Position numbers and translations under genes: made by a program | Assembly: GCA_039818205.1 (NCBI GenBank) | Contig: JBCBUK010000003.1 | Coordinates: 192,001 to 256,000 of the forward strand | Source of the DNA: Verrucomicrobiota bacterium | GTDB lineage: Bacteria > Verrucomicrobiota > Verrucomicrobiia > Opitutales > Cerasicoccaceae | Reading direction: 5' to 3' | Length of the DNA stretch: 64,000 bases | In this document: positions 1 to 64,000 of the stretch, piece after piece | How the letters are laid out: every line of letters starts with the position of its first letter | Position numbering within the stretch: the first letter of the stretch is position 1 | The notes under the pieces: model-generated | What the model was told of the DNA's origin: nothing | Databases searched by the model: none | What the model saw: only the letters and a program-made list of their open reading frames with translations

Positions 1-259
1 CCTCAGTGAGCGAAATCTGGAATTGGTCAAGAACCTGGGCCTCCATCGTATTCTGAATGTTGAATCGGGCGACTACAAGATGTCGTTTAATGCAGAGGGT
101 GCCGAATCGCTCGATGCGAAAGCCCAATCCGAGCGGGAAAATGCGGCCATGGTTTTGAAGGCCCATGAGAACCTCGTTGAAGCCGACGGCACCAATCAGC
201 AAAAGTTCCAGGACGTCCTGTCGTTCCTGCGCTTACAGGTCGACAAGGATTCGGCTTAG
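1..259 (+). CDS. STAS-domain anti-sigma factor antagonist, C-terminal part (5' end outside window)
   Basis: Frame reads LSERNLELVKNLGLHRIL, typical of the end of a STAS domain; lies directly upstream of a SpoIIE/RsbU phosphatase. Confidence 0.7.
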   Translation, partial: LSERNLELVKNLGLHRILNVESGDYKMSFNAEGAESLDAKAQSERENAAMVLKAHENLVEADGTNQQKFQDVLSFLRLQVDKDSA

Positions 260-371
260 CAGGTTTGGCATTTGCTCAATTGGCAATTCGAGCGATGTGA
301 TATCGATGGCTCAAGGGGTAAAAATTCCTTGAACGCTGTGGTTGATCTAGGGGAGGAATCTGCCTAGGTTC

Positions 372-1817
372 GTGACAATGCAGTTTCTCATTGGCTTACT
401 ACTGGGTGCGATGAGCGGGTGGCTGTTCATGCGGCTGTCGGCTCGTGGCAAGCATGAGAAACTTCAAGAGGAAATTCGACTGCTCCAGCAGGAGAAGCAG
501 ATCGTGGTTGAGTTCATGCACAACCTGGTTGAAGCGATTGGTGATGGGGTCAACCGGGAGGAGCTTTTTCAACGAATTGTTCATGCAGCAATTTTAAGCA
601 CGGGTGCGTTGAGTGCCTGTGTTTTCATCCGGTCGGAGAACGGGAAGCTCCGCGGAGTTGCGGTCGAGGGGCTGTTTCCACCCCAGCGAGCTTTGGTCGG
701 GAAATCCCTTGGTCGTGCATCAACCCGCGCGAAATTTATCGAGGGTATCTTGCGCTCGGAGGAGTTCGATATGGGTGAGGGCGTTATTGGTTCGGTGGCG
801 AAGTCTGGAAAAGCCCTATTGATCGAAGATGCTTCCAAAGACCCACGAATCGTTCAGCACGAGGATGCTTCGCTGCGGGTGCGTTCGCTAGTTGTCGCAC
901 CTATTCCCTTCCGCGAAGAAGTTCTGGGGGTGTTGGCGGTTGCCAATCCGGCGGATGGTCTGTCGTTTAACGAGACCGACTTTTCGTTGATCCAGTCATT
1001 GGCTGAGCAAGCTGGGTTGGCCATCCACAATTCGGACTTGATCCAGGTGCAAATGGAGAAGCAGAAGTTGGATTTTGATATATCCATGGCGAGCAGCATT
1101 CAGGGCATGATTTTGCCCAAGAAGTTTCCTGATTTGCCTGGGCTGAGCATCGATGCCTTTTACCGGCCGGCTCAGAAAATTGGTGGCGATCTTTACGACG
1201 TATTCAAGCTGGATGAGAATCGTGTCGCTATGGCGATTGCCGATGTCTCTGGGAAAGGTTTGCCCGCTTCGCTGCTAATGACGATTTGCCAAACAAACTT
1301 GCGCCACCTGGCTCGCCAAGGAGGGTCACCGGCCGAGATTCTACGCCTATTGAATCAGGAGATGGCACCGGAGATGCGGCAGGATATGTTCATCACGCTC
1401 ATTTATGCCGTTCTAGATATGGAACGGGAGGAGATTACCTTTGCCCGGGCAGGGCATGAGTTAATGCTGATGATCCACGACAATGGAATTGGCAAGGATG
1501 TGACGAGCGAGATGCTCGGCTCGGAAGGCATGGCAATCGGTATGGTGCCTAGCGAGGTTTTCGATGAGTTTATTGAAGACCGAACCGTTCCTTTTCAAAA
1601 AGGGGATACGGCAGTGTTTTACACCGACGGTGTAACGGAAGCGTGCAACAATACCGGCGACGAATTCAGCGGTGAGCGCTTGGCTGAGATTGCCCGCACC
1701 TTGAAGGATCGTTCTGCTAAAGACCTCAAGCGTGGCATTGTATCAACGGTCGAGGAGTTTATCGGGGGCGGGATGTTTCACGACGATCTGACCCTCATCG
1801 TAGCGAAGCACGTATAA
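372..1817 (+). CDS. GAF + PP2C/SpoIIE (RsbU-like) serine phosphatase with N-terminal membrane anchor
   Basis: N-terminal hydrophobic helix; GAF segment (SLVVAPIPFREEVLGVLAVAN, FNETD); PP2C motifs IGGDLYD, IADVSGKG, FYTDGVTEA, HDDLTL. Confidence 0.93.
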   Translation: MTMQFLIGLLLGAMSGWLFMRLSARGKHEKLQEEIRLLQQEKQIVVEFMHNLVEAIGDGVNREELFQRIVHAAILSTGALSACVFIRSENGKLRGVAVEGLFPPQRALVGKSLGRASTRAKFIEGILRSEEFDMGEGVIGSVAKSGKALLIEDASKDPRIVQHEDASLRVRSLVVAPIPFREEVLGVLAVANPADGLSFNETDFSLIQSLAEQAGLAIHNSDLIQVQMEKQKLDFDISMASSIQGMILPKKFPDLPGLSIDAFYRPAQKIGGDLYDVFKLDENRVAMAIADVSGKGLPASLLMTICQTNLRHLARQGGSPAEILRLLNQEMAPEMRQDMFITLIYAVLDMEREEITFARAGHELMLMIHDNGIGKDVTSEMLGSEGMAIGMVPSEVFDEFIEDRTVPFQKGDTAVFYTDGVTEACNNTGDEFSGERLAEIARTLKDRSAKDLKRGIVSTVEEFIGGGMFHDDLTLIVAKHV

Positions 1818-1848
1818 AAAAACACGCCCTCGAGTTGAAGGCGTGTTT
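1816..1848 (-). terminator. Intrinsic terminator between convergent genes
   Basis: AAACACGCC (1820-1828) pairs with GGCGTGTTT (1840-1848); A-run at 1816-1822 gives a U-tract on the minus strand after the phosphofructokinase gene. Confidence 0.75.
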
Positions 1849-1871
1849 CCAGGAAAGTGGACCGGGTTGCG

Positions 1872-3134
1872 CTAGCTGACCTGGTATGGTGGCAGTTCCT
1901 TGGATACGCGTGATGGCTTGAAGGCCATGTATTTGGGCGTGCCGTTTTCGTAAGGAACTTCGACCTCTCCTTGGATCAATGGGTTCGCATACTTGAAGAA
2001 CTGGAAGTTGATGCTTACGCCGTCCTCGTTGATCCATTGGGTTGGGAATGGCTTCACGTTGTTGGCAACGTCTTCCAAATTGGCGAGGCCGGTTTCGCAG
2101 CCGTAGAAGTCGCTATCGGTGCGGATCAAGGTGATCATCTTGTCCGTTTCACCGTCGATCGCGGCCTTAACTGCGGCTTGTCCGGCCAAGAACGCTTCGT
2201 CGTTGTCGGTTTGTGAAGAGCAATGAGCCGCGGCGCGCTGGGCAATACCGAGCTTGCAGGAACGTGCTTTGACGCCTGCCAAATTTTGCTCTACGAGATC
2301 GCGCAAGTGTTCGCCGACGCCGCCGAGAGCATTGTGGCCAAAGTCATCTTGAGACTGCGCTGCTGCAATATAGTTACCGTCCTGGTCGGTCAGGCCTTCG
2401 CCCACAACAACCATGCAATATTTGGACTTACGGAGAACTTCTTGGACGCGGGCAACGAATACTTGTGGGTCAAAGCGAACCTCTGGCATCAAAACCAGAT
2501 GAGGTGGATCGTCGACCTCGTTACGGCGTTTGGCGAGGCTGGCACCAGCGGTGATCCATCCCGCATTGCGACCCATAACTTCTACGATCGAAACGAAATC
2601 GTGGCGACCCATGGACTCATTGTCCAAAGCGATTTCCTTCACCGTGGTCGCAATATATTTGATTACGCTTCCGTAGCCAGGGCAGTGGTCGGTGATGGGT
2701 AGATCGTTGTCGACTGTCTTCGGAATTCCGATCACGCGGAGGCCGTAGCCCTTCTCGCGAGCTGCTTCGGAAATCTTGTTTGCGGTGTCCTGAGAATCAT
2801 TGCCGCCGATGTAGAAAAAGTAGCGAATATTGTGAGCCTGAAACACCTGGAGTACCCGCTCATAATCCTCACCGCTACTCATTTGGTAGCGGCAGGAACC
2901 CAAGGACGAGCCGGGCGTATACCGGAGGCCGCGAATGGCCTGTTGAGACTCTTCTGCCAAGTCAATCAGCTCTTCATTTAGGATGCCTTGAATGCCATTG
3001 AGGCCGCCATAAATTTCTTCGATGCACCCGTGGTTGAGTGCTTCGGTAACGACACCAGCTAAGCTGGCGTTAATGACTGCGGTCGGTCCGCCCGATTGGG
3101 CGACGAGGACATTGCCGTTTAATTCTTCTGACAT
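1872..3134 (-). CDS. 6-phosphofructokinase family protein, probably PPi-dependent
   Basis: AQSGGPTAVIN, YIGGNDSQDT (GGND with Asp, PPi-type), IPKTVDNDL, EVMGRNAGW; start placed at MSEELN (ATG 3134). Confidence 0.9.
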   Translation of the reverse strand: MSEELNGNVLVAQSGGPTAVINASLAGVVTEALNHGCIEEIYGGLNGIQGILNEELIDLAEESQQAIRGLRYTPGSSLGSCRYQMSSGEDYERVLQVFQAHNIRYFFYIGGNDSQDTANKISEAAREKGYGLRVIGIPKTVDNDLPITDHCPGYGSVIKYIATTVKEIALDNESMGRHDFVSIVEVMGRNAGWITAGASLAKRRNEVDDPPHLVLMPEVRFDPQVFVARVQEVLRKSKYCMVVVGEGLTDQDGNYIAAAQSQDDFGHNALGGVGEHLRDLVEQNLAGVKARSCKLGIAQRAAAHCSSQTDNDEAFLAGQAAVKAAIDGETDKMITLIRTDSDFYGCETGLANLEDVANNVKPFPTQWINEDGVSINFQFFKYANPLIQGEVEVPYENGTPKYMAFKPSRVSKELPPYQVS

Positions 3135-3298
3135 AGCTATTTTGAGATTGGGACCTAAGCAAAATTGATCGGGTCTGGAGCAAAACCGCAGACTCTGCCG
3201 ATGCCGTATTTTCAATGCAACTTAAAAAGCGTCACAAGTCATTAGCGTGTCCGGTGGGTTTTTCTGAATCCCACAGTTGAGTCACAATAATCAACTAA

Positions 3299-4906
3299 CT
3301 ATGAACGGCTTGTACGCTCGATATGGGCATCTTCGATCGAGGTTAGCAGCCGATTCGCCAGCCAGATGACCCGTTCGCAACCCCCAAGGAGGTGGAGGGC
3401 AGCTGCTTGCCGTTCCCGATCGCTATTGTCGGGCGGCTCGAGAAAGTTTTCGCGCAGACGGGCGAGGGCGCCACCGCCGTCAGCGGTGATCTGTACGGCT
3501 AGTGTCAGGTCGTCTTGATCCAGGGTTATGATCGCGTCGAGCACCGTTAACCAGGCGGCCTCTAGTCCTTCGAGGGTTCGATGGGCGAGTGAGTCACTCC
3601 CAAGCGCTTGCTGCTTCGCGCGGGGTAGCACTTGAAAGAATTCTCGCTCGAGGGCACAGAGCAGATCATGCCGCTCCAGCGCTCGGGCAAGAGCACCTGC
3701 AGTTTCCCCGCTTTGACGCTGACTCATCAACGAGTGGAGTACCTGTGATACCTCGTCGGCAACGGAATCAAATGCCCGGTGGATTCCAATGGCGGCCGAT
3801 GGGGCGTTGCCTTCCGGGCCTGCGGGCAAGCGAAAGTATCGCGAGAGGCGATCCGCTAAGCGTCGGTGTTCCTGTTCAATCAAATCTAGGCATGCCGACG
3901 GGTCCTCTTCACACCGTGGGTAGAGGTATTTGGGGCGATCCTCCGTTTCATGGGCGTCGGGTGGGTACTGTCTGGCCAAAACGCCAGCCAGTTTTCGCTC
4001 GAAGGGGAGTGTCGCGGAGCTGGCTACCACGCACCAAATCAAGTTGGCGAGGGCGAGGATTTGGGCCAGCGGAAGCCCCGTTTTGTTTAAGAGCGCGATC
4101 ACCAGGGGAATGCCACCCCAGATCTCAATAAAGAAAAGTGGCACGAGCACGGCCGTTCCAATCCAGCCGTAGTAGACTTGAAACATCGCCATTTGCTTGG
4201 CGGTGCCTTTTAGTCGAAGGGTTAATAGATGGGTGATGAGGCTAGCTCCAAGATTGACGCCGTAGATGGCGATGATTGCCTCGTCTTCACCAAGCATATC
4301 GGCGCGAGCTAGGACGATCGTTACGAGAACGACCGCATTTCCGGATTGGGCCAAAAGGGTGAGGAGAGTGCCGACTAAGAATACTGCAATGTATTGACCA
4401 TGAGACATTTCCAGTAATCGACGGAACCAATCATACTGCTGCAGATGCTCGCCGGTTTCCTGCATCAAAAACAGTCCGTAGAACAATAGGCCCATGCCGA
4501 AAATGAACCCAACGGCATGTCGCCAATTGCGGGGTCGCTGGAAGGCATACAGGATACCGGCCAAGCCGACAACGTAGGCTGTAAAGACATCCAGAGGCAG
4601 CGTCAGGAAGAAGATCAGGACACAGGTGCCGGGGTTTGACCAATTCAATGCGGACAGTGCGCGGCGGGCGGGCAGCAGACCCGTATTGACCAAGCTAATG
4701 GTCAAATAGGTCACGGCAGACGCGGTTTGTGCGATCGCTCCGACGCAAAACCCCCACCAGGCGGCCTTCCAAACACTATCGGTCAGCCCGGCGAAAATAG
4801 CGCGCAAGCGGCGCCCGGCGATTGACCTTAGGTGGCGATCAAGCAGAGCTGCTCCAACAAAGAAAAGGCCAAGGCCCGCCAACATGTAGCCGAGCAATGT
4901 TGTCAT
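3299..4906 (-). CDS. Na+/Pi-cotransporter family membrane protein with helical (PhoU-like) C-terminus
   Basis: Hydrophobic N-terminal two thirds with repeated QTASA / QSGNA and WSNPGT / GVNLGA motifs; soluble helical C-terminus. Confidence 0.8.
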   Translation of the reverse strand: MTTLLGYMLAGLGLFFVGAALLDRHLRSIAGRRLRAIFAGLTDSVWKAAWWGFCVGAIAQTASAVTYLTISLVNTGLLPARRALSALNWSNPGTCVLIFFLTLPLDVFTAYVVGLAGILYAFQRPRNWRHAVGFIFGMGLLFYGLFLMQETGEHLQQYDWFRRLLEMSHGQYIAVFLVGTLLTLLAQSGNAVVLVTIVLARADMLGEDEAIIAIYGVNLGASLITHLLTLRLKGTAKQMAMFQVYYGWIGTAVLVPLFFIEIWGGIPLVIALLNKTGLPLAQILALANLIWCVVASSATLPFERKLAGVLARQYPPDAHETEDRPKYLYPRCEEDPSACLDLIEQEHRRLADRLSRYFRLPAGPEGNAPSAAIGIHRAFDSVADEVSQVLHSLMSQRQSGETAGALARALERHDLLCALEREFFQVLPRAKQQALGSDSLAHRTLEGLEAAWLTVLDAIITLDQDDLTLAVQITADGGGALARLRENFLEPPDNSDRERQAAALHLLGGCERVIWLANRLLTSIEDAHIERTSRS

Positions 4907-5013
4907 GAGTGGGCAGGCAGGGAGTGTAAACAGTAGGCGCAGAGAGACATAGACGGCGCGTATTCAAACACAGCCGGTCTATTAATCCAGTAAAATTGCG
5001 GATTTCCTCGTGC

Positions 5014-5169
5014 CTAAAAACCAATGCCAATCAGGATGAGCAAGAGTAAGAAGCCCATTCCACCGACGATAGCGTAAAGGGCGCTCTTTTCGCGCCAGCT
5101 CAGATGGAGATACTCTTCATCCTCTGACCAATCCTCCCGATTGTGCGGAAAATGTGGATGCGTGTTCAT
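5014..5169 (-). CDS. Small single-pass membrane protein, 51 aa (not in ORF track)
   Basis: Hand translation ATG 5169 to TAG 5014: MNTHPHFPHNREDWSEDEEYLHLSWREKSALYAIVGGMGFLLLLILIGIGF; clear C-terminal TM helix; fills an otherwise empty gap. Confidence 0.6.
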   Translation of the reverse strand: MNTHPHFPHNREDWSEDEEYLHLSWREKSALYAIVGGMGFLLLLILIGIGF

Positions 5170-5369
5170 AGAGTAGCGTACGACTGATTAACGTCAATTC
5201 AAGTCGGTTGGTTGTTTATGAGCAGATCTAATTTAAGGGCGATCTGACCCTATTGAATCGCATGTCCTTTTCTATGAAATACGGCGAGGATTAATTACAG
5301 ATACATTACAGACTCGATAGTCTCTTTCTCTTTCCTGCTCTATAATGGCTAAAGATCGGCACTAATATT

Positions 5370-5726
5370 ATGAAAAACCAACTACAATTCCAATTCTGTC
5401 CCGGGAGTCCTGATATGGACGGCGTCTACACTGAGGAAATCTTGGGGGCACTCAATGAAGAGAACCAAGACTTCATTTTAGACTTTTGGCACCTAATACC
5501 TGAAATTATCGAGCAGTTTCCCTGTCGGACAAAAGACATGAGTGGTAGTCGTAAGGCACATGTCATTGGTCAACTCATTCGTGAGCTGGCAATCTGCTAC
5601 AAAATGTATTCGGGCTACCACGATGGCTGGGTGACGACGCTTTGTGTTCGCCTACGTGTTCAAAAGAGATTTCTGGAGATTTCACGCGACCGAAAGCCAC
5701 TCGCACCGGTAGAGCGAGTAGCATAA
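5370..5726 (+). CDS. Hypothetical protein
   Basis: 118-aa ATG ORF after an AT-rich upstream region, no competing long ORF; no recognisable motif. Confidence 0.55.
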   Translation: MKNQLQFQFCPGSPDMDGVYTEEILGALNEENQDFILDFWHLIPEIIEQFPCRTKDMSGSRKAHVIGQLIRELAICYKMYSGYHDGWVTTLCVRLRVQKRFLEISRDRKPLAPVERVA

Positions 5727-5933
5727 GGACCTGCAGTGGAGGGGGTTAAGGCCTAGGTGGCCCTGGCTGGGGCTGCCTAGGTTCTTAGTTGAGCTAGGGT
5801 GTTATGACTAGTGTTTTTACTGCCCAGAAGCCATCTTGTATGAGGGAACTCAGGCCTTGAGTCGGATACCGCGGGCGATAGCATATCCGGTCGACTATAT
5901 ACATAGATATTTTTTAAGATTTGATCCAAGAAC

Positions 5934-6968
5934 GTGGGAAAAGCACCGGCCATTTTACCAACAGTCATCGCAATGACATGCGCTGCGGGTTTGGCTATGT
6001 ACCTCCACTTCTCGTTTGATTCTGGCACCGAACCAAGTTCGCCGAGCTCGATGGAGATGGAGCGTTTAAAAACCAGGAATGAGAAACTGCAGGGTCAGGT
6101 CGCGGGATTGCGAGAAGAGCTTCAGGATTTGCGGGAAGCCTTGATCATGGCGGAATTCGATCGTGATCGATTGAAAGATCAGCTCGATGCTTTGGTTGAT
6201 AATCATGAAGAGGAGGGAACGACTCTCGTTGGTTTTTCTGAGATCGATTCTGAAACGTATATTCCGAACCGGCAGGGAGAGTTTATTGATGGGATCGGTT
6301 TCGTTCCTCTACAGTCTGAGGCGCGTCCCTATGGATTGGAAATAGCTGGCCTAGTCCGCGACGTTTCGACGGACGAACGCTCGCGTAAATTTCGGGACGA
6401 GATCTTGCCGGGGATCATCGAGTACATGCAAACAACTGGCCGCGAGGTAATCGCGCAGAACGACCTAACGATTTCACCCGATCAGCTGATTCTCGAGAAT
6501 CCCGCGGACCTTCGGGCCTATTTTATCGGGGAGCAAGGGCAGTTCAATAACTCTATCGGGTTTAACTTGAGTGGACGCGGTATCGAAACCGGTAGCCCGA
6601 AGTTAGTTTTTCCGAATGCGAGTCAGGCCATTTCGGCGATTGCTGATCCTCACTGTTCGCCGTTGCAGACCGGTGATTTCGTTGATCTCGGCCGGGTTCC
6701 ACCAGGAACGCCCTTGGACCTGTTTCTCATCAGCAATGGCGTTCACGATGAAGATGCTCCCGTCTACACCGCTGACCCAACTTTGAATCCAGATAACGCC
6801 GACCACTTAATCGTTCATGGGTTTGCCGGTGATACGATTTTGGTTGGATTCGAAGATTTATATGGGGGAGGCGATCGGAACTTTCGTGATGTGGTGATCG
6901 CGCTCGATATTGGTGCCGAAAACGTTCGGGCATTTATGGAGTCCGATCAGCGGACTGCGTCAAATTGA
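5934..6968 (+). CDS. Membrane-anchored coiled-coil protein with C-terminal DUF4114-like domain
   Basis: N-terminal TM, heptad coiled coil (RLKTRNEKLQGQVAGLREELQDLR), C-terminal VGFEDLYGGGDRNFRDVVI motif typical of DUF4114. Confidence 0.75.
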   Translation: MGKAPAILPTVIAMTCAAGLAMYLHFSFDSGTEPSSPSSMEMERLKTRNEKLQGQVAGLREELQDLREALIMAEFDRDRLKDQLDALVDNHEEEGTTLVGFSEIDSETYIPNRQGEFIDGIGFVPLQSEARPYGLEIAGLVRDVSTDERSRKFRDEILPGIIEYMQTTGREVIAQNDLTISPDQLILENPADLRAYFIGEQGQFNNSIGFNLSGRGIETGSPKLVFPNASQAISAIADPHCSPLQTGDFVDLGRVPPGTPLDLFLISNGVHDEDAPVYTADPTLNPDNADHLIVHGFAGDTILVGFEDLYGGGDRNFRDVVIALDIGAENVRAFMESDQRTASN

Positions 6969-7060
6969 GAAGGGCTTCTGCTTGGGATAAGCACCGCTGT
7001 TTCTTGGTCCAGCTGGGCTTGCCGTGGAATGATTTCGCTGCTTCGATGCATGGTTAACCC

Positions 7061-7744
7061 ATGACACCCGCTCTCATAGACAGCATTTCAGCCGCCTTCA
7101 TTGCGGGCCTCATCACGAGTCCGCATTGTGTTGGCATGTGTGGGCCTATTGGTTGTGCAACTTTGCCGCTGGGCAATTCCGAGACCTCACTTGTTTGGGC
7201 CAGTGCGAGTTATCACTTGGGCCGGTCGATAGCCTATGGATTGATTGGTTGCCTGGCTGGAATGATTGGCGGGCCAGTTCTTGCCGCCTTTGGTGCTTCT
7301 CCTGCGCAGTTTTTACCGTGGATGATGGTGGTGATGCTTCTATTTGTGGCCTTCCGGCTCGACCGCCACCTGCCTAAGCCAAAGGGGTGGAACGGATTCT
7401 TTTTCAAGTTGAATCAGAAAGTGCGGACCTTTCCGCGGTGGACCTTGGGCGGTGGATTGGGCCTGTTAACGCCTTTGCTTCCCTGCGGGCCACTCTATCT
7501 GATCTTCACCGTTGCCCTGTTTTCGGGCTCGGCGATTCGTGGTGCTGAAATCGGTCTTGGCTTTGCCCTGGGGACGATTCCACTTCTGTGGTTAGCGCAG
7601 GCAGGGTATTTTCGTTATCGAGGGAAGCTGTCATCCAAGGGCTTGCGCTGGGTTCAATGTGGATTTGCCCTGGCCGCCGCCGGCTTGATCAGCTGGCGTA
7701 TGATCGCTAGCGGGGGAGAGTTTGGGGAGCAGTTTTGCCATTAA
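7061..7744 (+). CDS. Sulfite exporter TauE/SafE / DsbD_2-like membrane protein
   Basis: SPHCVGMCGP, YHLGR, LLPCGPLY and FALGTIP motifs. Confidence 0.88.
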   Translation: MTPALIDSISAAFIAGLITSPHCVGMCGPIGCATLPLGNSETSLVWASASYHLGRSIAYGLIGCLAGMIGGPVLAAFGASPAQFLPWMMVVMLLFVAFRLDRHLPKPKGWNGFFFKLNQKVRTFPRWTLGGGLGLLTPLLPCGPLYLIFTVALFSGSAIRGAEIGLGFALGTIPLLWLAQAGYFRYRGKLSSKGLRWVQCGFALAAAGLISWRMIASGGEFGEQFCH

Positions 7745-7842
7745 GAAACGCTGATGTTTCATTGGTGTAACCTGGGGGTTTTTCTGGGAGGCGATGGGCG
7801 TTTCCGCGTTGACTCCGGTCGGCTGACAGACACCGTGGTTGT

Positions 7843-8736
7843 GTGCCCCGAAAACGTTCGCATCGTAGCCGTAAGAAGCGGAGCAGAGCACCGCAAATCA
7901 TTGCTGGTTTGTTGGTTTTCTTCTTGGTTCTTGGAGCAGCCTTCATTGTTTGGCTGTCTAAGCAATCGCCGAGTGACGCCGCTGAGTATGCGGATGCCGA
8001 GTTGAGTCCGGAAGCCGTTGAAGAGAAGCCTCAGGATTTTGCTCAGCCGGCCCAATCGGTAAGCGAAATCGTTGATCGATACATTGCGGTTCAAGGCGGC
8101 GTTGATGAGATAAACAAGATCAGTAGTTTGAGGTTTATTGGGGTAATCAGAGAAGCCGGGGAAGAAATCGAATTTGACCAGTTACGCAAAGCGCCGAACC
8201 TCTATCGTTTTACTCTGGAACGAGACGGGCGTGAACTCCGGACGACCACCAACGGCAAACAGGTTTGGCGCGAGCTCGTAGGTCGTGAAGCCACCTATGA
8301 AATCGTTGGGCAGGAAGCGGAAGACTTTATTAATTCGGCCCCCATTCTTGAGAAGATTTGGACCCAGCGTAATGTCCCCGGTGCGCTGAAACTTCTAGAG
8401 GACCAGCCGTTGGATGGGAAAATGCATCACCGTATCAGCGTCAAATTGGCCGGTGGCGGAAAAGAGGTTTATTGGATCGATAACAAGAGTTACCTCGAAT
8501 CGCGGAAGGAAAAATTCAATGCGAAAGGTGACCGAATTACATTGTTCGAGTTCAGTGATTTTCGACCGGTCGGTACCATGAACATTCCCTTTTTTGTAGC
8601 GATTACCAATGAGGGGGCGCCTACTACTGAGGTAACCATCAACAAGGCTGAGATGAACGTGGGTGTGTTCTCCTCTTTCTTTGAACCACCGAAGCAGTTA
8701 CTTCCTTGGCCGGAAAAAGAAACCGCGGCTAATTGA
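7843..8736 (+). CDS. Membrane-anchored periplasmic protein, LolA-like (outer-membrane lipoprotein-sorting type) fold
   Basis: Basic N-terminus then TM; IVDRYIAVQGG...I.SLRF.G, YWIDNKSYL and FSDFRPVG..IPF patterns. Confidence 0.65.
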   Translation: MPRKRSHRSRKKRSRAPQIIAGLLVFFLVLGAAFIVWLSKQSPSDAAEYADAELSPEAVEEKPQDFAQPAQSVSEIVDRYIAVQGGVDEINKISSLRFIGVIREAGEEIEFDQLRKAPNLYRFTLERDGRELRTTTNGKQVWRELVGREATYEIVGQEAEDFINSAPILEKIWTQRNVPGALKLLEDQPLDGKMHHRISVKLAGGGKEVYWIDNKSYLESRKEKFNAKGDRITLFEFSDFRPVGTMNIPFFVAITNEGAPTTEVTINKAEMNVGVFSSFFEPPKQLLPWPEKETAAN

Positions 8737-9232
8737 TGTCGCCCAGGTAAATCGGATCAGGGTCGATATTGGAATCCTGAATGAAATCGAGAATTTTGCG
8801 GGGGTAGAAATTTGACTCCGGCAGGTCTTCTAAAGCGATCCATTCGGCACCGATTTGGTTGCGGTCCCCGCAACAATTTAGATCGATTGTAATCCCCTTG
8901 GGCACCTGGCAGTGAAACACGACTTCAAGTTGATGGAAGTTCTTGTGTTTGCTAGCGAAGGAGTGGTTTTTGCCAATGTATTCACGAACATAGGCCAGGG
9001 CGCCAACTTCCGGTTCGAACCCAAGCTCTTCCCGACACTCTCGCTTGAGGGAGTCGATCAAAGTCTCTCCATGCCGTTGTCCACCGCCTGGCAGGATGAA
9101 AAATAATTCTGGCTCGCGGGGTCGCTTCATCTTAATCGCAAGCAATTTCCCGTCGCTGATTATCAGCGCGCGCGAAGCACTGCGCACAGTACGCGCGCCC
9201 GGGAAAAACTGCTCAGGACCAGCCATAGCCAT
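8729..9232 (-). CDS. NUDIX hydrolase
   Basis: Nudix box GGGQRHGETLIDSLKRECREELG; start placed at ATG 9232. Confidence 0.9.
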   Translation of the reverse strand: MAMAGPEQFFPGARTVRSASRALIISDGKLLAIKMKRPREPELFFILPGGGQRHGETLIDSLKRECREELGFEPEVGALAYVREYIGKNHSFASKHKNFHQLEVVFHCQVPKGITIDLNCCGDRNQIGAEWIALEDLPESNFYPRKILDFIQDSNIDPDPIYLGDIN

Positions 9233-9306
9233 ACTGTCAACCCGCCACTTGTCCCTGGCAAGCAAGATCAAAGAATCAGTTTACTTATCTCGCAAATGTT
9301 AAAAAA

Positions 9307-10743
9307 CTAAACGTCAAGAACCGTCCCTGCCTTGATCTCAGGCTTCGGCGATAGGCTCATCCAGCGAGAAACAAACGCTTCCTGAGTGTCCGCAAACTTG
9401 GGAGTAATCTCAAACTCAAATGGCGGTTGGCCATTTTCGTCTGATGCAATTTCAACTCCTGCCGCCTGCGCCCAGCGGGTGAACTCAGCGAGCTGAGCTT
9501 CCTTACAGGTTTGAGGCGAGTCCACGCCTTCGGCATTCTTTACTGGCGCGAACTCGTCTTCGCGGGTGGTTGCGATGATAACGGGATGTTGGGCGAAGGG
9601 CAGGGCGTCGAAGACGAACATTTCAAACTTAACACCGTTGGGGGTGTCTGGTTTGAAGGGAACGCCGTTTGCGTCCAAAGTGGCGACCTTTTTATCGGCT
9701 CGGTGAAAGGGAAGTGCGGTGTCTGGATTCTCTCCGCCCATGCGCTCGACAAATGCACGATCCAAGGTGTGAATCGCAATGGACCCGGCAATGAAGCGCA
9801 ACTCCCCGGAGCTCGTTGTTTCTTCGCAAAGTTCGTCGGGCATGTCGCTGTATTCGACCACGATCGTTTTGTCGCGCTGGGTGCAAAAGTGCCCAACTTT
9901 TTCGCCAGGGTAGGCTTTGGGCAGCATCTTAGAGGACATTTCACTACCGGCTTGGATGTGGAATCCAATAAGTGCCGGGTCGATGCCGCGGACAAGGGGA
10001 TTGTCGACCTGGAAGTAGCTGATCACATCAATGCCTGCATCCTTCATGATCTCGGTGGATCCGCTGCGGACCAGAGCGCGCAAAGAACCGCCATGTCCAT
10101 CGGGGCTCATCGCGATTTGATCTTTGTCCTGTAGAAGGATCTTACCCTCAAGGTCCACGGCTGGCATCAAACCTTGTTGGAAGAAGTGAACGGTGTCTTC
10201 GCCGAGGCCAAAGAAATCGTTTTCTTTAAAAAACGAAACCGTTGCCTCGTGGTTGAGGTGGCTCGTCATGAGGAACCAAGGAATGTTTGACTCGTAGCGT
10301 CGACGGTTGGCCAAAATGCGTTCGGCGAAAACTTGAAACAGGGTTGCTCTGCGAATCGGGGATACGGGAAAGGTCCCCTTGGGGCCATTGAAGCCAAGGC
10401 GAGTGCCTTGGCCACCGGCTACCGTAAATGCTGCGACTCTTCCAGCGCGAAGGGCCTCCTCACCCACGCAGCGGGCTGAGTGCCAGCGCTGGGGGTCGCC
10501 ACCATGTTCGGGGCGCGGAATGTATGGGGCTGGATGTAGATCGCTGAGATCAACGCCGTGGGCCTCGCCTCCGAGCACCAATTCTTCGTTGAGGCGTTGG
10601 ACCTCGCCCAGATCAATTTGCTCGGCTAGCGCGAGGAGTTTCTCCTTTCCGGCGTCATCCAGTTCGTCCCAATACTGGAAGACTTGGCCTTGGCCGGCTT
10701 GTTCGAAGGTATTTTTGATGGAGTCCGCAGCTGCAGTTGTCAT
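9307..10743 (-). CDS. UDPGP type 1 family protein (eukaryote-type UDP-N-acetylglucosamine pyrophosphorylase)
   Basis: VAGGQGTRLGFNGPKG, SPDGHGG, FQVDNPL, VEYSD, KFEMFVFDALP, EFAPVKN. Confidence 0.92.
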   Translation of the reverse strand: MTTAAADSIKNTFEQAGQGQVFQYWDELDDAGKEKLLALAEQIDLGEVQRLNEELVLGGEAHGVDLSDLHPAPYIPRPEHGGDPQRWHSARCVGEEALRAGRVAAFTVAGGQGTRLGFNGPKGTFPVSPIRRATLFQVFAERILANRRRYESNIPWFLMTSHLNHEATVSFFKENDFFGLGEDTVHFFQQGLMPAVDLEGKILLQDKDQIAMSPDGHGGSLRALVRSGSTEIMKDAGIDVISYFQVDNPLVRGIDPALIGFHIQAGSEMSSKMLPKAYPGEKVGHFCTQRDKTIVVEYSDMPDELCEETTSSGELRFIAGSIAIHTLDRAFVERMGGENPDTALPFHRADKKVATLDANGVPFKPDTPNGVKFEMFVFDALPFAQHPVIIATTREDEFAPVKNAEGVDSPQTCKEAQLAEFTRWAQAAGVEIASDENGQPPFEFEITPKFADTQEAFVSRWMSLSPKPEIKAGTVLDV

Positions 10744-10824
10744 GGGAATAACGCTAAGACTTGCTTTTGTGACAGGGCAAGCGAAAGACGCCCGTTTTGT
10801 CGGTTACAAAAGCGTTACCCAATC

Positions 10825-11514
10825 CTAGAATTCGACGGCGTCGCCGCATTCCATTATGTATGGAATCACACCTAAATCGTGAGCGGCTTCCGCAAAGCCG
10901 GATGGATCCTGTTCGATTAGCGCGAAGGTGTTGTAGTGGATCGGAACGACGTATTTCGGATTTAGCAACTCGGTTGCTTTGGCGGCATCTTCGGGGCCCA
11001 TGGTGAAGCGGTCTCCGATGGGCAACATCGCAAGGCCGATGTTGTGCATCTCGCCAATCAGCTTCATGTCGCCAAACAAGGCGGTGTCCCCTGCGTGGTA
11101 GAAGCAGGTACCTCCCGATTCCACGATAATGCCAGCGGGCATTCCGAGGTAAATCGGCAAGCCATCCTCGCCTGGATAGCTCGATCCGTGGAAGGCGATG
11201 GTGAGTTTTACCCGGCCGAAGGGCAGATTGATGCCGCCGCCAATGTGCATCGGCTCGACCTTGAGGTCATGCTTCTCGCTGAGGAAGCTCGCCAGTTCAT
11301 TATTGGCGATGACGGTGGCGTCATTGGCCTTGGCGATTTCGATGGTGTCTCCCACGTGGTCGTCGTGAGCATGAGTCAATAAGATGTAGTCGCATTTAAC
11401 CGTTTTGGGGTCGATGGTGCAATGATCGTTCCCGGAAAGAAACGGATCAAACAGGAGTTTCGCACCTTCGGTCTCCAAAAGGCACGCAGCGTGACCGAAA
11501 TAACTAAGTTTCAT
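10825..11514 (-). CDS. Metal-dependent hydrolase, metallo-beta-lactamase fold (UPF0173-like)
   Basis: THAHDDH, YHAGDT, LPIGDRFTMGP, PIHYNTF. Confidence 0.92.
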   Translation of the reverse strand: MKLSYFGHAACLLETEGAKLLFDPFLSGNDHCTIDPKTVKCDYILLTHAHDDHVGDTIEIAKANDATVIANNELASFLSEKHDLKVEPMHIGGGINLPFGRVKLTIAFHGSSYPGEDGLPIYLGMPAGIIVESGGTCFYHAGDTALFGDMKLIGEMHNIGLAMLPIGDRFTMGPEDAAKATELLNPKYVVPIHYNTFALIEQDPSGFAEAAHDLGVIPYIMECGDAVEF

Positions 11515-11630
11515 GGTGCCATTGGGTAACGATTCTCATCCTGGTGGGCAATCGTGTAATGCATCGTTTCCGCAAAAGATGCATTAATGGATTGATTTGA
11601 TTCCGTGCTTTTCTAGGATTCTGACCATCA

Positions 11631-12215
11631 ATGGCTGCGGTAAATTCAACGATGCTGCCCCTTGGCACCCCGGCTCCCGAATTCGCATTACCCGATGTGG
11701 ATGGGAACACGGTGTCGTTGGCTCAGTTCGACGGCGCATCGGCTTATGTCGTTGCGTTCATCTGTAATCATTGCCCTTACGTCATACATATTCGTAAGGA
11801 TCTGGCGCGAGTTGCCATGGAATACCATGAGCAGGGAGTGACCATAATTGGGATCAATAGTAATGACTATGAGAAGTACCCGGATGACAGTCCGGAGAAG
11901 ATGCGCTCCCAGATTTTTGAAGCCGGATACACTTTCCCTTACCTTATTGACGAGACCCAAGAAGTAGCCAAGGCCTACCGTGCGGCTTGTACGCCTGATT
12001 TTTACGTGTTCGATCGTGATCGATACCTTTGCTATCGTGGCCAGTTTGATGAGTCACGTCCGGGCAATGGTGTCTCCGTCACCGGGTCTGATCTGAGGGC
12101 GGCTTTGGACACGACCTTAGAAGGAGAGCGTATTCTTGATGATGTGCAAAAGCCCTCGATTGGCTGCAACATCAAGTGGAAACCAGGTAACGAGCCTGAC
12201 TACTACCTCAAGTAG
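11631..12215 (+). CDS. Thioredoxin-family (AhpC/TSA-like) protein
   Basis: FICNHCPYV, AACTPDF, PSIGCNIKW. Confidence 0.92.
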   Translation: MAAVNSTMLPLGTPAPEFALPDVDGNTVSLAQFDGASAYVVAFICNHCPYVIHIRKDLARVAMEYHEQGVTIIGINSNDYEKYPDDSPEKMRSQIFEAGYTFPYLIDETQEVAKAYRAACTPDFYVFDRDRYLCYRGQFDESRPGNGVSVTGSDLRAALDTTLEGERILDDVQKPSIGCNIKWKPGNEPDYYLK

Positions 12216-12227
12216 ACTGGGAAGGAC

Positions 12228-13190
12228 TTAATCGGGTTGATTGATCCAATCTTTAAGGATCGTTCCACCGACGAGGCCTAGGTTATCTAGCGCGGCAACC
12301 ATTCCGGGATAGTTCGGTTCGGCGTCTCCAATCAGATTCTCTACGGCATCTTTGCCTTGTGGCGGGGTGGTGAAGTTGCTCGCTCCCCGGAGCACCAGAA
12401 CGCGGTCCATGGATACCCGCCCGACTCGGTTGAGATGGCTCAGGGCTTGAAGGGTCCCGGTGTCCTCCATCCCCGAGGTGATGAATCGGCTTTGTTGATT
12501 CGTCCAGTAGTCGACCCACTTTTCGGCCCACTCGTTGTGGTGCGGTCCATGCCAGAATCGGGCTGCCGACAGTGAGGCGCCAATGTCTACTTTCGGGGCT
12601 TCACGGGTCGCGGGATATTCCGCGTACTCCTCGATCGCCGCCTTGAGCTTGTCTGGATTCGAGAGCTCAAGTTCTCGAGTTCGCTGCCATGCCCAGGCGA
12701 GGAGTTCGGGGTTCAATTGAAAGCGTTGGTAGGGGCGCCCCATCAGGCCGCTTTCGAGCGAACTGGGTCCGTAGGGCTCACTGGCTCCAAGCGGGAAAAT
12801 GCCAATCGGCCAGTCGTCCGGAGCGCTACGAATATCGACTTCGTGGGCGAGATCGCCGTCGACGATCCAGTCGGTCCAGTAGACACTGCCCAGAGTGCCT
12901 TCATTGGGATTTACGCCCGCAATTCCGCTAATCAACCAGTTAGTTTTTCGTAAATCTATCTCTGGGCAGAGCCCCAAAGCCATGAGCGAAACTGCCGTAT
13001 TTGCGGTTCCAACGCCCGCAACGAGCGCGATTAGAGACATATCTTCCGTGGCGTAAATGTGATCTAGGCCGCATCCAGAAAGTTCTAAAGGCTTGATGTT
13101 GAATTGCTTGCGGTATGGAGTGAGCTCGCCGAGTTGATGGCCGTCGGGCTCAAACATGGTTACAAGCACTGCTTTTACGGGCTGAGGCAT
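12228..13190 (-). CDS. Purine nucleoside permease (NUP) family protein
   Basis: VTMFEP, WLISGIAGVNP..GTLGS, DGDLAHEVD, MEDTG, VLVLRGASNF. Confidence 0.85.
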   Translation of the reverse strand: MPQPVKAVLVTMFEPDGHQLGELTPYRKQFNIKPLELSGCGLDHIYATEDMSLIALVAGVGTANTAVSLMALGLCPEIDLRKTNWLISGIAGVNPNEGTLGSVYWTDWIVDGDLAHEVDIRSAPDDWPIGIFPLGASEPYGPSSLESGLMGRPYQRFQLNPELLAWAWQRTRELELSNPDKLKAAIEEYAEYPATREAPKVDIGASLSAARFWHGPHHNEWAEKWVDYWTNQQSRFITSGMEDTGTLQALSHLNRVGRVSMDRVLVLRGASNFTTPPQGKDAVENLIGDAEPNYPGMVAALDNLGLVGGTILKDWINQPD

Positions 13191-13366
13191 AGTATTAGCA
13201 TTGCCAAATTGTCACGGAACGCACGCCAAAATCGGGCTCGACCTGGGAAGGGTTCACATTAAAAAGAAATCCTTCCGAATCCCAATCAGAGACTACTTGG
13301 TTTTCCCTAACTTTGTAGACTTAAGCACAGTATAATCCCATTACCATTTGATCTGCACCCCTGAAC

Positions 13367-14758
13367 ATGGACCTGATACATTCGTTATCCGATATTTGCC
13401 TATGTTATCTGCCTGACTCAAACGCCTACGTTCGACTAAAAAGCCAGCTGGAATCCGCGGAGGCGTTCTTGAGCCGTCCGCCGATAATCGCCTGCCCAAA
13501 GACAGTTGAGCAGGTTGCTTCACTCGTTGACTGGGCAAATTGGGAAGGCTATGCGCTAACCGTAAAGGGTGGTGGTCACAGCCGCATGTGTGCGCATGAC
13601 CAGGCGATTATGGTCGATCTCAGTGGTTTTCGCCGCGCTGAGTGGGATGGTTCGTTTGTTGTGGCAGGCGGCGGTGCCTTGATGGGCGATGTTCTCAAGG
13701 CTTGCCCGACAGGCATGGCGGTCCCAATTGGTGCTGCTCAAACGCCCGGCATGGGCTTGGCTCTGCAAGGTGGGATCGGAGCGTTGACGCGCAGCTGTGG
13801 CCTGACCATCGACCACTTGGCTGAGGTGACGATTGTTGCGGGCTCTGGTGAGTTACGCATCATCAACGAATATAGTTGGGGCTCCGCCTCGGACCTTTGG
13901 TGGGCATTGCGCGGTGCGGGTTCTCAGTTCGGCATCATTACTGAAGCCCGATTCCGGACCTCGAAGATTCCCCGGACGATGCGGTATCAACAGCTCAAAT
14001 TGAACCTCGAATCGTTGATTGCCTACGGTGAATACGCCCCCAAGTTGCCGCGCGAGGTATCGCTCTCTGGAGTGATCGGTCGGGGAACGACAGATAAGGA
14101 GCACTCGCTTCTGCTGCAGGCAACCTACGCAACGGACGATGCGGAGGTTCATGAAACGGCGGATACCATCATCGATGAATTGGTGGCGCAACCCGGGAGC
14201 GAGGTTCGATGGGAGCTCGATACCGATGGCATCTATTTGAATGCGCCGTTATTTGATATGCCCAACGATGACGGTAGCTATGCCATACCGTGGCAACCCG
14301 GCGATCAAGCCCACACACGTCTTCGCACCTACAAGAAAACACTCTTTGTCAAATCGCTCGATGACGCTCATGCGAAGCAACTGATCGAGTTTTCTCAAAA
14401 AGCGCCGACCCCGTATTGCCGAATTGATTTTCAGCAGACTGGAGGGGCACTCCGGGATGTTGCGCAGGAAGACTCGGCGTTTTGGAATCGCGATTTCGAA
14501 TGGAGCGTCACGGTATGCGGTGGCTGGCTTTGGGGAACCGATCAAGAAGACGCCTGCGTTGAGTGGGTTCGCGACGTTCGCAACAGTTTACACGACACAA
14601 CCGCCGGGCAATACTCGGTCGAGATCTTTGGCGAGGATGGAGACTTCGACAAAGAACTCGCGGCTTCATTTGGCGATCACTTACCGCGACTCAAGCAGAT
14701 CAAAGCGCGTTGGGATCCCCAGCAGGTGTTCCGGCACTACCTACAGCTCGAGTCTTAG
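13367..14758 (+). CDS. FAD-binding oxidoreductase, berberine-bridge-enzyme-like
   Basis: VKGGGHS (covalent-FAD His), LQGGIG, DLWWALRGAG.QFGIIT, C-terminal RLKQIKARWDPQQVFR. Confidence 0.88.
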   Translation: MDLIHSLSDICLCYLPDSNAYVRLKSQLESAEAFLSRPPIIACPKTVEQVASLVDWANWEGYALTVKGGGHSRMCAHDQAIMVDLSGFRRAEWDGSFVVAGGGALMGDVLKACPTGMAVPIGAAQTPGMGLALQGGIGALTRSCGLTIDHLAEVTIVAGSGELRIINEYSWGSASDLWWALRGAGSQFGIITEARFRTSKIPRTMRYQQLKLNLESLIAYGEYAPKLPREVSLSGVIGRGTTDKEHSLLLQATYATDDAEVHETADTIIDELVAQPGSEVRWELDTDGIYLNAPLFDMPNDDGSYAIPWQPGDQAHTRLRTYKKTLFVKSLDDAHAKQLIEFSQKAPTPYCRIDFQQTGGALRDVAQEDSAFWNRDFEWSVTVCGGWLWGTDQEDACVEWVRDVRNSLHDTTAGQYSVEIFGEDGDFDKELAASFGDHLPRLKQIKARWDPQQVFRHYLQLES

Positions 14759-16116
14759 ACGCCAACCCCTTCGAGGACGAGTTCGCCCATGAGAATGGTT
14801 GCCGTTGCCTCGGTGATCTTTACGGAAACGAGCTCTCCGACCAAGCGTTCGTTCGCGGCAAAGATGACTTTACGGTGTCCGCGGGTGCGGCCCATATACA
14901 TGCCTTCACCCTTGCGCGCGGGTCCTTCGACCAGGACCTCTTGCTCGGTGTCCACGTAGGTTTCATTTCGGGTAAGCGAATACTCAGCCAATTGGTCCAG
15001 CAGTGCTTGGTTACGCTCGAGTTTGACCTCTTCGCTAATGGGATCTCCCAGTGGTTCTGCGGTTGTTCCCGGGCGGACGCTATATTTGAAGATGAATGCC
15101 ATATCGAAGCGGATTTCTTCAAAGGCCTGGCGGGTCATTTCAAAGTCCTCTTCCGTCTCTCCGGGAAAGCCAACGATGACGTCGGTTGAGATGCAAAGGT
15201 CGGGGCAGCGCTCACGAAGAGCATTGATGATCCGCTTGAAGCGCTCGACCGAGTAGGGGCGGCGCATTTCCTTTAGGATGCGGTCACTGCCACTTTGCAT
15301 TGGAAAGTGAATATACTCGCAAAGTTTCTCCAGGCGACCGTAGCAATTGATCAAGTCCTCGCGGAAACCAACAGGATGCGGGCTCGTAAAGCGAATGCGT
15401 TCGATGCCATCAATCTCGTTGACGCGTTCCAGTAACTGCACAAATGGGCTTTTGCCGTCAACGAAGGGAAATTCACGCACCGCATACTGGTTTACAATTT
15501 GTCCAAGCAGGGTAACTTCTTTAGTCCCGTTGGCAGCGAGCTCTTCGATTTCGGCAACGATGTCGTCCATCGGCCGGGCACGTTCTTCGCCGCGTGTTTT
15601 CGGCACGATGCAGTAACTGCACTTCATGTTGCAGCCCTGCATAATGCTGACGAAGGCGCTGACTTGCCGTTCGCTGTCGTGTTGGCGAATCGTGTTCTGG
15701 CTTCCTTCCTCTGCTTCGAGATCGACAATGGTTTCCGGGCGGGGCCCTTGGCCCTGGCGGGTCGCGATCAAGTGATCGAGGTGATCGGGAACTGCGTGGA
15801 ATTTCTGAGTGCCGACGAGGAGGTCCAAATCAGGTAGCCGATCCAGAATGTCTTCACCACGGTTCTGTGCCATGCAGCCCATGACTCCAATCATGAAGTC
15901 GGGATTCTTTCTCCGGCGCTTGCGCAAGTGGCCGGCCTTACCCAGAGCCTTTTGTTCAGCGAGTTCACGGACCGAGCAGGTGTTCAGCAAAACGATATCA
16001 GCTTCCGCCTCGTCGGCGACAATACTATAGCCACGTCCGCGCAGCATCGCGGCGACCGCGTCGGAGTCGCGCTCGTTCATTTGGCACCCGTAGGTCTTGA
16101 TGTGAACTCGGTTCAT
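14755..16116 (-). CDS. miaB: tRNA-2-methylthio-N6-dimethylallyladenosine synthase
   Basis: TYGCQMN, NTCSVRE, radical SAM GCNMKCSYC, IVGFPGET, C-terminal TRAM region; start at MNRVHIK. Confidence 0.96.
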   Translation of the reverse strand: MNRVHIKTYGCQMNERDSDAVAAMLRGRGYSIVADEAEADIVLLNTCSVRELAEQKALGKAGHLRKRRRKNPDFMIGVMGCMAQNRGEDILDRLPDLDLLVGTQKFHAVPDHLDHLIATRQGQGPRPETIVDLEAEEGSQNTIRQHDSERQVSAFVSIMQGCNMKCSYCIVPKTRGEERARPMDDIVAEIEELAANGTKEVTLLGQIVNQYAVREFPFVDGKSPFVQLLERVNEIDGIERIRFTSPHPVGFREDLINCYGRLEKLCEYIHFPMQSGSDRILKEMRRPYSVERFKRIINALRERCPDLCISTDVIVGFPGETEEDFEMTRQAFEEIRFDMAFIFKYSVRPGTTAEPLGDPISEEVKLERNQALLDQLAEYSLTRNETYVDTEQEVLVEGPARKGEGMYMGRTRGHRKVIFAANERLVGELVSVKITEATATILMGELVLEGVGV

Positions 16117-16252
16117 TGAGCAAAAGAAAATCCTGCACATTGGGTATTTATCCCGTGCGGGTCAAGTTTGGTCTGCGTTTGCGGGCTCCGACAAGTTATT
16201 CACTTTCGGACGATTTGCTGGTGTTTGACGCGAGCATTGTTATGAGTGCTCT

Positions 16253-17035
16253 ATGCGTTCATTTATTATTTTTCTTCTGTCGGTCACAATTGCATCTCTG
16301 GTTCACGCGGAGCAGAAAATTGATGTTTTCCCGCTGGAGAACCGCGAGGCGTCCTCACTGGTTTCCGTCATCGGTAGCGTCATTGGACCGGAAGGGCGGG
16401 TCAGCGTTGATGACCGGACCAACAGCTTGATCGTTTCCTATCCGGCAGAAAAAGAGGCAGACTTACGACGCATTATCGCGCAGTTGGATCAGGCGGATCC
16501 CAACATCGAGCTGGAGTTGGTCACCATTGAGGCGAGTTCCGAAGTGTTTAACCATTTGGGGTTAACGGGCCGAACGCATTTTGGTGCCAATGCCTACGCG
16601 TCGCTATTGCCTTTGTTAACCGAGAATCGCGACGCTAAGGTTGAGCGTTCGCAGCGAATCACGACCCGTAACAATACCCCGGCGAACCTGACACTTGCGA
16701 CAGGCCCAGCAGCACCCGTATACCGTGACCATCACGGCTATCGTGCTCCTCAGGTCCAGTATCTGGAGGTCCTGCCTCGACTCCTTGCGGATAACAATAT
16801 CGAGGTAAAACTGGCGGCGGGCTCTCCAACCCTCGACCGTGGGCATAATTCACGCAGTGAGGTATTTACCACCGTTTTGGTCGAAAATGGGGGTGCTATA
16901 GCCGTTGCGGGACACAATTCGAGCAGTTCATCGAGTAGTAAAGCTCAGGTGCCCATCATTCCTTTTGGACTGGAAAGCAATAAAAGTGGGAATACAGAAC
17001 GCGTTGTACTGCTCCATGTTAGAAAGCAGAATTAG
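16253..17035 (+). CDS. Short secretin-like protein (signal peptide, Secretin_N/NolW repeat, reduced secretin domain)
   Basis: Signal peptide; VSVDDRTNSLIV...LRRIIAQLDQ..PNIELE; ITTRNNTPA and TTVLVENGGAIAVAG resemble secretin-domain strands. Confidence 0.7.
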   Translation: MRSFIIFLLSVTIASLVHAEQKIDVFPLENREASSLVSVIGSVIGPEGRVSVDDRTNSLIVSYPAEKEADLRRIIAQLDQADPNIELELVTIEASSEVFNHLGLTGRTHFGANAYASLLPLLTENRDAKVERSQRITTRNNTPANLTLATGPAAPVYRDHHGYRAPQVQYLEVLPRLLADNNIEVKLAAGSPTLDRGHNSRSEVFTTVLVENGGAIAVAGHNSSSSSSSKAQVPIIPFGLESNKSGNTERVVLLHVRKQN

Positions 17036-17189
17036 CCGACAATTTACTCAAGAATTTTCGATAACGGACGATTTAGTAATCTGTTATTGTTCTAGGGGAA
17101 ATACTGATGGAAAAATACCTTATAAATTGACAGCCCTGGGATGTTTGACCTATTTTTAACAACATTCTACTGTGTTCGTATCTATTCCG

Positions 17190-17621
17190 ATGAGTGATCA
17201 GCCGAAAGTGTTCGTCTATGGCACCTTGAAGCCTGGGGGGTATTATTGGCCCCGCTTCTGTGAGGGGCGAGTGGTTTCGGCAATTCCAGCACGGGTGAAG
17301 GGGCAATTGTTTGCGCTTCCGGCCGGTTATCCGGCGCTTACCCACGGCGATGGCTGGACGCACGGTTACCTGCTCACTTTGAAAGATGCTGCGGTCCTGG
17401 CTGGCTTCGATTCCCTCGAAGGCTATGAAGTTGGTCGGAGATCAGAGGACAACGAATACGATCGGGTCGAGATCGACGTTTACTGGGAAGATGGTGGAAT
17501 TGCTGGCCGATCCTGGACCTACATGATGTCGATTGACCGAATCAATGCGCTTAAAGGAGTCCTGATTTCCAACGGGGAGTGGGATGTTGATGATCCGGAC
17601 GAGATCCCGGCTTTGAACTAG
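17190..17621 (+). CDS. Gamma-glutamylcyclotransferase (AIG2-like) family protein
   Basis: VFVYGTLKPG, GYPAL, FDSLEGY, EYDR. Confidence 0.9.
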   Translation: MSDQPKVFVYGTLKPGGYYWPRFCEGRVVSAIPARVKGQLFALPAGYPALTHGDGWTHGYLLTLKDAAVLAGFDSLEGYEVGRRSEDNEYDRVEIDVYWEDGGIAGRSWTYMMSIDRINALKGVLISNGEWDVDDPDEIPALN

Positions 17622-17742
17622 AGAGTCGTTTCGCGGTCAGAATTTGGAGAAATCCCTCCGATTTGCGGGATGTTCGCACCTTTTTGACGTTTCAGCGCAA
17701 AAGAAATTGATTCACAGTAACTTCACGTGAATCGTTGCTGAA

Positions 17743-19176
17743 ATGAGTAATTCTGACGTTATACCCGACGTTTTGGCGGATCGATACGCATCGCAAGAGA
17801 TGCGCAACATTTGGTCCGCCCAAGGTCGTATTGTATTGGAGCGCGAGTTCTGGATCGCGGTGATGAAAGCCCAACGCGGTTTGGGTCTCGATATTCCCAA
17901 AGAGGCGATCGAAGCCTATGAGGCCGTCAAGGAGCAGGTGGACGTTGAGTCGATCCGCCAGCGCGAGGCGGTCACCCGCCATGACGTAAAAGCGCGTATC
18001 GAGGAGTTTAATGCGCTGGCCGGCGCGGAGCATATCCACAAGGGGATGACGAGTCGCGACCTAACGGAAAACGTCGAGCAGCTACAGGTCTGGCGTGCGC
18101 TGCGGGTTATCGCCACCAAGAGTGTGGCGGCTCTTTTGGCATTTTCTCGTCGTGCGGAAGAATACAAGGGCTTGGTCGTGTCTGGCCGAACTCACAACGT
18201 TGTCGCCCAAACTACCACCTTCGGCAAGCGATTGGCGATGTTTGGTGAGGATCTGGAGCGCGCGATTGCCAGTTTTGAACAGATGCTGAAGCAATATGCC
18301 GCTCGTGGGCTCAAAGGAGCTGTGGGCACCCAACTGGATCAGCTGAATTTGTTTGAGCTCAATGCAGGCTTGGTTTCCAAGCTCGAAGACGAGATTGTGC
18401 GTCACTTGGGTGTGCCGCGTAGCTTGGATAATGTCGGGCAGGTCTACCCGCGGAGCATGGACTTCGAGGTTGTCAGTTCGCTTTATCAGTTGGCTTCCGG
18501 ACCAGCGTCTTTTGCCAAGACCCTGCGGTTGATGGCTGGCCATGAGCTGGCCGGAGAAGGATTTCTACCGGGACAAGTCGGTTCATCGGCCATGCCGCAC
18601 AAGATGAACAGCCGTTCCTGTGAGCGGATCAATGGGTTTCAGGTCATCTTGCGGGGCTACCTGGAGATGGCGGCCAGCCTGGCGGGCGATCAATGGAATG
18701 AGGGCGATGTGTCCTGCTCGGTGGTTCGACGCGTGATGTTGCCGGATGCGTTTTTCGCCATTGATGGCCTTTTGGAAACCTTGTTGACGGTCCTGAATAA
18801 CATGGGTGCGAATCCCGCAGTTATCGAGCAGGAGAACCGCCGCTACTTGCCGTTCCTTTTGACAACGACGGTGCTGATGGCTGCAGTTAAGAATGGAGTC
18901 GGGCGCGAAACTGCACACGAAGTGATCAAGGAACACGCGGTTGCGACGGCCCATGATCTACGGTCGGGTGAAATTAGCCACAACAACCTTTTCGAGCGCC
19001 TCGCGGCCGACGAGCGTCTCGGGTTGTCTGGCCAGTACCTCGACCATATGATGGAGTCAGCCGGTCAGGCAACGGGCGCTGCCCAGGCACAGGTGGGATC
19101 CTTCTTGGCTAGTGCCGAGCAGTGGGCAGAGCGCTATCCGGAGGCTAAATCATACCAGCCAGGATCGATTTTGTAG
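17743..19176 (+). CDS. purB: Adenylosuccinate lyase
   Basis: RHDVKA, IHKGMTSRD, GRTH, GSSAMPHKMN signature. Confidence 0.96.
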   Translation: MSNSDVIPDVLADRYASQEMRNIWSAQGRIVLEREFWIAVMKAQRGLGLDIPKEAIEAYEAVKEQVDVESIRQREAVTRHDVKARIEEFNALAGAEHIHKGMTSRDLTENVEQLQVWRALRVIATKSVAALLAFSRRAEEYKGLVVSGRTHNVVAQTTTFGKRLAMFGEDLERAIASFEQMLKQYAARGLKGAVGTQLDQLNLFELNAGLVSKLEDEIVRHLGVPRSLDNVGQVYPRSMDFEVVSSLYQLASGPASFAKTLRLMAGHELAGEGFLPGQVGSSAMPHKMNSRSCERINGFQVILRGYLEMAASLAGDQWNEGDVSCSVVRRVMLPDAFFAIDGLLETLLTVLNNMGANPAVIEQENRRYLPFLLTTTVLMAAVKNGVGRETAHEVIKEHAVATAHDLRSGEISHNNLFERLAADERLGLSGQYLDHMMESAGQATGAAQAQVGSFLASAEQWAERYPEAKSYQPGSIL

Positions 19177-19203
19177 CCGAGCGGTGGCGGGGCAGGATGA
19201 TGA

Positions 19204-19779
19204 TTAATCGTTCTTCCCCGTCAGCTTGCTGAAGATCACGGAAGTCAGGCCTCGCTTTTTCGGCGGGTTTTCGACTTCGACGCTAGCGCCAGCTAGGACG
19301 TTCTCCTCTTTGACTGGGGGCGGCTTTGGCACTTGCGGCGGAGGCGCTCCAATACTCTTATGCGCTGCTGGCAGGGGGCTGGGAGGCATGGTTGCCCGCG
19401 GCGGAACCGGGGGACGCGTATGCATCATGTAGTGCTGACGCAATTTTTGGATGACTTGACGGTAAAGTAAAGGCTTCGTAAAGTAAGGTATCCCGGCTTC
19501 GTCCAACATTTCTTCATCAACCGGTGTCAAACACCCCGAGACAACGGCTAGCTTTATGCGCGGGTAACGTTCCTTTACCTCCATTAGATAGTCAATTCCA
19601 GCGCCGTCAGGTAGGCGGTGGTCCGCAATGATCAAATGGATGGTCTGCCAGTTCTCATCAACGAGTTCACGGGCATCTGCCAGGTTGAGTGCTGGATGCA
19701 CAGTATGCCCAAGTTTTCGCAATTGTTCTACGCCAATTGCGCTGAGCTCTACTTCGTCTTCCAGGAATATTATATTCAT
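19204..19779 (-). CDS. Single-domain response regulator with Pro-rich C-terminal tail
   Basis: IIFLEDE, IIADHRLPD (phospho-Asp), VVSG, FTKP; tail PPVPP...PPPQVPKPPP. Confidence 0.88.
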   Translation of the reverse strand: MNIIFLEDEVELSAIGVEQLRKLGHTVHPALNLADARELVDENWQTIHLIIADHRLPDGAGIDYLMEVKERYPRIKLAVVSGCLTPVDEEMLDEAGIPYFTKPLLYRQVIQKLRQHYMMHTRPPVPPRATMPPSPLPAAHKSIGAPPPQVPKPPPVKEENVLAGASVEVENPPKKRGLTSVIFSKLTGKND

Positions 19780-19942
19780 TGACTGTGCCTTCGAGGATCA
19801 AGGGTTCACAGTATTTGATGGCAGGAATTGGTAGTATAAAGCCGGTAAGAAAACGAACAAATTCTTCTATCCGACTGTTAAACGAGCAATAGCGTTTTAT
19901 CAGGCTCGTTCAGTTCGATCCAGTTAAAACAAATGTCAAACC

Positions 19943-21286
19943 TTAGGGCTCGGTGCTTTCGTGGGCGATCGCGGGAGATTGGGCCTGGTGGCGTGAGTCC
20001 TTGAGAACTTCGGCGAAGCCTAGAGAAACCGCCTCGATTAGGCGGCTGGCGTCTTCGCTTTCGGCGTTGGTGAGGACAACAAAACCGGTGCGATAGCCGG
20101 GATAAAGACCAATTGCGGCGGTTTGGCGGCCCTCGCTACCGGTCGCCATTATGATCTCGGTTTCTTCGTGGTATTGGCGGGACCAGCCAAGCCCAACGTG
20201 GGCTGAGCCTTGCACGGTTGCCGGTTGCCAACGTTCGCGCACGCTAACCGCCGAAGCGATGCGTTTGCCGCCCGGCGTGATGCCCTGCATAAGTTCGGTT
20301 TGCAGCCAGCGAACGGCATCATTCAACGAGAGTTTCAGGCCCAAGAGCGGTGTCAAAGGGTGGCGTTCATTGATTTCGGGGTAGGCCGGGTCATAGCTAA
20401 ACTCCGCGGGCACATGTCCGGTAGCAGTGTTCTCGGTGGCTTGCGCTTTCTGATTTGAGAAGGTGGCAGACTTCATGCCGATCGGGTCGATTAACTGCTC
20501 TTGCATGACGTCGATAAAGTTCGAGTAAAGGCTGCGGTTCCGATTTCCGATGACCATCGCGGTCAAGTAGCCGCCCACGGTGGCGCTGATTTGGCTGTGC
20601 CGATAGCGGCTACCAGGCGGTGACATGACGGGCGCCTGGCCGAGTAATGCAAAGACATCTTCCGGGCGGGCCCATTGGGGGTCGAAAATGTCATCGGTAT
20701 AGCCTGGGACGCCAGCGGTCATTGTTAGGAGGTCGCTGATTTGGCAGCTGCGCTGCGCACGAGCGTCAGTCATTCGAAATAGCGGACTAACGGAGGCTGC
20801 GGTTCGGCTGAAGATCGGATTGTCGGGACGATCGGCGGTTGCAGCAAGCAGGGTTGTGAAGGCGAGCGTTGACGGTCCCAAATTAAAAATCGTGTCTGCA
20901 TCAATTTCGGCGTCCTGCTGAATATTGCGTTTTCCGACGCAAAGCTCCAGGACGGCTCCGTCGGGCTGAACAATGGCGATGGCTGCACCCGGGAGCTGGT
21001 AGTCGCTCATCATCCCTTGCCAGAAAGCCGAAATTTCCTTGAGGGAGGCAGCCGAAAATTCTGGCGGTGGGGAGGCCTGAGGAAGGATTCTAACCGGGAT
21101 GCGGTCTTCAGGATCAACCTTGACCACAGACGGACGCGCCGGTTGTTCAATTGGAACTCCAAGACCGCCTCGTACGGGCACCCGCTGTCCATTCACTACT
21201 GAAACCAAAGCGGCAAAAACGATAAACTTTAGCAGGATCGGTTTCAAAATTGGAATGGGGAGTTGCAGTGGGAACAATGGACGCAT
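19943..21286 (-). CDS. Serine hydrolase / beta-lactamase-fold protein, probably catalytically inactive
   Basis: LPGAAIAIV, ISDLLTMTAG, LIDPIGM, GLGW scaffold present but SxxK site reads PSTL; start uncertain (ATG 21286 chosen). Confidence 0.8.
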   Translation of the reverse strand: MRPLFPLQLPIPILKPILLKFIVFAALVSVVNGQRVPVRGGLGVPIEQPARPSVVKVDPEDRIPVRILPQASPPPEFSAASLKEISAFWQGMMSDYQLPGAAIAIVQPDGAVLELCVGKRNIQQDAEIDADTIFNLGPSTLAFTTLLAATADRPDNPIFSRTAASVSPLFRMTDARAQRSCQISDLLTMTAGVPGYTDDIFDPQWARPEDVFALLGQAPVMSPPGSRYRHSQISATVGGYLTAMVIGNRNRSLYSNFIDVMQEQLIDPIGMKSATFSNQKAQATENTATGHVPAEFSYDPAYPEINERHPLTPLLGLKLSLNDAVRWLQTELMQGITPGGKRIASAVSVRERWQPATVQGSAHVGLGWSRQYHEETEIIMATGSEGRQTAAIGLYPGYRTGFVVLTNAESEDASRLIEAVSLGFAEVLKDSRHQAQSPAIAHESTEP

Positions 21287-21495
21287 TAAAATCCTTGAGC
21301 AATAATTTGTTAAATAACTTTCTATGATGCCGATTAGGCCAAATTGCAAGGTTCGTGCTGTTGCATTTCTGTAAAGTAACGATCTAATCAAATAATCTTT
21401 TTCTCCTACAATCGCGTAATGTACTTGAATTCATTGCAGCTGTAGTCTGCTCTGCATATACAATCGTTTTGTAAAAAAAATATTTACTCGGCTAA

Positions 21496-22671
21496 ATGTT
21501 ACACCAAAGACGTTCCATCTTCCCCCTGTTATTACTGGTATTTTTGGCCAGCAACCCTCTCGCAGCACAATTGCTATGTTACGAAGGTTTTGAGTACTCC
21601 GTTGTTCAGCAAACGCTTTCCCTGCGGCCAGTTACGAATAAAGGTCCAGACGGTGTTCCGTTGAAATATTTTGAGGAAATCGACACTCACGCGGTCCGTT
21701 CCCCCTATCAATACACGATACAGATTACACCGGGTAGTATTCCAACCAAGGGTTCGGCATTCCCATTCTCCCCCAAGGGAAATGCGCTGAGTTGGACCCG
21801 CGAGTGGATGGATGCTTACGGTACCATTGTTCCCACTTTTCAGTTTGATACCGCTCACGACAACCAGCCGATCTACTTCAGCTTTGCATTGCGGGCAAAT
21901 TCAGGTGGCAATCCGGTTCGGCAACTTGCGGTGGCGTTTTCCAACGGCAGTAGCAAGCGTTTCCAGATCGGCCTGGATGACTCGAACAATACCGGTAGCC
22001 CAAAGTTTTTTGCCTGTGCGGCGAACCCTCAGCCGAACTGGGATCGGTCCGACAAGGTTGGGTTTAAATACGACACGACTTATTTTGTCGTCGGAAAGCT
22101 GGAGACTGCTGAAAACGCCGACGATGTTATCCAAATGGCAGTATTTGCTCCTGGTCAGCAGGTGCCTCTCAATGAGGGCGGCGTTTCATGGCTTGCCGAA
22201 TCAGCCGAGTGGACTGACTTCCTGGTCACAACGGTTAGCTTTTCCATTTACGGAGGAAGTCCAGGCAAGGTTTTCCTTGATGAGCTGCGGATCGGATCCA
22301 CCTGGAAATCGGTTGCGGTTTCGGACATGCCCCTGGTTGCGACAGTCGAAAATACGACCACAGCGCCATCAACTGAAGCCACTGCCGAGGTCGAGGCCGG
22401 CTCGGGCGAGCCAACGTCTTCGCCAGTTGTGCTCGTGATCATCGGATTGGGTATTGTTGCATTTATCGGTGGTGGAGGTGCGTTTTTCTTTTTTGTGATC
22501 AAGCCCGGTATGGACCACGGCCCAGCAAAACCGCTTTCGGCGCCCAAGGGACCCTCGGCACCTGCGCCCAAGCCTTCGGCACCAGGGGGCGCTCCGAAGC
22601 CGTCACCCAAGCCTGCCGCGGCTTCCGAGGCGCCCAAGCCATCATTTCGTTCGCCGAAGAAACCGTCTTAA
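21496..22671 (+). CDS. Secreted beta-rich protein with C-terminal TM anchor and Pro/Lys/Ala-rich tail
   Basis: Signal peptide ending LAA, LCYEGFEY...DELRIGSTWKSV domain, Thr/Glu linker, TM VVLVIIGLGIVAFIGGGGAFFFFV, PKPSAP-type repeats. Confidence 0.75.
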   Translation: MLHQRRSIFPLLLLVFLASNPLAAQLLCYEGFEYSVVQQTLSLRPVTNKGPDGVPLKYFEEIDTHAVRSPYQYTIQITPGSIPTKGSAFPFSPKGNALSWTREWMDAYGTIVPTFQFDTAHDNQPIYFSFALRANSGGNPVRQLAVAFSNGSSKRFQIGLDDSNNTGSPKFFACAANPQPNWDRSDKVGFKYDTTYFVVGKLETAENADDVIQMAVFAPGQQVPLNEGGVSWLAESAEWTDFLVTTVSFSIYGGSPGKVFLDELRIGSTWKSVAVSDMPLVATVENTTTAPSTEATAEVEAGSGEPTSSPVVLVIIGLGIVAFIGGGGAFFFFVIKPGMDHGPAKPLSAPKGPSAPAPKPSAPGGAPKPSPKPAAASEAPKPSFRSPKKPS

Positions 22672-22749
22672 GCAATTGCTAGGCGGGCCGCGGATCTGAA
22701 AGATCTCTGGGACTTTCACGACCACCGTTGAAAGTTCTCAACGAAGAAC

Positions 22750-24147
22750 ATGCGATTATCCGTCCTATGCACCAGTGACCCTCCGCCTTCTCTGCTGATG
22801 CGGTTGCAGGACCTGGGTCACCACCCGGAAGCCGTTCCATTGGATACTATGCGGGCCTTGGACGGAAATACCTTGGACACGGTCTATCTGCTTTCGGTGG
22901 ATGAGCTCGATCATGAGCATTGGCCGGAACATCGTGTGAAATTGGCGCGGGGCAACCGGTTCTACTTAGTCTATGGGCGGGCATTGGGCTCGCGGCAGAT
23001 TGTTGATGCGGTTCGTGACGGCGCGCATGATGTTGTCGATACCAACGAGGATGATGGTCGATGGACCCAGGCAATCGATTCTTCGGCGCAAGCCCAAGCA
23101 CTGTGGTGGCAGTTGTACGGGGCGCAAGGTGAGATCGATCGTCGCAAACTGGTCGGGCGATCCCAGGCCATGCAGGTGCTGCGGGAGTCTATTCAGCGCA
23201 TTGGGCCGACGGATGCGACGGTTTTGATTATGGGCGAGTCCGGCACCGGTAAGGAGTTGGTGGCGGAATCGATTCACCAGACCTCTGGACGCGACCCCTT
23301 CGTCTCGGTTAATTGCGCCGCCATTCCGGCCGAGCTCATGGAGAGTGAGTTGTTTGGTGCGGAAAAGGGCGCCTACACCGGGTCAACAAGAACGAAGCCT
23401 GGGCTGGTCGAAGAGGCGGCTGGTGGAACCTTGTTTCTCGATGAAATTGGCGAGATGGAAATTTCCCTGCAACCGAAGCTCTTGCGATTCCTCGAAAGCC
23501 GCCGAGCGCGCCGGGTTGGGAGCACAAAAGAGTACGTTTCTGAAGTGCGGGTGATTTCAGCAACCAATCGTGACCTTCGGGCGGAATCACAACGTGGAGC
23601 CTTCCGTTTGGACCTCTACTATCGGCTTTCGGAGGTCATTTTGAACACGCCTCCCTTGCGTCATCGCCCGGAAGATGTCCCGGATCTGTCACGCTTGTTT
23701 TTGGAGGGCGCGGCGGTGCGCTTAGGCAAAAATTTTGAATCGCTGGAACCCGATCTGGTATTTCGTCTGCAACAGTATTCCTGGCCGGGTAACGTCCGTG
23801 AGCTGCGCCAATCGATTGAGCGATTGGCGATCTATTACGATGGCCCCGTCATGCGTAGTAATTGGTGGGCGGAGCCCCAACCGCCGGAAATGGAGCAGAA
23901 ATCGCGTCATCCGTTTGGGCAGCTTTCGCGGGAACGCGCCCAGCAATCTGCGGAGCCGGGCAGCCGCAACACGCCAATGCCGGCCCCAGCATCGACCCCC
24001 AATACCGGCGCCATGAATCGGAAACAGAAGCTTGAGTATGCGCGGCAGCTCTTGTTGGACAGCGATGGCGACTTGTCCTGGACGGCTGCTCAGTTGGGCA
24101 TTCACCCGACCACGCTCTATCGGTGGCGTCGCGACGGAAAGGTTTGA
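22750..24147 (+). CDS. Sigma-54-interacting (NtrC/Fis family) transcriptional regulator with degenerate receiver
   Basis: GESGTGKELVA, SELFG, GAYTGS, LFLDEIGE, FRLDLYYRL, WPGNVREL, C-terminal HTH TAAQLGIHPTTLYRW. Confidence 0.93.
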   Translation: MRLSVLCTSDPPPSLLMRLQDLGHHPEAVPLDTMRALDGNTLDTVYLLSVDELDHEHWPEHRVKLARGNRFYLVYGRALGSRQIVDAVRDGAHDVVDTNEDDGRWTQAIDSSAQAQALWWQLYGAQGEIDRRKLVGRSQAMQVLRESIQRIGPTDATVLIMGESGTGKELVAESIHQTSGRDPFVSVNCAAIPAELMESELFGAEKGAYTGSTRTKPGLVEEAAGGTLFLDEIGEMEISLQPKLLRFLESRRARRVGSTKEYVSEVRVISATNRDLRAESQRGAFRLDLYYRLSEVILNTPPLRHRPEDVPDLSRLFLEGAAVRLGKNFESLEPDLVFRLQQYSWPGNVRELRQSIERLAIYYDGPVMRSNWWAEPQPPEMEQKSRHPFGQLSRERAQQSAEPGSRNTPMPAPASTPNTGAMNRKQKLEYARQLLLDSDGDLSWTAAQLGIHPTTLYRWRRDGKV

Positions 24148-24222
24148 TTGGAATAATTTACCTTAGTTGCGAATCATTGATTTTACCATTTCCATTAACC
24201 TCGATTTTCATTTTCTAATTTT

Positions 24223-25341
24223 ATGGATCCACGTTACATTGAGTTGGCCAGTGTGCTGACCGCGTTTTCTACGAAGTTGCAACCCGGTGAGCATGTCCTG
24301 ATTGATTCCGCTAATGCGCCGACAGAGTTCGTTTTGGCACTTTGCCGGGCCGTCCGCGCGCAAAAGGCTGAACCGCACGTTGTCCAGCGCGATGCTCGGG
24401 TTCTCCGGGAGTTAGTCGCCAACGGAACCGAAGCGCAGTTCACGGCTTTTGCGGACAGCGAAATGCACCGGATGAAGCAGATGCAGGCTTACATCGCGGT
24501 TCGTGGGTCTGATAATATTTTTGAGAGCTCGGATGTGCCCGATGAGCGCATGAAGGCCTACATGAAGGCGATGCGCCCCGTGCTCAACCACCGGGTGAAT
24601 GAAACCAAATGGGTGGTGCTGCGTTGGCCGACACCGTCGATGGCCCAGCAGGCCTTGATGTCGACCGAGGCGTTTGAGGATTTCTTTTTCCGGGTCTGCA
24701 CCTTGGATTATGCCCGCATGGAACCCGGAATGGCTGCGCTCAAGCAATTGATGGAAAGCACGGATCGGGTCGAGCTCATTGGGCCGAATTGCGATCTGCG
24801 TTTTTCGATTCGTGATATCCCGGCAATCAGCTGCGGCGGCGAATACAACATCCCGGACGGCGAGGTGTTCACGGCCCCGATCAAGGATTCGGTCGAAGGG
24901 GAAATTACCTTTAATGCGCCAACGGTTTATCAGGGCACGTCGTTTGACCAGGTGTTCCTCAAATTTGAGAAGGGCAAAATCATCGATGCGAAGTGCAACG
25001 GTGACCAGTCGAAACTAGAGTCGATCTTGGATAGTGACGCGGGTTCTCGCTACATTGGCGAGTTTGCAATCGGGTTTAACCCGCACGTATTGCAGCCGAT
25101 GCGTGACATCCTTTTTGATGAGAAGATTGCGGGCTCGTTCCACTTTACGCCTGGCCAGGCCTACGAGGATGCGGACAACGGCAATCGCTCGCAGGTCCAT
25201 TGGGATTTGGTTAACATCCAGCGCGAGGATTGGGGCGGTGGAGAAATCCGCTTTGACGGAAATGTGATCCGCAAAAACGGCATTTTCCTTCTGGAAGAGC
25301 TCGAAAAGCTGAATCCCGAATACCTGCTGGGCAAGGACTAG
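24223..25341 (+). CDS. Aminopeptidase, M29 (AmpS/AmpT) family
   Basis: [38 protein letters not shown]. Confidence 0.92.
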
Positions 25342-25347
25342 ACTACA

Positions 25348-25869
25348 TCAGCGGTGGCCCGTGCTGCCGGCCGCGACGCGGTTGGTCAGCTGGTCCCAGT
25401 TGTCTCCAACGACACGGTAGGCGGCGGCGAATCCAAGGACGACCCGCCCACTGCTTGGGACTAGTTTGATCATGTGAAAGTCGCCCATGTTGGCCAGCGT
25501 ATCGATCATTTCTCCGTGGCGTTCTCGCATCTGGCCCAGGAGCAGTTGGCATTCCTCGGAGTCACGGGAAATTTCTTCCGGTTTACACGTAAAGGTCGCG
25601 CGTCGGCGAGCGAAGAGTTGTTGAGTGGTTTTCTCGTCTTCGATGACCATGATACTCGCCGCGTGGCCGGTGCGCAGGTTTTGGGTGTGGCGCGCCATTT
25701 CGCTGACAAAAACGTAGAAATTGCCGCTTTCGTCTCGCAAAAACGGTGAATAGGAGGCCTCTGGGGTTGGCGATTCGCCTTGGGTTGCCAGCATCAGGGA
25801 ATGGGTTTCCTCGAGCAGCTTGGCATAATCCATCTCGGCGATTTTGAAGGTGTCGTTGTCCGTGGTCAT
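25348..25869 (-). CDS. HugZ/HutZ-like pyridoxamine 5'-phosphate oxidase family protein
   Basis: LATQG..PEASYSPF, FVSEMARHTQNL, LFARRR, GRVVLGFAAAY; start at MTTDND. Confidence 0.85.
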   Translation of the reverse strand: MTTDNDTFKIAEMDYAKLLEETHSLMLATQGESPTPEASYSPFLRDESGNFYVFVSEMARHTQNLRTGHAASIMVIEDEKTTQQLFARRRATFTCKPEEISRDSEECQLLLGQMRERHGEMIDTLANMGDFHMIKLVPSSGRVVLGFAAAYRVVGDNWDQLTNRVAAGSTGHR

Positions 25870-25999
25870 GCTGAGAGCTTGGCGTAAGATCCGTTGGGGC
25901 GAAAGCGGAAAATTATTAAGAGTTGTTTTGAGCACCCAAATTAACCGTTTGCCATTGAGCATCTGAACGTTAGAATCGTCACGAAATTATTTAACTCTT

Positions 26000-28450
26000 A
26001 TGGCTGATTCCCAACTCTCTGCACCGCTCCGTCGGACCCTGCTCCTCAAGATTATTTCGAACAAGGAACCGAAGCCGGAGGATGTGGATTCGGTGATTAA
26101 TTTGACCTCGACCAAGATCGTCGAGATCCTGCAGGCCCAATCGATGACGTTTTACCTCGTGCAGGGGTCCAAGATCCGATTCAAGCACGTCTACTATTCT
26201 CCGTCGTTATGGGGCGATGATCGCAGTCGGGAGAAAGAATTTACCGATAAGCGTGGGCATCTCATGGAACTGGAATTGCCGATCGGGACGGGCATCGTCG
26301 GTAAGGTTATTGAGCGGGGAGAGCCAGCTTTCTTTTCGCTGTCGAAGCAGAACACGCGTCCCATGTTTAACATGACCAAGGATACGGGTTTCGACGTGTC
26401 CTCGATGGTGACAGTTCCGCTGATCGGGAGTAAGTGCATTGGGGCGATTCAATTGCTCAACAAGGAGCCCGATGCGATCCACCCGGAGTTTCGCCGGGAT
26501 GACTTGAAGGTGTTGGAAGAAGTCGCCGAATACACGGCGCCTCTGATCCAGCGCATGATCGATCCGAAGTATGAGATGCCGGATGATAAGCTGGCGACTT
26601 ACATCGCGAAGTTTACCGACTCGCGCCTCATTCTGGATCGCAACGAGCTGGAAATTGACGAGAAGCTTTTTGAAGTTGTTGGGGAGGAAGTGATCCGCAA
26701 GACGGGCGTCATTCCGTTCAAGCAACTGACGCCGACGAGTGTTTCGGCCTTGATGGTCAATCCGTATGACTACCACTCCCGCGAGGAGTTTGAGCGGGTC
26801 TCGGAATTGAGCCTCGAGGAGGTGATGGTTGCTCCAGAATCTCTCATCGACAAGCTGTTAGGCGAATATTTCCAGTCTGAGGCAGCTCCCGAAATGAAAG
26901 CCTCGGACGACGAGGAAATCGCGGGCTTGGTTGATGTTATCGGTGCCGAATACGAAGGCGGAGTAGATTCCGCCGATGGTGATCTCGACGACGAGGACTC
27001 GGCGCCAATTATCACGCTTGCCAACCGCATCGTGGAAGATGCCTATGTCCTCGGGGCGTCGGATATTCACGTCGAGCCACAGGAGAACGATTTGATTGTT
27101 CGCTACCGGATTGACGGAGTTTGTCAGGAAAAGCTGCGCCTGCCCAAGCAGGTTTCTGGCGCATTGAGCGCCCGTTTCAAGATCATGAGTGAACTCGATA
27201 TTGCGGAGAAACGTCTTCCGCAGGACGGTCGTATCGTCTTCACGAAGTTCACGAAGAAGAATATTGATATCGACTTGCGGGTGGCAACTGGGCCGATGAA
27301 CTTTGGCGAGAAGATCGTTATGCGGATCTTGGATAAAACCAAGAGTGCCTTGCCGATTACCGCCTTGGGCTTTTCCGAATACAACCTTTCGAAGTATCGT
27401 GCCTGTATTCGCCAGCCGTATGGCATGATTTTGCACTGTGGTCCGACGGGTTCGGGTAAATCGATGACTTTGTTCTCGGCTCTGCGTGAAATCGCGACTC
27501 CCGATGTCAACATTCAGACTGCGGAGGACCCGATTGAGTATACCATCCCGGGGATCAATCAAATGCAGATGCACAAGCAGATCGGGTTGACGTTTGCTCG
27601 GGCGCTGCGGGCATATTTGCGGATGGACCCCGATATCATTCTGGTGGGTGAGATCCGGGACCAAGAAACGGCTGAGATCGCGGTTGAAGCGGCGTTGACG
27701 GGTCACTTGCTCCTATCGACGCTTCACACCAATGATGCGCCTTCGACCGTTGCCCGTTTTACCGATATGGAAATTGAGCCCTTTATGATTTCGGCTTCGC
27801 TTCTGGTGGTTTGTGCGCAACGTCTGATGCGACGGGTGTGTAAGAACTGTAAGGAAGAATACATGCCGGAAGGTAACGAGCTCGAGATTTTGCAGAAGGC
27901 TTTGCCAGAATGGGAGCCGAGCGAAATCTTTCGTGCTTCGGAATCGGGTTGTAAGGTCTGTGGCGGTAGCGGGTACAAAGGACGTGTCGGTATCCACGAG
28001 CTCATGCAAAACAGCGATGAGCTTGTCCGCGCGATCAATGAAAGCAAAGAGACTGCTGAGCTGAAAGACATCGCAATGCGCACCGGCATGTATACGCTTC
28101 ACCAAGACTCGATGCTGAAGGTCACCGAAGGCGTTTCGACCATCCTCGAATCGGTTTCGACCGTTCCGCCTGACATGCTGCATACTGACGACGAGGTCGC
28201 CAAGGAGCAGGCAGAGAAGATTCATGCAGACGAGGAGCGTTTGAAAGAGGCCGAGGCAATTGATATCGCGCCCAAGAAGACCGCCGAAGACCAGCCAGTA
28301 ACTGAGCAGACATCCGTAGCGGAAGTGATCGGTGATGATCTGGATGATCTGAGCATGGACGATCTTGGCGGTGAGGAAGAAATTGCCGAGCCAACATCTT
28401 CGAATGCGGCGGACGATGATGATCTTGCTGGCTTCTTGCCGAAGTCCTAA
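26000..28450 (+). CDS. GspE/PilB family secretion/pilus ATPase with N-terminal GAF domain and acidic tail
   Basis: GAF (GIVGKV, TGFDVSSMVTVPL, IGAIQLLNK); ASDIHVEP, EKRLPQDG, GPTGSGKS, TAEDPIEY, DPDIILVGEIRD, TGHLLLSTLH, two CxxC. Confidence 0.93.
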   Translation: MADSQLSAPLRRTLLLKIISNKEPKPEDVDSVINLTSTKIVEILQAQSMTFYLVQGSKIRFKHVYYSPSLWGDDRSREKEFTDKRGHLMELELPIGTGIVGKVIERGEPAFFSLSKQNTRPMFNMTKDTGFDVSSMVTVPLIGSKCIGAIQLLNKEPDAIHPEFRRDDLKVLEEVAEYTAPLIQRMIDPKYEMPDDKLATYIAKFTDSRLILDRNELEIDEKLFEVVGEEVIRKTGVIPFKQLTPTSVSALMVNPYDYHSREEFERVSELSLEEVMVAPESLIDKLLGEYFQSEAAPEMKASDDEEIAGLVDVIGAEYEGGVDSADGDLDDEDSAPIITLANRIVEDAYVLGASDIHVEPQENDLIVRYRIDGVCQEKLRLPKQVSGALSARFKIMSELDIAEKRLPQDGRIVFTKFTKKNIDIDLRVATGPMNFGEKIVMRILDKTKSALPITALGFSEYNLSKYRACIRQPYGMILHCGPTGSGKSMTLFSALREIATPDVNIQTAEDPIEYTIPGINQMQMHKQIGLTFARALRAYLRMDPDIILVGEIRDQETAEIAVEAALTGHLLLSTLHTNDAPSTVARFTDMEIEPFMISASLLVVCAQRLMRRVCKNCKEEYMPEGNELEILQKALPEWEPSEIFRASESGCKVCGGSGYKGRVGIHELMQNSDELVRAINESKETAELKDIAMRTGMYTLHQDSMLKVTEGVSTILESVSTVPPDMLHTDDEVAKEQAEKIHADEERLKEAEAIDIAPKKTAEDQPVTEQTSVAEVIGDDLDDLSMDDLGGEEEIAEPTSSNAADDDDLAGFLPKS

Positions 28451-28508
28451 CCCGAAGCATCAAAGAGTTTCTTTACTCGACGTTATCAAACCTCACACAG
28501 TTATCTAA

Positions 28509-29207
28509 ATGAAAATTGTTATTTTCTCTCTGTTTTTAGCAATTGCGCCGGCTTTTGTTCAAGCAAAGTCATCGGATCACGAGACGTTAACTAGTTCGCA
28601 GTGGATTTCCTTTGATGAGTTTCAAAAGTGGCAGCTAATGCCGGATCCGCCGCGGCCAGATTCGATCATACAGCAAAAAGATATGTATGTCATGGAGTGG
28701 ATGCAGCGTACGCGAACGCCCGAGCAAGTTGCTGAGGCGCGCAAGTTAGAGCATCTGGTTTGGACGAATTTTAGAGATCTGATCACAAGCTCAATCACTG
28801 ATCAGGAGGCGGAAGCCATTAGCACGTTGTTTGATTCGATGGCGGGGGAAATGGCACCGGTAATTTATCATTTCAAAGACTTATTTGACCGTCCGCGCCC
28901 GTATGCGGTGAATCTCGATTTGAGCCCGTGCGTATCTCTTGAGCACTCGATGTCGTATCCGAGTGGCCATGCCACTTGGGGTTACGCAGCGGGCATGCTG
29001 TTGGGAGACCTTTTTCCAAGTGATCAGGAGGCATTGCTGGAGCGGGGCAAACTTGTTGGTTATGCCCGCGTTATTGGCGGGGTTCATTATCCAACCGACG
29101 TGCTCTCGGGGGAACGCCTGGGTGAGGCCATGGCCGAATCCATCATGAAGACGGATGCCTGGAAGGCTTGGAAGTCGAAGCACGGATATCCGAAAAATGG
29201 CAAGTAG
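28509..29207 (+). CDS. PAP2 / class A acid phosphatase, secreted
   Basis: Signal peptide; KDLFDRPRP, SYPSGH, ARVIGGVHYPTD. Confidence 0.92.
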   Translation: MKIVIFSLFLAIAPAFVQAKSSDHETLTSSQWISFDEFQKWQLMPDPPRPDSIIQQKDMYVMEWMQRTRTPEQVAEARKLEHLVWTNFRDLITSSITDQEAEAISTLFDSMAGEMAPVIYHFKDLFDRPRPYAVNLDLSPCVSLEHSMSYPSGHATWGYAAGMLLGDLFPSDQEALLERGKLVGYARVIGGVHYPTDVLSGERLGEAMAESIMKTDAWKAWKSKHGYPKNGK

Positions 29208-30474
29208 CCGATTGCCAAGCACGAAGCTGAGCCGGAAGCTCGAGAAAGGCAGCGGAATTGAACGTCTAATGGATGACCTCGGGCGGGCGCTCGAGGAGGG
29301 GGCGGGCGACCTGCATATGCTTGGTGGCGGCAATCCGGCACCAATCCCCGAGGTGGCGCAGCGTTGGCGTGCATTGATGCAAGGTATGCTAAGTGACCAA
29401 CCCGAGCGCTTTGACCGGATGCTCGGGGTCTACGATCCGCAACAGGGCAACCGGAGATATATTCGCGCCATCGTTCGTTTATTCAATGAAACCTACGGAT
29501 GGGGCCTAACTGAAGACAATGTCGTGATCACCAATGGCGGTCAGACCGCTTACTTTTATCTGTTCAACCTGTTGGCTGGTTTGGACGATGCGGGGCAAAT
29601 GAAGCGGGTGCTTTTTCCCCTGATGCCAGAATACATTGGTTACGCCGAACAAGGCATGCACCCCGAGATGTTTGTTGCTGCGCCCTCCAAGATCGAAGAG
29701 CTGCCCGATGGTCTATTTAAATACCACGTTGATTTCGAACAGCTTCCTTGGGATGAGTCGATCTCGGCTCTTTGTGTGTCCCGCCCAACGAATCCGACCG
29801 GTAATGTATTGACTGATGACGAGATGCGGCACCTGCACCGACTGTGCCGCGAGCGGGACGCCTACCTAATTGTCGACAACGCCTATGGGGCACCGTTTCC
29901 CGACATGATCTTTACAGATATCCAACCGTTTTGGGGCGAAGATGTCGTGTTGACTTATAGCCTTTCCAAATTGGGATTGCCCGGAGTTCGAACCGGAATC
30001 GTGATTGGTCCACCAGAGATCTGCCGAGCCGTATCCTCGATGAATGCAATTGTCGGGCTTGCGAACGGCAACGTTGGCCAGGCGCTTACTCTGCCTTTGT
30101 TTGAGTCGGGTGAGATCATTCGTTTTGCCCAAGAGCATGTTCGGCCCTATTACCAGGACCGGAGCCAGCGGGCGGTTGAAGCAATTCGCGAAGCGTTTGC
30201 CGATGTGCCCTGCCGAATTCATGTTCCTGAAGGAGCATTGTTTCTGTGGTTGTGGTTCCCGGGCTTGCCCGGGGGAGGCGATTTGCTCTACGAGGAGTTA
30301 AAGGCTGCCGGCGTTTTGGTAGTCCCTGGCCACTTTTTCTTTCACAGTCTCCCGGAGCCGTGGCAACATGCTGAGGAGTGCATTCGCATCAATTACGCAA
30401 TGGATATCGAGGCTTTTCCTGAGGCGGCGAAAACGATGGCTGACGTTGTTCGCAAACGGTTTAATGGAAGCTAA
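29197..30474 (+). CDS. avtA: Valine--pyruvate aminotransferase
   Basis: SGIERLMDDL, MLGGGNPA, PEYIGY, FKYHVDF, SRPTNPTGNV, DNAYG, SLSKLGLPG.R; start at MASSRL. Confidence 0.9.
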   Translation: MASSRLPSTKLSRKLEKGSGIERLMDDLGRALEEGAGDLHMLGGGNPAPIPEVAQRWRALMQGMLSDQPERFDRMLGVYDPQQGNRRYIRAIVRLFNETYGWGLTEDNVVITNGGQTAYFYLFNLLAGLDDAGQMKRVLFPLMPEYIGYAEQGMHPEMFVAAPSKIEELPDGLFKYHVDFEQLPWDESISALCVSRPTNPTGNVLTDDEMRHLHRLCRERDAYLIVDNAYGAPFPDMIFTDIQPFWGEDVVLTYSLSKLGLPGVRTGIVIGPPEICRAVSSMNAIVGLANGNVGQALTLPLFESGEIIRFAQEHVRPYYQDRSQRAVEAIREAFADVPCRIHVPEGALFLWLWFPGLPGGGDLLYEELKAAGVLVVPGHFFFHSLPEPWQHAEECIRINYAMDIEAFPEAAKTMADVVRKRFNGS

Positions 30475-30648
30475 TCTGGAAAATATCGGACTGAGAAGGA
30501 TCGGCCGAAACCCGGATATTGGTCGTCGCAATAGTCGATCGGAAGTTCCGAGCGCCAGGTCTAACGCTGAGACCTTGCGCTACTCCGACGACCGAGGAAA
30601 AGTAACTTTTTCCTTTAACCTTTTGGGCTGAGCCCTAGTTTTCGGAGC

Positions 30649-31719
30649 ATGGATTTACAGCCCGTTCGGGATAAAATTGACGCAATTGACCGCGAGATCA
30701 TCGCCAAGCTGAATGAGCGTTTTCGGTTGGCGGCGGAGGTCGCGCGGGTCAAGCATGAGGCGGGACTCCCGATTTATCACCCGGAGCGGGAGGAGATGTT
30801 GTTACGGAAGCTGGCGGATTTGAATGAAGGTCCTCTTCCAGAAACCGGTATGCGGGCAATCTACCGCGAGATCATCTCGGCCATGATTGGCCTCGAGAAA
30901 CCGGTGGTCATCGCTTACCTGGGACCGGAAGCAACCTACACGGAGCTGGCCGCACGAAAGAGTTTTGGTTCAAGCCTATGCTATGAGCCCATGCCAACGA
31001 TTCCCGATGTATTCACTGCCGTTGAGAAAATGGAGGCTGATTACGGGGTAATTCCAATTGAAAATTCCACGGGCGGGGTTGTGAGTCATTCGATTGATAT
31101 GTTGGCCGAGACAGACCTCACAATCATCAATCAAACCTATCTGACGATTGAGCATTGTCTCATTTCTAAGTCTCCTTTGGAGGCGGTTACCGAGGTTCAT
31201 TCAAAAGATCAGGCATTGGCTCAATGCCGGGAATGGTTGGCTCGCCACTTGCCTCATGCCCGACAAGTCGATGCCGATAGCACCGCTCAAGCGGTGAAGT
31301 TGGCTGGGGAGCGGGAAGGAATTGCGGCAATCGCTGGTGAGTTGGCGGCTAAAAAATATGATGTGCCCGTTGTGACCAAGGGCATTCAAGATCGCTCCAA
31401 TAATGTTACTCGTTTTTTGATTCTCGGGCGTGAAGCGATCGGGACCGGAACCGGGCATGATCGCACCAGTTTGATGCTTTCCCTCAATGATCAATCCGGG
31501 GCGCTGGAAAATGCGCTTAAGCCCTTCAGTTCACGGGGAATCAATCTCACCAAGATCGAGTCCCGTCCAAGCCGAAAACGTGCCTGGGACTACTTGTTCT
31601 ACATCGACATTGACGGGCACTGGCAAGATGAAGCCGTGCAGGCCGCGATATCGGAATTGAAGGAAACGTGCCCGATGGTGAAATGGCTGGGTAGCTACCC
31701 AGTAAAGAAGGAAGCCTAG
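30649..31719 (+). CDS. pheA: Bifunctional chorismate mutase / prephenate dehydratase
   Basis: N-terminal CM (RDKIDAID, ERE), AYLGPEATY, PIENST, NVTRF, ACT domain INLTKIESRP. Confidence 0.96.
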   Translation: MDLQPVRDKIDAIDREIIAKLNERFRLAAEVARVKHEAGLPIYHPEREEMLLRKLADLNEGPLPETGMRAIYREIISAMIGLEKPVVIAYLGPEATYTELAARKSFGSSLCYEPMPTIPDVFTAVEKMEADYGVIPIENSTGGVVSHSIDMLAETDLTIINQTYLTIEHCLISKSPLEAVTEVHSKDQALAQCREWLARHLPHARQVDADSTAQAVKLAGEREGIAAIAGELAAKKYDVPVVTKGIQDRSNNVTRFLILGREAIGTGTGHDRTSLMLSLNDQSGALENALKPFSSRGINLTKIESRPSRKRAWDYLFYIDIDGHWQDEAVQAAISELKETCPMVKWLGSYPVKKEA

Positions 31720-32918
31720 GCGGTTGCCTGTGCTTCTTTGTCTGCTGCCTCGCGCTTGCTGTTGAGTAACTCCGGCAGGTATTTCTCCCGAGCCAGCCGC
31801 CAGAATACCAAAAAGAATGCGGTCAATGGTATGGCGAGGATCATGCCAAGAATACCGCCGAGGGCCGTTCCCCAAAAGAAAATCGAGAAGATGATCAACA
31901 TCGGGCCCATGCCGGTTTTATCACCCATGATTTTAGGTGTGAGCACATAGTCTTGAATCGCCTGGACTATTCCGAAAACGGCTACGCAACGAGCGACAAG
32001 TAACCAACCACCCTCTGGTTGAAAATAAGCGAGGGGGAGTACGACGGTTATGCCCAGGATGGTTCCAAGGTAGGGGACAATATTGCCAAGGCCCACTAGA
32101 ACACCGAGGACAATTGCAAACTTCAAACCGTTCAACCCGAAGCCGACGGCAAAGGCGAGGGAGAGGATGATACCGATCAAAATCTGACCGCGGAAAAAAG
32201 ACACTAGGATGTCGACGAACTGGCGCACGAGAAAAATGATGTCGTCCCGCCATTTTTTATCGAGGAAGGACAGCTGTGAGTTGATGTCTTTCCACGTTTC
32301 GCGATTGCTGTCGAGCAGGTAGAATAAATACACAGGCATGACGGCATACGCGGCGATTCTTGCAAACAGGCCGAGCATGAATCCGCTGGCAGTACTCACT
32401 GTCTCAAGGGTGCGTAGGAGCGTGTCTTTGATGAAAGAACTGTGCTCTGCCAGCAACAAATTGATCGATTCTTCGACCGAGGAGGCTCCCGTTTGTTTGT
32501 TGATCCATTCGTTCAACCAGGGGGCTTTCTCCCGGCCAAACTCGACAACGTTGGAAACAATTTTCGGAACGCTGTCGATGAGCTCCAAGGATTGCTTGAA
32601 GAGCATCGGGATGGCGTAGGCGGCGATCCCAGCCATCGCCAAAACGACGAGTGCAAACAATAGCCCGATACTCTTGACGCGGCTTAACTTGAGCTTGTCT
32701 TCAAAAAACGCCACGATGGGCCTGAGTAAGGTCGCAAGGATTGCGGCAAGGGCCACCGGGAGGAGAACGTCGCTAAAGGTGTCGACAAAACTGCGGAGGA
32801 GCATGAACAGGCCGTAGGCTGCTCCTAGGAGAACGACCACACCGATCACCGTTAAGGCGGCGCCCACGATATTGCGTTGCGTTTGAGACAGTAGGCGAGG
32901 TGAGCTTTCGTCAGACAT
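31716..32918 (-). CDS. AI-2E family transporter (PerM-like)
   Basis: Multi-TM; FFRGQ, NIVPYLG, PKIMGDKTGMGP, GILGMILAIPL; start at MSDESS. Confidence 0.9.
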   Translation of the reverse strand: MSDESSPRLLSQTQRNIVGAALTVIGVVVLLGAAYGLFMLLRSFVDTFSDVLLPVALAAILATLLRPIVAFFEDKLKLSRVKSIGLLFALVVLAMAGIAAYAIPMLFKQSLELIDSVPKIVSNVVEFGREKAPWLNEWINKQTGASSVEESINLLLAEHSSFIKDTLLRTLETVSTASGFMLGLFARIAAYAVMPVYLFYLLDSNRETWKDINSQLSFLDKKWRDDIIFLVRQFVDILVSFFRGQILIGIILSLAFAVGFGLNGLKFAIVLGVLVGLGNIVPYLGTILGITVVLPLAYFQPEGGWLLVARCVAVFGIVQAIQDYVLTPKIMGDKTGMGPMLIIFSIFFWGTALGGILGMILAIPLTAFFLVFWRLAREKYLPELLNSKREAADKEAQATA

Positions 32919-33338
32919 GGTGTTGTGATTTCCTATTGGTTCCTGATCCACCGTGCGATCCAGGGTCGAATATCGCTTTGCCGTGACGGATGTTCAATAA
33001 TAATGAGCGCGTTTCTCGATAGGTTTTGGAACACTTCCTCCGCCACCGAAGCGATTGATTCGGAGGGCGATAGTTTCTTCGCAGTTCTCGAGATTCCCGT
33101 GGTCGGATCGGTTGGGAGCGCGGTGATGAGCATCCGGCTATTGATCATGGCGTACCCCTCCGTCGGCTAGAGCCTGGCGATTATGGTCACAGACTCGATT
33201 AGGAGGAGACCGCCGCAAATCATTCGCTGCGGCAAATATTCCTACAATCGGGTCCGGTAGATCTTCCATGGTTGGAAGGATACTGGTTCCCGCTCCGCTA
33301 TGCCATTATAACTCCTACGCCCGATTATAAGGCGGGAA

Positions 33339-33620
33339 TCAATCGTCTTCGAGGAAGTCGTATAGACCAATTGCTCGACGGACTTCAGGTGCTTCGGAGA
33401 TCTGGTCGACAAACTCGTCGACGCTGAAATCGGCGACGACAAAATCGTTGTACTCGAAGGTTGGCGTAAGTGATTGCCCGCTAATCTCGATCATGCGCTG
33501 CATGTTTGATTTGCTGATGAGGACGTCTCGAATGTCGACATCAATTCCATGCTGCTGGAAGTATGCGAGGGCTTCACGGCACCAGGGGCATCCCGGCTTG
33601 ATGTATAGGATAGGTTTCAT
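33339..33620 (-). CDS. Glutaredoxin family protein
   Basis: YIKPGCPWC, SGQSLTPT. Confidence 0.9.
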   Translation of the reverse strand: MKPILYIKPGCPWCREALAYFQQHGIDVDIRDVLISKSNMQRMIEISGQSLTPTFEYNDFVVADFSVDEFVDQISEAPEVRRAIGLYDFLEDD

Positions 33621-33810
33621 TTTATCTGTTTCACCGTTAAGGACTTAAATAAAGCTTAATGCCGGAAAAGAGCAACCTTTTTCGTAATGAATCGAGGTGT
33701 TCTGGTGGCAGTATTAGTGATGGGATATGAGACTTTCGAGTTGCTGTTAACTGCAAACGTTCAATCCCGCTCGACAACTCAGTCGGGCAGCGCAACTATT
33801 CCTTACGTAT

Positions 33811-36654
33811 ATGGATATCCACATCAAAGGCGCGCGGGAACACAACTTGCAGAACGTGGAGCTGCGCATCCCACGCGGAAAATTGGTGGTGATGACGGGC
33901 GTTAGTGGTTCCGGAAAATCATCGTTGGCTTTTGATACCATTTACGCGGAAGGGTACCGTAAATATGTGGACAGTCTTTCGACGCGGGCGCGTCAGCTGC
34001 TCGAACAAATTAAGCGGCCCGAAGTCGATTTTATCCATGGGCTTTCGCCAGTCGTCGCCATCGAGCAGCGTTCGGCAGCGGGATCGAATCCGCGCAGCAC
34101 GGTGGCAACCGTTACCGAAATTGCTGACTATGCTCGGTTGTTGTGGGCAGTTTGTGGGGAGCAATTCGATCCGATTGATGGCGGTAAAATTGAACGACGA
34201 TCACTGGACGATTGCATTCGCATGGTTTACCGTGAGCCCGAGGATTCCCGGTTGATGATCCTGGCGCCGGTATTGACGGCGCGTGCCTCGGTGATTCGAG
34301 AAGAGATTCCTCATTTGCGCCAGAAGGGTTTTCAACGGGTACGGATAGACGGCGAAACCTATGACCTGCAAGATGCCGAGAAATTTCCAAGTCAAACCGG
34401 TGAGCTTGCACTGGAGGTCATCGTGGACCGGATTGTCTTGCGCGACGATCAACGTTCGCGCTTGGCGGATTCGCTGGAGCTCGCATTCCAGGAGGGAAAA
34501 GACCGTGCGTTGGTCTTGGCGCAGGAGAATCGTGACGCGCCTTGGAAGGAACTACGCCTGAGCCGCGCTTTGGCGGGCGCTACCTCGGGGCAGGTTTACG
34601 ACCCGCTTACGCCGCGTCACTTTTCGTGGAACCATCCGGAAGGAGCTTGTGAGACCTGTGGCGGGGTGGGGCAGACCCGTCAGTTCAATGAAGCCTTGTT
34701 GATTCCCGATCCATCACTGCCGGTGAAGAAAGGGGTAATTAAGCCGCTTCGACTGGGGTCCAAGGCGATGATTATCAAGCACAATGCTATCCTTAAACAG
34801 TTAGCTGAGCAGCTGCCTTTTGATAACACCGTGGCCTGGGAAAAATTGGAGCCGGAAATTCGCGAGACGATTTTGCATGGTGCCGGAGAGCGTTTGTTCA
34901 GCTTTAAATTGAAACGTGGTAATTCGAAACCGGAAGCCAAGCGTTGGGAGGGAGTGATGCCCCTATTAGAGGATATTCGCAGGGACACGAGCAGTGATGG
35001 CCTCCGTGCCCGGTTGATGGCCTATCAGATTGCTTCAGAGTGTCCCGACTGCCATGGACAGCGGCTCAACGCGCGGGCGCGAAACGTTTGGGTGGGTGGG
35101 ATGAGATTTACAGACTTTCTATCGCAGAGCATTGCTGATGCCAAAAGCTTTGTTTCGCAAAGTTTGCTCTCGAATGAATCTTTGGAATCTGCCAAAGAGG
35201 CTTTGGTTGGTTTGGATCAACGCCTGGGCTTTCTGAATGAGGTTGGACTTGGCTACCTTACTATGGAGCGCGCCTATGCCACATTATCAGGCGGTGAAGC
35301 GCAGCGCGTTCGCTTGGCGACTCAGCTTGGAATGGGCTTAGTGGGAGTTTGTTATGTTTTGGATGAGCCGAGTATCGGTTTGCACCCGCATGATAACGAG
35401 AAGCTGATCCGCACGCTCCTGGATATGCGTGATCGTGGAAATGCAGTGATTGTTGTTGAGCATGATGAGGCGACGATGAAGGCGGCGGATTGGCTGGTCG
35501 AACTTGGTCCCGGGGCCGGAGCCCAAGGTGGACAGGTCGTTTTTCAGGGGACGCCGGTTGAGTGCGAAGACGATTCGAAGTCTCGGACAGGGCCTTACCT
35601 TTCAGGGAAGCGGCGTCTGATGAAGGACTTAGCTGACCGAAATCCGGACTATGGTTGGTTGACCGTTTTGAATGCCCGCGAACACAACCTGCGTGGAATC
35701 AGTGGGCGATTTCCACTGCGGCTGTTGACGGTTGTTTGCGGTATGTCGGGATCGGGAAAGAGTACCTTGGTTAATGATATTCTAGCGAAGGCCGCTTCTT
35801 TCAAACTCCACGGAGCGAAACAGATTCCTGGCAAACACGATGGAATCGATGGGCTTGAGGCGTTCAAGAGCGTGATCCGTGTTGACCAGGATCCGATCGG
35901 CAAAAGCCCGCGATCAAACCCGGCGACCTACACCAAGATATTCGATCATTTGCGTGACTTGTTTGCAAAGTGTCCGCTGTCCAAGGTCCGAGGCTACAAG
36001 GGAAGTCGATTTAGCTTTAACGTTCGCGGAGGACGCTGCGAGCGTTGCCAGGGGGATGGCCAGATCAAGTTGGACATGCAGTTTCTTGGTGACGTTTTTG
36101 TCGAGTGTCCGAGTTGCCGAGGTAAGCGATACAATCGAGAAACTCTGGAGGTTCGCTTCAAGGGGTATAACATTGCCGAGGTATTGGACATGACCGTTGA
36201 AGAGGCCCTGGTTCTGTTTAAGAATATCCCGAAGATCGCCGAACGCTTACGTACATTGGCGGCTGTCGGCTTAGGATATGTCAAACTTGGCCAGCCAGCG
36301 AATACACTCTCGGGTGGTGAAGCCCAGCGCATCAAATTGTCACTGGAGTTGGCCAAGCGGCAACAGGGGGAAACTCTTTATCTACTCGATGAGCCGACTA
36401 CGGGGCTCCATTGGGAGGATATTCAAAAGCTGTTGGACTTGTTGTTTCAACTGCGAGACGCTGGCAACACCGTTGTCCTGATTGAACATCATACTGATGT
36501 GATTCGTTTAGCGGATTGGGTTATTGAACTCGGCCCCAAAGGAGGCAAGGACGGAGGGGGCTTGGTTTTTGAAGGTAAACCGAAAGACCTGCCGCAGTGT
36601 GAAGCTTCGCTTACTGGACCCTACTTACTGGGGTCGGAGTTAGTCCGACGGTAG
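33811..36654 (+). CDS. uvrA: Excinuclease ABC subunit A
   Basis: GAREHNL, two Walker A ([18 protein letters not shown]), two LSGGEAQR signatures, Zn-finger CxxC pairs. Confidence 0.97.
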
Positions 36655-37587
36655 CGGACCGGATAGGGGTGAGTTTACCGACTTGCGTTTGATAATCCGA
36701 GTCACCACGCCATAGCGGGGCGCAAAGAGCCAGGCTGCGATAAAGAAGAGTCCGGTGGTCACTGCCATCATTCCAGAGGTCACGGTGTCGCGGTAACCTA
36801 GCCAGGGCGGGACAACAATCGCAAGCACGTGGCCAACGAATGCGCTGACTGCACCGATAATGCACGCGAGTAAGACCATGATTCCTAATCGGTCAGTTAG
36901 TAGATGGGCGGCGGCGGCCGGCGTTACCAGCATCGCGATGACAATGATACTACCGACGGCCTCAAAGGCGGCGACCGTTGTTACGGCGACTTGTGTCATC
37001 AGCACATAGTGCATCACGTTTGCGTTGATTCCCTGAGTGGTCGCTAGTTCCGGGTCAAACGAGCTAATTCGTAGTTCTTTGAAAAAAGCCAGCGTCAGAA
37101 TCAAGTTAAACAACGCCACACTTCCGAGTACAATGGCTGCCCGCGGAACCTCGACCCAGGTCTCACCCCATTGGAATTCCCAGGCAACATCGAGCGGCGT
37201 GAATTCAATCGCACCGTACAGAACGCAGCTGGGATCGAGGTCAATGTGGTCTGCTGCTTGGACAATGAGTAAGAGCCCAAGTGCGAATAGCGTCGTAAAC
37301 ACGATCCCCATTGAGGCACCTCGGTCAACCTTACCCCAGTTGCTGATCCATTGGGTAAAGACCGCCGTGAGAACTCCGACGATTGCTGCGCCCAGAAACA
37401 TGGTGACGCTTGCCCGCGTTCCTGAGATGAGGAATGCGATGACCAATCCCGGCAAAACGGCGTGGCTGATTGCGTCGCCCATCATGCTCATTTGTCGAAG
37501 GACGAGGAAGCTTCCGGGAATTGCGCAAGCAATCGCCGTCAACGCACCAACAATCACGATCCAGGTGTCGATCGAATGCCAACTCAT
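36640..37587 (-). CDS. Metal (Mn/Zn/Fe) ABC transporter permease, TroD/MntD-like
   Basis: [35 protein letters not shown]. Confidence 0.93.
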
Positions 37588-39050
37588 GCGCGGGCCTCCT
37601 GCTGTTGTCGAATCTGGTGCGGGCTTTGTGGAATCGTCTGCATGTCTAGGTGTTCCTCAAGCTCACGGACCATGTCGGCGCTGAGGACGTGTTCGACCGA
37701 ATCAGCGTCGCGATCGACATGGCTGGCGGCGATGTCTGCATGGGTGATGAGAAAAATTTCCCAGAGGCGGTGGTTGCGGGTTATACGTGCAGCTTCGCCA
37801 AACCCTGGTTCGGAAAGTCGGATCGTTTCGGAGGCAGAGTCTTCAATATGATCTTCGCGGCGGGCCAGCCGGAGCAGAGCGCGCACCCGCTTGGGCGACC
37901 AGGTTCGGTGCCGTAATACTGCGTCGAAGCTAACCGGGATATTGGCCGGAGGCTTTCCTTGGGCGTCGCACAAGTCTTCTTGAATTTCGAAGACCGCACG
38001 TAATAGGTGCTGCCGACCAACCTTTTGCTTGAGTCGGTGCAAAGAGAATGAGCGCCGAAGCACTCCACGGGACCGGCCAAACACCATACTGAAAATAAAA
38101 ATCGACGCCGCGATCAAAACGATTACGGGTCCAGCTGCTAGCTTCGATAGCACTGCGCTGACCGAGGCGCCAATCCAACCACTGACGCCACCAATGACGG
38201 CTGACCCAAAAAGCATCCAACGCAGGTCGTTCGTCCAGAAGCGTGCAGCAGCCGCTGGCGTAATTAAAAATGCGATGATGAGAATCAAGCCAACTGCTTG
38301 CAGCCCGACAACGGTGATCGCAGCCACGAGGGCGAGCATTATAACATCCAGACGATGAATGGGCCACCCTTGGCTTCTCCCAAAGCCCTCATCGAAACAG
38401 AGTAGAGTGAACTCTTTCAGTAAGATTAAAGAGCAGATCAAAACGGCGACAGCAACAATTGAAACCAAGATGAAATCAGAAAAAACCATCGAGGCAGCAC
38501 GGCCGTAAATAAAGCTTTCCAAGCCGGCTGCGCTTTGTCCGGGAGTATCCTCCACCATCTTGAGAATTGCGACACCTGCGCCGAAAAATACGCTGAGCAC
38601 GATGCCCATCGCTGCGTCGTCCTTAATGCGCGATGTATTGCGCACAACGAGAACGGCAAGTACGCCGAGCACTCCTGTGATGGTAGCGCCCAAGAGGAGG
38701 CCAGGTAAACTCTTCCCGTTGAATCCCAGCGCCGTCATAACGATGAAAGCAAGGCCAATCCCCGGTAAGCAAGCGTGGGAAAGCGCGTCTCCCATTAGAG
38801 ATCTTTTGCGCAGAAGCAGGAAACATCCGATCAAGCCCGAGGCGAGTCCCAGGATCAAGGTGCTCGCGACCACGAGGCTGGTATTGTAGTCCTGGAAGGT
38901 AAATACTCGATAAAGAATGTGCCAAAGCGAAGGCTCCTGATCGTTTGTCACTGTTGACTCTGCGTGACAAAGTAACGGCACGAAAAGAGTGAATGCGAAG
39001 CCGGATATGCGTCGAGTGGTTCTAAAGGTGAGCTGGACTAAGCGAATCAT
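37584..39050 (-). CDS. Metal ABC transporter permease fused to a C-terminal DtxR-like domain (TroC/YtgCR-like)
   Basis: RSLMGDALSHACLPG, TPAAAARFWT; C-terminal RNHRLWEIFL...VDRDADSVEHVLS metal-binding/dimerisation motif. Confidence 0.9.
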   Translation of the reverse strand: MIRLVQLTFRTTRRISGFAFTLFVPLLCHAESTVTNDQEPSLWHILYRVFTFQDYNTSLVVASTLILGLASGLIGCFLLLRKRSLMGDALSHACLPGIGLAFIVMTALGFNGKSLPGLLLGATITGVLGVLAVLVVRNTSRIKDDAAMGIVLSVFFGAGVAILKMVEDTPGQSAAGLESFIYGRAASMVFSDFILVSIVAVAVLICSLILLKEFTLLCFDEGFGRSQGWPIHRLDVIMLALVAAITVVGLQAVGLILIIAFLITPAAAARFWTNDLRWMLFGSAVIGGVSGWIGASVSAVLSKLAAGPVIVLIAASIFIFSMVFGRSRGVLRRSFSLHRLKQKVGRQHLLRAVFEIQEDLCDAQGKPPANIPVSFDAVLRHRTWSPKRVRALLRLARREDHIEDSASETIRLSEPGFGEAARITRNHRLWEIFLITHADIAASHVDRDADSVEHVLSADMVRELEEHLDMQTIPQSPHQIRQQQEARA

Positions 39051-39877
39051 TGGCGCTTGATCTGGCTCAATGCGTGGCCGGCTTCTGCCAAGAGGGTCAG
39101 TTTGCCACCATAAGTCTTGTGCAGGTTTTCTGCGGTGAAAACGTCTTCAGTTGGACCCGCCGCGACGACTCGCATGTTCAACAAGATGACCCAATCAAAA
39201 TACTGGGTCACCGTTGCCAGGTCATGGTGGACAACCAACGTTGTTTTGCCTTGAGTTTTCAGGTCTTTAAGGAGCGTGACGATTGCCCGTTCGGTGGCGG
39301 CGTCCACGGCTGCAAACGGTTCGTCCATAAAGTATAAAGTGGCATCTTGGGCGAGGGCTCGGGCGAGGAATACTCGTTGCTGCTGCCCACCCGAAAGCTG
39401 ACTGATTTGGCGGTCGGCCAGGTGACCGATGCCGACGCGTTCGAGTGCCGCTCGCGCAATGTCTTTGTGCTTTCTAAGCACCATATGAAACCATCCGATA
39501 TCGCGGTAGAGACCCATCGCAACCACATCAAGGGCGCTTACCGGAAAATCCCAATCGACGCTTTCCCGTTGGGGAACATAGCCGACCAACGAACGCTGCT
39601 TTTTGTAGGGTTCACCATACACTTGGACTAGTCCCGATGCCGTTGGGACTAGATCGAGACAGGCTTTTATCAGTGTACTTTTCCCTGCGCCGTTTGGACC
39701 GACAATGCCGACTAGTTTACCCTCCGGAATATCCAGGTCGATGTCCCAGAGCACTGGTTTGCGGTGGTAGGCAACGGTCAGGTCATGGATGGACAAGGGT
39801 GCCGAAGGTGAGTGATCGTCCTCGGCCAACCGGTTATCCGGTTTGGGATTGTCGGATGTTTTCAGAAGTTTGGGCAT
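39047..39877 (-). CDS. Metal ABC transporter ATP-binding protein, TroB/MntB-like
   Basis: GPNGAGKST, YVPQRESVDWDFP, LSGGQQQR, MDEPF, VVHHDL. Confidence 0.95.
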   Translation of the reverse strand: MPKLLKTSDNPKPDNRLAEDDHSPSAPLSIHDLTVAYHRKPVLWDIDLDIPEGKLVGIVGPNGAGKSTLIKACLDLVPTASGLVQVYGEPYKKQRSLVGYVPQRESVDWDFPVSALDVVAMGLYRDIGWFHMVLRKHKDIARAALERVGIGHLADRQISQLSGGQQQRVFLARALAQDATLYFMDEPFAAVDAATERAIVTLLKDLKTQGKTTLVVHHDLATVTQYFDWVILLNMRVVAAGPTEDVFTAENLHKTYGGKLTLLAEAGHALSQIKRQ

Positions 39878-39881
39878 CGCA

Positions 39882-40865
39882 TTATTGTGAAGCAGATAAC
39901 CTGCCGTTTAAGCCGCTTTGCGGGGCTTGTCCACCGAGAGCCCGGGTAATTGTCGTGACGTTGTGGTCGATCATGCCGATATAAGTACCTTCGTAGGTGC
40001 CGGCCGGACCCATAGCATCTGAGAAGAGCTCACCGCCAATTGCCAATTGGTGCCCTTGGGCGCGTGCGCCTTCGATAAGGGCCCGCACATTCTTATCGGA
40101 AACCGATGTTTCCACAAAGACTGCTGGTATCTTGTTTTTCACTAGAAAGCTTACAAGGCGCTCTATGTCACGAACACCGGCCTCGGACTCGGTGCTCAAG
40201 CCTTGGATACCCCGAACCTCGACACCGTAGGCACGGCCGAGGTAGCTGAACGCATCGTGAGCGGTTACCAGGTGGCGCTGGCTTTCGGGAATGGAGGCGA
40301 TGGATTCCTTTGCGTAGGCATCGAGTTTCTCCAACGACTCAACGTAAGCCGTGGCATTGCGATGGTAGTATTTTGAATTCTTCGGGTCAAAATCGCTAAG
40401 CGCTTTCGCGACGACTTGTGTCGCAACAATCCATCCTTGGACGTCCATCCAAACATGCGGGTCGTAGTGGTTGGCATCATCCGTAATGACATAGTTGCCT
40501 TGATCGAGGATGTCTTCCGTGACTGCGTAAACCGGCTTTCCCTTGCGGGCGATGCGCATCAAAACGTCCGCCATCTTTCCTTCGAGCATCAGGCCATTGT
40601 AGAACACAATGTCGGCCTTGCTGAGTTCGACGACATCTCGCCGGGACGGCTGGTAAAGGTGCGGATCGATTCCTTCACCAATGATGCCTTCAACCTGTGC
40701 TTTTTCCCCGGCCACGTTGCGGACAATGTCGGTGATCATGCCGACCGTCGTGACGGCCGTGTAGGGATATCGCTTCGGTGCGGCGCCGGAAGTGCTTGGG
40801 CCAACCAAGAAGATGATCAAAGCGACAAGGAGCCACTGAATTGTAGAGAGTTTAATGAATTTCAT
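39882..40865 (-). CDS. Metal ABC transporter substrate-binding protein, TroA/MntA-like
   Basis: GIDPHLY, DPHVWMD, TAHDAF, ELFSDAMG (His/His/His/Asp ligand set as in TroA). Confidence 0.95.
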   Translation of the reverse strand: MKFIKLSTIQWLLVALIIFLVGPSTSGAAPKRYPYTAVTTVGMITDIVRNVAGEKAQVEGIIGEGIDPHLYQPSRRDVVELSKADIVFYNGLMLEGKMADVLMRIARKGKPVYAVTEDILDQGNYVITDDANHYDPHVWMDVQGWIVATQVVAKALSDFDPKNSKYYHRNATAYVESLEKLDAYAKESIASIPESQRHLVTAHDAFSYLGRAYGVEVRGIQGLSTESEAGVRDIERLVSFLVKNKIPAVFVETSVSDKNVRALIEGARAQGHQLAIGGELFSDAMGPAGTYEGTYIGMIDHNVTTITRALGGQAPQSGLNGRLSASQ

Positions 40866-40888
40866 GGTGCTGTTTTAAAAGGATCTGG

Positions 40889-42193
40889 CTAAAATACCAT
40901 TTCGGCCCGAACGCCGAGGACGAGAGCATCTTGATTGCTATAGTGCGGATCAAAAATATACTGAAGGTCGGGCTGAATCGCTAACCATTGTGCAAGCGGC
41001 ATTTCGTAGGTGGCCTCGATAATGGTCTCGGTTGTCGATACCGGAGTGCCATTGGCACGGCTATCATTGAGGTAGTCATCCGCAAAAATCGTGTGGGCTA
41101 CGCCAAGGCCGAATTTGTCCGTTGGCCAGATTATCTTCTCAACAACTAGGCCAGCTTCAATAGATGCAGCAACGGTTGCGAGCGTATCATCAGGTGTTGC
41201 ACCACCACGCATAAAAAAGCCGAGGCCGAGTGGGTCATCCTTGGGGTCGAGTAGGTTGTGGTCGATCTGAACGTAGACGGCTCCCAGGCCGTTCTCGGCC
41301 GACCCGTTGGCAAAACTCGTAAACTCCCCGGTTGCATAGAAGCCACCCAAGGTGAGTTCGCCGTGTCCGACGAGTTGGTATTCAAATCCTAGTTCACCAA
41401 ACCAAGCCCAGCCTGCGCCACCTCCAGCGCGCCAACTAAATCCATGGTTGTTGGATTGCACTGGTCCGGCATCGCCCGCGTAGATTGCAGTTTGCAGTGT
41501 TACTCCGTCAACGGCTCGCACGTGGATGTAAGCGCCCGGCGCCGCCAACGGAAAAATCGGTGCTGGAATGTTGCCCGATTCCAACGACGGGGTGCCAAAG
41601 GCTGAGTTGACAAACACGTCGGCATTGTCGGCGACCATGAAGTCGTCGTCGGCCGCGATCTGGCCAACCTTCATTCGGATCTTCCCCTCGAATAGGTGTT
41701 GCTGGAAAAAGATGTTGAACACGTTGATGTCTGTATCTGTGTAGATATTGCTGACGCCATTGAAGTCTCCAACGTAATCACTGCTCAGGTCGTTCCCGCG
41801 AAAATAATAGGTATTCGTAAAGAAACTTGCGCCAGGCCATCCGACCAATGATTCGAGATTCAGTTCGATGCCGAAATCAATGATCCCATTCCAAGCCGAG
41901 CCCGTGGAAATTCCGCCATCCACGTTGGCTAAAAATTCTCCCGTGAATGTTGCGAATGGATGAATCCCATGGTTGGCGAGATCTTTGCGCCAGCCAAACC
42001 AATGGCCCGTCAGTCCGTTCTGTTGAAAATATTCCTTTCCAAAGGCATCGCTAATCAACCAGGTCTCGACGGCCAACTCGTTATCTTCTTGAGCTGGAGC
42101 CGAAGATACGCAGGTAGCCGCTACTAGTAAAGCGAATGCGGTATGGCGCCGGCTCTGATTGCTGATCGTTGGCTGAAAATTCGATGAGAACAT
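40889..42193 (-). CDS. OprB-family (carbohydrate-selective type) porin
   Basis: Signal peptide; LTGHWFGWR..LA.HG, KVGQ...DDDF, IQPDLQYI..P, C-terminal Phe. Confidence 0.88.
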   Translation of the reverse strand: MFSSNFQPTISNQSRRHTAFALLVAATCVSSAPAQEDNELAVETWLISDAFGKEYFQQNGLTGHWFGWRKDLANHGIHPFATFTGEFLANVDGGISTGSAWNGIIDFGIELNLESLVGWPGASFFTNTYYFRGNDLSSDYVGDFNGVSNIYTDTDINVFNIFFQQHLFEGKIRMKVGQIAADDDFMVADNADVFVNSAFGTPSLESGNIPAPIFPLAAPGAYIHVRAVDGVTLQTAIYAGDAGPVQSNNHGFSWRAGGGAGWAWFGELGFEYQLVGHGELTLGGFYATGEFTSFANGSAENGLGAVYVQIDHNLLDPKDDPLGLGFFMRGGATPDDTLATVAASIEAGLVVEKIIWPTDKFGLGVAHTIFADDYLNDSRANGTPVSTTETIIEATYEMPLAQWLAIQPDLQYIFDPHYSNQDALVLGVRAEMVF

Positions 42194-42206
42194 GACTACT
42201 TCTTTG

Positions 42207-42246
42207 AATGTAGCATAGGCTACATTGTGTGTGTAGCATGAGCTAC
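42207..42246. promoter_or_regulatory. Tandem MntR/DtxR-type operator boxes
   Basis: Perfect palindrome AATGTAGC-ATAG-GCTACATT (42207-42226) and a second GTAGC-ATGA-GCTAC (42233-42246) between the divergent porin operon and mntR; core TAGC-N4-GCTA matches the E. coli MntR box. Confidence 0.85.
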
Positions 42247-42291
42247 GTTATTTCCTTGTCAATCGTCTTTGTTCCAATTTCTATCGCGACA

Positions 42292-42714
42292 ATGGCAACC
42301 GGAGTAGACCCCAAGAGCGCCGCCCGACGGCATGAACGTGTGCGAAAGCAGCATTCAGATGAACTCGCTCAGGACTACGTGGAGGCCATTCACGAGCTTA
42401 TCGAATCGGGTAAGCCTGCCCGAGTAACAGATCTCCAGAGTGTTTTTGGTGTGTCTCATGTGTCGGTCGTGCGGGCACTGCAGCGTTTTGAGAAACGTGG
42501 ACTATTGGACCGCTCAAGCGGTGACGGCGTTCAGTTGACTGATTTGGGTCGGAAAATGGCTACCGAGGCTGCTGCTCGGCACCAGTTGGTGGTCGACTTC
42601 TTGCGCAAACTTGGGGTTTCGCACGCGCAGGCGAATGCGGATGCAGAAGGCTTGGAACATCACTTGAGCGATGAGTCGCTCGCGGCTTTACGAAAGTTTG
42701 TCGACGGGGAATAG
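42292..42714 (+). CDS. mntR: Manganese-dependent transcriptional regulator (DtxR/MntR family)
   Basis: RHERVRKQH, QDYVEAI, ARVTDL...FGVSH.SV, RHQLVVDFL, DAEGLEHHLS; start at MATGVD. Confidence 0.88.
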   Translation: MATGVDPKSAARRHERVRKQHSDELAQDYVEAIHELIESGKPARVTDLQSVFGVSHVSVVRALQRFEKRGLLDRSSGDGVQLTDLGRKMATEAAARHQLVVDFLRKLGVSHAQANADAEGLEHHLSDESLAALRKFVDGE

Positions 42715-42790
42715 TTCTGGGGTGGAAAGCGGTCCAATTTGTTGGTTGATTTGCTTGTCACGTTAGGAGAAAGCCAATTGGAATTGGCTC

Positions 42791-43450
42791 ATGTCTTTAA
42801 ACCTCACTAGCGCCGAGATCCGGGTACTGGGATGCCTCATTGAGAAAGAGCGCACCACTCCGGAACAATATCCACTTAGTTTAAATAGTCTTCGATTGGC
42901 TTGCAACCAGAAGACCAGCCGGCATCCCGTGGTGGATTACGATGAGGATGAGGTAACGATGGCCCTGGAGGGGCTTCGTGACCAGGGGCTTGTTTACTTT
43001 GTCAGGCAAAGTGGAGCGCGTGTTACCAAGTTTCGTCATGATCTGGCCGACAAGTTCTCACTCGATGCGCGGGAAACAAGTGTGTTGGCCGTTCTGTTTT
43101 TGCGCGGACCGCAAACCGTGGGAGAGCTCCGTACGAGGACGGAGCGTCTCTACGGATTCCCGAGTTTGGAGGCGATTGAGGAAACGCTGCGGGCGTTAGC
43201 TGAGACGGCCGATTGGCCCATGGTGCGCGAGCAGCCTCGGCGTATGGGCCAAAAGGAAACTCGTTTCGAGCACCTTTGGGGCGATGTCGTGGAGCAACCA
43301 GCAGAGGAGGCCGAGGAAGCAGTGATTTCGAGCCCGCGTCCTAGTCGTGATGCGGAAGTTAGCGAGTTGAAGGAGGAGGTTGCGGCGTTGCGGGAACAAG
43401 TCCAGGCTCTCGAGGCGCGTTTTAGCGCGTTTGAGTCGCAGTTCCAGTAG
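42791..43450 (+). CDS. YceH / DUF480 family protein
   Basis: EIRVLGCLIEKERTTPEQYPLSLNSL..ACNQKTSR.PV, LRGPQT.GELR. Confidence 0.93.
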   Translation: MSLNLTSAEIRVLGCLIEKERTTPEQYPLSLNSLRLACNQKTSRHPVVDYDEDEVTMALEGLRDQGLVYFVRQSGARVTKFRHDLADKFSLDARETSVLAVLFLRGPQTVGELRTRTERLYGFPSLEAIEETLRALAETADWPMVREQPRRMGQKETRFEHLWGDVVEQPAEEAEEAVISSPRPSRDAEVSELKEEVAALREQVQALEARFSAFESQFQ

Positions 43451-44552
43451 TCCCATCTGTTGACCGATTGTAGCTAAACCATCGGTCTTTCAGTGATAGA
43501 ATTGGTTTCTCAAACCAACGAAACGACAGGCTCGCCAGAAGAACGGTGAGCACAGTGAAGAGGGGGAGTTTGATGATCCAGGAATGATACTCCAGGACTG
43601 CCAGTTTTCCAAAAGATTCGAAGGGGATTTTTGTCCAAACCGGGTCAAAAATATAGGTGGTGAATGTATGCCCTAAGGGCCAGTGAAATAGGTAGATTCC
43701 GTAGGATATTGAACCGATGTAGACAATCAAACGATGGGTTAGGAAGCGTTGTATTAACGGTAGGTGAAATTCAAACTGAGTTGCTTTAATCACCAAGTAG
43801 AGTGAGCATATCCCGAAGACTGGAAAGGGGAGCGGAAGGTGTTTCATGAATGCGAGGTAACCGACCAAGGTCATGATGACCACGAGTTCGATATACCACT
43901 TATTGAAGAGAAACTTTGGAACCTGCCAGTTGGTGACAATGATGGCACCAAGTGCTCCGATGCCCAGAGAGCCCATGCGGTTGGGCAGGCCTGTATACGC
44001 AAATGGTTTTAGCGCGGCGATGAAATGGGTTGTCTGCTGAAGGTATCCTAAAACCACGACGGCAGCGGTGATACCCAGCAATGCTTTGGGTTTGCTGCGA
44101 AGGCCAATTGCCACAAAGGGCCAGATCAGATAGAACTGCTCTTCTACTGAAAGTGACCATAGGTAGAACAAGGGCTGCTCAATACCTGTCTGCTTTACGA
44201 GCGCTGTATGGTAGTTGAAGGTATAGGTCGCCAGCCAAGGAAATGCCTCTCGGGCTGTGGGGAAATTGATGACGGCCAACAAAATGATGACCAGATAATA
44301 AAGGGGGAAAATCCGAAGCATTCTCCGTCCCATAAAAATGCGATAGCTTTCGCCAAAACTATGGTCTCGGTCCTTGATCAAAATCCCGGTGATCAGAAAG
44401 CCGCTGACAACAAAAAACAGGTCGACGCCGTAGTATCCAGTGCTAAAAAATTTAACCAGATAGCCTCCGAAATGTTGGAATATAACAAACGCGATTGCGA
44501 CCGTGCGTAGGCCATCTAGGCACGGACTGTAGCGTAGAATGCCGCCTTTCAT
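43422..44552 (-). CDS. Acyltransferase-3 (OafA-like) membrane O-acyltransferase
   Basis: LDGLR, GVDLFFVVSGFLIT, RR.LRIFPLY, WSLSVEEQFY, ISYGIYLFH, FEKP. Confidence 0.93.
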   Translation of the reverse strand: MKGGILRYSPCLDGLRTVAIAFVIFQHFGGYLVKFFSTGYYGVDLFFVVSGFLITGILIKDRDHSFGESYRIFMGRRMLRIFPLYYLVIILLAVINFPTAREAFPWLATYTFNYHTALVKQTGIEQPLFYLWSLSVEEQFYLIWPFVAIGLRSKPKALLGITAAVVVLGYLQQTTHFIAALKPFAYTGLPNRMGSLGIGALGAIIVTNWQVPKFLFNKWYIELVVIMTLVGYLAFMKHLPLPFPVFGICSLYLVIKATQFEFHLPLIQRFLTHRLIVYIGSISYGIYLFHWPLGHTFTTYIFDPVWTKIPFESFGKLAVLEYHSWIIKLPLFTVLTVLLASLSFRWFEKPILSLKDRWFSYNRSTDGTTGTATQTR

Positions 44553-44729
44553 TTATTGATGTCTTTTCAGTAGTGTTATCGTAGCAGTGATTTTATCGAC
44601 GCTGTGTTTATGCTGGGACCGATCTTGTTTGGAAAGGATTTAATCTCGGAAGACTGTCAGATTGCGATAATTCGAGGTGAGATTAGCCCAGGTTGAGTGA
44701 ACCCATACCGTGACTTCTACTTGGCTGGT

Positions 44730-44777
44730 TGACTAAATATGGGGGTGACTTGGGTTGTTTGGCACTAAATATAGAGA
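44730..44777 (+). promoter_or_regulatory. Tandem NrdR boxes
   Basis: TGACTAAATATGGGGG (44730-44745) and GCACTAAATATAGAGA (44762-44777), 32 bp apart, fit acaCwAtATaTwGtgt, directly upstream of nrdD. Confidence 0.75.
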
Positions 44778-44794
44778 ATGAACCAAGCAAGCCA

Positions 44795-47095
44795 ATGAAT
44801 ATGAAACTCGAATCAACCTCCCTCCAATCTGATCGGGACGCTGAATCGCCAGCAAGCTCGACTCACTTTTGCGAACCCTCATTGTTTTCCGTATCCGATG
44901 CTGAACAACAATCGCTCGAGGCATTTCTTAGCGTGAATGCGTGTCGATTTCGGACAATCCGTAAACGCGACGGACGAACCGTCGCGTTTGATCCGTGGCG
45001 AGTGGTTGCAGCGATGGAGCGATCCGGGAAAGCCGTCGATGAATTCGGACGCTCCGAAGCGGTTCGCTTTGCAATCCAAGTGATCAAACGAGCCGAAGAA
45101 CGTTTGGCAACCACGCGGCCAAGCGTCGAAGACATTCAAGATATTGCCGAGGATGTTCTGCTGGCATCGCCATACCGCAAAGCTGCTAAGGGATTCATTA
45201 TCTATCGTGATCAGCATGCAAGGCGGCGAGAGATGCAGCAACAAGCGAAGACGGATATCGTCCAGCAGTATCTCAAGAAGCTGGATTGGCAGGTGCGGGA
45301 AAACAGCAACATGGCCTATTCTTTGCAGGGGCTGAACAACTACATTTCGTCCGGGGTAAGCCAGAGCTTCTGGATGCAGGAGGTCTATACGCCGCAAATT
45401 GAAGCAGCTCATGAATCGGGGGAATTCCATATCCACGACACCAACCAACTCAGCGTTTATTGCGTCGGGTGGGACCTCTACCAATTGCTAAGTGTTGGTT
45501 TCCGAGGCGTTCCCGGTAAGGTGGAATCGGGCCCCGCCAAGCACTTGCGCAGTGCGCTTGGGCAGGTCGTTAATTTTTTCTACACGCTGCAAGGTGAAGC
45601 TGCCGGCGCTCAGGCTTTTAGTAGCTTCGATACCTTGTTGGCGCCGTTCATCCGCTACGATGGGCTGGGTTATCGAGAGGTGAAGCAGATCATTCAAGAG
45701 TTCATCTTCAACGTTAACGTGCCCACTCGGGTTGGTTTTCAAAGTCCCTTCACGAACATCACCTTGGACCTCACGTGTCCCGGACACTACCGAGACCAGC
45801 CTGTGTTGCGCGGGGGCGAATATATGCCGGAAAAATATGGTGAGTTTCAGGCTGAAATGTACCTCTTTAACCGTGCCTTTTTTGAAATTATGACCGAAGG
45901 CGATGCTGGCGGGCGCCTTTTTTCTTTCCCAATTCCAACCATCAACCTGACCGCCGACTTCGACTGGGAAAACCCCAACCTGGAAGGCTTATGGGAAATG
46001 ACCGGCAAATATGGGATCCCTTATTTTTCGAACTTTATCAACTCCGATATGAGCCCGGATGATGCCCGATCGATGTGCTGCCGGTTGCGTATCGACAACA
46101 CTCAGCTTGAGCGACGGGGTGGGGGACTTTTTGGAGCGCATCCGCTCACGGGGAGCATTGGGGTTGTAACGCTCAATCTGCCTCGCATTGCTTTTCAAGC
46201 AAAGTCGCGTGCGGGCTTTTTTAAATTGCTGAAACAGCGGATGGACCTCGCGCAGGATAGCCTGGAGATCAAGCGCAAGCTTTTGGAACAGCTCACCGCG
46301 TCGGGCTTGTACCCATACACTCAATACTACTTGAGCGATATGCGTGAGCGTCACGGTGTGTATTGGAAGAATCACTTTTCCACGATTGGCCTGGTGGGAA
46401 TGAACGAGGCCTGCGTGAACTTGTTTGGGCGGGATATTGCCTCACCCAGCGGTCAGGCCTTTGCCTCTGAGGTCCTGACGTTTATGCGCGAGCGTTTAGT
46501 CAGCTATCAGAATCAAACGGGGAATCACTATAACCTGGAGGCATCGCCTGCGGAAGGAACTTCGATGCGCCTGGCCCTCAAGGATCAGGAGCGTTTTCCT
46601 GGCATCGTTTGCGCGAATCCGGCTGAGGTTTTGCAGGGTGGTGCGCCCTATTACACGAACAGCACCCATCTGCCGGTGAATCATACCGATGATCCCTTCG
46701 AGGTCCTCGATCATCAGGAGGAGACGCAGTGCCTCTATACGGGTGGAACGGTGATTCATTTGTTCTTGGGTGAGCGAGTGTCAGACCCCGTTGCGGTGCG
46801 TGAGTTTGTGCGAATCGTCGCGACCAGTTATCGTCTGCCGTATTTTTCGCTAACACCAACCTTTAGCGTTTGCCCCTCGCACGGATACCTAGCCGGAGAG
46901 CACCCAAAATGTCCACATTGTGGTTCCGAGACCGAGGTCTACTCCCGAATTGTTGGATACCTGCGTCCCGTTTCTCAATGGAACGACGGGAAGCAGGCGG
47001 AGTTTAGAAGACGGGCTTCATTGCGCTTCAATGTTACGAAAGGGTTACGAAAAGTGTTTACCTCGCCGCAACAATCGCTATTATTGAACTTATGA
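44795..47095 (+). CDS. nrdD: Anaerobic (class III) ribonucleoside-triphosphate reductase with ATP cone
   Basis: ATP cone (IRKRDGR, VEDIQD), FHIHD, RSMCCRL, TGSIGVVT, PAEG, YYTNS, CPSH/CPHC, glycyl-radical YSRIVGYLRPV; start 44795 or 44801. Confidence 0.95.
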   Translation: MNMKLESTSLQSDRDAESPASSTHFCEPSLFSVSDAEQQSLEAFLSVNACRFRTIRKRDGRTVAFDPWRVVAAMERSGKAVDEFGRSEAVRFAIQVIKRAEERLATTRPSVEDIQDIAEDVLLASPYRKAAKGFIIYRDQHARRREMQQQAKTDIVQQYLKKLDWQVRENSNMAYSLQGLNNYISSGVSQSFWMQEVYTPQIEAAHESGEFHIHDTNQLSVYCVGWDLYQLLSVGFRGVPGKVESGPAKHLRSALGQVVNFFYTLQGEAAGAQAFSSFDTLLAPFIRYDGLGYREVKQIIQEFIFNVNVPTRVGFQSPFTNITLDLTCPGHYRDQPVLRGGEYMPEKYGEFQAEMYLFNRAFFEIMTEGDAGGRLFSFPIPTINLTADFDWENPNLEGLWEMTGKYGIPYFSNFINSDMSPDDARSMCCRLRIDNTQLERRGGGLFGAHPLTGSIGVVTLNLPRIAFQAKSRAGFFKLLKQRMDLAQDSLEIKRKLLEQLTASGLYPYTQYYLSDMRERHGVYWKNHFSTIGLVGMNEACVNLFGRDIASPSGQAFASEVLTFMRERLVSYQNQTGNHYNLEASPAEGTSMRLALKDQERFPGIVCANPAEVLQGGAPYYTNSTHLPVNHTDDPFEVLDHQEETQCLYTGGTVIHLFLGERVSDPVAVREFVRIVATSYRLPYFSLTPTFSVCPSHGYLAGEHPKCPHCGSETEVYSRIVGYLRPVSQWNDGKQAEFRRRASLRFNVTKGLRKVFTSPQQSLLLNL

Positions 47096-47778
47096 AGTTC
47101 GGTGGGCTAGTATCAAATTCTCTAATTGATTTTCCTGGCCGCCCAGCGATGATTGCGTTCACGCAGGGGTGTAACTGGTTATGCCCATTTTGCCACAATC
47201 CACGGCTCATTTCCAAACGCTCTCTCAGCACGATTGAGGGAGAGTCGATCATCAAACTGGTTGCAAAACGCCCCGAGGGTGCCCGAAACTTAGTTATCAC
47301 TGGCGGAGAACCGACAATCCAACCGGAGCTGTTGGACTTTCTCGATTCTTGCCGTAATACGGAGATACGGGTCAAATTGGACACCAACGGTAGTCAATCC
47401 GAGATCTTGCAAACGGTCATTGAGGAGAACCTGGTGGACTACGTGGCCATGGACGTCAAGGGACCGATTGATCGCTACGAAGAACTTGTTGGTTGCGAAT
47501 GTGACTGTGACGCCATCCGACGCTCAATTCAGCTTTTGAAACGGGTCGCGATCGACTACGAGTTTCGGACCACGGTTGTTCCGGCGCTACATCGAGAAGC
47601 CGATTTCAGAAAGCTCGGTGAGCTCCTCAAAGGCGGGAAGCGATTGGTGTTGCAAGCCTTTCGGCCCCATAGGGTTTTGGAGCCCGAGCTTCGGGATTCT
47701 GCGCCACCGACCGATCTTGATCTAGCCCACTATGGCAAGATACTGAATGCCTATTTGCGAACCGAGATTCGCAAATAG
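47092..47778 (+). CDS. nrdG: Class III RNR activating radical SAM enzyme
   Basis: SLIDFPG, GCNWLCPFCHN, ITGGEPT, KLDTNG, YEFRTT; ATGA overlap with nrdD. Confidence 0.93.
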   Translation: MKFGGLVSNSLIDFPGRPAMIAFTQGCNWLCPFCHNPRLISKRSLSTIEGESIIKLVAKRPEGARNLVITGGEPTIQPELLDFLDSCRNTEIRVKLDTNGSQSEILQTVIEENLVDYVAMDVKGPIDRYEELVGCECDCDAIRRSIQLLKRVAIDYEFRTTVVPALHREADFRKLGELLKGGKRLVLQAFRPHRVLEPELRDSAPPTDLDLAHYGKILNAYLRTEIRK

Positions 47779-47779
47779 A

Positions 47780-47813
47780 ACGAGGCCCGGGCGTGTTAGC
47801 CGACGGGCCTCGT
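47780..47813. terminator. Stem-loop between convergent nrdG and the small basic protein gene
   Basis: ACGAGGCCCG (47780-47789) pairs with CGGGCCTCGT (47804-47813); no strong U-tract. Confidence 0.55.
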
Positions 47814-47839
47814 AGAGGGGGGAGAATGAAAATTGCTCC

Positions 47840-47998
47840 TTATTCCGGTGGCAAAGTCTTGCGCAAACCGGTAACGCGGTCACCTTCTTTCCACTGACCA
47901 CGGGATTTGAGGACGTCGACGCGTTCAAAGCGCTTCAATACACTGCGCTTCTTCAGAGCGGCAGCGGCGCCTTTCTTAAAACTTGGATGCTGTGACAT
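47840..47998 (-). CDS. PVC-superphylum small basic (signature) protein, 52 aa (not in ORF track)
   Basis: Hand translation: MSQHPSFKKGAAAALKKRSVLKRFERVDVLKSRGQWKEGDRVTGLRKTLPPE; matches the MSxHxS...RxVLKRxER...GxW...VxGLxK family. Confidence 0.9.
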   Translation of the reverse strand: MSQHPSFKKGAAAALKKRSVLKRFERVDVLKSRGQWKEGDRVTGLRKTLPPE

Positions 47999-48184
47999 GG
48001 TTCTACGAATTCATATGGTGAAAAACGGGCCATAATCGGGTTTGTCGACCGCTTGGCAAGGAAAAAAGATGGGCGATAGTGAAACCCAGAGATCTTAAGA
48101 ATGCCTTGAATCTTGGTTTTTCATTATGAGAAGGTGCCGAACATTTAGCTGGCGTTTCCCGCATATTGAAAACTGGCTGAGGAT

Positions 48185-48847
48185 CTACGCCTCGTTGGAA
48201 GGCTTTTCTACGCGTGCGGTCTCTTTGCGACGACGATTGTAAATTAGTGCGCCAATCGCTGTGATTCCGAGGCCCGACATCACTACCGAGGACGCCTCTG
48301 GTATCGCTGCGACGCCAATATTGTATTGGATCGAGCCATTCCAGACCCGTGGGTTGCGAGTGATTGAGAACGGGTATAATTTCCCGACTCCAAGGTCCAA
48401 TTGTAAATCAGAATTGGTGTAAGTTTGATTGGAGCCATTGCCATTTGTGTAGGAAAGGTTCCACGCTGCGGCGTTGTTTACGGTAATGTATATTCCAGTG
48501 ACGGCACCTGCCGGTAAGACAAAATCAGTGACATCAACCACTTGCGGTCCGGTGGCCTCGAGCAGTGATGTCGTGGAGACTAGTGTCCAGGCGGCTGGAT
48601 TCGTTTCGAAGCCAAGGTAGGAACCGGGTTTGGTATATACTTCCAAATCCGACGCACCCATGGCATCTGCAACATTTACCGTCAAGGAGGTAACGGTCAA
48701 CGGATTAGCGAAGACGGTGGCGTCAAACATGTTGCCACTTAGTTGATTACCGCCACTGAAAGTGGTTGTAATGATTGCGGCGTTAGCGGTTAACGAAAGA
48801 GTCGCGAATGAGAGTGTCAGAATCGTGGTTTTCAAAGCAGCTCGCAT
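48185..48847 (-). CDS. PEP-CTERM sorting-domain surface protein
   Basis: Signal peptide ending ANA, Thr/Asn-rich beta domain, IPEASS + TM + RRRK; start at MRAALK. Confidence 0.88.
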   Translation of the reverse strand: MRAALKTTILTLSFATLSLTANAAIITTTFSGGNQLSGNMFDATVFANPLTVTSLTVNVADAMGASDLEVYTKPGSYLGFETNPAAWTLVSTTSLLEATGPQVVDVTDFVLPAGAVTGIYITVNNAAAWNLSYTNGNGSNQTYTNSDLQLDLGVGKLYPFSITRNPRVWNGSIQYNIGVAAIPEASSVVMSGLGITAIGALIYNRRRKETARVEKPSNEA

Positions 48848-49212
48848 TGGGCTCTTTCTTCTCATTACAGTCAAGGTTGATTTGTGGTAAAATAATAAAC
48901 TTTGTGAGGTTAGGTTCGAGGAGTCCATCTGTATGGGTTTTTTTATTTAAGGTGCGCTACGACTTAGTTCATCTGTGGTGCATTTTATCGGACCTTGACA
49001 TAGGGGGCGTTCTTCCTATTGCTATTCCTTTAATGTTTACCACGAAACATGTCAACCGTTGGACCGTCGTTGTGCTTATTAAGCGCAGGGGGGCTCTTGC
49101 TGCGGGTTGACAAAACCTTCGACCAGGAGCGCCTTTTTACGGATGACTCCTGGTGACACGAAATAAAGTAGCTGGTTGATCATTCGAAAAAGTAGGGCCC
49201 TCCCTCGTTTCA

Positions 49213-50112
49213 ATGATCGCACGAATAATACAAATACCAGCTATTTATCTTAGCGCCGGATCACGGGGTGTGTTGCTGATGCTCATCTCCGTGGCCCTCT
49301 TTTCCGCGAATTGCCTGATTGTAAAATACCTTGGGGAGCGCGGGGATGTCTCATTTTGGGCGGTCAATTTCTACCGCGGTCTCGCGGGGACGGCATTGGC
49401 GGTGTTTTTTGCGGGTGCCAACGCCCGGCAGATTTCCCGCGTATTCACCCGGCCAATGCTAATTTTTCGCGGAATCTTGGGTGGTGTGGCATTGGCCATG
49501 TTCTATGTCACGGTTTTCAACATGGACCTGGGGACCGCGAGCGTCATCAACCTAACTTACGTCTTGTGGGGATCTTTATTCGCCGCGTTCCTACTGAAAG
49601 AGCGTTTGGGCCCGGTGCAGATGCTAGGGCTCGCCATCGCCTTCGCTGGCATTCCAATGTTGTGCGGATTCTCGATCGAGGGGGTCGGTATTTATCACCT
49701 GATTGCATTGGGCGGTGCCATAGGTGCGGGAATTATTGTGGTAATGATCCGTTTTTTGACGCGAACGGAGAGCACCACCACGATCTATGCTGCTCAGGCG
49801 ATTTATGGCATGTTGGTGGCGATTCCATTCATCACTTTTGTCGATCTGGTTCCCGGTTGGATGCCGCTCGCTTTAATGCTGTTTGCGGGTTGTTTGGTTG
49901 CTGGCGGGCAAATGGTCATGACCATGTCGTATCAAACCTTGCCGGTTGCGCAGGGGGCATCAATCCAGCTCCTGTTGCCGGTGCTCAATACCTTGGGGGC
50001 GGTGGCGTTTTTTGCGGAGGCCTACACGCTGGTACAGATTGCCGGTGGTAGCTTAATCTTGCTCGGTAGCGCCGCCGTGATTCGAGCGAAGGCCAAACCG
50101 AAGTCGGCCTAG
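49213..50112 (+). CDS. DMT/EamA family transporter
   Basis: About 10 hydrophobic helices in two repeats, FYRG, FLLKERL, FFAE. Confidence 0.9.
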   Translation: MIARIIQIPAIYLSAGSRGVLLMLISVALFSANCLIVKYLGERGDVSFWAVNFYRGLAGTALAVFFAGANARQISRVFTRPMLIFRGILGGVALAMFYVTVFNMDLGTASVINLTYVLWGSLFAAFLLKERLGPVQMLGLAIAFAGIPMLCGFSIEGVGIYHLIALGGAIGAGIIVVMIRFLTRTESTTTIYAAQAIYGMLVAIPFITFVDLVPGWMPLALMLFAGCLVAGGQMVMTMSYQTLPVAQGASIQLLLPVLNTLGAVAFFAEAYTLVQIAGGSLILLGSAAVIRAKAKPKSA

Positions 50113-50169
50113 TTGCATCTATAATCCTTGCCGCCTTCGGGCGTACGCGCATAGAGAAGGGCATAATTC

Positions 50170-51273
50170 ATGAAATCCGATCCATCTATTGAAGCCCTCG
50201 CTTTGCCGCATGTCGCCGCCATGCGTGGCTATGTGCCTGGCATGCAGCCCACGGAACCAGGCTGGGTGAAATTGAATACGAACGAGAATCCGTTTCCGCC
50301 GTCTCCGTTGGTCATTCGCGCAATTGAGCGGGAATTGGTCGATGAGGCGCGCGGATTGCGTCTTTACCCAAATCCAACGAGTGCGCCGCTGCGTAAGGCG
50401 ATTGCCGAGCATCATGTGCTGGAGGAAAGTCAGGTTCTGGTGGGCAATGGTTGTGATGACGTGCTTAACCTTCTGATCCGCGTGTTTAGCTCGGCGGACA
50501 AGGCGACTGGGATGGCGGTTCCAAGTTATTCATTGTACACCACGCTTCGGAGTATTCAGGGCGCTCCGTTGACCGAGGTCTCGTTCGACTCGTCGATGGA
50601 GCTACCGATTGACGCGATTGCCAATTGTGGGGCCAATATTTTCTTCCTGACATCGCCCAATGCTCCAACTGGGATTCATTTTCCACCGGAGCAGGTCGTC
50701 GAGTTGATGGAAAAGTTCCCGGGTATCCTGGTGGTCGACGAGACCTATGCGCCCTTTGCCGCGACGGATTGCGTCAGCCTGCTTGATGAGTATCCACGGT
50801 TGGTGATCGTGCGGAGTTTTTCCAAAGCCTATTCTCTGGCCGGGATGCGCGTCGGTTACGCCTTGGGAAATCCGATGACAATCGACCTGCTCGACCGCGT
50901 GCGCGATAGCTACAATCTCGACCGCTTGGCTCAAGCTGCTGGATTGGCCGCGCTTAAGGATCAAGCCTATCACCAGGAGGTGATCACGAAATGCAACCAG
51001 CAGCGTAAGCTCGCGGAAGCAGACTACACCCGTAGGGGTTGGTTCTACTACAAGAGCGAGGCAAACTTCCATTTTGTCGAACCTGTCAATGGGGCCGGTG
51101 AAAAAGGCAAGCTGGTTGCGCAGGACCTATTTCAATACCTGACCGATAATCAAATCCTTGTCCGGGCGTTCCCGAACCACGCCTTGACTCAATCATACCT
51201 TCGCATCAGCGTGGGCAGCGCTGAGGAGATGAAACGACTCGGCGAAATCTTAGACCAATGGCAGAAGAAGTAA
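50170..51273 (+). CDS. hisC: Histidinol-phosphate aminotransferase
   Basis: [41 protein letters not shown]. Confidence 0.95.
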
Positions 51274-51875
51274 GCAACGAAACGCTGCAGCGTACCGCAG
51301 AGATCTCTCGCGATACCAAAGAAACGCAGATCACTCTATCCATCAACTTAGATGGAACGGGTGAGTCGTCGATCGATACCGGGATCCCGTTTTTCGATCA
51401 CATGCTGGACCTCTTTGCCCGGCACGGTTTGTTTGATCTTACCGTCAAGGCGACCGGCGATATCGAAGTGGATTATCACCACACGGTCGAGGACGTGGGC
51501 ATCGTGCTCGGTGAGGCCATTAAGCAGGCTGTTGGCGATAAGCGCGGCATGAAGCGCTATGGCTTTTTCATCCTTCCGATGGATGAGTGCCTTTCGCAGG
51601 TGGTCGTCGATTTGAGCAACCGGCAAATTTTCATTTATAAGGTTGAGACCTCCAATGTGATGATACGCGATTTTAACATCGCGCTCGTGAAGGAGTTCTT
51701 CCAGGCGTTCACCAACGCGGTTGGCGCCAACTTGCACATGAAACTCGAGTATGGCGAAGAGCCTCACCACATTTCGGAGTCGCTCTTTAAGTGCTTTGCC
51801 CGCGCCATGGATATGGCGACCCAGCTCGATCCCCGGCTTGGCGATCGTCTTCCCAGTACGAAAGAAGCGCTATGA
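51258..51875 (+). CDS. hisB: Imidazoleglycerol-phosphate dehydratase
   Basis: [45 protein letters not shown]. Confidence 0.96.
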
Positions 51876-52522
51876 GCGAAGTCGATTTTTCGCCCAAGCT
51901 AGCCATCATCGACCCGGGGATGGGCAATTTGCGCAGCGTTTGCCGCGCTTGGGAACACGTGGGGGCTGACGTCTATTTGGCGAGCGATCCTTCCGAAGTC
52001 GGCACGCCTGATGCGCTGATTTTTCCCGGACAGGGGGGCATGCCACACTGCATGGAAGCACTCCGCAAAACGGGCTTTGATGCAACTATTAGTGAATGGA
52101 TTAATGCCGATAAGCCCTACTTCGGTATCTGTTTGGGCATGCAAGCGCTCTTCGAATATTCGGAGGAAGGCGACTGCGAAGCGCTTGGAATTTTTCCTGG
52201 AAAGGTGACAAAATTCCAGCTCGATTCGGATTACAAAATTCCGCATATGGGCTGGAACGCGGTTAAATTCAGGGATTTCGGCGATCGTTCCGCCAAGGGA
52301 ATCGATTCGGGTGATCAGTTTTATTTCGTCCACAGCTATTTCGTATCCCCGGATGATTCCGAACTGATTTGGGGAGAAACCGATTATGGGCACGGCTTTA
52401 CGAGTGCTGTCCGGCGCGGAAATTGTTTTGCGACGCAGTTTCACCCGGAAAAAAGCCAAGCCAAAGGCTTGCAAATATATCGCAACTTCGTGCTATCTTT
52501 GGGTCCTATTCAGGAAAGCTAA
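51872..52522 (+). CDS. hisH: Imidazole glycerol phosphate synthase glutaminase subunit
   Basis: [42 protein letters not shown] overlap with hisB. Confidence 0.96.
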
Positions 52523-52530
52523 TTACGATT

Positions 52531-53817
52531 ATGGAAGACACTGCTACCATCCGCATCGGTACCGAAAATTATACGTTCCCCATCATTACCGGGACGGAAG
52601 GCGAACGCGCCGTTGATACCCGCAAGCTGAGAGCACTCAGCGGTTGTATCACGTACGACGAGGGCTACGGAAACACTGGTTCGTGTGAGAGTAAGATTAC
52701 TTTCATCGACGGAGAAAAAGGTATCCTGCGTTATCGGGGCATCCCGATCGAGGAGGTCGCCGAAAATTCTAACTTTGTCGAGTCGGCCTACCTGACCATC
52801 TACGGCGAACTGCCGAACAAGGATGAGCTGCGCGAATATTCCCGCCGCATTTTGCGCGGAGCCCCCATTCACGAGGGTATGAAGAACATGTTCGCGGGCT
52901 TTCCCACGAACGCGCACCCGATGGTAATCCTGTCAGCCCTGCTGAATAGCCTTGGCTGTTATTATCCGGATCTCGCAACCAATGACCGCGCCAAGGATCT
53001 TGAACATTTCGACGATGCCGCTGCGACGCTGATCTCTAAGGTTCGCACGGTTGCGGCGATGGGCTACCGGATGAAGCAGGGACTGCCATTTATCTATCCC
53101 AAGCCAGGCTTGGGTTACTGTGCGAACTTCCTGCACATGATGTTCTCTGAGCCATATAGCGATTACGTGCTCCATGACGATGTCGTAAACGCTCTCGATT
53201 TGATTCTTCTTCTGCACGCGGACCACGAGCAAAATTGCTCGACCTCCACGGTTCGCATGGTGGCTTCGGGCGGAGCAAATCTGTTTGCGTCGGTTTCGGC
53301 CGGAGTCTGTGCGCTCTGGGGGCCACTCCATGGCGGTGCGAACATGGCGGTCGTCAAAATGCTGCAAGATATTCACGCTGCAGGTGACGACGGCACAAAG
53401 TTCATCGAGCAAGCGAAGAATGGTGAGACCCGTCTGATGGGTTTTGGCCACCGCGTTTATAAGAATTACGACCCCCGTGCGAAGATCTTGGGCAAGGCCG
53501 CGGAGAAGGTGCTCAACGCGATGAACATCAATGATCCGCTTCTAGACATCGCTCGCCGCTTGGAGCAGAAGGCCTTGGAAGACTCCTATTTTGTCGATCG
53601 CAAGCTCTACCCAAATGTCGACTTCTACAGTGGAATTATTTTGCAAGCGATTGGTTTGCCGCTCGATATGTTCACGGTGATTTTTGCAATCGGCCGGATG
53701 CCCGGTTGGATTGCGAACTGGAAAGAGCTGGCGGAGAGCGGCGCGCGTATTCACCGCCCGCGTCAGATCTACCAAGGTGCCAATGAGCGGCCTTACGTGA
53801 AGATGGAGGATCGCTAG
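52531..53817 (+). CDS. gltA: Citrate synthase
   Basis: [62 protein letters not shown] 52531. Confidence 0.97.
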
Positions 53818-53857
53818 GAGCTCTGGTCTTCGGAGCCCGATCCCGGACATGTTTCGC

Positions 53858-53886
53858 CAGGCAGCAAGTTGTTGCCTGTTTTTTTT
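53858..53886 (+). terminator. Intrinsic terminator of the hisCBH-gltA unit
   Basis: CAGGCAGCA-AGT-TGTTGCCTG followed by T8. Confidence 0.85.
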
Positions 53887-54005
53887 GTGGGATATTTTCC
53901 AACGAAACAGAAGTGAATTAGCGTTTGTGGCATCCTGAGTGTCTCGACCCCGCTGCAGCAAATTAGCTTGAACAATGATTTCTTCGTCCCCAGTGAATCC
54001 TGACA

Positions 54006-55634
54006 GTGATTCTTGATGACATAGCAGGGCGAACCTTGGCCGGTCTGGGATTTTATTTCCTGGGCGTTGGCGGTATTCGGGCGAGCCTGCAGCAGATTCC
54101 AGGCATGCGGTTTCGCGAGCAGATCGGGCGGGCGACCGCAAATCCGGTATTGTCTGCGATTGTGGGTTTTCTCCTTGGGGCGATTACTCAGACTTCGCTT
54201 GGAGTGGCAGTCATTCTAGCCGGATTAATTTCTCGTGGGATGGTGGCGGTGCGCCAGGCTTTACCCCTGATTGCTTGGTCGAATTTAGGCCTGGTCACTC
54301 TCGTTTTTCTAAACTTCCTGGAGGTGCACGTCTTCGCCATGTTTCTGGTTGGGATCTGTGGAATCTGTATCAATTTTCGCCTCGGTGGTCGGTTTCAGGG
54401 GCTTTTTCCGCCGCTTTATTCGTTGGGGTTGATTCTCGTCGGTTTGTGGATGTTGAAAGTCGCACTGACGCAGTTGGCCAATCACGATGGCTTCGACGAC
54501 ATAATTGTAAATCTACCAGCACCAAACCTCTTGGCATTCGCTTTCGGGGCATTGCTGCGGATTCCTGTACAGTCAAGCTCTGCCGTTGCGGTTATTGGAG
54601 TCATCCTGAATCAGGCTGGAATTTTTACCGAGCAACAGGCGCTCATGGTTTTCTACGGGACGGCAGTCGGAACAGCTGGAGCGGCCTATTTTCTGACGTC
54701 TCACTTCAAGGGAATGATGCGCCAGGTGACGCTGTTTGAGGCGGCGATCAACTTCATCGCAGGCGTCATCCTTATTGGTCTCTTCTATTTGGAGAAGGTG
54801 GCTGGATTCGCGTTCTACCATCAGAATCTTCATGCTATCGCCACGGATACGGCAGGATTCCTGGCATACGCATTTCTTGCTCAACAGGTCCTGGTTGTGA
54901 TCGTGGCCTACATTTTCCTCAAGCCGATCATTCGCTTTCTTAGTTCGACGGTGCCGACAACGGTGGAGGAAGATCTATCTCATCCGAGGTTTATTCATGA
55001 CCAAGCGGTTTATGATATCGAAACCGGTTTGACCCTGGCTCGACAGGAAATTCGAGGAGTCGTAGAACGCATGCCGAACTATCTTTCAGGTATCCGCGAC
55101 GAGGGTCGGGAGGTGCCCACAAAATCTTTGGCGATATGGCATCAGTCTTCGCAGGTAGTTATAAAGGAGATTGAGGCGTTTCTCGGTGCACTATCGAACA
55201 AGCGCGTGAAGTCGCGCGATGCCTCGGTGCGTTTGTTGCGCACACAGCAGCAGCTTGATCATCTCGATACTGTCGAGACTGCGCTGGAGCGATTTGTTCG
55301 TTCCCAGGAGGGGCTGCGCCAATTGCCGCAGTTTACGGCACTCTCGCATAATTTGACCGAGTCGCTGGACGCGATTCTCATTTCTGTGATTGAAGCGTCG
55401 GCCCAAGATCCTGATGATCTAAAACTGATCATTGGTATTACTGCGAAACCCGGCGAGCGTGCGGATCTCCTGCGCCAGCGATTCTTGAACGATGATGGGA
55501 ATTTGGATCACGAGCAGCGTGCGCTTGCAATCAACGCTATTACCCGACACGAGCGCGTTATTTGGTCGATCCATGAATGGGCGCAGTCCTTGCTCGACCA
55601 GATGCCCGCCAAGCCTTTAAACAACAAATCATGA
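54006..55634 (+). CDS. Na+/Pi-cotransporter family membrane protein (paralogue of 3299-4906)
   Basis: QTSLG / QSSSA repeats, WSNLG / GTAVGT, helical C-terminus; GTG start. Confidence 0.8.
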   Translation: MILDDIAGRTLAGLGFYFLGVGGIRASLQQIPGMRFREQIGRATANPVLSAIVGFLLGAITQTSLGVAVILAGLISRGMVAVRQALPLIAWSNLGLVTLVFLNFLEVHVFAMFLVGICGICINFRLGGRFQGLFPPLYSLGLILVGLWMLKVALTQLANHDGFDDIIVNLPAPNLLAFAFGALLRIPVQSSSAVAVIGVILNQAGIFTEQQALMVFYGTAVGTAGAAYFLTSHFKGMMRQVTLFEAAINFIAGVILIGLFYLEKVAGFAFYHQNLHAIATDTAGFLAYAFLAQQVLVVIVAYIFLKPIIRFLSSTVPTTVEEDLSHPRFIHDQAVYDIETGLTLARQEIRGVVERMPNYLSGIRDEGREVPTKSLAIWHQSSQVVIKEIEAFLGALSNKRVKSRDASVRLLRTQQQLDHLDTVETALERFVRSQEGLRQLPQFTALSHNLTESLDAILISVIEASAQDPDDLKLIIGITAKPGERADLLRQRFLNDDGNLDHEQRALAINAITRHERVIWSIHEWAQSLLDQMPAKPLNNKS

Positions 55635-56299
55635 CCACAGAAACACCAACCTCAGTATTACGAAAACTGTTCTCCGGCAATGCGTCCTTTGTCGCAAATC
55701 AGGAGCCACAGCAGTTTGAGGCGTTCCAACACGAGCAGCATCCGTCCGTTACACTGTTGACCTGCTGTGATTCGCGCTTGCAGACCAATGTATTTAACGA
55801 GGATCCAACGGATTCAATGTTTGTCATTCGCAATATCGGCAATCAGCTGACCGTGAATTGTGGATCGATTGACTATGGCATCCGTCACCTGCAAACGCCG
55901 GTTTTTCTGATTTTGGGCCATACGCGCTGTGGCGCAGTTAAGGCGGCAATGGGTGATTATCGCAATGAGCCGCTGCATATTGTCGAGGAGCTCAATGGTC
56001 TGCATTTGCCCCTGCAGGGCTGTTCGCATGAAGGTGACGAGGAAGCGCAATGGCTAGAAGCGGTTGAGCGTAACGTCCACTACCAGGTCGAGCTTGGCCT
56101 GCGGCGTTTTCGTAGCCGGGTCGATGAGGGGAAGCTCGTTGTTATCGGTGCGGTTTATGATTTTGCGAACCTCTATGAGAGCGGATGCGGTCGAATTCAC
56201 CTGATTAATATCAATGGGACCAGCGAGAGAGAAGTGATTCAAGGGTCGCCGATTTTGTCTGGGCTAGACCCGGCAATTATTGCGGATATCCTCTCGTAG
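55631..56299 (+). CDS. Beta-class carbonic anhydrase
   Basis: GNASF, TCCDSR, FVIRNIGN, ILGHTRCGAV; ATGA overlap with the upstream transporter. Confidence 0.93.
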   Translation: MTTETPTSVLRKLFSGNASFVANQEPQQFEAFQHEQHPSVTLLTCCDSRLQTNVFNEDPTDSMFVIRNIGNQLTVNCGSIDYGIRHLQTPVFLILGHTRCGAVKAAMGDYRNEPLHIVEELNGLHLPLQGCSHEGDEEAQWLEAVERNVHYQVELGLRRFRSRVDEGKLVVIGAVYDFANLYESGCGRIHLININGTSEREVIQGSPILSGLDPAIIADILS

Positions 56300-56325
56300 G
56301 GAGCGGGCTGCCTAGTGGGCATTGG

Positions 56326-56370
56326 ACAAAGGTGTCCGCTGGCTTGGTTTTGGCCGGGCCACCTTTTGTT
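56326..56370. terminator. Probable terminator hairpin after the carbonic anhydrase gene
   Basis: ACAAAGGTGTCCG ... CGGGCACCTTTTGT inverted repeat; coordinates approximate. Confidence 0.6.
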
Positions 56371-56600
56371 AGTGGTTCGTGCTCGTACACAGTAGAACTA
56401 TCGGATCACCCGACCGTATCCGATTTCTCGTTCTCCTGTACCTTTTTATTGCCGGATTGGTGACCGCTGAACTTTGAGGACTTCCTCCTGGTCGCGGTAG
56501 GCAACTTTGAAACTCGCCCGTGTTGGCGGGAGCTTATTGGGGGATTAACGTGCCGGCACCGCGGGAAATGCTTGTTCCCACGCGGCTTCGAAGCTTGGTC

Positions 56601-56771
56601 TTATTTCGAGTTGTCTGCGAGAACGGTCGCAATGTAGTTAGAGCGATTGCGATTCTCTTTCGCGGCCAATTCGTCAATCCGATTTACTAGCTCTTGTGGT
56701 AAGCTGATCGAAATCTGGGTCTTACCATTTTTTTTACTAGTTTTAGCTACTTTTTTTGTACGTCTTGCCAT
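56601..56771 (-). CDS. Ribbon-helix-helix (CopG/Arc/MetJ-like) DNA-binding protein, 56 aa (not in ORF track)
   Basis: Hand translation: MARRTKKVAKTSKKNGKTQISISLPQELVNRIDELAAKENRNRSNYIATVLADNSK; strand QISISL, helix, xxRS helix. Confidence 0.82.
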   Translation of the reverse strand: MARRTKKVAKTSKKNGKTQISISLPQELVNRIDELAAKENRNRSNYIATVLADNSK

Positions 56772-56954
56772 TGCTTACTGATTGGTTTATTTTATTTAAC
56801 GAAGTTTAGAAATATTAAGAATGGTTTATAATGGTTCTGGATTTTTGATAAATGTCAATCAAAAACGTTAATTTTATCCCATTACATTTGATTGTTTAGA
56901 ATGTTTGTTAAATGGAGTGTATTGGTGGGTTAATAGTGGGAAGCATTCATTGAA

Positions 56955-57359
56955 ATGATCCAAAATTACCGAAGTAGACATTCTCTTCCTGTTGGTATTC
57001 GTGAGGCCGTTAATTACCGCTTATATCCTGTATTTAACAACGGTTCGACCGAGCTCGATTTCGAGTTTGATCACGGATTACTTCTAGGGAGAATACACTG
57101 GATTCAGTCACTATCTGATTGGTTCCATTTAATTGATGAAGATGATCGAGAACACTATTTGCTTAATCTAGAACAAGCGTATGAGGCAGATTACTTAATT
57201 TCAGCATATAGGGTTCATATTAATAAAAATTCAGAGTATTGGATAATTGATTATGCCGAATGCGGCATGGGCGATTCAGATTACATACAGGGAACCATTC
57301 TTTTGGCCGAAAGCATCGACGATGTGGCCAGGGTTATGAAGAAGTTCGTTGGTAAGTAG
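56955..57359 (+). CDS. Hypothetical protein, PAS-like fold
   Basis: WFHLIDEDDREHY...YRVHINKNSEYWIID...IQGT resembles PAS_3/PAC; AT-rich ORF. Confidence 0.55.
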   Translation: MIQNYRSRHSLPVGIREAVNYRLYPVFNNGSTELDFEFDHGLLLGRIHWIQSLSDWFHLIDEDDREHYLLNLEQAYEADYLISAYRVHINKNSEYWIIDYAECGMGDSDYIQGTILLAESIDDVARVMKKFVGK

Positions 57360-57452
57360 TTTCTGTATAGGGTTTTAAAGACTTCTTAGGGTCTTGTCCT
57401 ATAATTGAATCTACCTTTCTTATCGGTTCTAAACCGTACGACCTAAGTCCAA

Positions 57453-60400
57453 TTATTGAAAATCTGCAGTGGATAACTGGAGTGCTTGATTGGTCATTTT
57501 TGCCAAGTCACGGTGTAAACTATCCCAGTCACTGTTGATATTCGATTCTCGAATGGATTCGATCAGTGACACGATTGAATCGTTTGGAAACATGCGAGCC
57601 GCTGGTGTCATGTCGTGGAGAATGTCGCGGATTTGATCCTGATCCTGTGTTTTTGACGCTGCTTCAATTCGATCGCAGAATTCGACTAGTGTGGCGCGCA
57701 GTTCGTCCATCAACTCACGGAGCTTATCCGGGTCTCCTTCGGCCAGGTAGGCGAGTGCGTTCCAAGCGTCATTTTTAGGTGCCGAAGGCTTAGGTGGTTT
57801 AGTGGATTGTTTGCGTCCGGTTTCGACCGCGGTCAGAAGCTCGGTGGGCGAGAACGGTTTGGGGACAAAACCGGTGACGCCGGCTTGGACGATGCGGGGG
57901 CGGTCGTTGTCGGCGACATAGGCGCTCATTGCGATAATTGGGCGGGCTTTGTGGGCCTCGATGGCTCGAATGTCGCGGGCGAGCTCGACTCCGTTTTTGT
58001 CCGGGAGGTTGACATCGACAAGAATGAAGTCCCACTCGCGATCGTTGAGACGTTCCATCGTTTCCTGGGCGGTGCCCGTCATGGTCACCGACGCACCGAC
58101 GTTTTCAAGAATACCTCGGACGACCATTTGATTGTAGGGCTCGTCCTCAACGACCAGGACAATTGAACCGCGCAGGGCTTCTCCATTGGGATTCTCCTGA
58201 TGGGGCTGACTCTCGCTGAGTGGCGCCAAGGTTTGCATGGGGACCTGGACGCGAAACTGAGTTCCGCTTGAATCGGTTTTCTCGAGACTCAACTTGCCAC
58301 CCAGGAGCTTGCTCAGGCGATCTGCGATGCTTAGTCCGAGGCCAATGCCCTTGGTCATCGAGGTGACATTGGAGCCCTGCTGAAACTGCTCAAATATCTT
58401 ATCCTGAGCCTCGGGTGGGATGCCTTTGCCGGTATCCTCGACGAGAAAATCCAACCGAATGCGGTCGTTGCGGTCAGTGGCTTCCCAAAATGCATGGACA
58501 CTTACGGATCCGTCATCGGTAAACTTGATCGCATTGGAGGTCAGGTTGAAGAGAATCTGTTTGAGTTTACCGGAGTCGCCATGGAGCGGCGGGCAAGAGT
58601 CGAAGTGGCGAATCACTTCCAATCTCAGGCCTTTGTCGGTCGCCAATCGACTATGGAGTGAGTTCAACTCGCCGAGGACATTCTCCAGCTCAAATGATCC
58701 TTCGATAATTTTGACCTGTCCATTCTCGATCGCCGCGAAGTCGAGCATGCCGTCCAGTAGGATCTTCAACTGCTCGGCGGTCGAAAGCAGGTGGTTCATC
58801 CGATTGTCCGGCTTCTTCTTACGCTCATCAATCATCAGGTGAGCCAGCCCAACGATTCCGTTCATCGGATTGCGGATCTCGTGGCTTACGTGCGCGAGGA
58901 AGCGATTCTTTGATGTGTTGGCCTGCGCAAGGCGGATGTTCATACGTTCGAGTTCAATGGTGCGACTGCGAACGGCATCTTCCAATGCGACGTTGGCGGT
59001 GCGCAGGCGTCGGGTGCGCCACTGGACAAAGGTAAATACGAGGGCGATGCCGATAGCCGTGAAGACCGCGTAGGCGAGGGCAGTCCGATACCATGGTGGT
59101 AAGACGGTGAACGGTATCGCCGCCACAAGCTTGGTCGGTTGGCCATCGATAATGCCGCGCACCTCAAACTGATAATCGCCTTCCCGAATGTTGGTGTATT
59201 CCTTGAACGGGTTTGAGTTCGGCTTACTCCAATTGCTTTCAAAGCCCACTAGGCGAGTCTGGTACTCCATGGATTTCGTGCCGTAATAGGGTAACGAAAA
59301 TTCAAAGGCGGCTTGCTGCAATGGATAGCTTATTTTTTCCATGGACTCGGCTCGTTGCTCCTGCGTTTGTCCTTCGTCATCAACGAAAATCTCGTTGAAG
59401 AATTTTGCTTCCGAAATGATCGGTCGCCGGTTGAGGTCGTTCGGTACCTTGCTAAGATCTTCCCGAATGATTCCACCGCTGCCACCAAACCACGCCGTGT
59501 TATTATCTTGCTCGACAAAGATACAGTGTAGCGGTGATAGGACATTTACGCCGTCGGAAGCGACTTCGGTGTAGGTCGGCGCTCCATTCTCGGCCGACCT
59601 ATCGATCTTCGCCAATTGGTTTTTCTCTAAGTCCGCGTCCGGGTAAGCAATCCAAACAGCTCGGTCATTGTTAAAGAAATTGGTCGAGTAAGGGTCTTTG
59701 CCGAGATCGCTTGGCGAGTCGGGGACTTGTCTCCATTCGAGGTCAGAATGACTTTGATAGAATACGCCAGCATTGGTTATCGCCAGTAGTACCCCGTCGA
59801 GGTTGGTGGTATATGCCCAGATGAATGCTTCCCCGTTCTCGGGGTTGTTGACGGGCTCGTAAGTTGGGGTGAGCTCAAGGTCCTCAATGTCGCGTGCCAT
59901 GGCACGCTGTAAGCCTGCATCAACCGACCCAAAGTAATAGTAGCTGTCATAGCCATAATCAATGGTCCACATGTTTCCGGGAAATGGCTTCTCGGCAATG
60001 ATCTCAATGGTGTCATCCACCCACTGGCCGATCATAAAGTTTTTGTAGGAGGTGATGTAGAGCAGGTCTGCTGTCTCAGAAAAGCTAACGGTGCTGATGT
60101 CTTGGTTGTACTCGAAGAGCTTTACCAATCCATCTCCCGATGTTAGATCGATTCCGTCTGCTCGGCAGAATAGGACACCTTTGTCGGTTCGCTCCATCGT
60201 CCATCCAGGAGAGCGGTTTTCTCCCAAACGATCCCATGAATGCGGAAGTAACTGTTCTTCTCGTGGGCGCAGCTCATAAATTCCAGTGAACCCACCAGCA
60301 TACTTGCGCCCTTCAAACTCATTGATGTCTAAGATGTATCCCGAATCGAGACCTTGATCATTGTTGAACTTAGTCCACGACTTCGGGTTTGTTATGCAGC

Positions 60401-61388
60401 TAATTCCGCTTTCGTGGCATGCCCAGATGTTCCCATCTTTGTCCTCAAACAAATCGAAAACGATATTGCTAAGCAGTCCTTCATTCTCCGTCCATCGAGT
60501 GACGAATTTACCGTCGCGGTCGAAAATGAGGATTCCTAAACTGTGGATCGACGAAGCAAAAAGACCATCTTCAAGTTCAATTGTTTTATATATTAACTGC
60601 TCTTTTGCAGCAGGTGTTATGTCGGTTTTAAAAGCCTCAAGTTTGTTGTCTTCAAACTTGTAAAAACCATTCCGAAAGGTGCTAAGAATTTCTACGCCTT
60701 CATTTGGTTTCGAAATGAAATTGATGGCATCATCGCCAATCTCTTCTTTGTCTATGATGACCGGAAACCCTTTTTCGATTATTTGCCGTATACCAACGCC
60801 GCGTTGGCTAATCAGTGGGCCTGCCTGAGAGTTGTGCAGGGTAATGCGTCGCGCAGTGGGAAAGGGGAAGACTTCGATTTCACCATCGGTATATAGCACC
60901 AGGTGTTCTTCGGCAACAAACGCAATAATTTCGCCGATCGGTACTACCTGCCATATCGTTCCTAGTTGCAGGTCGGGATTTGGGAGTTCAGGGATTAAGG
61001 AGTGATAGTCACTGATCTTTCCGTTTGAGATATCGAAGTATCCTAACTCGTTATTCCCTCCAATCCATATTCGATCGCCATTGCCAATGTATAGGGTCCT
61101 GACGGTCGAGCCCGTCCTGTGTTGTCTCCAGGTCACGCCATCAAACTCTAACAAGCCATCGTTGTTAGCAAAGAACAGACGGCCATCGTCGCTTTGAGCG
61201 GCTTGCCAGTTGCGTCCGTCCGAACGAGTCCTCTCTGCTGGGAAGGATTGTATTGTGGGAGCTCCAAGGTCGCGCGCAAAGCACGAACCGGCAATGGTCT
61301 GCCAGATGATAAGCAGGCCCCAAAATATGGGTGTATGCTGTCCTTTTAAAAAAGTCACCGTCTTGCTACTTTGATCGCGTAGTCTCAT
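57453..61388 (-). CDS. Hybrid sensor histidine kinase: beta-propeller + Y_Y_Y periplasmic sensor, TM, HisKA, HATPase, receiver, Hpt-like
   Basis: Repeats FEDKDGNIW / GLLEFDG; YQTRLVGFESNWS...YTNIREGDYQFEV; PPWY; SHEIRNPMNGI; NLTSNAIKFT; VEDTGKGI; GIGLGL; LVVEDE, ILVDVNLPD, VPKP; C-terminal ILHDM. Confidence 0.93.
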   Translation of the reverse strand: MRLRDQSSKTVTFLKGQHTPIFWGLLIIWQTIAGSCFARDLGAPTIQSFPAERTRSDGRNWQAAQSDDGRLFFANNDGLLEFDGVTWRQHRTGSTVRTLYIGNGDRIWIGGNNELGYFDISNGKISDYHSLIPELPNPDLQLGTIWQVVPIGEIIAFVAEEHLVLYTDGEIEVFPFPTARRITLHNSQAGPLISQRGVGIRQIIEKGFPVIIDKEEIGDDAINFISKPNEGVEILSTFRNGFYKFEDNKLEAFKTDITPAAKEQLIYKTIELEDGLFASSIHSLGILIFDRDGKFVTRWTENEGLLSNIVFDLFEDKDGNIWACHESGISCITNPKSWTKFNNDQGLDSGYILDINEFEGRKYAGGFTGIYELRPREEQLLPHSWDRLGENRSPGWTMERTDKGVLFCRADGIDLTSGDGLVKLFEYNQDISTVSFSETADLLYITSYKNFMIGQWVDDTIEIIAEKPFPGNMWTIDYGYDSYYYFGSVDAGLQRAMARDIEDLELTPTYEPVNNPENGEAFIWAYTTNLDGVLLAITNAGVFYQSHSDLEWRQVPDSPSDLGKDPYSTNFFNNDRAVWIAYPDADLEKNQLAKIDRSAENGAPTYTEVASDGVNVLSPLHCIFVEQDNNTAWFGGSGGIIREDLSKVPNDLNRRPIISEAKFFNEIFVDDEGQTQEQRAESMEKISYPLQQAAFEFSLPYYGTKSMEYQTRLVGFESNWSKPNSNPFKEYTNIREGDYQFEVRGIIDGQPTKLVAAIPFTVLPPWYRTALAYAVFTAIGIALVFTFVQWRTRRLRTANVALEDAVRSRTIELERMNIRLAQANTSKNRFLAHVSHEIRNPMNGIVGLAHLMIDERKKKPDNRMNHLLSTAEQLKILLDGMLDFAAIENGQVKIIEGSFELENVLGELNSLHSRLATDKGLRLEVIRHFDSCPPLHGDSGKLKQILFNLTSNAIKFTDDGSVSVHAFWEATDRNDRIRLDFLVEDTGKGIPPEAQDKIFEQFQQGSNVTSMTKGIGLGLSIADRLSKLLGGKLSLEKTDSSGTQFRVQVPMQTLAPLSESQPHQENPNGEALRGSIVLVVEDEPYNQMVVRGILENVGASVTMTGTAQETMERLNDREWDFILVDVNLPDKNGVELARDIRAIEAHKARPIIAMSAYVADNDRPRIVQAGVTGFVPKPFSPTELLTAVETGRKQSTKPPKPSAPKNDAWNALAYLAEGDPDKLRELMDELRATLVEFCDRIEAASKTQDQDQIRDILHDMTPAARMFPNDSIVSLIESIRESNINSDWDSLHRDLAKMTNQALQLSTADFQ

Positions 61389-61432
61389 TGAAGATTACAC
61401 TAATCAACATCCAACACACAAAAGCATCAATA

Positions 61433-61552
61433 ATGAAAAAAATACTCACTGCGTTCTTCGAAACCGTAAAATACAATCTCGGTTATCGTTCCAGCGCTGA
61501 TCTACCCGCAGTAGAAACCAAGGCATGGCCTTCGTTCCCTTGCGGATTCTAA
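61433..61552 (+). CDS. Putative RiPP precursor peptide, 39 aa
   Basis: MKKILTAFFETVKYNLGYRSSADLPAVETKAWPSFPCGF from ATG 61433, directly upstream of a YcaO-like gene; Ser/Cys in the C-terminal segment. Confidence 0.7.
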   Translation: MKKILTAFFETVKYNLGYRSSADLPAVETKAWPSFPCGF

Positions 61553-61589
61553 GACCGGGTTAAGCAAACGTCATTACTGCTGCAAAGCG

Positions 61590-61622
61590 GTGCCGCTGCC
61601 CCTTCAGACCGGGCAGCGGCAC
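61590..61622 (+). promoter_or_regulatory. Strong intercistronic stem-loop between peptide and YcaO genes
   Basis: GTGCCGCTGCCC (61590-61601), 9-nt loop, GGGCAGCGGCAC (61611-61622); perfect 12-bp stem with no long U-tract. Confidence 0.75.
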
Positions 61623-61649
61623 TTAAATAAACAAAACAAATAAATCCTA

Positions 61650-62570
61650 ATGTTAAAATCCATGAATCTGGCTCCATTGAAGTTTCGCGATGTGTTGGCA
61701 AGCGATGGTGGCCCAATCCGTACGGTTGATGTTGGTACGGAAACGATTCTGGGCCGGGACCAATATTCGGCCCATGCCTATTTATGTGAGGACCTTTACG
61801 TTAAGCGACAGACGTCTGCCGTAATCACCAAGATGCCAGACGGCGCGGGAACCGCATCGGACCCAAACACCGCAAAGTTTCGAGCAATCTCTGAAGCTCT
61901 GGAGCGCTGGGCGTTCGGGCAATGCTCTATCATTGAAAGCTATAAGAAGGAGCTCGGATTCGACTATGATCCGACGACCAATGGGATGGGAGCCTTCCCC
62001 GGGCTATTTGATACGCCAGCGCGCCTTGCCGCCGAGCGCGAGGCGATTGAGCGTCATTGCTTGGTTCTTTGGTGGGAAGGCTTTCTCGATGTAACGAGTA
62101 TCGCGGACCCATTTCCCGGTGTTCGGGGAATCCAGATCGAAAATCCCTTTAGCGATGATATTGTCGTGTTGCTTTGGCAGTTTGTTGACGATCGTTTTTA
62201 TATCTATGGTTTCGGTCTGGGAACGACGATGGACGATGCCTGCTGGCGGGCGGGCGTTGAAATGTATCGCACCGGTAAGATTACTCGATCGCACTATGCG
62301 AAAAACGATTCAATCGACGAGGCCTACTTCAGTGAGTTTGAACACCTCTTCGAGAAGCGAATCCTTTTCTATTCACGGCCCGATGGTTTTATTCAACTGC
62401 TTGAGCGTTTGGAAACACGACCGATAAAGCGGTATCCTGGCTCGCCGGACATTATTGTGGATCGCAAGGTTACCGGCCCCTGGGATCGTTTTGTAACGGT
62501 GTGGCGCGTTGTCTATCGACAGCCTAGTCGTGAATTCGCCAGTGACCGCGCCGACTATTTCTTTTGGTGA
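61650..62570 (+). CDS. Compact stand-alone YcaO-like protein
   Basis: YcaO ATP/Mg motifs in order: DGAG...AISEALER, TTNGMGA, EREAIERH, WRAGVE; 306 aa. Confidence 0.8.
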   Translation: MLKSMNLAPLKFRDVLASDGGPIRTVDVGTETILGRDQYSAHAYLCEDLYVKRQTSAVITKMPDGAGTASDPNTAKFRAISEALERWAFGQCSIIESYKKELGFDYDPTTNGMGAFPGLFDTPARLAAEREAIERHCLVLWWEGFLDVTSIADPFPGVRGIQIENPFSDDIVVLLWQFVDDRFYIYGFGLGTTMDDACWRAGVEMYRTGKITRSHYAKNDSIDEAYFSEFEHLFEKRILFYSRPDGFIQLLERLETRPIKRYPGSPDIIVDRKVTGPWDRFVTVWRVVYRQPSREFASDRADYFFW

Positions 62571-62618
62571 TCACAGATTCTGTTTAACAACAATCCGAAC
62601 CCTCAATGAATGAGTTTT

Positions 62619-64000
62619 TTAGAACTGCTTGCTTATGGCACCATAGACAAAGCGGTTCTGAATAGAGTATAGGGAAGTGTCGTAGCCGTCGGCGAAAGCG
62701 CCGGCGGCGAACGGCGGCGATTCATCGAAGACATTGTCAACGCCGACCGTAACAGTTGTGCCATCTAGAATCTCGCTTTCGGTGTTCTTGAACTCGTAGC
62801 TAGCCACCAGGTTTACCTTCACGTACTCCTCAACCGTACGCGGGACTCCTCCAAGGGTGAAGCTGCTGTCATCATCATAGGATCCAATGTATTGAACGGT
62901 AGCTCCTATGGACGCATCGTATACAAATAGGTAGACGCTGGCCAAGCCCTTCCAGCGAGGGATCGCACCTGGGCTCAAATTGTTTGAACGTTTATCGACG
63001 AATCCGCCAGCAAATGAGAGTTCTCCAACACCGGGAACTTCGGCATCATAGCTTAGCACTTGGTTGACTCCGATCGACGCCAAGGTTCGGATGTTTTCCG
63101 TGATCGAGTAGTCATATTCAATGCGGTAGTCCAAGCCTTGGGTTGTGATTCGCGAGGCGTTGAAATAACGGGAGTTCACAAAGATGACGGGTCCCATGGG
63201 GCCAGCGCGCACGACGTCGTTGGGATTGTTTTGGTCCAAGGTAAACTGTGCACCATTGGCAATCGCGTCATCAACGTTCAGGTAGTAGTAGTCCACTCGG
63301 AAGGCGAGGCCTTCAACCGGCTCGGGTTCCCAGATGACACTAGCCGAAACGCTTTGTGAGGTTTCCGGATCGAGTGACGGGTTTCCACGTAGGAAGGTCG
63401 GGATAGGGGTTCCCGGTGCCGTTGCTCCCGTTGGGTCGACGAGGATGGGAAAGTCAAAGGTTTGGCTGGCATAGGATTCATACAAGGTCGGCGCACGAAA
63501 GCCGGTGCTGTACGAAGCGCGGAGTGTGACCGTTTCTACCGGCTTTAAGCGAAGCGCAACCTTCCATGAAAGATTGCTGTAACCGTTTGGCGCAGATAGA
63601 CCGGTGACGGGGTCATTGCCGTTGTCATCAAATGTTTCGAACCGCAGCCCGAGACTGAGATCCAAGTTCTGTGCGAGGGGAACATCGTGGTGGGGAGCGA
63701 GGATCGGCACGTATGTTTCACCAAAGAAGGCGAAGACATTGCGCTGCCCACTAAAGGGTTGATTGAAGCCTGCGGCTCCGAGGTTCTGGCCGGTTGACCA
63801 AAGCACATCGGGTGTGTTGTCGATGGACTCGTAACGGTATTCGAAACCAATGGCACCATCTAATGCGCCTGCCGGTAGGTCTATGATCTTACCCGACACT
63901 TTGGCGTCATAGGTAAGCATGTTTTCGAATAGATCATTGTGTGGCTCAACGGCTGCTGTTTGAAGTGCCGTGTAGTTGTTAAAGCTGATTCCCGCATTGT
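62619..64000 (-). CDS. TonB-dependent receptor, C-terminal barrel (5' part outside window)
   Basis: LRASYSTGFRAPTL, GNPSLDPETS, GVDNVFD..PP, C-terminal YGAISKQF. Confidence 0.93.
   Translation of the reverse strand, partial: NAGISFNNYTALQTAAVEPHNDLFENMLTYDAKVSGKIIDLPAGALDGAIGFEYRYESIDNTPDVLWSTGQNLGAAGFNQPFSGQRNVFAFFGETYVPILAPHHDVPLAQNLDLSLGLRFETFDDNGNDPVTGLSAPNGYSNLSWKVALRLKPVETVTLRASYSTGFRAPTLYESYASQTFDFPILVDPTGATAPGTPIPTFLRGNPSLDPETSQSVSASVIWEPEPVEGLAFRVDYYYLNVDDAIANGAQFTLDQNNPNDVVRAGPMGPVIFVNSRYFNASRITTQGLDYRIEYDYSITENIRTLASIGVNQVLSYDAEVPGVGELSFAGGFVDKRSNNLSPGAIPRWKGLASVYLFVYDASIGATVQYIGSYDDDSSFTLGGVPRTVEEYVKVNLVASYEFKNTESEILDGTTVTVGVDNVFDESPPFAAGAFADGYDTSLYSIQNRFVYGAISKQF

Follow-up and report, generated by a model that had tools for sequence, protein, structure and literature searches.

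In the agr (AgrD/AgrB/AgrC/AgrA) and comQXP systems of Firmicutes, the genes for a precursor peptide, its modifying enzyme, a kinase and a regulator are clustered, and a hypervariable block of peptide and sensor between conserved flanks gives rise to allelic specificity groups. Gram-positive bacteria are characterized by modified-peptide signaling with such groups, and diderms are thought to depend for the most part on small diffusible compounds; a module of peptide and kinase that is widespread in Opitutales would therefore be of significance. The locus described here lies in a window of 64,000 nucleotides, which is the whole stretch of DNA that was analyzed. It resembles agr and comQXP in that precursor, enzyme, kinase and regulator share one locus, and in the coupled allelic divergence of the peptide and the kinase sensor. 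It differs in its diderm host, in its sensor, which is a periplasmic β-propeller/Y_Y_Y domain of about 730 residues in a hybrid kinase and not a polytopic membrane sensor, and in its enzyme, which is YcaO-like where those systems have AgrB or ComQ and which shows no co-variation. It also has no dedicated exporter or protease. In the lantibiotic systems nisin/NisRK and subtilin/SpaRK, a RiPP is likewise encoded beside a two-component system, which senses the mature peptide. Unlike these, the present locus lacks an ABC exporter, immunity genes and lanthipeptide enzymes, its kinase belongs to another class, and its peptides vary far more and often contain several cores.

The reading that we prefer, with a probability of roughly 0.55, is that a YcaO-matured peptide is recognized by its cognate kinase in an agr/comQXP-like 'pherotype' system of a diderm, and that this system is a self-contained module of Opitutales (Verrucomicrobiota) with four conserved genes, encoding the peptide, the YcaO-like enzyme, the hybrid kinase and a NarL/LuxR-type regulator. 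The available parts of the literature on YcaO proteins, Opitutales/Verrucomicrobia, kinases and quorum sensing name no characterized system of such architecture, in agreement with a preliminary description of the locus. The features are as follows.

57453..61388, minus strand: hybrid sensor histidine kinase gene, 1311 aa in the ORF list
59094..61271, minus strand: periplasmic sensor domain of the kinase, approximately residues 40–765, the fast-diverging half of the proposed 'specificity cassette'
61270..61503, no strand: conserved centre, comprising kinase codons 1–40, the 44-bp intergenic region and peptide leader codons 1–24
61389–61432: divergent intergenic region between kinase and peptide genes, 44 bp between the starts at 61388 and 61433
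61433..61552, plus strand: putative precursor peptide gene, 39 aa, ATG start, C-terminus ...WPSFPCGF
61433–61504, plus strand: peptide leader, approximately residues 1–24, with the conserved motif ..YNxG.R..
61505–61549, plus strand: variable core of the peptide, approximately residues 25–39, with Pro-Cys at residues 36–37
61590..61622, plus strand: stem-loop between peptide and enzyme genes, with a perfect 12-bp stem
61650..62570, plus strand: minimal YcaO-like enzyme gene, 306 aa from 61650
62619..64000, minus strand: C-terminal part of a TonB-dependent receptor (Pfam TonB_dep_Rec_b-barrel), continuing beyond the window

The features first described were all found again: the ORF of 39 aa, the hairpin with its perfect 12-bp stem, the YcaO-like gene and the divergent kinase of 1311 aa, whose start is 44 bp from that of the small ORF. 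The genes of the proposed two-gene unit and the kinase stand, but the membership was incomplete: the NarL/LuxR-type response regulator, located just outside the window, also belongs to the unit, as does, in this lineage, the TonB-dependent receptor (917 aa when complete; locus L031 contains the whole gene). The enzyme probably starts at the ATG at position 61662 and then has 302 aa, as in the databases and in most homologues. The kinase is formed, in this order, by an N-terminal membrane anchor, the periplasmic β-propeller/Y_Y_Y sensor, a second transmembrane segment, HisKA, HATPase, a receiver and a probable Hpt domain. Pfam matches above the cut-off (Reg_prop, Y_Y_Y, HisKA, HATPase_c and Response_reg) bear out the propeller/Y_Y_Y sensor and the receiver that had been assigned earlier, but the Hpt-like part stays below the cut-off (13.9 bits vs 24.6), with a histidine, His 1258, that is invariant in 23 orthologues.

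The arrangement is conserved, and the two sequence checks proposed in the preliminary description, on a conserved small ORF and on an adjacent kinase, both came out in its favor. A small ORF on the same strand lies directly upstream of the YcaO-like gene in 75 of the 76 Opitutales loci with at least 200 nt of upstream sequence (70 found automatically and five by eye in six-frame translations), and in 44/44 usable loci of a set that was compiled earlier and overlaps this one. The divergent kinase is present in 55 of the 56 loci whose upstream sequence extends to 4.3 kb or more and in 40/40 of the 20-kb loci, and a NarL-type regulator is nearby in 40/45; these counts are not independent, as the sets have loci in common and are related. 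The exceptions are L108, which has no recognizable small ORF, and L123, where an ABC-transporter gene stands in the place of the kinase; L108 and L116 have a kinase-like match downstream. The gaps between the peptide and enzyme genes are 0–25 nt in many loci, which suggests that both belong to one operon. Among the neighbor families of twenty 20-kb loci, only the kinase and the regulator occur in more than six, and the receptor occurs in four; overall, the TonB-dependent receptor adjoins the module in 5/45 loci, in Cerasicoccus and related marine lineages. The window had been described as devoid of protease, exporter and immunity genes, and none is conserved among the neighbors of the 20 loci either, where genes were grouped by clustering and some of them were covered by a Pfam scan. 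Within the taxonomic family of the window, the sensor orthologue was found only where the genome has the YcaO-like gene as well; in genus g2, in which that gene is absent, the orthologue is found in 0/5 genomes. Another, diverged group of paralogues is accompanied by a peptide, a hybrid kinase and a regulator of its own. Species genomes contain 218 relatives belonging to the family, and metagenomes contain 951 of its sequence clusters; its cultured hosts include Cerasicoccus arenae, C. frondis, C. maritimus, Thalassobacterium and Oleiharenicola lentus. When metagenome contigs were scanned for exact copies of 38 nt from the conserved centre, 0 matches were obtained.

The strongest result is that the peptide tail and the periplasmic sensor diverge together while the enzyme and the kinase core remain nearly unchanged, which lends indirect support to the earlier idea that the peptide may be the ligand of the kinase. 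Loci L120 and L126 share 99% identity in the YcaO-like protein and 98% in the histidine kinase core, against 44% in the sensor and 16% in the peptide tail. By contrast, all four parts are similar between L104 and L113 (95% in the YcaO-like protein, 98% in the kinase core, 97% in the sensor and 92% in the tail), and the remaining four pairs with at least 90% identity in the YcaO-like protein are intermediate. At the nucleotide level, a 2.25-kb block corresponding to the sensor domain and the peptide gene is 41–71% identical between L120 and L126, and the sequences on both sides are 100% identical. The locus of the window has a variant of its own (contig C54, locus L087), in which a 230-nt centre is 97–100% identical in 50-nt bins and both flanks fall to approximately 60–65%, the drop on the sensor side beginning at about 61270. 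Peptide core and sensor diverge in this variant, with Cys37 replaced by Ser, and contigs of both forms are present in one metagenome run; no RNA run was listed for the variant contig. Between members of the same genus, identities are 30–37% for the sensor, 58–61% for the kinase core and 60–62% for the YcaO-like protein. The partial correlation between sensor and peptide identity, given the YcaO-like protein and the kinase core, is 0.43 over 179 pairs and is descriptive only. Periplasmic sensors often evolve fast, and the co-divergence was measured within the module; for the paralogous propeller kinase encoded on G000:C13, which was considered as a baseline from unrelated sensors, five related genomes have no orthologue, and its best sensor matches are the module kinases themselves. 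Complex prediction with alignments for sensor residues 40–770 and the precursor gave a score of 0.02 against a mark of 0.32 and weighs neither way.

The co-divergence bears on the alternative that the peptide is an ordinary RiPP product, such as an antimicrobial or a metal-binding azoline/thiol peptide, and that the two-component system answers another cue, because a sensor that responds to something unrelated would not be expected to vary together with the tail of the peptide. A precursor with a YcaO protein is the classical RiPP pair, metal could be bound through the C-x2-4-C and Pro-Cys motifs, and the TonB-dependent receptor might serve for metallophore uptake. A precedent exists in the bufferins, which the accessible part of their literature describes as secreted, MNIO-modified, Cys-containing RiPP metallophores with Sec signal peptides that act in the periplasm. 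Immunity, exporter and protease genes are, however, not conserved, and the receptor is found at 5 of 45 loci only, and we regard this explanation as unlikely.

The peptides of the family combine a conserved leader, which is alignable across families, with a hypervariable tail; the boundary between leader and core was set by the break in identity relative to the variant contig. All orthologues in the genus of the window are 39–40 aa long and have Cys or Thr at one position after Pro. Across the family, Cys, Thr and Ser interchange at one aligned tail position after Pro, and P[C/S/T] occurs within the last 15 residues of 67 of the 95 distinct peptides, compared to 27.0 ± 4.2 in shuffled sequences (maximum 40 in 1000). 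Pro-Cys is found in 44/95, compared to 6.9 ± 2.5. L053 and L092 were left out of the peptide statistics, as a wrong-frame ORF had been picked for them (the true 39-aa ORF exists). The motif is absent from the last 20 residues of 21/95 peptides, at least four of which have no Cys there. C-x2-4-C motifs are also present in the family, and nine precursors carry tandem repeated cores.

A leader resembling a signal peptide was identified in 60 of the 95 peptides by a crude rule (a basic n-region, an uncharged run of at least 14 residues and a 12-residue hydropathy of at least 2.0). The rule fails for the peptide of the window and its congeners, the best 12-residue hydropathy of the window leader being 0.76, as opposed to values from 2.0 upwards in the majority of the family. 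Bufferins show, within the portion of their literature available, that RiPP precursors of bacteria can have Sec-type signals; they differ in their enzyme (MNIO/DUF692), in their role in copper buffering, in that this portion describes no co-variation with a cognate sensor, and in that the peptide of the window has no convincing signal peptide of its own. A lipobox at the Cys of the leader hydrophobic segment, seen in some members, was considered and dropped because most members have Ala, Ser, Val or Leu at this position.

The same leaders recall MgrB, which has a hydrophobic N-terminal segment and Cys in its tail. The peptide could accordingly be a feedback modulator acting in cis on its own kinase from the periplasm or the membrane, as MgrB does on PhoQ, tuned by the YcaO-like enzyme and not released as a diffusible signal. 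The hydrophobic segment and basic n-region in 60/95 peptides, the Cys in the tail and the absence of a linked outer-membrane exporter suit such a role, and co-variation with the sensor would be expected of any direct binder. Tandem cores in nine precursors, on the other hand, imply that each is cut into several short peptides that are released, some lineages have a linked TonB-dependent receptor, and allelic cassette swaps in near-identical backgrounds are typical of social signals and have no obvious driver in a private loop. We therefore consider a private modulator improbable.

Assignment of the 306-aa protein as a YcaO enzyme rests on its predicted fold, and the label needs care. The Pfam YcaO profile (PF02624) scores 23.2 bits, below the cut-off of 25.7, and covers only residues 109–158; the paralogue L068 reaches 24.4 bits, and precomputed PF02624 matches are present in many homologues. 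A search of the PDB with the single sequence returned a chance match only (E 1.2), and a search with the family profile placed McbD at an insignificant E of 0.19. In the genome of the window (99.97% complete), the Pfam YcaO and TfuA profiles had no match at E ≤ 0.01; the YcaO search misses the gene of the module itself because it is too divergent, and TfuA (PF07812) is not found in this genome. The AlphaFold2 model (pLDDT 94.3), in turn, has 41 Foldseek matches with E ≤ 0.001 (the best 41 chains), all of them YcaO proteins. VIA-align superimposes 222–278 residues onto 14 YcaO entries with Z scores from 16.5 to 9.5 (McbD 16.5, Methanopyrus kandleri YcaO 16.1, LynD 15.4, MusD 15.2, E. coli YcaO 12.5), compared to 6.2 for the best unrelated entry. 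The acidic ATP/Mg-binding motifs of YcaO proteins are Glu pairs in ..SEA.ER.. and ..EA.ER... Weak profile matches would place E82, E85, E131 and E134 at these motifs, and the four residues are invariant among 46 homologues. The YcaO label of the preliminary description is thus backed by the modeled fold, and not by the Pfam gathering threshold.

The module shares the whole-protein fold (Z 15–16.5) with McbD, LynD/PatD, the stand-alone YcaOs of bottromycin and MusD, and also the adjoining precursor with Cys, Thr or Ser and the tandem multi-core arrangement of cyanobactins. It differs in that the enzyme has about 300 aa, in contrast to domains of 360–440 aa, with sequence similarity near noise, and in that the peptides usually have one predicted modification site. 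No E1-like/Ocin-ThiF or RRE (leader-binding) partner and no FMN dehydrogenase is linked among the neighbor families of the twenty 20-kb loci, and TfuA is lacking. Thioamide-forming YcaOs without TfuA exist, and azoline-forming ones need a C-terminal Pro-rich (PxPxP) motif. The C-terminus here is a conserved ..D-Y-F-F-W with invariant F304 and no Pro-rich motif. According to the accessible part of PMC10885120, the YcaO-like MusD can remove C-terminal residues with ATP.

This divergence, together with the absence of known partner proteins, leaves some room for an unmodified peptide, acting as a secreted signal or small protein, beside a YcaO-like protein that has another substrate or has lost catalysis. 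YcaO proteins acting on McrA and ribosomal proteins are known; the enzyme is 99% identical where the peptide tail changes completely, and the Cys, Ser or Thr after Pro is missing in some peptides. A conserved leader with a variable core implies, however, that the enzyme need not co-vary with the tail. The Glu pairs do not vary, peptide and enzyme genes adjoin, separated in many loci by 0–25 nt, which points to one operon, and the enrichment and interchange of Pro-Cys/Thr/Ser are expected of a leader-guided YcaO substrate, all of which makes an unmodified peptide quite improbable.

Under the preferred reading of an enzyme-matured peptide sensed by its kinase, the enzyme would recognize the conserved leader and activate a backbone amide at Pro-Cys/Thr/Ser near the C-terminus, as its fold, Glu pairs and the peptide motif suggest. 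The most likely product would be an azoline, the alternative being a MusD-like removal of the last residues. The peptide would reach the periplasm, presumably through a Sec-like signal peptide in most family members, and the adjacent TonB-dependent receptor might bring it back in within the genus of the window. In polysaccharide utilization loci (PULs) of Bacteroidetes, a TonB-dependent receptor would deliver the ligand to the periplasm for the hybrid sensor. The PUL hybrid two-component sensors have the same Reg_prop/Y_Y_Y periplasmic domain and sometimes adjoin such a receptor; the module kinase differs in having a separate NarL-type regulator as partner in place of an AraC-type output, and in its linkage to a peptide and a YcaO-like gene and not to glycan enzymes. 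The variable core could then be recognized by the periplasmic sensor of the cognate kinase, with the signal passing through the regulator; the co-diversification of the two is observed, and the binding is predicted from it. Core and sensor domain may be exchanged together as an allelic 'specificity cassette', resulting in pherotype-like variants. In its fullest form, as a quorum-sensing or kin-recognition system of diderms with a secreted azoline (or trimmed) peptide, a propeller kinase, TonB-dependent re-import in some lineages and cassettes swapped between strains, the proposal is tentative. If true, the logic of modified-peptide signaling extends to Verrucomicrobiota, which are common in sea, soil and freshwater; the β-propeller/Y_Y_Y sensor class gains a peptide ligand; and a new, very small YcaO branch works without known partner proteins. 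The loci also offer natural matched and mismatched peptide-sensor pairs for work on specificity.

Peptide and enzyme would be co-transcribed, and in this lineage the stem-loop between them may allow the peptide mRNA to exceed the enzyme mRNA. A promoter scan found no sigma-70-like site on the plus strand, with counts no higher than in shuffled sequences, and a terminator scan found no U-tailed terminator at the hairpin of the window, with counts at or below those of the shuffles. The arms of the hairpin (61590–61601 and 61611–61622) are 12 nt each, 100% complementary, and enclose a 9-nt loop. The spacer 61553–61649 folds as RNA with −33.2 kcal/mol, compared to −20.7 ± 2.7 for shuffled spacers (z −4.6), of which 0/200 fold as well. 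The stem-loop is likely a partial terminator or attenuator. Strong stem-loops occupy the same place in L003, L004, L005, L007, L051, L055, L059 and L063, and several of these are followed by U-runs.

The listing of open reading frames (ORFs) and a search for inverted repeats confirm the observations of the preliminary description, which had reported a 39-aa ORF, a 306-aa ORF and a divergent 1311-aa kinase, with a perfect 12-bp hairpin and a spacing of 44 bp between the starts of the kinase and the small ORF:

61433-61552, + strand: small peptide ORF, 39 aa, ATG start
61590-61601 and 61611-61622: arms of a perfect 12-nt inverted repeat with a 9-nt loop, within the stretch that separates the small ORF from the enzyme gene
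61650-62570, + strand: YcaO-like enzyme ORF, 306 aa
57453-61388, - strand: hybrid kinase ORF, 1311 aa, divergent from the small ORF

The kinase displays Reg_prop, Y_Y_Y, HisKA, HATPase_c and receiver domains above the Pfam cut-offs, in agreement with the proposed propeller/Y_Y_Y sensor and receiver; the Hpt-like domain also proposed is a weak Pfam match, in which His1258 is conserved (invariant in 23 orthologues). The C-terminal part of a TonB-dependent receptor gene (Pfam; 917 aa for the full gene in the genome) lies convergently downstream of the enzyme gene, and is followed, just past the window end, by the gene of a response regulator (210 aa; receiver and GerE/LuxR domains). A 134-aa ORF (56955-57359, + strand), convergent with the 3' end of the kinase gene, has no Pfam or NCBIfam match and is kept at the same place, with 31-38% identity, in two Cerasicoccus genomes (loci L076 and L077). 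The genome encodes three more Reg_prop-type kinases, which are non-hybrid and of ~1010-1030 aa (G000:C13:109954-111939, C29:8762-9184 and C1:7218-7940).

By sequence, the 306-aa protein is barely recognizable as a YcaO enzyme. The Pfam YcaO profile scores 23.2 bits over 50 residues, under the cut-off of 25.7, the NCBIfam SagD model gives an E-value of 0.09, and a profile of 46 homologues reaches McbD at E 0.19 only. By contrast, the predicted structure clearly places the protein among the YcaO enzymes, and the assignment made in the preliminary description stands on the fold and not on the Pfam score. An AlphaFold2 model, for which the family alignment was the input, reaches a mean pLDDT of 94.3, and all 41 of its Foldseek matches at E ≤ 0.001 are YcaO enzymes. 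VIA-align gives Z values of 16.5 for McbD, 16.1 for Methanopyrus (M.) kandleri YcaO, 15.4 for LynD, 15.2 for MusD (7u58) and 12.5 for E. coli YcaO. MusD is a YcaO-like enzyme that can take off C-terminal residues at the expense of ATP (PMC10885120). The alignments cover 222-278 residues across the whole model, and the best unrelated entry has a Z of 6.2. Two pairs of Glu are invariant in the family alignment, E82/E85 (..SEALER..) and E131/E134 (..EAIER..), which probably correspond to the Mg/ATP-binding pairs of YcaO structures. Relative to YcaO domains of known structure, the enzyme is smaller by ~60-140 residues, and a conserved ..DYFFW forms its C-terminus in place of a Pro-rich motif. Because most homologues begin at a Met that corresponds to residue 5 of the ORF, the true start is probably at 61662. 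A feature search of a protein atlas revealed a related cluster of 283-aa proteins, with 137 members, PF02624 on 20% of them and known taxa that are mostly Bdellovibrionota.

The 90 close homologues of the enzyme are of ~300 aa, and the named ones belong to Cerasicoccus and other Verrucomicrobiota; the profile search returned 951 clusters at E ≤ 0.001 and 324 at E ≤ 1e-30. The gene is present in 31 of 401 genomes sampled across the phylum, all 31 within one order, and in 68 of 401 sampled across that order. A scan of species genomes yielded 218 relatives, the best 80 of which are all from Opitutales, with hosts that include Cerasicoccus arenae, C. frondis, C. maritimus, Thalassobacterium, Oleiharenicola, Lacunisphaera, Opitutus, Horticoccus, Cephaloticoccus, Lentimonas and Oceanipulchritudo. 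The closest relatives of the window enzyme are those of three Cerasicoccus species (60-63% identity). Locus counts are not independent, because overlapping sets were drawn from the same species collection. One locus, L003 (G057:C11:455881-456777), has a YcaO-like gene with one in-frame TAA and an upstream peptide whose tail has no Cys, and may be a decaying copy.

A small ORF upstream of the homologous genes, anticipated if the peptide is the substrate of the enzyme, was found in 75 of the 76 loci that have at least 200 nt of upstream sequence in the 80-locus set. At 70 of them an ATG-initiated ORF of at least 30 aa ends no more than 330 nt from the enzyme start and matches the family profile. 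Five others have a family-type ORF visible in six-frame translations that overlaps the enzyme start, has a non-ATG start or a contig-edge position, or is partly masked; six-frame translation of the remaining locus, L108, revealed none. The profile score is partly circular, since the profile was trained on ORFs chosen by position in related loci, a circularity from which ORF position, strand and the peptide alignment are free.

The five orthologous peptides of the Cerasicoccus family are 39-40 aa long and have in common MKK..., a ..YNxG.R.. motif and the C-terminal pattern KA-x-P-[ST]-aromatic-P-[C/T]-[E/G]-[V/F]. Across families, the alignment retains one leader Gly and a Pro close to the C-terminus, with Cys, Thr or Ser as the next residue. 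Of 95 distinct peptides, 67 have P[C/S/T] within their last 15 residues, compared with 27.0 ± 4.2 when the last 30 residues of each peptide are shuffled (maximum 40 in 1000), and 44 have Pro-Cys, compared with 6.9 ± 2.5; Pro precedes 59 of the 124 tail cysteines. No P[C/S/T] was found in the last 20 residues of 21 of the 95 peptides: some of these carry Pro-Cys at a more upstream site or a C-x3-C that lacks Pro, and four or more are devoid of Cys in that stretch. Loci L106, L116 and L127 share a peptide type that has no Cys, Ser or Thr after Pro. In nine precursors a short core is repeated in tandem, with two to four copies, such as an 8-residue unit ending in ..WPCE three times (L080) or an 11-12-residue unit four times (L022), a layout like that of cyanobactin precursors and eukaryotic pheromone precursors.

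The N-terminus of most family peptides resembles a Sec signal, with a basic start, a hydrophobic run to ..G[FL]x[RK]A and then A[ED]xxDP; the residues at -3 and -1 are often small. Of the 95 peptides, 60 satisfy a crude signal-peptide rule; the window peptide and its congeners, whose best 12-residue hydropathy is 0.76-1.57, do not. The bufferins are a precedent for secreted RiPPs with Sec signals.

The spacer between the peptide and enzyme genes has a predicted RNA folding energy of -33.2 kcal/mol (z of -4.6 relative to shuffles). Within the window lineage and marine relatives, where this gap is 40-143 nt, a strong stem-loop follows the peptide gene (L003, L004, L005, L007, L051, L055, L059 and L063), with a U-run in several; the stems of the window and L051 differ in sequence and keep the pairing. 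Freshwater and soil families have a gap of 0-25 nt and no hairpin. We infer that the hairpin acts as a partial terminator that would increase peptide transcripts relative to those of the enzyme, an arrangement often met in lantibiotic operons.

Adjacency of the kinase, noted in the window, is conserved: the divergent kinase is present in 55 of the 56 loci of the 80-locus set with at least 4.3 kb upstream. Among 20 loci of 20 kb, the kinase (20/20), the YcaO-like gene and a 210-257-aa regulator (11/20 by clustering) are the sole widely common families, and the receptor is found in 4/20; a second set of 20 loci has a kinase-core match beside the gene in 20/20 and the regulator in 17/20. Loci of the 80-locus set with both flanks have the regulator in 40/45 and the receptor in 5/45. 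No conserved protease, immunity gene, E1-like/RRE partner or dehydrogenase was found among the neighbours of the compared loci, nor TfuA in the window's genome. In the taxonomic family of the window, the sensor orthologue was found only in genomes that also carry the YcaO-like gene; it was found in 0/5 genomes of genus g2, all of which lack that gene.

The key result is that the peptide tail and the kinase sensor change together. Between loci of the same genus, the sensor is 30-37% identical, as against 58-61% for the cytoplasmic part of the kinase (HK core), 60-62% for YcaO, 74-77% for the regulator and 64-70% for the receptor.

Identity (%) in locus pairs with YcaO identity ≥ 90%: YcaO / HK core / sensor / peptide tail
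L104/L113: 95 / 98 / 97 / 92
L148/L151: 94 / 93 / 54 / 60
L120/L143: 90 / 90 / 60 / 52
L140/L146: 95 / 87 / 55 / 20
L126/L143: 90 / 91 / 40 / 20
L120/L126: 99 / 98 / 44 / 16

For the 179 pairs whose YcaO proteins are at least 50% identical, the sensor and the peptide have a partial correlation of identity of 0.43 once the YcaO and HK-core identities are controlled for, a value without a p-value because the pairs are not independent. The comparison covers module kinases only; the C13 propeller kinase, considered as a baseline, has no orthologue in five related genomes. When the DNA of L120 is compared with that of L126, the 100-nt bins on either side of a ~2.25-kb block show 100% identity; the block itself is at 41-71% and coincides exactly with the sensor-coding region of the kinase gene, the intergenic region and the peptide gene.

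A variant of the window locus is present in its own assembly, on the 894-bp contig C54, which ends at the start of the hairpin. The centre (61270-61503; kinase codons 1-40, intergenic region and leader) is 97-100% identical, whereas 4 of the 15 positions of the peptide core are different, one of them Cys37 to Ser (6 of 39 in the whole peptide), and identity across the first 179 residues of the sensor is 64%. One marine metagenome run, which may be the sample that the window's genome came from, contains separate contigs that match the window form and the C54 form exactly, and possibly a third form; contig depths, which are not copy numbers, are 3.3-5.2 for the C54 form versus 16.6-29.8.

The agr and comQXP loci are mosaics of conserved sequence and a swapped peptide-plus-sensor block, and here too a conserved centre or conserved flanks accompany such a block. 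By contrast, AgrB and ComQ co-vary, and the enzyme described here does not, a constancy that fits an enzyme whose recognition is limited to the conserved leader plus a minimal Pro-Cys/Thr/Ser site. The simplest model that covers all observations is that the small peptide would undergo leader-guided modification by the YcaO enzyme, and that its variable core would be the ligand of the cognate periplasmic sensor. The peptide may be a diffusible autoinducer or a cis-acting modulator. On these comparative grounds, the earlier proposal of a YcaO-modified peptide read by the neighbouring kinase is supported, and it is widened to a four-gene module with allelic peptide/sensor cassettes. Literature searches found no published description of a peptide/YcaO/kinase module. 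The module combines known kinds, YcaO RiPPs and peptide-pheromone two-component systems; its host and its sensor class are unexpected.

Some loci depart from this arrangement. L108 and L116 (Opitutaceae) have a kinase-like match downstream on the same strand, and not divergent upstream. L123 alone has the peptide and the YcaO-like gene with no kinase inside 5 kb; the position immediately upstream, on the same strand (L123:3007-4653, +), is taken by the gene of a 549-aa protein whose C-terminal domain is an ABC-transporter ATPase, possibly a dedicated exporter. Thalassobacterium sedimentorum contains two complete modules of the first type. A second group of YcaO-like paralogues (~33% identity; L067-L073 and L075, e.g. 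L068:9016-9993, 326 aa) has a small ORF of its own (AQA-type signal; Tyr-Cys motif, ..SIYC.., close to the end), its own hybrid kinase, whose N-terminal 780 aa have no Pfam match, and its own NarL-type regulator and single-domain receiver.

Follow-up and report, generated by a model that had tools for sequence, protein, structure and literature searches.

A conserved precursor-peptide gene beside a hybrid kinase and a compact YcaO in Opitutales: a candidate peptide-signalling cassette

The 39-codon open reading frame described here is a genuine, conserved gene under purifying selection. It lies in a 64,000-nucleotide stretch of a contig from a marine member of the Opitutales (Verrucomicrobiota; JBCBUK010000003.1, positions 192,001 to 256,000), hereafter the window, and belongs to a cassette in which a divergently transcribed propeller-type hybrid kinase, the precursor gene and a stand-alone YcaO of about 300 aa stand in fixed order, often accompanied by a LuxR-type regulator; of 401 genomes from the order, 67 have this cassette. 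Arguing from sequence, we consider it probable on balance that the peptide is an agr/Com-like signal, likely azoline-modified, in a diderm. The features of the locus are collected in Table 1.

Table 1. Features of the locus, with positions numbered from the first nucleotide of the window.
Feature	Position	Strand	Description
Precursor peptide gene	61433..61552	+	39 aa, C-terminal WPSFPCGF; translation, orthologues, selection
Leader, residues 1-19	61433..61489	+	Weakly amphipathic; clade alignment and profile match to short marine leaders
Predicted core WPSFPCGF	61526..61549	+	Inferred boundaries
Stand-alone compact YcaO	61650..62570	+	306 aa from first ATG; 302 aa from ATG 61662; ends DYFFW
Degenerate YACC-N8-GGTR match	61318..61333	.	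115 nt upstream of precursor ATG, inside kinase 5' coding region; 2.4 bits
13-bp hairpin between precursor and YcaO	61589..61623	+	z -3.98, 0/200 shuffles
Hybrid histidine kinase	57453..61388	-	1311 aa; Reg_prop, Y_Y_Y, HisKA, HATPase, receiver, weak Hpt
TonB-dependent receptor, 3' part	62619..64000	-	Whole protein 917 aa; converges on YcaO

The precursor gene and its family

The original prediction held that an ORF beginning at the ATG at 61433 encodes a 39-aa peptide ending in WPSFPCGF, and the sequence translates exactly so. A longer, 73-aa ORF with a GTG start (61331-61552), which the prediction had noted as overlapping the kinase gene, does overlap it and shares the frame of the 39-aa ORF; because an in-frame stop lies within 34 codons upstream of the ATG in all five relatives, we reject the GTG and take the ATG to be the real start. 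Orthologues of 39 aa are found at the matching position in four further genomes of the genus, and one of 40 aa in a sister genus. The conservation at the codon level that had been proposed as a check is evident among the five 39-codon genes, with pS of 0.54-0.98 against pN of 0.26-0.43 across the 10 pairs and with 156, 114 and 234 differences at codon positions one, two and three, the third varying most. Stops are present in both alternative frames of these genes, and their 60-nt flanks are not conserved (ungapped identity of 0.15-0.43). Loss of the ORF from relatives that keep the YcaO, which would have spoken against the prediction, was looked for and not seen. The peptide belongs to no Pfam or NCBIfam family, and no family scored above its cut-off for 10 precursors from the wider family; no Shine-Dalgarno-like sequence precedes the ATG, and scans for sigma-70 promoters and terminators gave results at chance level.

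The prediction had also described an amphipathic N-terminal leader and a C-terminal core with two tandem aromatic-Pro-(Ser/Cys) triads. The division into leader and core is conserved and tied to the neighboring YcaO across the order, and most of the core motif is kept in the genus (P33, S/T34, F/Y/W35, P36 and C/T37), where the four relatives end in APPTYPTEV, AWPSYPCEV, APPTWPCEV and AYPTFPTEV; the exception is the first aromatic residue, position 32 being W, P, W, P or Y. Across the wider clade set position 37 is C, S or T, and in the leader M1, K3, Y14, N15 and G17 are invariant among 11 clade members. The motif is rare in this genome, as only five of 21,735 ORFs (six-frame, ATG, 30-60 aa) end in aromatic-P-[STC]-aromatic-P-[STC], and all five are the peptide or its relatives. 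The amphipathic helix fares less well, its moment being marginal, with 4.5% of shuffles equally high.

We gathered 135 YcaO loci, 107 of them distinct. From a single ORF outside Cerasicoccus we built a leader profile, with which we scanned the 100 loci whose flank extends to 300 nt. This profile recovers a precursor in 92 of the 100 loci together with 17 second copies, and the best of 376 downstream decoys reaches 5.9 bits, one true leader aside. It fails on the clade that includes the window peptide, which gives no match, its five relatives scoring between -1.8 and 5.4 bits. Profile-profile comparison with hhalign nonetheless aligns the clade leader with those of a marine subgroup with short leaders (92%, E 6e-7) and, weakly, with the remaining family (45%), and it is by position and these profile-profile matches that the clade peptide would be tied to the precursor family. 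When a profile of 82 precursors was run against 401 whole genomes, many of which had contributed training rows, 46 of the 48 matches lay less than 800 nt upstream of a short YcaO on the same strand. Kin are not independent, and the family counts are therefore overstated.

Tandem Pro-(Cys/Ser/Thr) is a trait of the family. Among 95 de-duplicated cores 50 contain Pro-Cys (13.3 in shuffled cores) and 23 contain P[CST]x1-2P[CST] (2.1 in shuffled cores); Pro directly precedes 70 of about 156 Cys residues, and in eight precursors the core is tandemly repeated two to four times. Cys, Ser and Thr interchange at identical core positions, and a proline ahead of such interchangeable residues is what a cyclodehydratase substrate would allow. 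Cys is missing from 14 of the 95 cores, mostly those of second precursors in two-precursor loci. Where it is present (81 cores), the last Cys lies exactly four residues from the C-terminus in 16 cores and is followed by a tail of 7-8 residues in 29; in the window peptide it is two from the end.

The leaders vary in character. The most hydrophobic 12 residues have a hydropathy of 0.76 in the window leader (with E10 and K13 inside), 0.67-1.57 in the clade and 2.23 at the family median, the signal peptides of the kinases standing at 2.17. Judged by hydropathy rather than by a signal-peptide predictor, the window leader lacks an uncharged hydrophobic h-region, and the clade retains the cassette without a Sec-like leader.

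Some loci depart from the one-precursor arrangement. L043, L054, L056, L058, L061 and others have two tandem precursors, of which the first ends in Cys plus 3-4 residues and the second is mostly Cys-free; in this two-precursor clade a PAS hybrid kinase follows the YcaO, with a near-palindrome upstream of that kinase. Another locus has a second leader-bearing ORF downstream of the YcaO with a very short Cys-free tail (L069:1942-2088), and genome G008 contains an orphan clade precursor away from the YcaO (L153:1480-1629), with a TonB receptor about 1 kb away that is similar at its end to the cassette receptor.

The compact YcaO and the rest of the cassette

The window YcaO scores 23.2 bits against PF02624, below the curated cut-off of 25.7; many of its relatives carry the family, and its closest named relatives are Cerasicoccus proteins (60-63%). 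Its structure model (pLDDT 95) aligns with McbD over 264 residues (Z 16.7, rmsd 4.2), followed by a Methanopyrus YcaO (Z 16.1), LynD (15.6) and MusD (14.8). The 14 best structure matches are all YcaO proteins (Z 9.6-16.7), the first non-YcaO has Z 6.1, and Foldseek is concordant; judging from the model, the window enzyme has the YcaO fold. When the YcaO profile was searched against the sequences of solved structures, no match had an E-value below 0.7. Among 86 relatives (numbering from ATG 61662) E78, E81 and E130 are invariant, R82, E127, R131, E200 and R203 are at least 90% conserved, and position 196 is R or K in 75. These are conserved Glu/Arg motif residues that we take to be Mg-ATP ligands, an assumption that the profile search of solved structures backs only weakly. 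The family C-terminus is F[FLY][WFL] and there is no PxPxP tail. As far as range ends can tell, the alignment with McbD stops at model residue 302 and McbD residue 396, those with LynD, TruD and MusD stop at the same model residue and at the final residues of these enzymes, and the archaeal thioamide enzymes align only as far as model residues 295-296; McbD Pro396 is the proposed general base (part of PMC6395948).

Short YcaOs of this kind are present in the same number of genomes of the order as the cassette (67 of 401), and all 22 matches in a 301-genome sample of the phylum fall within the order. At E < 1e-30 the YcaO family matches 326 cluster representatives, and a Bdellovibrionota cluster in the Atlas listing is a look-alike. 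This genome has one YcaO match only, a weak second PF02624 match sitting in an unrelated 502-aa frame. A TfuA partner (PF07812) gave no match in the genome (completeness 99.97; the control matched), nor were TldD or C39 families found there, and neither an E1-like/RRE partner nor a dehydrogenase is among the neighbor families that recur in the 107 loci. In genus g18 several genomes have two short YcaOs, the second match stopping 7-15 positions before the conserved C-terminal tail, and in G158, a genome of that genus, the YcaO match contains four in-frame TGA codons.

The kinase and precursor genes lie head to head with their start codons 44 nt apart. A divergent propeller hybrid kinase is directly upstream in 74 of the 84 loci with 1.2 kb of flank, and further off in three of the ten misses. 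The cores of 36 full-length cassette kinases fall together on one side of a branch (100/98) that separates them from the other kinases of this genome, in a tree in which one 'other' row duplicates a prophage row. All six Reg_prop/Y_Y_Y-type kinases seen in the genome, and that of the minority allele described below, adjoin a precursor; the remaining three Y_Y_Y matches are not kinases. A LuxR-type regulator is nearby in 27 of 107 loci, and for all 22 linked regulators compared the best match among the 9-12 paralogues is the cassette regulator of this genome, which lies beyond the window (C3 257430-258062) and diverges from the TonB receptor. Such a receptor adjoins the cassette in 13 of the 107 loci, and no protease, transporter, immunity or export gene recurs among them.

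Like the core, the sensor is hypervariable. In three genus pairs it is 29-37% identical, compared with 64-70% for the TonB receptor and 74-77% for the regulator, and within the genus the YcaO and the kinase core are about 60-65% identical. Sensor domains generally diverge fast, and because a 134-aa neighbor of no known family that converges on the kinase (56955-57359 in the window) has diverged equally, with 32-38% identity in three genus genomes, the divergence of the sensor is only suggestive.

Two putative regulatory elements accompany the precursor. A motif search found the exact palindrome YACC-N8-GGTR in 27 of 76 precursor upstream regions, compared with 0.46 in shuffled sequences and 0-3 for other spacers, and the corresponding matrix reaches at least 10 bits in 40 of the 76 but in only five of 197 other genes; the boxes cluster at -61 to -64 (12), -84 to -86 (5) and -105 to -110 (21). 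In four of six clade members the best site lies at -110 to -115, although the match in the window is degenerate and 136 sites elsewhere in this genome score at least 11 bits. The palindrome is absent from the prophage modules described below, from all six regions examined before the TonB receptor and from all but one of 24 before regulators. Palindromes of this kind suit dimeric regulators of the LuxR/NarL type, and the LuxR-type regulator likely binds the predicted box upstream of the precursor. Elsewhere in the genome a 14.6-bit match (C2:80542) lies just upstream of another LuxR-type regulator (C2:80594-81265). The second element is the hairpin between precursor and YcaO; 20 of 31 such spacers have z < -2 under lenient mononucleotide shuffles, and the hairpin is likely a stabilizer or attenuator that would hold the precursor above the level of the enzyme.

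Copies in prophage-like elements and a minority allele

A profile of six clade peptides identifies six more copies in the assembly. Five of these (on contigs C29, C13, C1, C33 and C30) each come after a propeller-type kinase gene and point toward a convergent repressor-like gene, which has a PHROG or Pfam match in four cases, one of them weak; none is accompanied by a YcaO. In three of the five loci a receiver-only protein and an integrase lie upstream; contig ends truncate the other two. On the far side of the repressor come genes for phage recombination and replication, and by integrase, repressor and early genes these five elements are prophage-like. Four other small contigs, which the assembly does not join to the modules, carry terminase and portal genes. 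Two further CI-like repressors are found at the end of C22 (L187:18852-19814) and the start of C28 (L196:3-1025), on contigs with terminase and portal genes, and further modules may be hidden in assembly gaps.

Three of the prophage cores are near that of the host (WPSFPSGF twice, and WPSWPSGF), and two resemble those of other hosts in the genus (G[FW]GTFPCEV plus a tail). The C29 and C13 copies share about 80% DNA identity with the host precursor gene and its 5' flank, while their sensors are only about 21% identical to that of the host. We considered whether the prophage kinases are plain copies of the cassette kinase; this is not supported, as their cores group apart on long branches. At L136 and L137 the stop codon of the kinase gene runs into the start codon of the peptide gene (TAATG), and the final codons of the kinase are letter-identical to the non-coding 5' flank of the host gene, which points to exchange of DNA between host and prophage, in one direction or the other.

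The evidence for these modules comes from this one genome. IMG/VR was scanned with alignments of the prophage kinases, of the peptides and of the YcaOs and with a single prophage kinase; no module emerged, only six weak kinase-domain matches of which the one inspected was unrelated; annotated phages gave generic kinase matches only, and plasmids no YcaO. The C1 prophage sensor matched only itself, and a survey of 200 other genomes, with four candidates scored in each, yielded no prophage-type kinase.

The sixth copy is on the 894-nt contig C54 (L138:1-894), a low-depth allele with the core FPSWPSGF. Its promoter and both 5' ends are about 96% identical to the window locus, but its core and kinase sensor have diverged, the sensor being identical at 101 of 157 positions after a near-identical signal region (34 of 38). 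The pieces belonging to C54 have a depth of 3-5, compared with 30 in the possible source run, and we reject a second chromosomal copy on this ground; C54 seems to represent a second signal type, from a closely related strain living alongside.

Proposed circuit, alternatives and relation to known systems

In the circuit that we favor, the YcaO would bind the leader of the precursor, the predicted substrate relation, and with ATP would cyclodehydrate Ser34 and/or Cys37 onto the preceding prolines, the predicted azoline chemistry. A peptidase, or the YcaO itself as with MusD, would free the core, the original prediction placing the putative cleavage near TKA/W, and the core would reach the periplasm or medium and there be sensed by the head-to-head propeller kinase, a pairing of ligand and receptor that is likewise predicted. 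The activated kinase would switch on the LuxR-type regulator, raising expression of the precursor and ycaO in a putative positive feedback, and the prophage elements, whether they make, mimic or monitor the signal, would depend on the one YcaO that the host has. A fuller version, which we put forward tentatively and think rather unlikely to hold in its entirety, is that of an undescribed class of diderm peptide quorum sensing in which a minimal YcaO heterocyclizes a hypervariable Pro-Cys/Ser/Thr core to give strain-specific signals read by a co-diversifying propeller kinase, and in which temperate phages encode look-alike precursors, borrow the only YcaO of the host and link a kinase of their own to the choice between lysis and lysogeny.

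The same circuit could employ a different chemistry, with the YcaO activating a backbone amide or the C-terminus and an upstream Ser, Thr or Cys, or a freed amine, closing a small macrocycle, whether or not the tail is lost, to give an AIP-like lactone, thiolactone or amidine. A Cys four residues from the C-terminus corresponds to the ring size of staphylococcal AIPs and the cores of this form speak for such a ring, but the 7-8-residue tails are as common and the window Cys is placed differently; moreover, Pro is strongly favored at the position just ahead of the nucleophile, as would suit attack on the neighboring carbonyl, and the C-terminus of the model tracks those of McbD and LynD, though that of MusD too. 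While the lack of a protease in the cassette, the existence of a YcaO-like ATP-dependent peptidase in MusD (part of PMC10885120) and the partner-free bottromycin YcaOs, one of which forms a macroamidine (part of 10.1101/2020.05.04.076059), all lend something to the macrocycle, we regard it as improbable. It is similarly improbable that the modified peptide is an effector, either a metal chelator or a toxin, with the kinase sensing a glycan, a metal or the like and the TonB receptor importing the product. Cys-rich, repeated cores and the TonB receptors beside some cassettes and near the orphan precursor of G008 would suit this reading, and Bacteroides Reg_prop/Y_Y_Y sensors bind sugars; against it, most loci have no TonB receptor and no recurring immunity or export gene, the cores are hypervariable, the prophage modules retain peptide and kinase and drop the YcaO and the receptor, and in the minority allele core and sensor have both changed, although the stretch separating them is still 96% identical.

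Less probable again is that the peptide, small and either membrane-associated or exported, regulates the kinase without being modified, the YcaO having another substrate. The signal-peptide-like hydropathy of the family leaders, the five prophage modules with no YcaO and the Cys-free cores are consistent with such a regulator, but nearly all genome-wide matches of the family lie directly upstream of a YcaO, tandem core repeats and enrichment of Pro before the nucleophile are traits of precursors, and the clade leader is not signal-like. That the ORF is a chance reading of intergenic DNA has virtually no probability, since the lack of a Pfam/NCBIfam match and of a Shine-Dalgarno-like sequence weighs little beside the codon-level selection, fixed length and unconserved flanks, which refute it, and the six relatives in the assembly.

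We found no description of the cassette in the literature searched, a search outside which most subscription journals fall. Peptide quorum sensing read by kinases has been described mainly in Gram-positives, and YcaO products mainly as toxins or antibiotics; if true, the proposed circuit would amount both to a new class of RiPPs, made by a YcaO that is very small and has no partner, and to a peptide language used by diderms, in a three-gene cassette found order-wide in abundant soil, freshwater and marine Verrucomicrobia. The genome offers one enzyme with seven candidate natural substrates that include single core swaps (Cys/Ser, Trp/Phe), as well as two naturally occurring alleles, and the five candidate receptors that phages carry next to repressors would bear on how the temperate phages of Gram-negative hosts read population density.

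Among YcaO systems, the cassette enzyme resembles microcin B17 McbBCD and the cyanobactin enzymes LynD/TruD in its predicted fold, with McbD and LynD among its best structural matches, and resembles the azoline YcaOs in its EALER/EAIER/RAxxE-type motifs, its Cys/Ser/Thr cores and its multi-core precursors; judged by range ends, its C-terminus may also align with the catalytic tail. It differs from them in its size of about 300 aa, in being only 12-16% identical, in ending in F[FLY][WFL] rather than PxPxP, in having no E1-like partner, dehydrogenase, protease or exporter and in its tie to a kinase. The system would be a YcaO RiPP in which three features of LAP/TOMM are missing, namely the partner, the dehydrogenase and the proline tail. 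Bottromycin YcaOs and MusD provide precedents for partner-free YcaOs and for YcaO-driven peptide cleavage (parts of 10.1101/2020.05.04.076059 and PMC10885120), although their precursors and gene contexts are different and the precedent is a functional one.

Phage-borne peptide signalling is also known, both in phiCDHM1, which carries agrDBC (part of PMC3901668), and in arbitrium (part of PMC7790227), and there as here temperate elements carry a propeptide and a likely receptor, in our case beside a repressor. phiCDHM1 has its own maturase and no regulator, whereas the prophage-like elements here have a receiver-only protein and no maturase; in arbitrium the receptor is intracellular and the peptides are unmodified, and both examples are from Gram-positive hosts.

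The closest functional parallels are the two systems of peptide quorum sensing with a membrane kinase, ComQXPA of Bacillus subtilis (part of PMC10075063) and agr of staphylococci and clostridia (parts of PMC10885120 and PMC3901668). The cassette shares with both the linkage of precursor, maturase, kinase and regulator, a conserved leader with a variable core and a fast-diverging sensor. A candidate autoregulatory box, clear in the family and degenerate in the window, would be a further likeness. The leader of AgrD is amphipathic, and that of the present clade is marginally so. The differences are that the cassette maturase, the only enzyme in the locus, would be a YcaO and not AgrB or ComQ, that the host is a diderm of the Opitutales, that the receptor is a hybrid kinase with a Reg_prop/Y_Y_Y sensor, and that there is no export gene. 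The cassette, known here from its sequence, would work in the manner of ComQXPA or agr while being a member of neither.
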